Numbered from the stretch's first letter, positions 1 through 32,000 are shown. The stretch is 32,000 nt of DNA from Glaesserella australis (GCF_003260095.1 NZ_PTPX01000011.1:1-32000), one strand, 5' to 3'. Notes: a model not told the origin generated them from the sequence alone. A program made the numbers and translations.

Positions 1-77
1 TGGTCGGCGAGATAGGATTTGAACCTACGACCCACTGGTCCCAAACCAGTTGCGCTACCAAGCTGCGCTACTCGCCG
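1..77 (-). tRNA. proM: tRNA-Pro (anticodon UGG)
   Basis: Reverse complement reads CGGCGAGTAGCGCAGCTTGGTAGCGCAACTGGTTTGGGACCAGTGGGTCGTAGGTTCAAATCCTATCTCGCCGACCA. It has a 7-bp acceptor stem, anticodon loop TTTGGGA, a GGTTCAAATCC T-arm and an encoded CCA. Near-identical to E. coli tRNA-Pro(UGG) as I recall it. Confidence 0.95.
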
Positions 78-104
78 TCTGATATGCTATCGCATATATT
101 TAAA

Positions 105-181
105 TGGGGTGGCTAATGGGATTCGAACCCACGACAACTGGAATCACAATCCAGGGCTCTACCAACTGAGCTATAGCCACC
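105..181 (-). tRNA. hisR: tRNA-His (anticodon GUG)
   Basis: Reverse complement reads GGTGGCTATAGCTCAGTTGGTAGAGCCCTGGATTGTGATTCCAGTTGTCGTGGGTTCGAATCCCATTAGCCACCCCA. It has the His-specific extra G at -1, anticodon loop TTGTGAT and an encoded CCA. Confidence 0.95.
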
Positions 182-208
182 ATTGTGTTGATGATATTGC
201 ATTACCCC

Positions 209-285
<77 letters not shown>

Positions 286-318
286 GTTATTTTCAGTAGT
301 GCGTCGCAACGGGGGCGT

Positions 319-375
319 ATATTAGTGATTTCACTCTCTCTTGTCTAGCACTTTTTTAAAAAAATTTTCTTATAT
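319..375 (-). promoter_or_regulatory. Putative sigma-70 stable-RNA promoter for the tRNA operon
   Basis: Minus strand reads TAGACA (342-347), a 17-nt spacer, then TAATAT (319-324). A GC-rich discriminator (ACGCCCCCG) follows, and an A/T-only UP-like tract (about 350-375) precedes it. It lies about 35 nt upstream of the tRNA-Arg 5' end. This is the classic stringently controlled promoter layout. Confidence 0.6.
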
Positions 376-422
376 GCTCTTAATTTATTCAAAACGTTTA
401 CTAATTATCAAAAATGGTGGTT

Positions 423-1145
423 TTATAGCTGTTTTGTTAAATGATAATAGGCATATTTCACTAATCTTAGCTGTCTTTGCCAACGTGTTGGTTCATGTAA
501 AATCCGATATAGCCACTCCAACCCCAGTTTTTGCCATGACTTTGGCGCACGTTTTACCTTACCCGCAAATACATCATAAGTTCCACCTACACCCATATAT
601 AATGCATCAGGATAAATTTGTTGTGCTTTTTGCATAAATTTTTCCTGTTTGGGCGATCCCATTGCAACCGAAACAAATTTTGCCCCACTCGCTTTAATTT
701 TTTCTATCAAAGCTATTTCTTCATCTGGTTTGAAATAACCATTTTGCACTCCGACAATATTCACATTCCATTTGGCTAACTTGCTTATTGTTGTTTTAAG
801 CGTTTCTGCAGAACTTCCAACTAAAAAGACAGGCAAATCATTCTCTGCAAATCGCTGCATAAGCCCTTCCCATAAATCAGCCCCTGCAATTCGCTCAAGT
901 GTTGCATATTTTTTATATTTACGGCGAATAGTACAAACAACACTAATACCATCTGCATATTTATACTCTGCATTTGCAAGTAAGGTTTTCATTTCGTCAT
1001 CTTCTTGCTGAAGAATCACTTTTTCTGCATTAATGGCAATCAGTTTTCCTGTTCTTATTTCACCTTTATGTAAAAGATAAGATTCAAATGCCTGTTGATT
1101 CTCCATTGCCAACAGCTCTACTCCGCCAACAACCACTTTATCCAT
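423..1145 (-). CDS. wecG: UDP-N-acetyl-D-mannosaminuronic acid transferase (ECA lipid II synthesis), WecG/TagA/CpsF family
   Basis: 240-aa ORF. Motifs INAEK, YADGISVV, GADLWE, VAMGSPKQE, GVGGTYDVF, GLEWLYR and RQLRL are colinear with E. coli WecG (RffM). The start overlaps the wzyE stop by 8 nt. Confidence 0.93.
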   Translation of the reverse strand: MDKVVVGGVELLAMENQQAFESYLLHKGEIRTGKLIAINAEKVILQQEDDEMKTLLANAEYKYADGISVVCTIRRKYKKYATLERIAGADLWEGLMQRFAENDLPVFLVGSSAETLKTTISKLAKWNVNIVGVQNGYFKPDEEIALIEKIKASGAKFVSVAMGSPKQEKFMQKAQQIYPDALYMGVGGTYDVFAGKVKRAPKSWQKLGLEWLYRILHEPTRWQRQLRLVKYAYYHLTKQL

Positions 1146-2418
1146 TTTTCACTCTCATCTTACTGATTACCCACGCCATCGTATAAGCACATAAAAAGAT
1201 CATACTAAAAAAGCAAAAACGGGAAACAAAAGCGTCCATGCCTTCCCTTACCAATACGATTAAATTAAATACATTGGCAAGACAAAAGCTCTGAACCAAG
1301 ATAGTATTTTGACTAGATACGAAAAAATAATCCGCCATACGTATTAACCCACCCACAATCGCCATACCAAGCATAATCATTGGGAAGCCCCCCATAATAT
1401 AAAAGGAGCCTAATAGCGTTGGCGAAATAGCCAAGCCTGACTGATTTCCTAAAAGCACCTTGGTAAAATAGTTGGCGCTATTCCATACAATATCAGGTCT
1501 CTCTTGCCAAAGCGATGTGGGGATATAAACATAAAAATCTCGGACGATCGGCATCAGCCCTAAAAAATCAATCTCGGTACTGAGAATTTTACTGAGATTT
1601 TGCCAAGGGGAAAACGTGTCTCGCGTTAAATAAAGCAAGGTATGCAAAATTTCCATTCCCTGTAAATTCAGGTTATAGCGAATAAACGCCAATACAGACA
1701 TCACTCCCACAGCGCCAATCCCTGTTATCAATATCCATTTCAATGAAATATAGCGAAAGTAAAAGCCCAAAATGATGAATAAAAAGAAAACGGTAGCCAT
1801 ATTTGCTCGTGTTCCACCTACCGCCAGATAACTTAGTCCGCCAAATCCCATTCCAACGATCAAAAATAGCCACCATCGTTTTTTCGTTGGCGACAGTAAA
1901 AACCAAATCAGCAATGCGGGAATAAAGAAGTAGAAGAAGCGTTTTAAGGGAATCCCTTTTATCTCGCTTGAAAAAATTTGGCTATATTTTTCTAGTGTGA
2001 AAAACAGTAACCCGTCATTTAAATAGATAAATACCGCCAACGTAATAAATGCGAGCAAACATAAAATACAAGCGGTCAGATTTGCTTGAAATTTTGCAAG
2101 TTCAGTTTGTTTTAGTGTATGTCCATTGCTTACTGAAGTCTTAAACGCACAAAGTCGATAACAAAGCAGATACCAAAGATAACTAATAAAAGCGGTTGCA
2201 AATGTTATCAACATTTCGGTTGTACTCGGCAATGGATGTGCAAAATATAGCGATAGGATCAGAGAAAAAGGGAAACCTAAAAAAAATGTGATGAAATAGA
2301 TCCCGCTGAAAAGGAGATGAAAAGAAAAAAATTGTTGCTGATAAATGCGGTATAAGAAGTATCCCATGATGATAGTCATCATAAGATAACATAGAACAAC
2401 ACCGCTCAGTTCAGCCAT
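1138..2418 (-). CDS. wzyE: ECA polymerase WzyE (polytopic membrane protein)
   Basis: 426-aa, highly hydrophobic multi-TM ORF. It occupies the conserved slot between wecF and wecG and is translationally coupled to wecG. The size is close to E. coli WzyE (450 aa). Confidence 0.8.
   Translation of the reverse strand: MAELSGVVLCYLMMTIIMGYFLYRIYQQQFFSFHLLFSGIYFITFFLGFPFSLILSLYFAHPLPSTTEMLITFATAFISYLWYLLCYRLCAFKTSVSNGHTLKQTELAKFQANLTACILCLLAFITLAVFIYLNDGLLFFTLEKYSQIFSSEIKGIPLKRFFYFFIPALLIWFLLSPTKKRWWLFLIVGMGFGGLSYLAVGGTRANMATVFFLFIILGFYFRYISLKWILITGIGAVGVMSVLAFIRYNLNLQGMEILHTLLYLTRDTFSPWQNLSKILSTEIDFLGLMPIVRDFYVYIPTSLWQERPDIVWNSANYFTKVLLGNQSGLAISPTLLGSFYIMGGFPMIMLGMAIVGGLIRMADYFFVSSQNTILVQSFCLANVFNLIVLVREGMDAFVSRFCFFSMIFLCAYTMAWVISKMRVKNG
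2068..2077 (+). repeat. Uptake signal sequence (Apl-type) ACAAGCGGTC
   Basis: Exact 10-mer inside wzyE, followed by AGATTT and then TTTTGCAAG. Confidence 0.85.
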
Positions 2419-2461
2419 ATTTCCCCCAATAAAAAACGGTGCAAATTTTTACTCAAATCGC

Positions 2462-2470
2462 ACCGCTTGT
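2462..2470 (-). repeat. Uptake signal sequence core ACAAGCGGT
   Basis: ACCGCTTGT on the plus strand, in the wzyE/lipoprotein intergenic gap. Confidence 0.8.
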
Positions 2471-2494
2471 AAATCAACTTAAACAGAGAGTTCG

Positions 2495-2965
2495 TTATTG
2501 TGTGCCAAACTTCGCATCTAATTTTTCCATTAGTGCTTCACCATCTTTAACAAGTTGTTCTAATTTAGGTTGTAGTGCTTCTGCTTTTTGTATATTAGCT
2601 GGAGTTGGGATTAAATAGGCTGGTAGCACTTGTTTATAAGTATTTAACATCTCTACAGACATATCGCGTAGTTTTCGTACTTCTTCATGACGTAAATCTA
2701 GTGCTTTACCACTACTTACCGCATCATCAAATGACTTTTCAATAACACTATTAAATAAATGAATTTCTTCTGATTGGTTTTTAGGTTCTGCTTTGCTGAA
2801 TTCAACTTCAAGTTTATTATCCATTGTCGATTCAACATTTTCTAACCACTGTAAGTATTTTTGGTAATCCGATTTTCCAACAGCTGGATCCGTTGTGGTG
2901 GTTGTACAAGCAACTAAACTTACTGCCAATATCGTCGTAAAAATGAAGCTTAGGAAACGTTTCAT
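2495..2965 (-). CDS. Hypothetical lipoprotein (156 aa)
   Basis: The signal peptide ends in the lipobox LVAC (MKRFLSFIFTTILAVSLVAC). The mature part is Lys/Glu-rich and probably helical. AAGGA RBS lies 7 nt upstream of the ATG. I recognise no family. It looks more AT-rich than its neighbours. Confidence 0.75.
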   Translation of the reverse strand: MKRFLSFIFTTILAVSLVACTTTTTDPAVGKSDYQKYLQWLENVESTMDNKLEVEFSKAEPKNQSEEIHLFNSVIEKSFDDAVSSGKALDLRHEEVRKLRDMSVEMLNTYKQVLPAYLIPTPANIQKAEALQPKLEQLVKDGEALMEKLDAKFGTQ

Positions 2966-3020
2966 AAAATATCCTTAAGAAGTAAAAGAGATTAAAGTCT
3001 AACACCTAACCTAATAAGAA

Positions 3021-4079
3021 TCATCCTTTTAATTGAGATAAACACTGAACCCATTGCGACATATAGTTGGGTGGAAAAAAATCAACTTGGGATAGATCTA
3101 CTTGAGATAAGTTTTGTTGAACTTGCTGTACTCTCGTTTGAGAAATCTGATCCGCATAAAGAAAATCAATACCCGCCATTTCCATATCTAAACAAAATGG
3201 GTTTTGGCGATGTAAGATTACTGGAATCTGTAGCTGAGTGAGTAGGCAAATCGTGCCGATACCTTGCTGACGTTCAAACAAGAAGCACGCTAAATCACAA
3301 CGGGAAAGCAGATCAACATAAGCTTCAAAAGGTTGTTTGTTTGCCAAAATCTCTACTTGCCCTTGTGAAAATAAGGTCTTTGCGTGTTGCTGAACTTGAT
3401 GGATATAGGTTTGATTTTGCGCTGGATAGCCCATTGGCACATACACTTTCACATTTTCCCCAAAATGTTGCTTGATTAACGACAATCCCGCTAAATGACG
3501 ATTACTCGGATCGCCCGAGTTCCCTAACAAAATCGTCAATCTGTCAGACGTTTGCTTTTTAGGAAAATGAGATGGCAATTTGGTTGGGAAATAGAGCCGC
3601 TGATCTTGCGAATGATCACGCTTTAATTTTTGATGTGCATAGACTAAATCCCCTTGGGTTGCCCAAATCTGCGCAATCTTATGCTGAACCAAGCGACGTA
3701 ATGGGTAAAAAAGCCTAAATTTGAGCGAGTTTGACTCTTCATACAGATCCGCGCCCCAAATATGCCACGTACAGCGTTGGGGCGGTACTCGACCACATAA
3801 CATCGCAAGCCACAATGAGACGTTAAATTGCCCATGTAACACAAACCAAGCGGTCGGTTCTGCGTTAAATTTTGCAATCACTGCTTGAGTCAATGCCCGC
3901 TGAGATGAAAAAAGATGTAGCTTTAGCAATGGAAATTCTGTGGCGAGACTTGGCTCACCCACCACATAAAAGCAAGGTGTCTCCGCCAAGGTGGTGAGTA
4001 ATTCCTTTTGGAAAAAGGCTAACACCGTACGATTATGGTGGGGAATATTTGAGCTAAGAAGATGGTAAATATGGTTCAC
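3021..4079 (-). CDS. wecF: TDP-N-acetylfucosamine:lipid II N-acetylfucosaminyltransferase (4-alpha-L-fucosyltransferase)
   Basis: 352 aa. Motifs IPHHNRTV, HIWGADLYE, LFYPLRR, GNSGDPSN, VPMGYP and RQQGIGT are colinear with E. coli WecF (RffT). Confidence 0.93.
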   Translation of the reverse strand: MNHIYHLLSSNIPHHNRTVLAFFQKELLTTLAETPCFYVVGEPSLATEFPLLKLHLFSSQRALTQAVIAKFNAEPTAWFVLHGQFNVSLWLAMLCGRVPPQRCTWHIWGADLYEESNSLKFRLFYPLRRLVQHKIAQIWATQGDLVYAHQKLKRDHSQDQRLYFPTKLPSHFPKKQTSDRLTILLGNSGDPSNRHLAGLSLIKQHFGENVKVYVPMGYPAQNQTYIHQVQQHAKTLFSQGQVEILANKQPFEAYVDLLSRCDLACFLFERQQGIGTICLLTQLQIPVILHRQNPFCLDMEMAGIDFLYADQISQTRVQQVQQNLSQVDLSQVDFFPPNYMSQWVQCLSQLKG

Positions 4080-4101
4080 AGTTGCCCTTTAAATAGATAT
4101 C

Positions 4102-4111
4102 ACAAGCGGTC
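4102..4111 (+). repeat. Uptake signal sequence ACAAGCGGTC
   Basis: Exact 10-mer in the 35-bp wecE/wecF gap, followed by TTTTTTGCAAAA. Confidence 0.85.
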
Positions 4112-4114
4112 ACT

Positions 4115-5266
4115 TTATTGCATTTTTTGCAAAATGGCTTGTGTCAGATGAATAATTTTCTCTCTATCCTGATCTTCAAGATTAAAAAACAGTGGCAATC
4201 TCACCAGTCGTTCACTCTCTTTGGTTGTCCATTTATCTTCGCCATGAAATCGCCCAAAGCGTTCTCCCGCTTGGCTTGAATGTAGGGGAACATAATGAAA
4301 TACCGTTAAAATACCCGCTTGTTTCATTTGGGAGATAAATGCGGAACGAGTTTTGAGATCTGCAAATTTAAGGTAAAAAAGATGCGCATTGTGCGAACAA
4401 TCATAGGGAATCGTCGGCAACTCAATCAAACCTTGTTCTGCGAAAGGTAAAAAGGCGTTGTAGTAAGTTTGCCAAATGTTCTGGCGTTTTTGCTGAATCT
4501 TTTCAATATGCTCTAACTGCGCATAAAGATACGCCGCTTGTAGCTCAGACATCAGATAACTAGAGCCTAAATCTCGCCAACTGTATTTATCCACTTCACC
4601 ACGGAAAAATTGTTGACGATTCGTGCCTTTTTCTCGAATGATTTCAGCTCGAACAGTCAATTCAGGTTGATTAATCACAATCGCCCCGCCTTCACCCCCT
4701 GCGCTGATATTTTTAGTTTCATGAAAACTGTAACAGCCAATATGTCCTAAAGTCCCTAATGCCTTGCCTTTATAGAACGCATTCACGCCCTGTGCAGCAT
4801 CTTCCACCACCCATAAGCGATACTTCTCTGCCAATGCCATGATGGTATCCATTTCACACGCCACACCAGCATAATGCACAGGCACAATCACCTTGGTTCT
4901 AGGTGTAATGGCTTGCTCGATCAAACGCTCATCCATATTCATTGTATCAGGGCGAATATCGACAAACACAATTTTAGCACCACGTAGTGCAAAAGCATTT
5001 GCCGTTGAAACAAAGGTGTAACTTGACATAATCACTTCATCACCCGCCTGAATATCTAGCAAAATGGCAGACATTTCTAACGCAGCAGTGCAAGATGGAG
5101 TAAGCAATACTCGATGGGCATTGAAACGCTGCTCAAACCAGCGCTCACAACGACGTGTAAACTCGCCATCGCCCGAAAGCTTGCCACTGGAGATTGCTTG
5201 TTGCAGATAAGCCAACTCTGTACCCACAACAGGAGGTTGGTTAAAAGGAATCGTTATCTCGCTCAT
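4115..5266 (-). CDS. wecE: dTDP-4-amino-4,6-dideoxygalactose transaminase (DegT/DnrJ/EryC1 family)
   Basis: The ORF track gives 4115..5302. I place the start at MSEITIPFNQP (ATG at 5266), which forms an ATGA overlap with the wecD stop. The PLP-lysine region SFHETKNISAGEGG is present. Colinear with E. coli WecE (RffA). Confidence 0.93.
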   Translation of the reverse strand: MSEITIPFNQPPVVGTELAYLQQAISSGKLSGDGEFTRRCERWFEQRFNAHRVLLTPSCTAALEMSAILLDIQAGDEVIMSSYTFVSTANAFALRGAKIVFVDIRPDTMNMDERLIEQAITPRTKVIVPVHYAGVACEMDTIMALAEKYRLWVVEDAAQGVNAFYKGKALGTLGHIGCYSFHETKNISAGGEGGAIVINQPELTVRAEIIREKGTNRQQFFRGEVDKYSWRDLGSSYLMSELQAAYLYAQLEHIEKIQQKRQNIWQTYYNAFLPFAEQGLIELPTIPYDCSHNAHLFYLKFADLKTRSAFISQMKQAGILTVFHYVPLHSSQAGERFGRFHGEDKWTTKESERLVRLPLFFNLEDQDREKIIHLTQAILQKMQ

Positions 5267-5946
5267 GTCGTTTGCCAATAAAACCAATAATAGATGCCAC
5301 AAATCGTTGCGCCGATCGATTGATATAGCCGAATCGCTTTCAGATTACTTGATTGTGTAGCAATTTCAAGTGTTTCAGCTTGCTGTGATTTCGCCCATCG
5401 CATTGCCGCAGAGAGTAAGCGCTTGCCAATACCTTGACCTTGCCACTGCTCTGCTACCGCAATTAACCCAACTTGAGCTATTTTCCCTGATAGACGTACA
5501 CTAATCGCCCCTTGAATGTCTCCGTTTTCTGTTTCACACACCAAACAAATATCATCAAATTCGCCTTTTATGGCATTCTCAAACCATTGACGGTAAAAAC
5601 GTTGATTTTCTTTTGCTGAAAACCATGGAGAACGAAAGCGAGTATGGGCAAATTGATGAGAAAAGCCTTCCATTTTAGCTAAATCATCAAGCCGAGCAGG
5701 ACGACAAGCGGTCATATCTGATGAAAAATTTGCAAGATCGCACACAAAACGGATTTCACCTTCCACAAACTGAAAGCCTTGCTGTTGCAATAAGCAGATC
5801 TTCTCTACTTCTGTACTCGCTAATTTGGCTTGAACCAGATCGAAATCGGTTAAGACGAGATTGTCTAATTGATCACAACTTGGTGTAAGTTCTGCAATCT
5901 TGCGACAAAAAAAATGGGACAGCCAAATATTCATATCCATTTTCAT
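5263..5946 (-). CDS. wecD: dTDP-fucosamine acetyltransferase (GNAT)
   Basis: RFRSPWF, FYRQWFENA and the GNAT motif QGQGIGKRLL are colinear with E. coli WecD (RffC, 224 aa). The start is ambiguous, with ATGs at 5979, 5946, 5940 and 5934. The ATG at 5946 gives 227 aa. Confidence 0.88.
   Translation of the reverse strand: MKMDMNIWLSHFFCRKIAELTPSCDQLDNLVLTDFDLVQAKLASTEVEKICLLQQQGFQFVEGEIRFVCDLANFSSDMTACRPARLDDLAKMEGFSHQFAHTRFRSPWFSAKENQRFYRQWFENAIKGEFDDICLVCETENGDIQGAISVRLSGKIAQVGLIAVAEQWQGQGIGKRLLSAAMRWAKSQQAETLEIATQSSNLKAIRLYQSIGATICGIYYWFYWQTT
5704..5713 (+). repeat. Uptake signal sequence ACAAGCGGTC
   Basis: Exact 10-mer inside wecD, with TTTGCAAG 15 nt downstream. Confidence 0.85.
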
Positions 5947-6028
5947 AAAATAAGTCTTTAAGAAAAAAACTCCCATCATGTATCGTTTTTACACAAAAGG
6001 AGTTTTTAAAGCGATTCGGTTCCGAAAA

Positions 6029-6859
6029 TTAATTTCTTTTTCTATGGATAAAAAGTGCAATAAGTAAGCCTAAGAAAAAGCCAATCCCTGCACCAATTGC
6101 GCTCCATAGTAACTGATTCTCTGGTTTTTCAGGTACTGTAGGTACACTCGGTGCTTTAATATAGCGAAACGGCAATAATCTATCATCTAATGGTTTAACA
6201 GAACGCATCAAGTTTAATTTTCCTGCCCAATCTTGTTGAGCAACTTGAGCACCTTGTTGAATCGCACCTAAATTACTTTCTGCCATCTGTTTAGTCTGTT
6301 GGAATAGAATTTTCCACTTGGCAATCAGTTCACTATTTAATGTTGAGCGAGCTTTCATAGTACTAAAAATAACAAAGTCAGCTAATAATGTAGATGCTTC
6401 TTCAGGATTAAGTAAAGTAAGGCTTAACGTATTTGCTGTATCATCAAATTTAAATTGGCGAGCAATCTCTTGTGCAACAAGCGAAGTAGGTTGATTTTTA
6501 TCCGATGCTTGTTTTTTTACCTTCTCGCTTTGTATTAAAAACTGTTGTAGAACATCTGGCGATTTGAGATCGCGTATAAACTCTTGATACACCGAATTTG
6601 TCAAAGCAGCATCTGCTGTTGCCGTTGCTGATGTTTCACCTTTTAATAAGTTATAAGTGCTTAATAAGGAATAATAATTCCCCAAATCAACAACTTTAGG
6701 CGCTTCAAACTGAGCTTCAGCTTTCCATTTTACAGGCTGAATAACTGTTGGACTAAACCAACCCGCACCAGCTCCTAGAACAGTCAATAGCAATAAAATC
6801 AAAAGTGAAGAAAACCATTTTCCTGCACTTGAACCTGTTTTTTGTATTTGTTCTGTCAT
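6029..6859 (-). CDS. wzzE: ECA polysaccharide chain-length modulation protein (PCP-1 family)
   Basis: 276 aa with an N-terminal TM (WFSSLLILLLLTVLGAGAGW), a long periplasmic region and a C-terminal TM (LLWSAIGAGIGFFLGLLIALFI). It occupies the conserved slot right after wecA. Shorter than E. coli WzzE (about 348 aa). Confidence 0.8.
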   Translation of the reverse strand: MTEQIQKTGSSAGKWFSSLLILLLLTVLGAGAGWFSPTVIQPVKWKAEAQFEAPKVVDLGNYYSLLSTYNLLKGETSATATADAALTNSVYQEFIRDLKSPDVLQQFLIQSEKVKKQASDKNQPTSLVAQEIARQFKFDDTANTLSLTLLNPEEASTLLADFVIFSTMKARSTLNSELIAKWKILFQQTKQMAESNLGAIQQGAQVAQQDWAGKLNLMRSVKPLDDRLLPFRYIKAPSVPTVPEKPENQLLWSAIGAGIGFFLGLLIALFIHRKRN

Positions 6860-6864
6860 TAAAA

Positions 6865-7938
6865 TTACCTCTGCATTGTAATCTGTTTTTTTCTTGCTCT
6901 GCGCTTATGACGACGGACAAAACGAGTAATACGCCAAGCATGAACAATAGAATAAGAATATAAGAAAAATAGGGCGACAAATGCCACAAACATCACCCAT
7001 TGGTTCCAGTAATACGCTTCGCCAATGACACCAAAAGTGGCACACAAGCCTGCGCCAAAAGTAATAACAGCAAGGGCTTGACGAGAAGTTAAACCTGCTC
7101 TCATCATCAAATGGTGAATATGCAAGCGGTCAGGTCTGAACGGACTTTTACCTTTTTTCAAGCGTCGGAAAAAGACCGCCACCATATCAATTAACGGCAC
7201 AGCAATAAGCCATAAACCTGTAATTGGGCTGATAGGGTGTCCCTGCCCTTGTGTGCTTAACAGTAAGATCCAAATAATCGTAAAACCAATCAACGTACTA
7301 CCTGAATCGCCCATAAAGACTTTCCATTTCGTCCCAAAAAGACTGAGATTAAACATCGCATAAGGGAGAAGAACAAGGATAATACCGAAGCACCAATACG
7401 CTAACGTGTATTGTTCATCAAGGAGCATCAAGGTGCCTAAACCCGCAAAACTGACCGAAGAAAGCCCTGCTAATAGACCATCAATACCATCAATCATATT
7501 AAAAGCATTGATCACACCAATGGTAATAAAGACCGTTAATACAACCCCTAAAGCCCCAATCTCAAGGCTAAATGGCGCAATTAACTGACCTAGGTTTTCA
7601 ATAGATAAACCGCTATAAATCATTGCCCCCGCTAAACAGGCTTGAATACCTGCTCGCAAAAACGGACTAATATCAAATCGGTCATCTAACACCCCTATCA
7701 CCAAAAGGATTGTCAATGCCGTTAAATAGAGTTCGGGCAAACGCATTTGTTCCCATTCTAAGAGATAAAACGCAAGATTCCCTAAATAAAGCGCAATCCC
7801 CCCAATTAAAGGAATAACGCCTTGGTGACGTTTACGGAAATTTGGTTTATCGACTAAACCTATTTTTTCAGCAACAGGACGCATCACGATAAGTGATACA
7901 AAAGAAACCAAAAATACAGCAATAAATGTAAGCCACAT
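6865..7938 (-). CDS. wecA: Undecaprenyl-phosphate alpha-N-acetylglucosaminyl 1-phosphate transferase
   Basis: 357-aa polytopic protein with the MraY/WecA family motifs VLDDRFD, NAFNMIDGIDGL and VFMGDSGS. Confidence 0.95.
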   Translation of the reverse strand: MWLTFIAVFLVSFVSLIVMRPVAEKIGLVDKPNFRKRHQGVIPLIGGIALYLGNLAFYLLEWEQMRLPELYLTALTILLVIGVLDDRFDISPFLRAGIQACLAGAMIYSGLSIENLGQLIAPFSLEIGALGVVLTVFITIGVINAFNMIDGIDGLLAGLSSVSFAGLGTLMLLDEQYTLAYWCFGIILVLLPYAMFNLSLFGTKWKVFMGDSGSTLIGFTIIWILLLSTQGQGHPISPITGLWLIAVPLIDMVAVFFRRLKKGKSPFRPDRLHIHHLMMRAGLTSRQALAVITFGAGLCATFGVIGEAYYWNQWVMFVAFVALFFLYSYSIVHAWRITRFVRRHKRRARKKQITMQR

Positions 7939-8085
7939 ATACTCGGTTTATCCCTTAAAAGATGAATAATGCAAAATGTTGCTTAGGATAGCATAACCGT
8001 TAAAACACTCAATTTTTTTCACGCAGAAACGAGAATTTACAGTAAAATAATGCTTATTTACGTCATTTATACGTTAAGGATTTTT

Positions 8086-9369
8086 ATGACAACATCTCAA
8101 TCTCTATTTGAAAAAGCACAACGAGTGATCCCGGGCGGCGTGAACTCGCCTGTGCGTGCGTTTAAAGGTGTGGGTGGCACGCCTGTATTTATTGAAAGTG
8201 TAAAAGGGGCTTATATCACCGACAGCGAAGGCAAACGTTACATTGATTATGTTGGCTCTTGGGGTCCGATGGTATTGGGACATAATCACCCTACGATCAT
8301 TGATGCGGTATTAAAAGCAGTGCCGAACGGGTTAAGTTTTGGTGCACCAACAGCGATTGAAATTGAGTTGGCGGAACTGGTTTGCAAGTTAGTGCCGTCT
8401 ATCGAAATGGTGCGTATGGTCAGCTCTGGTACAGAAGCGACAATGTCTGCCATTCGCCTTGCTCGTGGCTACACAAAACGTGACAAAATCATTAAATTTG
8501 AGGGCTGTTATCACGGTCACTCCGACTCGCTCTTAGTTAAGGCTGGTTCAGGGGCGTTGACGTTAGGTCAGCCAAGCTCGCCGGGTGTGCCTGAAGATTT
8601 CGCAAAACATACTATTACTTGTGAATACAACAATCTAGCCTCAGTCAAACAAGCCTTTGAGCAGTATCCAAACGAAATCGCCTGTTTAATCATTGAACCT
8701 GTCGCAGGCAATATGAACTGCATTCCACCAAAGGCGAACTTTTTACAAGGCTTGCGTGAACTTTGTACTGAATATGGCACGGTATTTATTATTGACGAAG
8801 TGATGACGGGCTTCCGTGTCGCACTCGGTGGCGCACAAAGTTACTACGGCGTGACACCTGATTTAACTACACTAGGTAAAATCATCGGTGGCGGTATGCC
8901 TGTGGGTGCATTTGGCGGTAAAAAAGAGATTATGGAATTTATCGCCCCAACCGGTCCTGTTTACCAAGCAGGAACCCTTTCAGGCAACCCGATTGCAATG
9001 TCCGCAGGTCTTGCTTGTTTAACCGAGCTGTCTAAAGCAGGTAATGAGCAACTGCTTGCAGAGAAAACCAAAACCCTTGCGGAAGGTTTCAAAGCCCTTG
9101 CAGACAAGCACGGCATTCCATTTACCGTGCAATATGTGGGCGGTATGTTCGGTTTGTTCTTTACTGAACAGGCAAAAGTTGAAAGCTATCAAGATGTGAT
9201 GAAATGTGATGTAAAAGCGTTCAATACCTTCTTCCACAAAATGCTCGAAAAAGGTGTCTATCTTGCTCCGTCTGCTTTTGAAGCAGGCTTTATGTCGTTA
9301 GCTCACACAGATGAAGACATTGCTTATACGCTAGAAATGGCAGATCTTGCCTTTGCAGAAATGAAATAA
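8086..9369 (+). CDS. hemL: Glutamate-1-semialdehyde 2,1-aminomutase
   Basis: [17 protein letters not shown] and the PLP-lysine region [10 protein letters not shown] are present. The start is set at [11 protein letters not shown] (AAGGA RBS upstream) rather than the track start at 8050. Confidence 0.95.
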
Positions 9370-9388
9370 GCTTACAAAGGAACATTTA

Positions 9389-9443
9389 CGCTTGTACTTG
9401 CAGAAAAATCTCAGTACAAGCGGTAAAATCCGCTTACTTTTTT
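9389..9443 (+). terminator. hemL terminator region (two hairpins built around a USS, then a T-run)
   Basis: CGCTTGTACT (9389-9398) pairs with AGTACAAGCG (9413-9422). AAGCGG-TAAAAT-CCGCTT follows, and then TTTTTT (9438-9443). Confidence 0.6.
9416..9424 (+). repeat. Uptake signal sequence core ACAAGCGGT
   Basis: Exact 9-mer downstream of hemL, with TTTTTTACAAAT 12 nt downstream. Confidence 0.8.
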
Positions 9444-9498
9444 ACAAATTTTGCTACAATCTTGGAAATCCACTTTTTATCAGCAAAAGAGACAAATA

Positions 9499-11208
9499 AT
9501 GATAAATACTAGCTCCTTTAACCGTTCTTGGTCACGTGTTGTATTAAATGCCCTACTTCGCTATGGCGTAAAACATTTTTGTATTGCCCCCGGCTCACGC
9601 TCTACGCCATTAACGTTAGAAGCGGTTCATTTACAAAAGCAAAACCAAGCGGAATGTCACACGCATTTTGATGAGCGTGGCTTAGGCTTTTTTGCGCTAG
9701 GGTTAGCGAAAGCGACCAATGAACCTGTTGCCATTATTGTGACATCCGGTACCGCGGTGGCAAACCTTTATCCTGCGGTGATTGAAGCAAGTATTTCTCA
9801 TCATAAATTAATTGTACTCTCAGCAGATCGCCCATTAGAGCTGATTGATTGTGGCGCAAATCAAGCTATCCAACAACCACATATTTTTGCTGATTATCCA
9901 GCTGTGAGCCTTAACTTACCGAAACCAAGTCCGCAATATAGCGCAAATTGGTTGGTAGGCAGAGTGGAATATGCTTGCTCTGTCCAAGCGACACAAGGCG
10001 GTGTTGTGCATCTCAATCTACCGTTTGAAGAGCCGTTATATGAAGCGGACGAAGATGAAATCGCTCAAACTCCGTGGTTTGCCCCTATTTTAAGTTGGTT
10101 AAATAAACCTAAAGTTAAATGGTATGACCAACAGGCAACTCAAAAAGATGTGCTAATGCATGAAAATTGGGATTATTGGCGTACTAAACGTGGCGTCATT
10201 GTGGTGGGTAAGTTACCACTTGAACAAGGCATGGGGTTAAAACTTTGGGCGGAGACGCTAGGTTGGTGTCTAATCAGTGACGTTCAATCTGGCATTGATG
10301 CATCTCTGCCTTATGCTGATGTGTGGTTATCAAACAAAACCGTTGAACAACGCTTACTTCAAGCGGATATTGTGATTCAATTTGGAACACAAATCGTCAG
10401 CAAGCGAGTCAATCAGTTTTTATCTGCGTTTAAAGGAGAATTTTGGTTAGTCGATGAATCAGTCGATTACTTGAACACCTATTCTCACCCACAAACCCGT
10501 TTTGTTGCCAAAGCACACCATTTTACCCGTGTGCATCCGCCATTGCGTCAAAAACCATGGTTACTTGAACCGCTTGCGCTATCACAATTTTGTGAAACCT
10601 TTATTGAACAGCAAGTCGGCGGAAACCTAAATGAAGCATCACTGGCTCACCATATTGAGCGAGTATTGCCTGCCAATGGCAACCTTTTCTTAGGCAATAG
10701 CTTATTTGTCCGTTTGGTCGATGCATTATGTAAATTGCCTGAAAGCTATCCAATCTATACCAACCGTGGAGCAAGCGGTATTGATGGCTTAATTGCGACA
10801 GTGGCAGGCATTGCCAAAGGAAGTGGTCAGCCTACGGTAGCCGTTATTGGCGATATTTCAACGCTACATGATCTCAATTCTGTGGCGCTATTACGCCAAA
10901 TTACTCAACCAACTATTTTGTTTGTGATCAACAACAATGGTGGAGCAATTTTCGATATGTTGCCAGTTGAAGCACAAGCTAAAGAGAAATTCTATCGCCT
11001 AAGTCACAATTTTGAATTTTCACAAATTGCGACTATGTTTGGTTTAGAATATCTACGTCCTTACACTTGGGCAGATTTAGGTACGAAACTGAAACAAGCC
11101 TACGCTCGCCGTGGCGTGACGATTGTGGAAATCAAAGTCAATGACCAAGAAGGCAGTAGCTTATACAAATCCATCATTGAACAGATCTCTCGAGCATCTA
11201 TCGACTAA
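9499..11208 (+). CDS. menD: 2-succinyl-5-enolpyruvyl-6-hydroxy-3-cyclohexene-1-carboxylate (SEPHCHC) synthase
   Basis: Colinear with E. coli MenD from MINTSSFNRSW (E. coli MSVSAFNRRW). Motifs CIAPGSRSTPLT, THFDERGLGF, VTSGTAVANLYPA, ADRP.ELIDCGANQAI and the ThDP motif GDISTLHDLNS...NNNGG are present. The track start at 9451 is a non-ATG upstream extension. Confidence 0.95.
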   Translation: MINTSSFNRSWSRVVLNALLRYGVKHFCIAPGSRSTPLTLEAVHLQKQNQAECHTHFDERGLGFFALGLAKATNEPVAIIVTSGTAVANLYPAVIEASISHHKLIVLSADRPLELIDCGANQAIQQPHIFADYPAVSLNLPKPSPQYSANWLVGRVEYACSVQATQGGVVHLNLPFEEPLYEADEDEIAQTPWFAPILSWLNKPKVKWYDQQATQKDVLMHENWDYWRTKRGVIVVGKLPLEQGMGLKLWAETLGWCLISDVQSGIDASLPYADVWLSNKTVEQRLLQADIVIQFGTQIVSKRVNQFLSAFKGEFWLVDESVDYLNTYSHPQTRFVAKAHHFTRVHPPLRQKPWLLEPLALSQFCETFIEQQVGGNLNEASLAHHIERVLPANGNLFLGNSLFVRLVDALCKLPESYPIYTNRGASGIDGLIATVAGIAKGSGQPTVAVIGDISTLHDLNSVALLRQITQPTILFVINNNGGAIFDMLPVEAQAKEKFYRLSHNFEFSQIATMFGLEYLRPYTWADLGTKLKQAYARRGVTIVEIKVNDQEGSSLYKSIIEQISRASID

Positions 11209-11972
11209 TGTTAGCGCATCAATGGCACAGTGATTCTGGTATCCCCGTGGTATTTCTCCACGGGTTTCTAGGTTCTCGCCACGATTGGCAGGAAGTTATT
11301 GGCTATTTGCAAAAATTTCCGCAAATCCGACCGCTTGTTATCGATCTCCCCTTTCATCACCAAAGTTCTCATATTGCTTGCCATCATTTTGACGAGATGA
11401 GAACGCTATTTCATGCGACACTTCAACAGCTTGGCGAAGAAAACTTCTATCTTGTTGGCTATTCCTTAGGGGGAAGAATTGTCTTAGATTATGCGTTAAA
11501 TGTTGCAAATCCTTATTTGAAAGGCGTGTTACTTGAAGGGGCAAATATTGGTTTAGCAACACAGAAAGAAAAAGAGGCTCGCTGGCAAAATGATTGCGTA
11601 TGGGCAGAACGCTTTGCGACGGAACCATTGAGAAACGTCTTAAAAGATTGGTATCAACAAGCGGTCTTTTCTGACCTAAATTTTGCAAAACGGCATGACA
11701 TCATTGAAAAAAGGCTAGATAACGACGGAAAGTCGCTTGCCCAAATGCTTAAAGCTACAAGTCTTGCTAAACAAAGTTACTTTGCACCTAAACAGATTAA
11801 ACATAGCGCATCTCCAATTAAGTTTATCATTGGCGAAAGAGATCAAAAATTTCGCCAGATGGTTGAGCAACATCAGCTTGCCCATCATCTCATTCCAAAT
11901 GCAGGGCATAACGCCCACATTGAAAACCCGCAAGCCTTTGCGGAATATCTTGTTAACTTTATTTTACCTTAG
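11208..11972 (+). CDS. menH: 2-succinyl-6-hydroxy-2,4-cyclohexadiene-1-carboxylate (SHCHC) synthase, alpha/beta hydrolase
   Basis: Nucleophile elbow GYSLGGR and a C-terminal GHNAH histidine motif. TAATG overlap with menD. The menD-menH order matches enterobacteria. Confidence 0.88.
   Translation: MLAHQWHSDSGIPVVFLHGFLGSRHDWQEVIGYLQKFPQIRPLVIDLPFHHQSSHIACHHFDEMRTLFHATLQQLGEENFYLVGYSLGGRIVLDYALNVANPYLKGVLLEGANIGLATQKEKEARWQNDCVWAERFATEPLRNVLKDWYQQAVFSDLNFAKRHDIIEKRLDNDGKSLAQMLKATSLAKQSYFAPKQIKHSASPIKFIIGERDQKFRQMVEQHQLAHHLIPNAGHNAHIENPQAFAEYLVNFILP
11329..11338 (-). repeat. Uptake signal sequence ACAAGCGGTC
   Basis: GACCGCTTGT on the plus strand inside menH. The TTTTTGCAAAT module sits 13 nt away. 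Confidence 0.85.
11657..11666 (+). repeat. Uptake signal sequence ACAAGCGGTC
   Basis: Exact 10-mer inside menH, with TTTTGCAAAA 14 nt downstream. Confidence 0.85.
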
Positions 11973-11980
11973 GAAAATCT

Positions 11981-12211
11981 ATGGCTTTACACCGCTGCCC
12001 TGAATGTCGTAAAAAAATCAGTGAAAGTGCAATCAGTTGCCCAAATTGTGGCTTTTCATTTAAAGAAGAAGATTTAGAAGTTTATAAGCAAAAACTTGAG
12101 CAACGTCGATTACACAACCAAGAGATTAACAAACGCAGTGCGAAGCTCCATTTAATTTGGCTGGCTATTTTTAGTTTAGTGCTTATCATCGCAACTTTAT
12201 GGCAAGCTTAA
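11981..12211 (+). CDS. Small zinc-ribbon protein with C-terminal transmembrane anchor (76 aa)
   Basis: CPEC-x10-CPNC zinc-ribbon motif at the N-terminus, a charged central segment, and a C-terminal hydrophobic helix (LHLIWLAIFSLVLIIATLW). AGGAAA RBS. It starts 8 nt after the menH stop and is followed by a strong terminator. Confidence 0.65.
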   Translation: MALHRCPECRKKISESAISCPNCGFSFKEEDLEVYKQKLEQRRLHNQEINKRSAKLHLIWLAIFSLVLIIATLWQA

Positions 12212-12215
12212 AAGC

Positions 12216-12241
12216 AAAACGGCTACTTTCGTAGCCGTTTT
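12216..12241. terminator. Bidirectional rho-independent terminator
   Basis: AAAACGGCTAC-TTTC-GTAGCCGTTTT is a perfect 11-bp stem flanked by an A-run and a T-run. It lies between the convergent zinc-ribbon gene and comEA. Confidence 0.85.
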
Positions 12242-12246
12242 CGATT

Positions 12247-12858
12247 TTAGAAGCTGATTGATGATTTGATTTTTGATAATGTTGCTTCACCAATACCTGA
12301 TACTTTTGATAATTCAGAAATATCTTTAATACTGCCATTCTTATTACGGTAATCAATAATCGCTTTTGCTTTCGCTTCACCAATACCAGTTAGTGTTTGC
12401 AATGTTTTAGCATCTGCGGTATTGATATTCACTTTACCCGTTGTTGCAGCTGCTTTAGTCGAAGTTGCTTTTGATGTTACGTTTTCTTTGGCTGAACTTA
12501 CTGCATTAGTCGCTGAAGTTTTTGTTGAAGCAACTTTAGTTGTCGCATTTTCTTTCACTGAACTCACCGCATTAGTTGCCGAAATTTTTGTTGAAGCAAC
12601 TTTTGCTGTCGCATTTTCTTTCACTGAACTTACTGCATTCGTCGCTGATGCTTTTGTTGAAGCAACTTTAGTTGTCGCATTTTCTTTCACTGAACTTACT
12701 GCATCTGTTGCAGCTGATTTTGCAGAAGTTTTCGCTGAAGTGACCGCTTGTGTTGCACTCTCTTTTACTGATGTTAATGGATTTGTCGTTTCTGCAAATG
12801 AAGTTGAAGAAACAGCCATTACGATTCCGAGTGCAAGTAGTGATTTTAATGATTTCAT
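12247..12858 (-). CDS. comEA: ComEA/ComE1-like periplasmic DNA-binding competence protein with an N-terminal tandem-repeat region
   Basis: Signal peptide MKSLKSLLALGIVMAVSSTSFA. The C-terminal domain has two helix-hairpin-helix motifs (LQTLTGIGEAKAKAII and LSKVSGIGEATLSKI), preceded by VNINTA. The middle consists of 22-aa repeats (NAVSSVKENATxKVASTKxSAT). Confidence 0.88.
   Translation of the reverse strand: MKSLKSLLALGIVMAVSSTSFAETTNPLTSVKESATQAVTSAKTSAKSAATDAVSSVKENATTKVASTKASATNAVSSVKENATAKVASTKISATNAVSSVKENATTKVASTKTSATNAVSSAKENVTSKATSTKAAATTGKVNINTADAKTLQTLTGIGEAKAKAIIDYRNKNGSIKDISELSKVSGIGEATLSKIKSSISF
12425..12754. repeat. 66-bp tandem repeat, about 5 units (three units at about 86-94% identity, flanked by diverged units)
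   Basis: Units start at 12491, 12557, 12623 and 12689, with a diverged unit at 12425. By my hand alignment, units 12491 and 12623 differ at about 4 of 66 positions. The repeats are in frame and encode the 22-aa ComEA repeats. Confidence 0.9.
12742..12751 (-). repeat. Uptake signal sequence ACAAGCGGTC
   Basis: GACCGCTTGT on the plus strand, inside the comEA coding sequence. Confidence 0.85.
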
Positions 12859-12948
12859 AAAGAACCCTTATAAAAATAAACAAAGTAAAAAAGTATTCAC
12901 TCAGACTAACTAAATCAAGAGAAGTTCCCTTTTATACAAAAAACACGC

Positions 12949-14391
12949 TTAAACATCCTCATTATTCTGGCGACGCTCACCCAATAAGTTCCCACATAAA
13001 AAGGCAATTAATCCAATACAAAGTGATGGCACAATCACATGGAAATTAAGTATTTTGATACCTAGAATAGTCAATCCTACATAGCTTCCTAAGCCCGCAA
13101 TCATTGAACATAATGCCCCTGTCGCATTCGCTTTTTTCCAAAAGAGTCCTAATATAATGACCCATAAGAAAGTCGCTTCTAATCCGCCTAATGAGAGCAG
13201 GTTTAACCAAATTAACATTTCAGGCGGGTTAATTGAGGCAAAAATTAATAAGATACAGATCACCAAGGTTGTAGTGGTGGAGAAAAACTTAATTTTTCTT
13301 TCATCACTTATCGCATTAGGTCTAATCGCAAGATAGAGATCTTTGATGAGCGTTGATGAAGATTGAATCAACATCGAATCAATCGACGACATAATTGCAG
13401 CCATCGGCGCAGCCAAGAAAATACCTGCAACAAATGGCGGTAATACTTGCATCATAAGCGTTGGAATAACTTGATCGGCAACTTTTAAATCAGGTAACAG
13501 CGCTCGACCTAATGTTCCAGCTAAATGCATGCCAAACATTAAGATTGCCACAACGATAGTACCAATCACTAATGCTCTATGTAAGGCTCGGCTATCTTTA
13601 TATGCCATACTACGAACGGCAAGGTGAGGTAAACCAATTAAACCAAAACAAACCAATACCCAAAATGACGTCATAAACGTAAAGTCTAAAGGACGTTCAT
13701 CAATACCGTAAGGTTCAATTAATTGTGGGTTAATGATTTCTAGCTGCTTTATCGCCTGTTCAATTCCGCCTGTAGCATAAATGACTCCCCCTAATAATAA
13801 GAGCGTTCCCAACACCATCACCAGCCCTTGAACTGTATCCGTCAATACAACCGCCCTAAACCCGCCAATAAAGGTGTAGATTCCTACCGTCACTGCGAAA
13901 ATAAGAATGGATGTTGAATAAGATATGCCAAGTGTTGTTTCAAGCAAACGCCCTGCACCAATAAACTGAACAGTCATCATTGCAAAGAATGATAACAACA
14001 ACGCAAAACTGGATATCCAAACGACAAAACGATTTTGATAGCGAGCTAACAAAATATCATTAATCGTTACACTCTTGGTTTGACGAGCAAGTATCGCTAA
14101 TTTTTTACCGACAACACCTAAGGAAAGTAACACCGCTGGTACTTGAATCATGGCTAATAATACCCAGCCTAAACCATATTTATAGGCTGCACCAGGACCA
14201 CCAATAAAACTACTTGCGCCAACATAGGTTGCTGCTGTTGTCATGGCTAACACAAAACCAGACATCGAGCGTCCACCTACGTAATATTCTGACAAAAAAC
14301 TACCGCTTGTACGTTGGCGATAGGCATAATACGCCACGCCAAAAACAAAAACTAAATAAGCGATAAGAGGAAGTAACATCTCAAGATTCAT
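12949..14391 (-). CDS. panF: Sodium/pantothenate symporter (SSS family)
   Basis: 480 aa, colinear with E. coli PanF. Matching segments include FIGGPGAAYKYGLGWVLLAMIQ, FMTSFWVLVCFG.IGLPH, ILMFGMHLAG.LGRA and PPF.AGIFLAAPMAAIMS. Confidence 0.95.
   Translation of the reverse strand: MNLEMLLPLIAYLVFVFGVAYYAYRQRTSGSFLSEYYVGGRSMSGFVLAMTTAATYVGASSFIGGPGAAYKYGLGWVLLAMIQVPAVLLSLGVVGKKLAILARQTKSVTINDILLARYQNRFVVWISSFALLLSFFAMMTVQFIGAGRLLETTLGISYSTSILIFAVTVGIYTFIGGFRAVVLTDTVQGLVMVLGTLLLLGGVIYATGGIEQAIKQLEIINPQLIEPYGIDERPLDFTFMTSFWVLVCFGLIGLPHLAVRSMAYKDSRALHRALVIGTIVVAILMFGMHLAGTLGRALLPDLKVADQVIPTLMMQVLPPFVAGIFLAAPMAAIMSSIDSMLIQSSSTLIKDLYLAIRPNAISDERKIKFFSTTTTLVICILLIFASINPPEMLIWLNLLSLGGLEATFLWVIILGLFWKKANATGALCSMIAGLGSYVGLTILGIKILNFHVIVPSLCIGLIAFLCGNLLGERRQNNEDV
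14302..14310 (-). repeat. Uptake signal sequence core ACAAGCGGT
   Basis: ACCGCTTGT on the plus strand inside panF. Confidence 0.8.
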
Positions 14392-14620
14392 TTTTACTCT
14401 CTAAATCAATTTCTTTAAAAGCATACTTCACGACAACAGTCGTCACTAAAATTAATAATAATGGTAAATAAATACAAGAAAGTTCAAACCAAATTGGGAA
14501 ACCTAATAATCCCCTGCCATCTGGAGAAAAATAAGCAAAGCCAACCCAGCCAAGTACATATGACAATGTTAGCCATAATGTCCAACGGACTTCTTTAACA
14601 ATCTGTTGAGAAATTTTCAT
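14381..14620 (-). CDS. yhdT: YhdT family small membrane protein (DUF997)
   Basis: About 79 aa counted from MKISQQIVKEVRW, with two TM helices. It overlaps the panF start by 11 nt, as in the E. coli yhdT-panF pair. The longer track start at 14647 would run into the metJ terminator hairpin. Confidence 0.8.
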   Translation of the reverse strand: MKISQQIVKEVRWTLWLTLSYVLGWVGFAYFSPDGRGLLGFPIWFELSCIYLPLLLILVTTVVVKYAFKEIDLESKNES

Positions 14621-14630
14621 ATTAGCCCTT

Positions 14631-14656
14631 AAAACAAAACCTCGCATTTGCGAGGT
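14631..14656 (-). terminator. metJ rho-independent terminator
   Basis: Minus strand reads ACCTCG-CAAATG-CGAGGT followed by TTTTGTTTT, 12 nt after the metJ stop. Confidence 0.75.
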
Positions 14657-14667
14657 CTAAGTTGAAA

Positions 14668-14985
14668 TTAATATTGCCACTCGTCAGGATCTATCCCCAT
14701 CTCTCGCATTTTCATTTTTGCTTCTTCTGGGATCTCATCATGACGTTCTTTCATCAAATCTTCATCTGTAGGTAAAGGTTGTCCCGTAAATGCATGAAGA
14801 AATGCTTCACACAATAACTCACTGTTTGTTGCATGTCGAAGATTACGGATTTGGCGACGAGTACGCTCGTTGGTTAAAATCTCCAATACTTTGATCGGAA
14901 TAGACACCGTAATTTTCTTTACTTGCTCACTTTTCTTGCCATGTTCAGCATAGGGACTAATATATTCACCGTTCCAATTTGCCAT
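14668..14985 (-). CDS. metJ: Methionine repressor MetJ
   Basis: 105 aa. [25 protein letters not shown] and [25 protein letters not shown] are nearly identical to E. coli MetJ. Confidence 0.97.
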
Positions 14986-15018
14986 TGTTTTTACCTTTAA
15001 TTCAATGCAGTGGCACGT

Positions 15019-15066
15019 ATTCTAATCAAAACAGAGCCTTCTCGCAATCTAGACGTCTAGATTTGC
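15019..15066 (-). promoter_or_regulatory. metJ promoter with adjacent met-box operator
   Basis: Minus strand reads TTGCGA (15042-15047), a 17-nt spacer, then TAGAAT (15019-15024). Immediately upstream is a perfect MetJ box AGACGTCT (15051-15058) within the 14-bp palindrome TCTAGACGTCTAGA (15049-15062). It is flanked in 8-bp register by two 4/8 boxes. Confidence 0.65.
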
Positions 15067-15074
15067 CACTAATC

Positions 15075-15103
15075 AATAAAAAAGGCGACTATAAAAGCCG
15101 CCT
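15075..15103 (-). terminator. acpP rho-independent terminator
   Basis: Minus strand reads AGGCGGCT-TTTAT-AGTCGCCT (one G-U pair) followed by TTTTTTATT, 17 nt after the acpP stop. Confidence 0.8.
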
Positions 15104-15119
15104 ATTTCGAGAATAAATA

Positions 15120-15350
15120 TTATTGATTGTTTTGAACGTAATCAATCGCAGATTGAACAGTAGTGATTTTTTCTGCTTCTTCATCTGGAATTTCGATATC
15201 GAATTCTTCTTCTAAAGCCATCACTAACTCAACAGTGTCAAGAGAGTCTGCACCTAAATCTTCGATGAAAGAAGCTTCTGGTTTAACGTCTTCTGCTTTT
15301 GCACCAAGTTGATCAACGATAATTTTTTTTACGCGTTCTTCAATGCTCAT
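15120..15350 (-). CDS. acpP: Acyl carrier protein
   Basis: 76 aa with the phosphopantetheine attachment motif [20 protein letters not shown]. Very close to E. coli and H. influenzae AcpP. Confidence 0.97.
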
Positions 15351-15575
15351 TTTTTGTTTCCTATGTGTAAATTCGCTAAGTGCGAGAGTGGATATAGTGT
15401 AAAGGAAAATTTGCTAAATTCAAGCCTTTTAATACAAGTCAAACCAGCGAAGATTTTCCTATACCCTAGATTTTATTAAGTTTCGCTAATCTTAGCGAAA
15501 AATCGGGAATTATTCTACCATTATGGCTATGGATTATCCATAGTGGATTTTTGATTGAATCGGTATTTATTGCTA

Positions 15576-15585
15576 ACAAGCGGTC
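15576..15585 (+). repeat. Uptake signal sequence ACAAGCGGTC
   Basis: Exact 10-mer in the acpP/proS intergenic region, followed by AGATTC and then TTTTTTTGCGATTTGCAAAAT. Confidence 0.85.
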
Positions 15586-15695
15586 AGATTCTAAGATTTT
15601 TTTGCGATTTGCAAAATTCTTTGCCGATCTCACCGCTTTTTGATTTAAAATACCGCCCATTTTGTTTTATAGATTGATACCAACAGGATAAATAA

Positions 15696-17411
15696 ATGCG
15701 TACAAGTCAATATCTTTTTTCCACCTTAAAGGAAACCCCAAACGATGCCCAAGTGGTGAGCCATCAGTTAATGTTGCGTGCAGGTATGATCCGACCGCTT
15801 GCATCAGGTATGTACAACTGGTTGCCGACAGGGTTGCGTGTGTTGAAAAAAGTGGAAAACATTATTCGTGACGAGATGAATAAAAGCGGAGCATTGGAAG
15901 TGGAAATGCCCGTGGTGCAACCTGCAGATCTTTGGATTGAGTCAGAGCGTTGGGAAGATTACGGCCCTGAATTATTGCGTTTTAAAGATCGTGGCGACCG
16001 CCCGTTTGTGCTTGGCCCGACTCACGAAGAAGTGATTACCGACTTGGTTCGCCGTGAAGTGAGTTCATACAAGCAGTTGCCGTTAAATCTGTATCAAATT
16101 CAAACCAAATTCCGTGACGAAGTGCGTCCACGTTTTGGCGTGATGCGTGGGCGTGAGTTTTTGATGAAAGACGCTTACTCGTTCCACACGACCAAAGAGT
16201 CGCTTCAAGAAACCTACGATGTGATGCACCAAACCTACAGCAACATTTTCACTCGTTTAGGGTTAGATTTCCGTCCTGTTGCGGCGGATACAGGGTCTAT
16301 CGGCGGTTCAGCGTCCCACGAGTTCCAAGTGTTAGCTCAAAGCGGTGAAGATGATGTGGTTTTTTCAACGGAGTCGGATTATGCGGCGAACATTGAGCTT
16401 GCCGAAGCGATTGCCGTGGGCGAACGTCAAGCTCCGACTGCGGAGATGGTGTTAGTCGATACGCCAAATGCGAAAACCATTGCCGAGTTGGTCGAGCAGT
16501 TCAATTTACCGATTGAAAAAACGGTGAAAACTTTGATTGTCAAAGGTTCAAGTGAAGAACAGCCTTTAGTTGCGTTAGTAATTCGTGGTGATCACGAACT
16601 CAATGAAATCAAAGCGGTAAAATGTGAAGAAGTAGCAGAGCCGTTTGCTTTTGCTGATGAAGCAGAAATCAAAGCGAAAATTGGGGCGGGTGTCGGTTCG
16701 CTCGGACCTGTCAATATGCCGATCCCTGTGATTGTGGATAGAAGCGTGGCGTTGATGAGCGATTTCGGTGCAGGGGCGAACATTGATGGCAAACACTATT
16801 TCAACATCAACTGGGAGCGTGATGTAGCGTTGCCGAAAGTGGCGGACTTGCGTAATGTGGTCGAAGGCGATCCAAGCCCAGATGGCAAAGGTACCTTGCT
16901 TATCAAGCGTGGGATTGAAGTAGGGCATATTTTCCAATTAGGTACCAAGTATTCAGAAGCGATGAAAGCGACAGTACAAGGGGAAGATGGGCGTCCACAA
17001 ACGATGATTATGGGCTGTTACGGTATCGGCGTAACCCGCGTGGTTGCAGCAGCGATTGAACAGCACCACGATGAGCGTGGCATTATTTGGCCAACGGACG
17101 CCATTGCACCATTCACCGTGGCGGTGGTACCGATGAATATGCACAAATCTGAAACCGTTCAGGCGTTTGCAGAAGATCTGTATAAAACCTTACGCACACA
17201 AGGCGTGGATGTGATTTTTGATGATCGCAAAGAGCGTCCGGGTGTGATGTTTGCCGATATGGAATTAATCGGCGTGCCACATATGGTCGTGATCGGTGAG
17301 AAAAACCTTGAAAATGGCGAAATTGAATATAAAAACCGCCGTACCGGTGAGAAACAGATGATTGCCAAAGAGCAGTTGTTGGATTTCTTAAAAGGGCAAA
17401 TCAAGGCATAA
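15696..17411 (+). CDS. proS: Prolyl-tRNA synthetase (bacterial type with INS editing domain)
   Basis: 571 aa, colinear with E. coli ProRS (572 aa). Matching segments include MRTSQYLLSTLKETP-like [42 protein letters not shown] and GCYGIGVTR. Confidence 0.97.
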
Positions 17412-17430
17412 TTTGCAAAATTTTAGCTAA

Positions 17431-17466
17431 AAAAGACCGCTTGTAAGTGATTACAAGCGGTCTTTT
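17431..17466. terminator. Bidirectional terminator formed by an inverted USS pair
   Basis: AAAAGACCGCTTGTAA-GTGA-TTACAAGCGGTCTTTT is a perfect 16-bp stem with A-run and T-run flanks. It lies between convergent proS and arcA and contains USS copies at 17435-17444 (minus) and 17453-17462 (plus). Confidence 0.9.
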
Positions 17467-17512
17467 TACATTGATTTTTCTAAGTTTTGGATAGTTTTAG
17501 TTGGCTGTTATA

Positions 17513-18232
17513 TTATTCTATTTCCCCACAAAAGCGATAACCTTCACCATGAATAGTGACAATAATTTCTGGCGTATTTGGGTGATCTTCAAAATGTTTA
17601 CGAATGCGACGAATAGTGACATCAACTGTTCTATCATGTGGTTTTAATTCGCGCCCAGTCATTCGTTTAAGAAGATCTTCTCTTGTTTGGATCTTGCCTG
17701 GATTTTCACAAAAATGTAATAACGCTCTAAATTCAGAGCGAGGTAATTTAATTTGTTGCCCTTCAGGATTAATCAAACTACGACTATTAACATCTAAAGT
17801 CCATCCATTAAAACAATAATTGTCGCTTGAGAGCGATGCTTCTTTTGCTTGCTTATCTTTCTCTGCCATTGTTCGTTGCAAAAGATTTCTTGCACGAATG
17901 GTCAACTCTCTTGGGTTAAATGGTTTAGTAATATAATCATCTGCACCAATTTCAAGCCCTAAAATCTTATCAACTTCATTATCACGACCAGTTAAGAACA
18001 TTAACGCAATGTTGGTATTTTCTCTTAACTCTCGTGCAAGCATTAAACCATTTTTCCCAGGCAAATTGATATCCATAATCACAAGATGAATAGTTTGATT
18101 ATCTAAAATAGCATGCATTTCATTGCCATCTGTTGCTTCAAATACATCATATCCTTCAGCTTCAAAAACACTCTTTAATGTATTACGAGTAACAATTTCA
18201 TCTTCAACAATAAGAATTTGTGGGTTCTGCAT
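17513..18232 (-). CDS. arcA: Aerobic respiration control response regulator ArcA (OmpR family)
   Basis: 239 aa. It has a receiver domain ([18 protein letters not shown]), a wHTH output domain, and the ArcA-typical C-terminus [11 protein letters not shown]. Confidence 0.93.
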
Positions 18233-18400
18233 TATATCACCTTATTCGACACAATAAATTACTACAACAAATGTTACAAAAATTGAGTCATTCTACTTGG
18301 CATCCAAGTCCATCGGAATAGCCTATTTAACATTTGCTTGGCTTTAATCAAATTACTTACAATTATTTGTAGAATTTGTAGTTAGTTTGTTTAGTTTTTG

Positions 18401-19294
18401 TTAATGCGATAAGTATTCTACTTGTAATTCAAATAGATGCCAAGCAAGAGACTCTGTCATTGCTTTGTGGCTTAAAATTGCATTTCGTTCCGCCAACACA
18501 ATTCGATTGATGCTAAAACCTTCTAATCCCTGCATCCGACGGAAATTTAATGCACATTGTAAAGGTAATAAACTTGGATTAAATGCCGCATTTTCTGCAT
18601 AACGCCCCGTGATAATGTGTGGACCACATTGTAATGCAATACCGCTTACAGCTTGGCTATAAGGAGCATAAGATAGATTTGCTGCAGAAATGGCAGCTTG
18701 TTCTAAAGTATCTCCAGATAAATTAAACCCATGATCCTGTGGATCAAAAAGAACATTCGTAATATTAAGATCTTTTGGTCCAAATGCATCAGGTAGATAA
18801 CTATGCAGTAAATTATTTTGGCTATGAGGTAAGTGAATTCTTAACTGGCTCGCGCCACTAAGTTCATTCATAAACTGGCGACAGTGACCACATGGTGTGT
18901 AATTTACTACAACATCTGTTAATCCTGATTCTCCCGCAATCCAAGCATGAGATACTGCACTTTGCTCTGCATGAACAGTCTGCTGTATAGCATCACACTC
19001 AAATTCTTGGTTTGCTCCAAAATAAAAATTCCCTGATTTCCCTATCGCTATTGCACCAACATAAAAATTAGATACTGGTACTCGAGCGTAACAAGCAGCT
19101 ATAGGTAAACAGCTTAATGCAAGATCAATAGAAGAAAGTTGAAACTCTTTACACCACTGTGTCACTAATTGAGATGATATAACGCCCTTTGATTGCTGTA
19201 GAGCCAATTGTTCTATCACACGTCTTACTACTGGAGATTCTGTTTCACCCATCAATCGGATTAATCTCTCTTGTATGTCCATCATGCTTGACAT
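18401..19294 (-). CDS. cdd: Cytidine deaminase (homodimeric two-domain type)
   Basis: 297 aa with zinc-site motifs VHAEQSA and [13 protein letters not shown]. Colinear with E. coli Cdd (294 aa). Confidence 0.95.
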
Positions 19295-19360
19295 AATTTT
19301 CTCCTTTTTAAATAATTTTCTATTTTTTATTATAGCGACAAATTAGAATTCTAACTTTGA

Positions 19361-19720
19361 TCAAGATCGCACTGTTCTTTCTACAATCACCCCAACGCTG
19401 GATGCTTGAGCTACCGCTTTCGGTTTATGTAATTCAATGCGTAACCACTGAATCCCATATTCATTTTGTAGTAAATCAGCAACTTGGTAAGCTACCGTTT
19501 CAACTAATTTGAATGGAGTAGACTCTACAAAATCGATAATTTTTTGTGAAACTTCCGCATAATTTAAACAATATTGAACATCATCACCTTCCACCGCTTG
19601 ACTAAAATCCCAAGCCATTTCAATGTTGAAAATAAGACGTTGTTTAATCGTATGCTCCCACTCATATGCTCCGATTGAAGCAAAAGTCGTAAGTTCATGA
19701 ATAAAAACTTTATCAGTCAT
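19361..19720 (-). CDS. folB: Dihydroneopterin aldolase
   Basis: 119 aa. IGAYEWEHTIKQRLIFNIEMAWD matches E. coli FolB (IGVYDWEQTIEQKLVFDIEMAWD). Divergent from plsY, as in E. coli. Confidence 0.93.
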   Translation of the reverse strand: MTDKVFIHELTTFASIGAYEWEHTIKQRLIFNIEMAWDFSQAVEGDDVQYCLNYAEVSQKIIDFVESTPFKLVETVAYQVADLLQNEYGIQWLRIELHKPKAVAQASSVGVIVERTVRS

Positions 19721-19796
19721 CGGATCTTTCCTTATTTTTCTTTTCGAAAGTTGCTGTAAAATATAGCACAGAGATCGCTATACATAAGGGGAAAAA

Positions 19797-20390
19797 ATGA
19801 GCATTATCGCCTATATACTCATTTTAGGAGCATACTTACTTGGCTCCATATCTAGTGCAGTTATTTTTTGTCAACTTGCAGGCTTACCCGACCCACGCGA
19901 ACATGGTTCACATAATCCTGGGGCAACCAATGTGTTACGTATTGGGGGAAAATTATCCGCATTAGGCGTATTACTCGCTGACATGTTAAAAGGAATGCTA
20001 CCAGTTTCTATCGGGTTTTACCTTGAGCTTCCTATATCTATCATAGGTTTTATAGCACTAGCTGCTTGTCTTGGACATATTTTTCCAATTTTCTTTAAAT
20101 TTCAAGGTGGAAAAGGTGTCGCAACTGCATTTGGAGCAATTATACCAATGGGATATGCCATTTCAGGCTTAGCCGTTGGTACATGGCTCGCGATTTTTTT
20201 AATTTCAGGCTACTCATCCCTAAGTGCTGTCGTTACAGCCCTTGTTGTTCCTATTTATGTTTGGTGGTTTAAGCCAGAACTCACCTTTCCAGTCGCTTTA
20301 GTTTGTTGCTTGTTGGTTTATCGACATCACGATAACATTCAACGTTTATGGCGCGGGCAAGAAGATAAAGTTTGGAAAAATAACAAATAA
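19797..20390 (+). CDS. plsY: Glycerol-3-phosphate acyltransferase PlsY
   Basis: 197-aa membrane protein with the GSHNPGATN and [11 protein letters not shown] motifs of PlsY/YgiH. Confidence 0.93.
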
Positions 20391-20424
20391 ATTCGTACTT
20401 TTATTAGGGATTAAACGGATATAC

Positions 20425-21189
20425 CTAACAACTAGAACGTAACGAAATTTCTCCAACCGAGAAACAACGGATAATTTCCCCTTGTTGTAAAAGCAGTTCC
20501 CCCTTTTCATTGATCCCCAATGAAATGCCGTGAATTTCTGCATTTTCCGTGATCAATCTTACCGCTTGATTACGGAAAATATCGAACGTTTGCCAACGCT
20601 CTATATAAGGGGCAAAAGCAGTTTGAGGATAGCTTGACAGTGCCGTTTGTAAACGTTGAGCCAGTTCTGCCACTAACTGCGAGCGATCTAGCTGATAGTC
20701 GGACAAATCGCTCCACGCTTGGGTGACCACCTTTTCATCAACCTGTTGCATACCAAGATTCAACCCAATGCCGATCACTAAATAAATACCGCTTTTGTCC
20801 ATACGGCTTTCGATCAAAATCCCGCCCATTTTTTTGCCTTGATGGTAAATGTCGTTCGGCCATTTGATCTGAATGTTTGGCACATTGAGTGCTTGAAAGG
20901 TTTCCGCAATAATCACTGCAACCACAAGGCTTAAGGACGAAAGTTGCGGAATTTCAACCGTGGGATAATGCCATAGCATTGAAAAATAAACATTTTGGCT
21001 TTCAGGCGAATACCATTGCCGCCCACGTCTGCCACGTCCTGCCGTTTGCATTTCCGCCACACATAAAGAGCCAGACGGTAGGGTTTTGTGGTGAGTCAAA
21101 AGATATTCGTTGGTGGAATCAATCTCTTCAAACACAAGGGCTTGCCCTTGTGTTAATGCTTGAGCGATAACGGCTTGATTGAGCTTCAT
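20425..21189 (-). CDS. birA: Biotin-[acetyl-CoA-carboxylase] ligase, group I (no N-terminal DNA-binding domain)
   Basis: 254 aa with IDSTNEYLL and the biotin loop QTAGRGRRGRQW. It aligns to E. coli BirA only from about residue 65 onward. The ATG lies 6 nt after the murB stop, so there is no room for a wHTH domain. Confidence 0.9.
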   Translation of the reverse strand: MKLNQAVIAQALTQGQALVFEEIDSTNEYLLTHHKTLPSGSLCVAEMQTAGRGRRGRQWYSPESQNVYFSMLWHYPTVEIPQLSSLSLVVAVIIAETFQALNVPNIQIKWPNDIYHQGKKMGGILIESRMDKSGIYLVIGIGLNLGMQQVDEKVVTQAWSDLSDYQLDRSQLVAELAQRLQTALSSYPQTAFAPYIERWQTFDIFRNQAVRLITENAEIHGISLGINEKGELLLQQGEIIRCFSVGEISLRSSC

Positions 21190-21195
21190 TGCCTG

Positions 21196-22224
21196 CTACC
21201 TTGTGACTAACTCACTATCCACTTCCCCCGTTTCGCCGATAAAACGTACTTCAGGGTGAAGTTCCACGCCGAATTTTTCTCGCACTTGGCGGCGGACTTC
21301 TTTTGCCAATGCCACCACGTCTGCTCCAACCGCATTGACTTTGTTAATCAGCACAAGGGCTTGCTGAGTATGCACCGCCGCTCCGCCAAGTTGGAAACCT
21401 TTGAGTTGAGCTTGGTCGATAAGCCAGCCTGCAGGTAATTTGACCGAACCGTCCGCTTGCGGATAGTGTGGAATGGTCGGGTAAGCGGTCTGAAGTTGTT
21501 GGAATGTTGCAAATGGCACAACGGGGTTTTTGAAGAAACTGCCTGCGTTGCCAAATTCATCAGGATTCGGCAATTTAGCTCGGCGAACGGCACAAACTTC
21601 ATCGAAAATCTGTTGTGGCGTAACGGTTTGTGGATCGAACTGTGCCAGTGAGCCGTAATTCAGCACGGGTTGCCACGCTTTTGCCAATTTCAAGCCCACC
21701 GCCACAATCGCATAATGCTCACGGTATTGATGTTTAAACACGCTTTCACGGTAGCCGAATTGACATTCCGCTTTGCTCAAACGGCTCTGTTCGCCTGTTT
21801 TGAGATTCAGCAGATCCACATAATCACATACACGCTCAAACTCCACACCGTAAGCCCCGATGTTCTGAATCGGGGCAGAGCCTGCCACACCAGGAATTAA
21901 GGCTAAATTTTCTAATCCGCCAATGCCTTGAGCCAGCGTCCACTGCACTAATTCGTGCCAATTTTCACCGCCTGCAATGTGCAAATAGTGAAATTCATCA
22001 TCTTGGCGATGTTCAATACCTTTGAGTTTATTCACCAAAACCGTGCCTGCGAAATCCGCTAAAAAAAGCACATTCGAGCCTTGCCCTAACAGCAAAATCG
22101 GCTGTTTAGATTGGTCGGCTTTTTGCCATTCCCTAAGCAGTTGCTCAACGGTGGTAAATTCCACAATCGCCGCTGCCGTTGCCGGCAAATGAAAGGTGTG
22201 AAAAGGGGTAAGGGTTTGACTCAT
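21196..22224 (-). CDS. murB: UDP-N-acetylenolpyruvoylglucosamine reductase
   Basis: 342 aa, colinear with E. coli MurB. Matching segments include [52 protein letters not shown] and [14 protein letters not shown]. Confidence 0.96.
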
Positions 22225-22227
22225 TAC

Positions 22228-23091
22228 TTACTCCAAATTCTGAATTTGCTCACGCATCTGTTCAATCAACACTTTGATTTCCACCGCAGAATTGGTGATG
22301 TCAGCGTTGATCGATTTAGACGCAAGGGTATTGGCTTCACGGTTTAGCTCTTGCATCATAAAGTCCAATTTACGCCCTACCGCCCCGCCTTTTTTCAGGA
22401 TTGATGTGGTCTCTTTCACGTGCAGTTGCAAGCGATCCAGCTCTTCCGCCACATCGACTTTTTGAGCCAACAGCACCATTTCTTGCTCTAAACGTTGTGG
22501 GTCAAGTTGCAGATTGAGTTCGTCAAAACGTTGTTGCAAGCGGTCTTTTTGCCACTGTAAAACGCTAGGCATTTGAGCTTGCACTTTGGCTGCTTCATCT
22601 GCAATTGCATCTAAACGTTGTTGAATAAGGCTGTGCAAATTCGCTCCTTCACGCCCACGCATTGCGATAAAATCTGCTAGGATCTGTTCAAAGCCTTCGA
22701 GAAGATCTTGGCTGATTTGGTCGAGATCTTGGTTTTGGTTATCGACAACGCCCGGAAAACGCAAAATATCCACCAAATTAATTTCACCCGCTTGAGCGGT
22801 CTCTTTTAGCCATTGTAGCGAGCTGATCACCTGTTTTGCATACTCCTGATTTAAGGCTAAGCCATTGTTTTGGTTGGTGTTTAGTTCAATTCGCAAACTG
22901 CATTCCACCTTGCCACGAGTTAAAGCGGTACGCAGACGCTCACGCAAATTCATCTCTAAATTGCGAAACGCTTCAGGCAAGCGGAAATAGGTTTCTAAAA
23001 AACGTTGATTCACTGAGCGGATTTCCCACACAGCGTTACCCCACTCTTTTTTCAGCTCAAGGTGGGCAAAAGCGGTCATACTGTAAATCAT
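22228..23091 (-). CDS. yicC: YicC family stress-induced protein (putative endoribonuclease)
   Basis: 287 aa starting MIYSMTAFA, with the YicC N-terminal domain and C-terminal DUF1732 (MQELNREANTLASKS). Divergent from rph, as in E. coli. Confidence 0.9.
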   Translation of the reverse strand: MIYSMTAFAHLELKKEWGNAVWEIRSVNQRFLETYFRLPEAFRNLEMNLRERLRTALTRGKVECSLRIELNTNQNNGLALNQEYAKQVISSLQWLKETAQAGEINLVDILRFPGVVDNQNQDLDQISQDLLEGFEQILADFIAMRGREGANLHSLIQQRLDAIADEAAKVQAQMPSVLQWQKDRLQQRFDELNLQLDPQRLEQEMVLLAQKVDVAEELDRLQLHVKETTSILKKGGAVGRKLDFMMQELNREANTLASKSINADITNSAVEIKVLIEQMREQIQNLE

Positions 23092-23180
23092 TGTACTCTC
23101 TCTTATTTGTTACAAAATTTGCCATATTGTACTTGTTATTCTGCTAAAATAGGGGAAATTTTTCGTAAAAAGGAATAAAT

Positions 23181-23897
23181 ATGCGTCCAAATAATCGTCC
23201 TGTTGATCAAACTCGCCCCGTTAAAATCACTCGAAACTACACTCGCTATGCGGAAGGATCGGTGCTGGTGGAGTTTGGCGAAACCAAAGTATTATGTAAT
23301 GCCACTGTTGAAGAAACCGTGCCACGCTTTTTAAAAGGGCAACAGCAAGGTTGGGTTACGGCGGAATATGGAATGTTGCCAAGAGCCACTCACAGCCGTA
23401 CTCAACGTGAAGCGGCAAAAGGCAAACAAAGCGGTCGTACAATGGAAATTCAGCGATTGATCGCTCGCTCTTTGCGTGCGGTGGTCGATTTAAAAGCCCT
23501 TGGCGAACGCACCATTACGGTGGACTGCGATGTTATTCAAGCCGATGGCGGCACTCGCACCGCATCAATCACAGGGGCTTGCGTTGCCCTACACGATGCA
23601 ATTAACAAGCTGATCGCTGATGGCCTGCTCAAAGAAAATCCGATGAAAGGGTTGGTTGCGGCGATTTCGGTCGGCATTGTCGATGGACAAGCGGTCTGCG
23701 ATTTAGAGTATGTGGAAGACAGCAACGCCGAAACGGATATGAATGTGGTGATGGTCGAAGACGGTCGTTTGGTGGAAGTGCAAGGCACTGCCGAAGGCGA
23801 ACCATTTAGCCATATGGAACTGTTGCAACTGCTTGATTTAGCTCATAAAGGCATTGAGCAGTTGTTTACGGCACAGCGTGAGGCATTGGCAAGTTAA
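23181..23897 (+). CDS. rph: Ribonuclease PH
   Basis: 238 aa. [34 protein letters not shown] and [19 protein letters not shown] are colinear with E. coli RNase PH. Confidence 0.97.
23687..23696 (+). repeat. Uptake signal sequence ACAAGCGGTC
   Basis: Exact 10-mer inside rph. Confidence 0.85.
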
Positions 23898-23905
23898 TCA
23901 AAACG

Positions 23906-23963
23906 ACAAGCGGGCAGTTCCCTTCTGTTTTTTGCAAAAAACGAATGGGATCTGACCGCTTGT
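23906..23963. terminator. Bidirectional terminator from an imperfect inverted USS pair
   Basis: ACAAGCGGGCAGTTCCC (23906-23922) pairs with GGGATCTGACCGCTTGT (23947-23963) at 15 of 17 positions. The loop holds the palindrome TTTTTTGCAAAAAA. It lies between convergent rph and qseC, and the exact USS is at 23954-23963 (minus). Confidence 0.75.
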
Positions 23964-23975
23964 GTAAGTGAAATC

Positions 23976-25346
23976 TTATAGAAGAATGGTCGTTTTTAAC
24001 CCTTTCTTACCATCAAGCTCGCTATTTTCAATCTTCACTTGATAGTGATGAAGCTCGGCAATGCGTTTAACAATGGATAATCCAAGCCCACTGCCTTTTT
24101 CATTTTGTCCAGCTGGGCGGTAAAAACGCTGTCCTAGTTTGGCTAAATCTGCTTCATCTACGCCTCCGCCATTATCTGCAACAGTGATTCGATTTGATTC
24201 TAATATCACTCGAATCTTACTCTTTGGCTGACCATATTTAATAGCGTTATCAATAAGATTGCGTAACATCAATGAGAGCAACAGTGGTTGACCTTGCTGT
24301 ACTGCGGGTATGCCTGTTTGTTCAAACTCGATCTCCATATCCCGTTTTTGTGCATGGAAATACAATTCACCCACCAGTGAAGGAATAAGTTTATCCCAAT
24401 GAATAGGTTCAACACCTTCTAACTCTGTCAGATTATCTAAACGAGAGAGTGTAAGCAGTTGCTCAATTAATTGTGTTGCTCGGTTAATGCCTTGGGTTAG
24501 GTTTCCTAATGCTTTGTCTCGCAAGGCGCTATCATCTCCTGCAAGCTGGGCAATTTCTGTCTGAATTTTCAAGGCAGCTAAAGGGCTACGCAATTCATGG
24601 GCAGCGTCAGAAGTAAAACGGCGCTCTCTGAGTAACATGGTCGATGTTTTATCAAAAAAGTGATTTAAGCTGTTGACCAACGGTAGAATTTCTTTCGGAA
24701 CATCGGTTGAAAGCGGGCTGTTATCTTCAGGGGCTCGCTGTTTGACTTGCTCGCCAACACGTTTTAGCGATTGTAATTCACGATTAATCACCCAAACAAT
24801 TAAACCAAGTAAAAGCGGTAAACTGGCAAACCAGATCCACATTTGGCTAAATACCATGCCTTGAGTGAGATCATCTCGATAGTCTTGCTCTTGCCCAACT
24901 GCGACGACGAAGCGATCACCAATAGGTAACCAAAAAATACGCCATGGATCATCATCTTCGTGGTTTAGTGGCGATGTTGAAAAGCCATTTATATTTTTAA
25001 AAGGGAAATGTGCGCCATTATTGCCATCACTGAGTACCATCTCGCCTTGTGCAGTAAAAATGGCAAACGCTAAGGCATCATCATCAAACTTCGCTTTTTT
25101 GAAGGGCTTTTTGTGATATTCGCCGTTATATGCTTTTGGCGGTTTGCGTTCCATTAATAAGGTGCGTAAATCAGAAGACGCCAAGCGCTGTGCAAATAAG
25201 ATCTGTTGAGTATCAAAGACTTTATTGACTTCATGGCGTACTTGTATCCACGCAACCGCTGTTGAAATAAGCCAAATTAAGACGGCAGAACAAGAGATCA
25301 CCAGCATTAAACGAAAACGTAAACTGGTATTTTTAATGAGTTTCAT
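23976..25346 (-). CDS. qseC: Two-component sensor histidine kinase QseC (FirS-like)
   Basis: 456 aa with two TM helices flanking a periplasmic domain, H-box [12 protein letters not shown]-box NLIDNAIKY and G-box GSGLGLSIV. It overlaps qseB by 14 nt and sits in the ygiW-qseB-qseC arrangement known from Aggregatibacter and Haemophilus. Confidence 0.85.
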
Positions 25347-26004
25347 CGTTTTTTCCTAGGGCATAACCGACACCGTGAACGGTGCGAATAAACTGTTTGC
25401 CTAACTTCTGGCGTAAATTATAAATATGAACTTCAAGGGCATTACTATTGACTTCGTCGTCCCATGTATAGAGTTTTTCTTCAATGGACGAACGAGTGAG
25501 TACACGATCTCGATTAAGCATAAATAGCTCAAGCAAATTGTATTCTCGTGTAGTCAACGTCACTTCCTGATCTTTAAGGAAAACTTTACGCTGGTTTGGG
25601 TCAAACTTGACTAAACTATGCTCAATAATCGGGTTGGTATGCCCATAGCGTCGACGAATCAAGGCTTGTAAGCGGGCAACCACTTCGGCAAGGGCAAAAG
25701 GTTTACAGAGATAGTCATCTGCTCCCCGTTGTAATCCCGTAATACGTTCATCTAGGGTATCTCGTGCGGTTAAGATCAACACAGGTGCATCTTGATTGGC
25801 TCGTCGCCAATTTTGTAAGACATCTAATCCGTCCATTTTAGGTAAGGTGAGATCAAGCACGACGGCATCATAAGGCGCAGAGCTTAAGGCATCTAAGCCT
25901 GTTTTACCGTCCGTAAACCAATCCACGCTAAAACCTGATTTACTTAGCCCTAATTTCAAGCCTTCACCAATTAAGGAATCGTCTTCAATTAATAAAATTC
26001 GCAT
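25333..26004 (-). CDS. qseB: Two-component response regulator QseB (OmpR/PmrA-like)
   Basis: 223 aa with a receiver domain ([20 protein letters not shown]) and a wHTH output domain (TVHGVGYAL). Confidence 0.88.
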
Positions 26005-26020
26005 CTTGATCTCCCAAATA

Positions 26021-26044
26021 GAAAAAGTGGCATCACTGCCACTT
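26021..26044 (-). terminator. Intra-operon attenuator/terminator hairpin between ygiW and qseB
   Basis: Minus strand reads AAGTGGCA-GTGA-TGCCACTT followed by TTTTCTATTT, inside the 52-bp ygiW/qseB gap. Confidence 0.65.
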
Positions 26045-26056
26045 CGTATTATCGCA

Positions 26057-26482
26057 TTAATTTAATTTTTCTACACGGTGAACTTCGATGTCTGTTTTGT
26101 TCCAAGATTTATCCACTTCACCATAAAGTTTGACTTCATTGTTTGGGGTGATTTCTTGTCCTACCCACGCTTTGCGTTCAATTTCAACATTGATTTCACC
26201 GCTTGCATCACGGAATAAGAAATCTTCTTTCCCTACTTGTTTAACAATTTTGCCTTGTAAAACAACATATTGGTCATCATTCATTGATGAAACTTCCGTT
26301 ACTTTACTTACCGCTTGATTGCTATTCATATAACCGCCATGTCTAAACTCGCCCTTTTGTTTTACTTGGGTTGTTTGTTGTGGCGCATTAGGATCTTGAA
26401 AACCACCATTTTGGCTATTTGCAAATGCTGATGCGGTTAAGGTTGATAATACTAAAGTTGAGATTAATGTTACTTTTTTCAT
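26057..26482 (-). CDS. ygiW: YgiW/YdeI family OB-fold (BOF) periplasmic stress protein
   Basis: Signal peptide [21 protein letters not shown]. The C-terminal OB-fold region ([30 protein letters not shown]) is typical of YgiW. The start is set at 26482 (GGAG RBS 7 nt upstream) rather than the track start at 26512. Confidence 0.88.
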
Positions 26483-26551
26483 AAATTGCTCCAAGTTAAG
26501 TTTATAAATCAAAGCTATGTTGCTTTGTTGGCGCTTATTAAACTAAATAAA

Positions 26552-26569
26552 TCTTAAGAAAGTCTTAAG
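26552..26569. promoter_or_regulatory. Direct repeat TCTTAAG-N4-TCTTAAG (11-bp period), a candidate QseB/PmrA-type response-regulator box for the ygiW-qseBC promoter
   Basis: Two exact 7-mers at 26552-26558 and 26563-26569, 70-87 bp upstream of the ygiW ATG. PmrA/QseB-family sites are CTTAA(T/G) direct repeats one helical turn apart (from memory). Confidence 0.5.
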
Positions 26570-26680
26570 CCACATTATTTTTTAGATTAAAAAATCTACA
26601 GTCGTTTTCCACTGCAACAAAAATATTCTAACTTATTGTTTTTAATAAAGAAAAAGATAGACGCTACACCTTATTTTTAG

Positions 26681-26758
26681 TTATACACGATCATTATTCC
26701 GATCTATCACATTTTTATCCACAGACAATGGGGATAAAACGATGTGAAATGTGGAAAA
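26681..26758. promoter_or_regulatory. DnaA-box cluster A: TTATACACG(+), TTATCCACA(+), TTATCCCCA(-), TTTTCCACA(-), interleaved with two GATC sites
   Basis: Boxes were compared with the consensus TTATNCACA. 26681-26689 scores 8/9 and 26715-26723 scores 9/9. On the minus strand, 26729-26737 (TGGGGATAA on plus) scores 8/9 and 26750-26758 (TGTGGAAAA on plus) scores 8/9. GATC sites lie at 26689 and 26701. Confidence 0.7.
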
Positions 26759-26845
26759 ATTTAAGAAATCAAACCAAACTTGCCTGACTTATTCTTTTTT
26801 GCCAAGAAATTGAACAGGTAAATGTATAGTTAGCCAGTATCACTT

Positions 26846-26868
26846 CGATCTTTTCAGAAAAAAGATCG
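26846..26868. repeat. Inverted repeat CGATCTTTT-N5-AAAAGATCG carrying two GATC sites
   Basis: Perfect 9-bp arms at 26846-26854 and 26860-26868. A third GATC lies at 26876-26879. Confidence 0.8.
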
Positions 26869-26927
26869 CATATAAGATCTTGTCTATTCCAAGGTTATCC
26901 CACGAGATTTCGCAATCTATTTTCAAC

Positions 26928-26948
26928 TTATCCACAGCTTTATCTACA
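26928..26948 (+). promoter_or_regulatory. DnaA-box cluster B: TTATCCACA then TTATCTACA, 3 bp apart, same orientation
   Basis: 26928-26936 scores 9/9 and 26940-26948 scores 8/9. A weaker TTATCCCAC lies at 26895-26903. The cluster sits about 115-135 bp upstream of the rppH start. Confidence 0.65.
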
Positions 26949-26972
26949 GTTTGTAAAAAAATGCCTAAATCT

Positions 26973-26982
26973 GACCGCTTGT
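26973..26982 (-). repeat. Uptake signal sequence ACAAGCGGTC
   Basis: GACCGCTTGT on the plus strand upstream of rppH. In USS orientation it is followed by AGATTT and then TTTTTTTACAAA. Confidence 0.85.
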
Positions 26983-27062
26983 TGTATCTTGGCGGTTGTT
27001 CTAAACGCCGAAGTATGAAACAATTCTGCCATCTTAAAATTTTGTAAATAAGGCGGTCTAAA

Positions 27063-27713
27063 TTGATCGATTTCGATGGTTACCGCCCGAATGTTGGTAT
27101 CGTCATCTGCAATAAGCAAGGACAAGTTCTCTGGGCAAAACGGTTTGGACAGAACTCTTGGCAATTTCCACAAGGGGGAATTAACGAGAATGAAAACATT
27201 GAATCAGCAATGTACCGTGAGCTTTATGAAGAAGTCGGCTTAACCAAAAAAGATGTACGATTACTTTGGGCATCGAAGTATTGGCTAAAATATAAATTGC
27301 CAAAACGTTTGGTTCGTAATGAGCAAACACACCCAGTCTGCATTGGGCAAAAACAGCGTTGGTTCTTACTACAACTGATTACAGATGAAAGCAAAATTAA
27401 CCTAAAAGCCAGTAAAACACCTGAATTTGATGGCTGGCGTTGGGTGAGCTTTTGGTATCCTGTGCGACAAGTGGTTTCCTTTAAACGAGATGTTTATCGC
27501 AAGGTGATGAAAGAGTTTGCTCAAGTATTAATGGGCGAAATGAAAAAATCAGAACACGAGAAAATGCGAGAAGAACAGCGTGATGTTGCTGTGACTAAAG
27601 AACAAAGAGAACCGAGAGACGCCAAAGAGACAAAGAGCGAAAGGCGAGATTTTCATCAACCTAAACGTGAATTTCGCAAACCTTATCGCACTTTTAAAGG
27701 AAAAAAATCATGA
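27063..27713 (+). CDS. rppH: RNA pyrophosphohydrolase RppH (NudH)
   Basis: The N-terminus [17 protein letters not shown] matches E. coli RppH ([17 protein letters not shown]), which implies a TTG start at 27063. Nudix box [23 protein letters not shown] is present. At 216 aa it carries a Lys/Arg/Glu-rich C-terminal tail that the 176-aa E. coli protein lacks. Confidence 0.93.
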
Positions 27714-28504
27714 TCGAAATGTTTATCGCCTTTCTTGTGCTTGGCGCAATCGCTGGCTTTCTTGCGGGTTTATTTGGGATCGGAGGTGGTATGATTATCG
27801 TACCCACACTCGTTTATCTCTTACCTAAATTAGGTGTGTCAGACGAACTACTGATGTCAATAGCACTAGGAACATCATTTTCAACCATTGTTCTAACAAC
27901 CTTTTCTGCGGCACAGCGTCAGCATAAATTGGGTAATGTAGAATGGTCGTTACTAAAATATTTTGCGCCCGCATTGATGGTTTCGGTCTTTATTTCAGGC
28001 TTGATTGTCAGCGATTTCCCAAAATCCGTCTTGACCAAACTCTTTGCGATTTTAGTGTTATACAATTCGATCAAAATGTTCTTAGCATTAAAGCCCAAAC
28101 AACAAGCTCCTAAGCCATTGACCGTGCAATCTACCATTATTGCAGGGGGAATTATTGGGGCGTTATCCAGTGTGGCGGGCATCGCAGGTGGTGCATTTAT
28201 TGTGCCATTTTTAAATAGCCGTGGTATTGAACTTAAAAAAGCGATTGGTAGCTCTTCTTTTTGTGGCGGATTATTAGGTTTAGCCGCTACCATTAGCTTT
28301 ATTCTGAGTGGTTGGAATCAACCAAATCTCCCTGAATATTCACTGGGCTATGTTTATCTGCCCGCATTATTGGGCATTACTATGGCATCTGTATTTACCT
28401 CAAAATTAGGGGCAAGTGCCGCCAATAAATTACCTGTACCTATTTTAAAACGAGCGTTTGCGATATTCCTGATGTTTGTTGGGATCAATATGTTTTTGAA
28501 ATAA
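27710..28504 (+). CDS. TSUP (TauE/SafE, YfcA-like) family membrane permease
   Basis: 264-aa polytopic protein with the two-fold repeated G-rich helices typical of TSUP ([13 protein letters not shown] and [13 protein letters not shown]). ATGA overlap with the rppH stop. Confidence 0.85.
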
Positions 28505-28526
28505 TGGCAAAATTTTGTCTAAATCA

Positions 28527-28536
28527 GACCGCTTGT
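28527..28536 (-). repeat. Uptake signal sequence ACAAGCGGTC
   Basis: GACCGCTTGT on the plus strand between the TSUP gene and lgt. Confidence 0.85.
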
Positions 28537-28559
28537 TAGCTATTTTTATTTGAGGATTT

Positions 28560-29357
28560 ATGAACGAACAATTTTTAGCTTTTCCTAATATTGACCCTAT
28601 TGCGTTAAAACTAGGCCCCGTCTCACTTCACTGGTATGGCATTATGTATCTGTTGGGATTCGGTTTTGCCTATTGGTTAGGCACAAAACGGGCGAAAAAT
28701 TCCAATGGCATATGGACAACCGAGCAAGTCGATCAACTGCTTTTTAACGGTTTCTGGGGCGTGGTGTTAGGTGGACGAATCGGCGATGTTTTCTTTTATA
28801 GTTTCGACCGTTTTCTTGCTGATCCTATTTATCTCTTTCGCATTTGGGAAGGGGGAATGTCGTTCCACGGCGGTTTAATCGGTGTGATTGTCGCAATGCT
28901 TTGGACTTCTCGTCGTCAAAACCGTAGCTTTTGGCAAACGGCAGATTTTATCGCTCCGCTTATTCCGTTCGGTTTAGGCTTAGGGCGTATCGGCAATTTC
29001 ATTAATGATGAACTTTGGGGGAGAGTGACCGATGTGCCGTGGGCAATTATGTTCCCAAACGGTGGCTATTTACCACGTCACCCATCTCAACTTTACGAAG
29101 CCGTGTTAGAAGGTTTAGTGCTATTTCTAATACTGAATTGGTTTATCCGTAAACCACGCCCAACAGGCTCTGTCGCAGGCTTGTTCCTGCTTGGCTATGG
29201 CGTATTTCGTTTTATTGTCGAGTACTTCCGAGAGTTCGACCCGAGCGTCAATACCGCCGCAGACTTAATCACCCGTGGGCAACTGCTCTCTATGCCAATG
29301 ATTATTGGGGGCATCGTGATTATGTTAGTGGCATATAAACTTCAAAAAAACAGATAA
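28560..29357 (+). CDS. lgt: Phosphatidylglycerol-prolipoprotein diacylglyceryl transferase
   Basis: 265 aa. [46 protein letters not shown] and PRHPSQLYE are colinear with E. coli Lgt. Confidence 0.96.
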
Positions 29358-29359
29358 CC

Positions 29360-29406
29360 ACAAGCGGTGAGATTCGGCAAAAAATTTGCAAATTCTCACC
29401 GCTTGT
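29360..29406 (+). terminator. lgt terminator formed by an inverted USS pair
   Basis: ACAAGCGGTGAGA (29360-29372) pairs with TCTCACCGCTTGT (29394-29406), followed by ATTTT. The loop contains AAAAAATTTGCAAA. USS cores lie at 29360-29368 (plus) and 29398-29406 (minus). Confidence 0.8.
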
Positions 29407-29423
29407 ATTTTAAGGAGAGAAAA

Positions 29424-30101
29424 ATGGCAAAGACATTTAAATTAATTGGTTTTGATCTTGATGGCACTTTGGTCAATAGCTTGCCTGATTTGGCATTATC
29501 ACTCAACTCTGCTTTTGCAGAAGCGGGATTACCACAAGCCCCTGAAGAACTTGTGCTGACGTGGATTGGCAATGGTGCAGATGTGTTGTTTGCGAAAGGA
29601 ATAGAATGGACAGGCAAAGCAAACGAATTTAGTGAAGAAGAACTCGCTCAAATTAAACGTCGTTTTGGGTATTTTTACGGTGAGAATGTGTGCAATATCA
29701 GCCAACTCTACCCGAATGTAAAATCAACATTAGAAGCCTTAAAAGCAGACGGTTATATTTTAGCGGTGGTAACTAACAAACCGACAAAACACGTTTTACC
29801 TGTTTTAAAAGCTTTTGGCATTGATCACCTTTTCTCTGAAGCACTTGGTGGGCAATCACTCCCTACGATTAAACCACACCCTGCACCGCTCTATTATCTC
29901 TGTGGTAAATTTGGTTTGTATCCGCACGAAATGTTATTCGTTGGCGATTCTAAAAACGATATATTGGCAGCAAAAGCGGCAGGCTGTGAAAGTGTGGGTT
30001 TAACTTATGGATATAACTACAACATTCCAATTAGCGAGTCGGAGCCTGACTATGTGTGTGATGATTTTGCGGATATTTTGGCGATTGTAAAAAATGCATA
30101 A
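29424..30101 (+). CDS. gph: Phosphoglycolate phosphatase (HAD superfamily)
   Basis: HAD motifs GFDLDGTLVNS, VVTNKP and VGDSKNDILAAKAAG. The start is set at MAKTFKLIGFD (AAGGAGAG RBS). The track start at 29367 would read through the lgt terminator. Confidence 0.85.
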   Translation: MAKTFKLIGFDLDGTLVNSLPDLALSLNSAFAEAGLPQAPEELVLTWIGNGADVLFAKGIEWTGKANEFSEEELAQIKRRFGYFYGENVCNISQLYPNVKSTLEALKADGYILAVVTNKPTKHVLPVLKAFGIDHLFSEALGGQSLPTIKPHPAPLYYLCGKFGLYPHEMLFVGDSKNDILAAKAAGCESVGLTYGYNYNIPISESEPDYVCDDFADILAIVKNA

Positions 30102-30104
30102 AAT

Positions 30105-30128
30105 AAAGGTTGGCATCTGCCAACCTTT
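30105..30128. terminator. Bidirectional terminator between gph and azlD
   Basis: AAAGGTTGG-CATCTG-CCAACCTTT is a perfect 9-bp stem with A/T flanks. Confidence 0.8.
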
Positions 30129-30455
30129 CTAACTTAATACCCACAGTAAACCATTCAAACTCAAAATTCCCAATCCCACACTAAGTAAAATATTTTTAAA
30201 TCCTTTATAACTCACGATCACTAAAATAAGGGCAATGACTTGTGCTAAAAAGAGTGTATAGCCTTCGTTCTCCTTAGGTAAACTTAAACTGGTCAGCACC
30301 AATAATGTCATAATAACAAGCGGTAACATTTTATTTAATTTTTGCAAAATCGGCGAAGATAGCACTGATTTTGGTAAAAATAGCGGAATAAAACGACAAA
30401 GTTGGGTACCAAGCACCAACGCAATGAGCATATAAATAATATCAAGCGTTTCCAT
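30129..30455 (-). CDS. azlD: Branched-chain amino acid exporter small subunit AzlD
   Basis: About 108-aa hydrophobic protein counted from METLDIIYMLIALVLG (GGGAGA RBS). It overlaps the azlC stop by 14 nt. The azlC-azlD pairing is typical. Confidence 0.8.
   Translation of the reverse strand: METLDIIYMLIALVLGTQLCRFIPLFLPKSVLSSPILQKLNKMLPLVIMTLLVLTSLSLPKENEGYTLFLAQVIALILVIVSYKGFKNILLSVGLGILSLNGLLWVLS
30316..30324 (+). repeat. Uptake signal sequence core ACAAGCGGT
   Basis: Exact 9-mer inside azlD, with TTTTTGCAAAAT downstream. Confidence 0.8.
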
Positions 30456-31146
30456 TTTGTTCTCCCTTCTTCTCTGTAAATGATTGTGGTAGTAACGCAA
30501 CAATCACAATCGCAATAACAATGGCAACAAGTAATACGCTTGTTTGAGTGATTTGCCCTGCGAGTAAAAAGCCAATAAGGGCGATAAAAATCGGTTTCCA
30601 CTGCTTTTGGCTACGATATTGTTCATAGGCTAAAATCGCAAAAAGACAAGGTAAAGCAAAGTCTAAATTAGGAATATATTGTGATACAGAATCTCCCAAT
30701 AAAATGCCGATAATCGTTGCAAATGTCCAATAAAACATCCCTAAAAGACTAATTTTCAACATCATCGCTTGGCGAGTTTCAGGAGACAATGTCGTTAATA
30801 CACCAAAATTTTCATCGGTTAAATAACTTAGCGTAAAGAAGCGACTTAATTTTCCTTTTGGCAATGATTGATGCATATTCAGGGTATAGAAAATAAAGCG
30901 GAGACTCATCAACAGTGTACTTAAAAATACCGAGACCAATCCTGCCCCTGAAACAAAAAAGGGAATAGCGGCATACTGTGCTGTGCCTGAAAAAACGGTA
31001 AAACACATAATCACCGTAAACCATGCGGGCATTCCAGCATTAGTGGCTAACATTCCGTAAGCAATCCCAGCCGCAAGGTATCCCATAAAAATCGGCATAG
31101 TGAGTTTTAATGCACTTTTCCAACTGTTTTCCGAGTTAAATGACAT
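30442..31146 (-). CDS. azlC: AzlC family branched-chain amino acid exporter large subunit
   Basis: 234-aa polytopic protein. The N-terminal PIFMGYLAAGIAYG and GTAQYA segments are typical of AzlC. Confidence 0.82.
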   Translation of the reverse strand: MSFNSENSWKSALKLTMPIFMGYLAAGIAYGMLATNAGMPAWFTVIMCFTVFSGTAQYAAIPFFVSGAGLVSVFLSTLLMSLRFIFYTLNMHQSLPKGKLSRFFTLSYLTDENFGVLTTLSPETRQAMMLKISLLGMFYWTFATIIGILLGDSVSQYIPNLDFALPCLFAILAYEQYRSQKQWKPIFIALIGFLLAGQITQTSVLLVAIVIAIVIVALLPQSFTEKKGEQNGNA

Positions 31147-31328
31147 AGAACCTCAAAGAGTAAAAAAGAATTGATTATACAAAGAGAGACTGAATTTGCA
31201 ATGAAATCAAGATGTTTTTATAGAACCAAACTTTTGGTTGTTTAATATGCCATTTGGTTATTTGCAAGCGGTCAGATTTGCCCTTAAATTTGCAGTCAAT
31301 CAAATTTACCTATCAAAAGGAACTTATT

Positions 31329-32000
31329 ATGTTTAGAAAATTATCAGTGATTGCACTTTCGATTGCGGCTGTGGCAACTTCTTCTACCGCATTTGCTAAA
31401 GAGAGCTTATTAGATCGTATCAACAGCAAAGGCACCATTACCGTTGGTACAGAAGGGACTTATGCCCCATTCACTTACCACGATGCAAGCGGTAAATTAA
31501 CAGGTTACGATGTGGAAGTTACCCGTGCTGTTGCAGAAAAATTAGGTGTGAAAGTCGATTTCAAAGAGACCCAATGGGACGCAATGTTGGCAGGTTTAAA
31601 AGGGGAGCGTTTTGACATCGTGGCAAATCAAGTGGGCTTAACCACGCCAGAGCGTCAAGCGACTTTTGATAAATCCGCAGAGTACAGCTGGTCTGGGGCA
31701 ATGTTATTGGCTCGTCAAGATGAAACCCGTGTAAGTAAAGCAGAAGATGTGAAAGGCTTAAGAGCCGCTCAAACTTTAAGTTCTAACTACGGTGAATTAG
31801 CTCAGAAGAATGGGGCGGAAATCGTGGCGGTTGATGGTATGGCTCAAGCATTATTGTTAATTCAACAAAAACGTGCAGACGTAACCTTTAACGACTCCCT
31901 TGCGTTGTTAGATTACTTGAAGAAAAACCCAAATTCAGGCTTAAAACCAGTGTGGGAAGCGACAGATAAAGTTGGCGCTGGTTTTATTGTGAACAAAGGC
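31329..32000 (+). CDS. tcyJ: Periplasmic cystine/amino-acid-binding protein of an ABC transporter (FliY/TcyJ-like), 5' partial
   Basis: Not in the ORF track because it runs off the window. The ATG at 31329 has an AAAGGAA RBS upstream. I translate it as MFRKLSVIALSIAAVATSSTAFA KESLLDRINSKGTITVGTEGTYAPFTYHDASGKLTGYDVEV...WDAMLAGL...RFDIVANQV. This is colinear with E. coli FliY (GTLLVGLEGTYPPFSF...GKLTGFEVEF...WDGMLASL...RIDVVINQV). Confidence 0.85.
   Translation, partial: MFRKLSVIALSIAAVATSSTAFAKESLLDRINSKGTITVGTEGTYAPFTYHDASGKLTGYDVEVTRAVAEKLGVKVDFKETQWDAMLAGLKGERFDIVANQVGLTTPERQATFDKSAEYSWSGAMLLARQDETRVSKAEDVKGLRAAQTLSSNYGELAQKNGAEIVAVDGMAQALLLIQQKRADVTFNDSLALLDYLKKNPNSGLKPVWEATDKVGAGFIVNKG

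Follow-up and report, generated by a model that had tools for sequence, protein, structure and literature searches.

The spacer upstream of rppH in Glaesserella australis as a predicted Pasteurellaceae counterpart of the DARS2 locus, with its complete DnaA-box trio in the distal position

Does the DnaA-box-rich DNA upstream of rppH in Glaesserella australis correspond to the DnaA-reactivating sequence DARS2 of Escherichia coli and, if so, through which of its boxes would it act? DARS2 is the main device timing the rise of ATP-DnaA in E. coli and keeps a conserved mid-replichore distance from oriC; DARS1 is about 100 bp long and needs neither IHF nor Fis, and the DnaA residues Gln208 and Leu290 are needed for DARS. 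To our knowledge, DARS2 has been tested only in E. coli. The DNA analysed here is a 32,000-nucleotide stretch of the G. australis genome (NZ_PTPX01000011.1:1-32000, further referred to as the window), in which an earlier note, made from the sequence alone, had pointed to a candidate DARS2-like element and had stated that no such element was characterised in Pasteurellaceae. The latter agrees with a full-text literature search, which returned no paper tying DARS or DnaA-reactivating sequences to this family; the homologue list of Fujimitsu 2009 lies outside that search. Published lists of DARS homologues comprise enterics, Vibrio, Shewanella, Aeromonas, Photorhabdus and Rahnella.

The region in question is an intergenic spacer of 580 bp (31% G+C), flanked by a ygiW-family gene (26057-26482, minus strand) and rppH (27063-27713, plus strand), and NCBIfam bears out both of these gene assignments of the earlier note. 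The minus-strand neighbours are qseC, qseB and the ygiW-family gene, and the plus-strand ones rppH, lgt and gph (all by NCBIfam); a membrane-protein gene located between rppH and lgt has a Pfam TauE domain and no NCBIfam match. With at most one mismatch allowed, the spacer contains five DnaA boxes, two of them perfect, versus 10 boxes, none perfect, in the other 31.4 kb of the window. At the rate calculated from the rest of the window, 0.18 boxes would be expected (Poisson P = 1.5e-6), and dinucleotide shuffles of the spacer (n = 5000) gave a mean of 0.15 boxes and a maximum of 3. A chance origin of the boxes was ruled out by these shuffles together with 608 kb of control DNA.

All six boxes listed in the earlier note were found at their coordinates, and the spacings given there (5 bp and 12 bp, plus 3 bp in the second pair) are correct by sequence. 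As for box quality, the two perfect boxes and the 8/9 boxes at 26729, 26750 and 26940 stood, but the box at 26681 matches TTATCCACA at only 7/9 positions (8/9 to TTATNCACA). Several features were absent from that note, namely TCTATCACA at 26703-26711, the boxes at 26605-26613 and 26895-26903, an IHF-like site at 26629-26641 and a Fis-like site at 26585-26599. In total, at least eight box-like sites fall within 350 bp of the spacer.

The sequences of the MG1655 mutH-rppH spacer and of the DARS1 region served as E. coli references. DARS2 is indeed located in the mutH-rppH spacer, as the earlier note had stated (PMC4245941, PMC4585315), and the spacing of DARS boxes I and II is 5 bp (PMC6868365). 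The core layout read from E. coli DARS1 and DARS2 is I-5-II-3-III (boxes in Roman numerals, spacings in bp); in DARS1 it appears as TTATCCACT-attcc-TGTGGATAA-cca-TGTGTATTA, with box II inverted. The E. coli mutH-rppH spacer contains two modules of this layout (positions from the rppH start, rppH-sense strand): a proximal one, TTCTTCACA-act-CTATCCACA-gaaaa-GGTGAATAA, at -192 to -158, and a distal one, TCTTACACC-atg-TTATCCACA-gaaag-CTGGGATAA, at -508 to -474. The working DARS2 core is the rppH-proximal module, as defined by the deletion primers MutH-9/10 (PMC4585315) and MutH-14/15 (PMC4245941 supplement), and the ‘box VI’ substitution primers of Kasho et al. flank the distal TTATCCACA (PMC4245941 supplement). 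The distal TTATCCACA...GGGATAA was considered as the DARS2 core of E. coli and ruled out by these deletion and substitution primers and by the DARS1 sequence.

Going out from rppH, the order of elements in E. coli is core, FBS1, IBS1-2, FBS2-3, box V, FBS6 and the ‘right half’ with the distal module. In our scan, the two sites of IBS1-2 came out at -279 and -263, and a match to the Fis consensus at -317; IBS1 lies 99 bp and the FBS about 137 bp from core box II. Box V is TGTGGATAA at -377, and the minimal DARS2 (pOA67) stops short of it; the distal unit lies outside this minimal element and is dispensable in plasmid assays, substitution of box VI had no effect, and a plasmid with the box VI unit but without the core caused no over-initiation (PMC4245941). 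Both double boxes nevertheless give DnaA ChIP-seq peaks in E. coli, the distal one of 213-fold versus 78-fold for the proximal one (PMC11317965, Table 1).

Only one complete DARS-type trio occurs in the G. australis spacer, TCTATCACA-ttt-TTATCCACA-gacaa-TGGGGATAA (26703-26737). It consists of box III' (TCTATCACA, 26703-26711, plus strand), which is weak (7/9 to TTWTNCACA), the perfect box II' (TTATCCACA, 26715-26723, plus strand, 9/9), which follows after 3 bp, and box I' (TTATCCCCA, 26729-26737, minus strand, 8/9), which faces box II' head-to-head at 5 bp. Boxes II' and I' thereby obey the DARS rule of opposed boxes I and II at 5 bp, and the weak box III' obeys the rule that box III should run in the same direction as box II at a distance of 3 bp. 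Judged by sequence, boxes III' and II' correspond to a ‘double DnaA box’ like CTTACACCAtgTTATCCACA of E. coli. The earlier note had assembled its trio differently, including the box at 26750-26758 (TTTTCCACA, minus strand, 8/9), and had described this trio as having the DARS2 geometry. This part of the proposal does not hold: a DARS core is I-5-II-3-III, and the box at 26750 lies 12 bp past box I', which breaks the spacing rule. Among the matches listed, a box at this 12-bp offset was present only in close relatives (L002, L005, L008/L009) and is missing from most of the family. The I-5-II-3-III geometry of the complete trio is also that of E. coli DARS1 in the bioD-uvrB spacer, with a box quality of 8, 9, 8 compared to 8, 9, 7 here, but DARS1 occupies another locus and is a cofactor-independent element of about 100 bp.

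Nearer to rppH lies a proximal double DnaA box, TTATCCACA-gct-TTATCTACA (26928-26948, plus strand), in which a perfect box (26928-26936) and an 8/9 box (26940-26948) are 3 bp apart. It is followed by no inverted box I, the box-I position scoring 5/9 in the window. Upstream of it, a degenerate box, TTATCCCAC (26895-26903, plus strand, 7/9), has a TTAT that is invariant in eight sequences, and Bibersteinia carries a full TTATCCACA at this place.

The comparison covered at least 80 rppH loci, collected in one scan of species-representative genomes with the window RppH; among the matches listed, 33 loci belonged to Pasteurellaceae, 46 to Enterobacterales (with Plesiomonas) and 1 to Vibrio, and the best of the listed RppH matches was that of Actinobacillus indolicus (84% identity). 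The fixed layout III-3-II-5-I was scored against TTWTNCACA (maximum 27), and no module scoring at least 22/27 was found in 608 kb of flanking DNA. The gene preceding rppH differs between lineages: it is mutH in enterics, Vibrio, Pasteurella testudinis (L024) and Testudinibacter (L026), ygiW in the window and A. indolicus, and lgt in H. paraphrohaemolyticus. Regardless of whether ygiW, mutH, lgt or another gene precedes rppH, the unit remains attached to rppH. A complete distal module is present at -325 to -460 in 29 of the 33 Pasteurellaceae loci among the matches listed, as well as in the window, with box I scoring 6-8/9; this is the conservation of box positions upstream of rppH that the earlier note had suggested looking for by alignment. 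The proximal module scores 8, 8, 8 in 37 enteric, Plesiomonas and Vibrio loci, and the distal one 6-8, 9, 6-8 in most enterics, both among the matches listed. In MAFFT alignments across both orders the distal unit aligns with the distal and the proximal with the proximal one. In the two Pasteurellaceae genera with the ancestral mutH-rppH order, the spacers align unit by unit with those of E. coli, Hafnia and Edwardsiella.

A promoter motif, too, is shared across these loci. The likely rppH promoter of the window (26996-27024, plus strand) consists of a -35 element TTGTTC, a 17-nt spacer and an extended -10 element TGaAACAAT, and is assigned by conservation: TTG and TATGAAACAAT, about 17 nt apart, are invariant or nearly so from E. 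coli to Pasteurellaceae, the E. coli copy being located about 60-45 bp upstream of rppH. We conclude from this pattern that 26996-27024 is probably the rppH promoter. A consensus scan for promoters and terminators yielded three matches versus 2.7 expected, and this promoter was not among them. An Rfam search of 26300-27300 at E <=1 detected no known RNA. Between the proximal double box and the promoter there is an Apl-type uptake signal sequence (USS), ACAAGCGGT (26974-26982, minus strand), whose position is kept in A. indolicus, Nicoletella and Bibersteinia. With 19 copies of the Apl-type USS in the window versus 0.23 expected, the genome belongs to the Apl-USS clade of Pasteurellaceae.

Taken by position, the spacer upstream of rppH, with rppH, lgt and the promoter motif conserved, fits a DARS2 locus: alignments and box maps of the at least 80 rppH loci revealed the same two units in the same orientation and a conserved promoter. 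These comparisons establish orthology between the ygiW-rppH spacer and the mutH-rppH (DARS2) region of E. coli, and the lead given by the earlier note was thus a good one. As Pasteurellaceae belong to the sister order of Enterobacterales, it is no surprise to meet a counterpart of DARS2 there. On the other hand, the trio singled out earlier as the counterpart of the core is not orthologous by position to boxes I-III deleted in the E. coli deltaCore; its partner in the alignment is the box VI unit of E. coli, and the counterpart of the core is the former ‘second pair’ at 26928-26948. The name of DARS2 counterpart thus suits the locus, yet the trio is a different one, so that the mechanism would run through another unit than in E. 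coli. What appears to be new, on the evidence of these alignments, is that the complete trio has switched from the proximal to the distal position and that the canonical core has decayed throughout the family.

The locus shares with E. coli DARS2 its place upstream of rppH, the layout III-3-II-5-inverted I, the rppH promoter motif and, as far as consensus matches go, an IHF-like followed by a Fis-like site on the box-III side (at about 86 and 130 bp here versus about 99 and 137 bp in E. coli). It differs in that the E. coli core is rppH-proximal, whereas here the complete trio is the distal one and the proximal pair has no box I; box V (TGTGGATAA) is also missing and ygiW stands in place of mutH. 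To the E. coli box VI unit, which is strongly bound by DnaA in vivo in that species, the distal trio of the window corresponds by alignment as well as by a GATC over box III', a perfect box II', a 5-bp spacer, an inverted GGGATAA box and an upstream IHF-like site. The two are distinguished by box I', which scores 6/9 in E. coli and 8/9 here, and by the fact that the unit is dispensable in E. coli plasmid assays, whereas here it is the sole unit with the DARS layout.

The loss of box I from the proximal pair is a family trait. A direct pair with 3-bp spacing (8-9/9 for each box) is located at -96 to -194 in all module-bearing Pasteurellaceae but L023, among the matches listed (n = 29), and in the window. 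At the box-I position these family members score 1-6/9, versus 8/9 in the 37 enterobacterial, Plesiomonas and Vibrio loci among the matches listed. In the two genera with the ancestral gene order the pair lies at -194 (L024) and -192 (L026), compared with -192 for the E. coli core, with which it is aligned. According to Supplementary Figure S10A of Kasho et al. (PMC4245941), Aeromonas and Shewanella have a complete proximal core. As Vibrio, and by the same figure Aeromonas and Shewanella, keep this core, loss of the proximal box I is a derived character of Pasteurellaceae. Because box I is missing, the proximal pair cannot build the ADP-releasing head-to-head dimer (PMC6868365); its role is probably limited to DnaA binding, in feedback or in control of rppH.

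This raises the question of whether the whole cluster might act on transcription only, with DnaA dimers on the double boxes tuning the rppH promoter and its divergent neighbour to the replication cycle, with no nucleotide exchange involved. Double boxes with a spacing of 2-3 bp are a general DnaA unit at promoters, e.g. purH, polA and nrdA (PMC11317965), the element always moves with rppH, the proximal pair is located about 50-70 bp upstream of the inferred -35 element, and box I of the canonical core has been lost, all of which would suit such a role. As in the double boxes at DnaA-regulated promoters described by Stringer, Fitzgerald and Wade (2024), the boxes of each pair here are 3 bp apart, an arrangement that is the preferred in vivo target of DnaA; those promoters, however, have no inverted third box and no IHF/Fis layout. 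Moreover, neither double box overlaps the inferred core promoter, and a simple operator leaves unexplained why a head-to-head pair with an invariant 5-bp spacing should stand 280 bp upstream of the promoter, why IHF-like and Fis-like sites should keep fixed distances and why the layout of DARS1 and DARS2 is retained. A purely transcriptional role consequently seems unlikely to us.

Constraint on the distal trio is strict. Its 3-bp and 5-bp spacings are exact in 29 of the 33 Pasteurellaceae loci among the matches listed. In 22 non-redundant Pasteurellaceae sequences, again among the matches listed, the CACA of box III', all of box II' and the G.ATAA of box I' are at least 90% conserved, the flanks reaching 30-50%. 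Box II' scores 9/9 in every module-bearing Pasteurellaceae locus among the matches listed but L006 (8/9). An alignment of eight Actinobacillus-clade sequences gives the same picture of conservation and also marks the boxes at 26681, 26895, 26928 and 26940. The first of these, TTATACACG (26681-26689, plus strand; 8/9 to TTATNCACA, 7/9 to TTATCCACA), has alignment positions T42, T43, C47, A48 and C49 invariant in those eight sequences, and column conservation shows that GTTAT is kept at its offset family-wide.

Upstream of the trio, the IHF-like site TAACTTATTGTTT (26629-26641, plus strand; one mismatch to YAANNNNTTGATW) lies 86 bp and the Fis-like site GATTAAAAAATCTAC (26585-26599, plus strand; one mismatch to GNNYANNNNNTRNNC) 130 bp from box II'. 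There is no exact Fis consensus in the 580-bp spacer, and IHF-like matches occur there only with one mismatch. As both window sites carry a mismatch, reading them as IHF and Fis sites leans on their conservation across species. Of 30 module-bearing sequences among the matches listed, 16 have an IHF-like consensus match with 0-1 mismatch upstream of box II', at a distance of 86 bp or, in some loci, of 88, 96 or 97 bp; they come from deep branches whose flanks can no longer be aligned. The site has the strand and the side of E. coli IBS1. The Fis-type sequence GnTTAAAAAATAnnC, a degenerate consensus, occurs exactly at 130 or 152-163 bp upstream in 15 Pasteurellaceae loci among the matches listed. 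On the far side of the IHF-like site there is a further DnaA-box-like sequence, TTTTCCACT (26605-26613, plus strand, 8/9 to TTWTNCACA), and the Actinobacillus-clade loci L003, L004, L006, L007 and L008 have a box scoring at least 8 at 98-112 bp upstream of box II'. Loci of the H. parainfluenzae group (L010-L019) have no IHF-like site at the usual offset and carry instead two inverted TGTGAATAA boxes, which precede distal box II by 110 and 128 bp.

A Fis-type motif, GATTAAAAAA(C/T)AnAC, bounds the conserved non-coding block on the mutH side in both enterics and Pasteurellaceae. In E. coli it reads GATTAAAAAACAAAC, at about -660 from rppH and just ahead of the mutH start, outside the studied 455-bp DARS2 fragment; the window copy is that at 26585-26599. 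It is not merely a part of the mutH leader, as it is kept where mutH has been replaced. The distal (box VI) unit of E. coli and other enterics (L031-L081) also has its own conserved IHF-like site, TAATAGCATGATT, 109 bp upstream, which in E. coli is CAATTCTCTGATT (region -605 to -474). With this site, the two units of DARS2 look like tandem copies of one arrangement, i.e. Fis-like, IHF-like, III-3-II-5-I. A direct repeat within the window spacer (26616-26653 and 26772-26809; 38 nt, 71% identity, 156 bp apart) takes in the IHF-like site, its second and degenerate copy falling between the two units. This repeat is a faint hint of an old duplication, although chance in AT-rich DNA may account for it as well, and as proof that the units arose by duplication it was rejected as too weak.

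With an IHF-like site situated between the same-direction boxes at 26605 and 26681, and at least eight box-like sites in 350 bp, the cluster could also be seen as a sink of the datA type, which would titrate DnaA or, together with IHF, promote ATP hydrolysis instead of reactivation. Like the window locus, datA is a non-coding cluster of DnaA boxes with an IHF site, and its boxes are arranged around an IBS (PMC5742627). However, the locus is orthologous to DARS2 and not to datA, with which it is not syntenic, and conservation is highest at the head-to-head pair, a DARS hallmark foreign to datA. The biochemical output of datA is the opposite one and relies on head-to-tail oligomers of ATP-DnaA, which also speaks against this reading, and we hold a datA-like function to be very unlikely.

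The positions of GATC sites allow a further comparison. The 580-bp spacer contains five of them, a modest density, with three (26847, 26864 and 26876) clustered at 26847-26879 between the proximal and distal units, and alignment places GATC sites at similar offsets in related loci. Of the remaining two, the site at 26689-26692 overlaps the 3' end of the 26681-26689 box and that at 26701-26704 the 5' edge of box III', where the window clade reads CGATCTATCACA and E. coli GGATCTTACACC (-510). Such placement may permit Dam/SeqA control of DnaA access once the fork has passed. The DnaA boxes and the IHF-like site, taken with the GATC sites, the AT richness, the divergent genes and a minimum of the cumulative GC skew near 27 kb, might suggest a chromosomal replication origin. 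Yet the spacer has no tandem AT-rich 13-mers or DUE-like repeats, GATC sites number only five in 580 bp, the skew tracks gene orientation, which is mixed across the window, and E. coli and Vibrio, whose oriC lies at another place, carry the same unit ahead of rppH. The oriC of H. influenzae is located close to gidA and a long way from rppH. The missing DUE repeats and the orthology to non-origin DNA of E. coli ruled out this reading, for which we see next to no likelihood.

On balance, we lean towards the interpretation that the spacer is the DARS2 locus of Pasteurellaceae and that DnaA would be reactivated there through the distal unit, with the aid of IHF and possibly Fis, the proximal pair being auxiliary. 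Reactivation through the distal unit is best supported because only this unit has the DARS layout and the proximal pair is devoid of box I. Under such a mechanism, both double-box units would load DnaA dimers, and ADP-DnaA would sit head-to-tail on boxes II' and III' and head-to-head on box I'. The head-to-head AAA+ contact would loosen ADP, so that apo-DnaA leaves and rebinds ATP. Bending by IHF, possibly assisted by Fis, would fold the 26605 box and other upstream DNA back onto the core and thereby stimulate the reaction, and the pair at 26928-26948 would represent a decayed counterpart of the E. coli core.

What weighs most against this interpretation is the lack of DARS activity of the orthologous E. 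coli unit on plasmids, though its box I' is weaker than in Pasteurellaceae. Box III' is weak, the IHF-like and Fis-like sites each have one mismatch and the H. parainfluenzae group does without the IHF-like site, which also count against reactivation through the distal unit, as do four module-less loci. These four Pasteurellaceae loci among the matches listed (L021, L022, L029 and L032), from Aggregatibacter actinomycetemcomitans, [Haemophilus] felis, Volucribacter and Gallibacterium, contain no module within 8.5 kb, the fetched loci extending at most about 4 kb to each side of rppH. The same holds for the fetched loci of Morganellaceae and Arsenophonus (L046, L049, L050, L063, L069, L072, L074, L075, L078 and L080), in which mutH is not upstream of rppH. 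In the module-less loci the element has been either lost or relocated.

How reactivation might have come to depend on the distal unit can be proposed only tentatively. It is possible, though doubtful, that the canonical core decayed in Pasteurellaceae, box I having been lost in every sampled lineage, and that reactivation moved to the distal unit. If this is true, the box VI unit of E. coli, where DnaA ChIP-seq peaks most strongly within DARS2 and which is preceded by IHF-like and Fis-like sites of its own, would be a second, so far unrecognised DARS-type module, and DARS2 would have arisen as a tandem pair of modules whose roles were split differently in two sister orders. The locus also constitutes a natural experiment, in which a proven core has been deprived of its essential inverted box and a unit dispensable in E. 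coli is kept under strict constraint. It bears on the question of which DARS2 features are required, as well as on the unexplained distal DnaA peak in E. coli. A family-wide counterpart, shared by pathogens of the genera Haemophilus, Actinobacillus, Pasteurella and Glaesserella, would extend the DnaA cycle past the enteric and Vibrio models.
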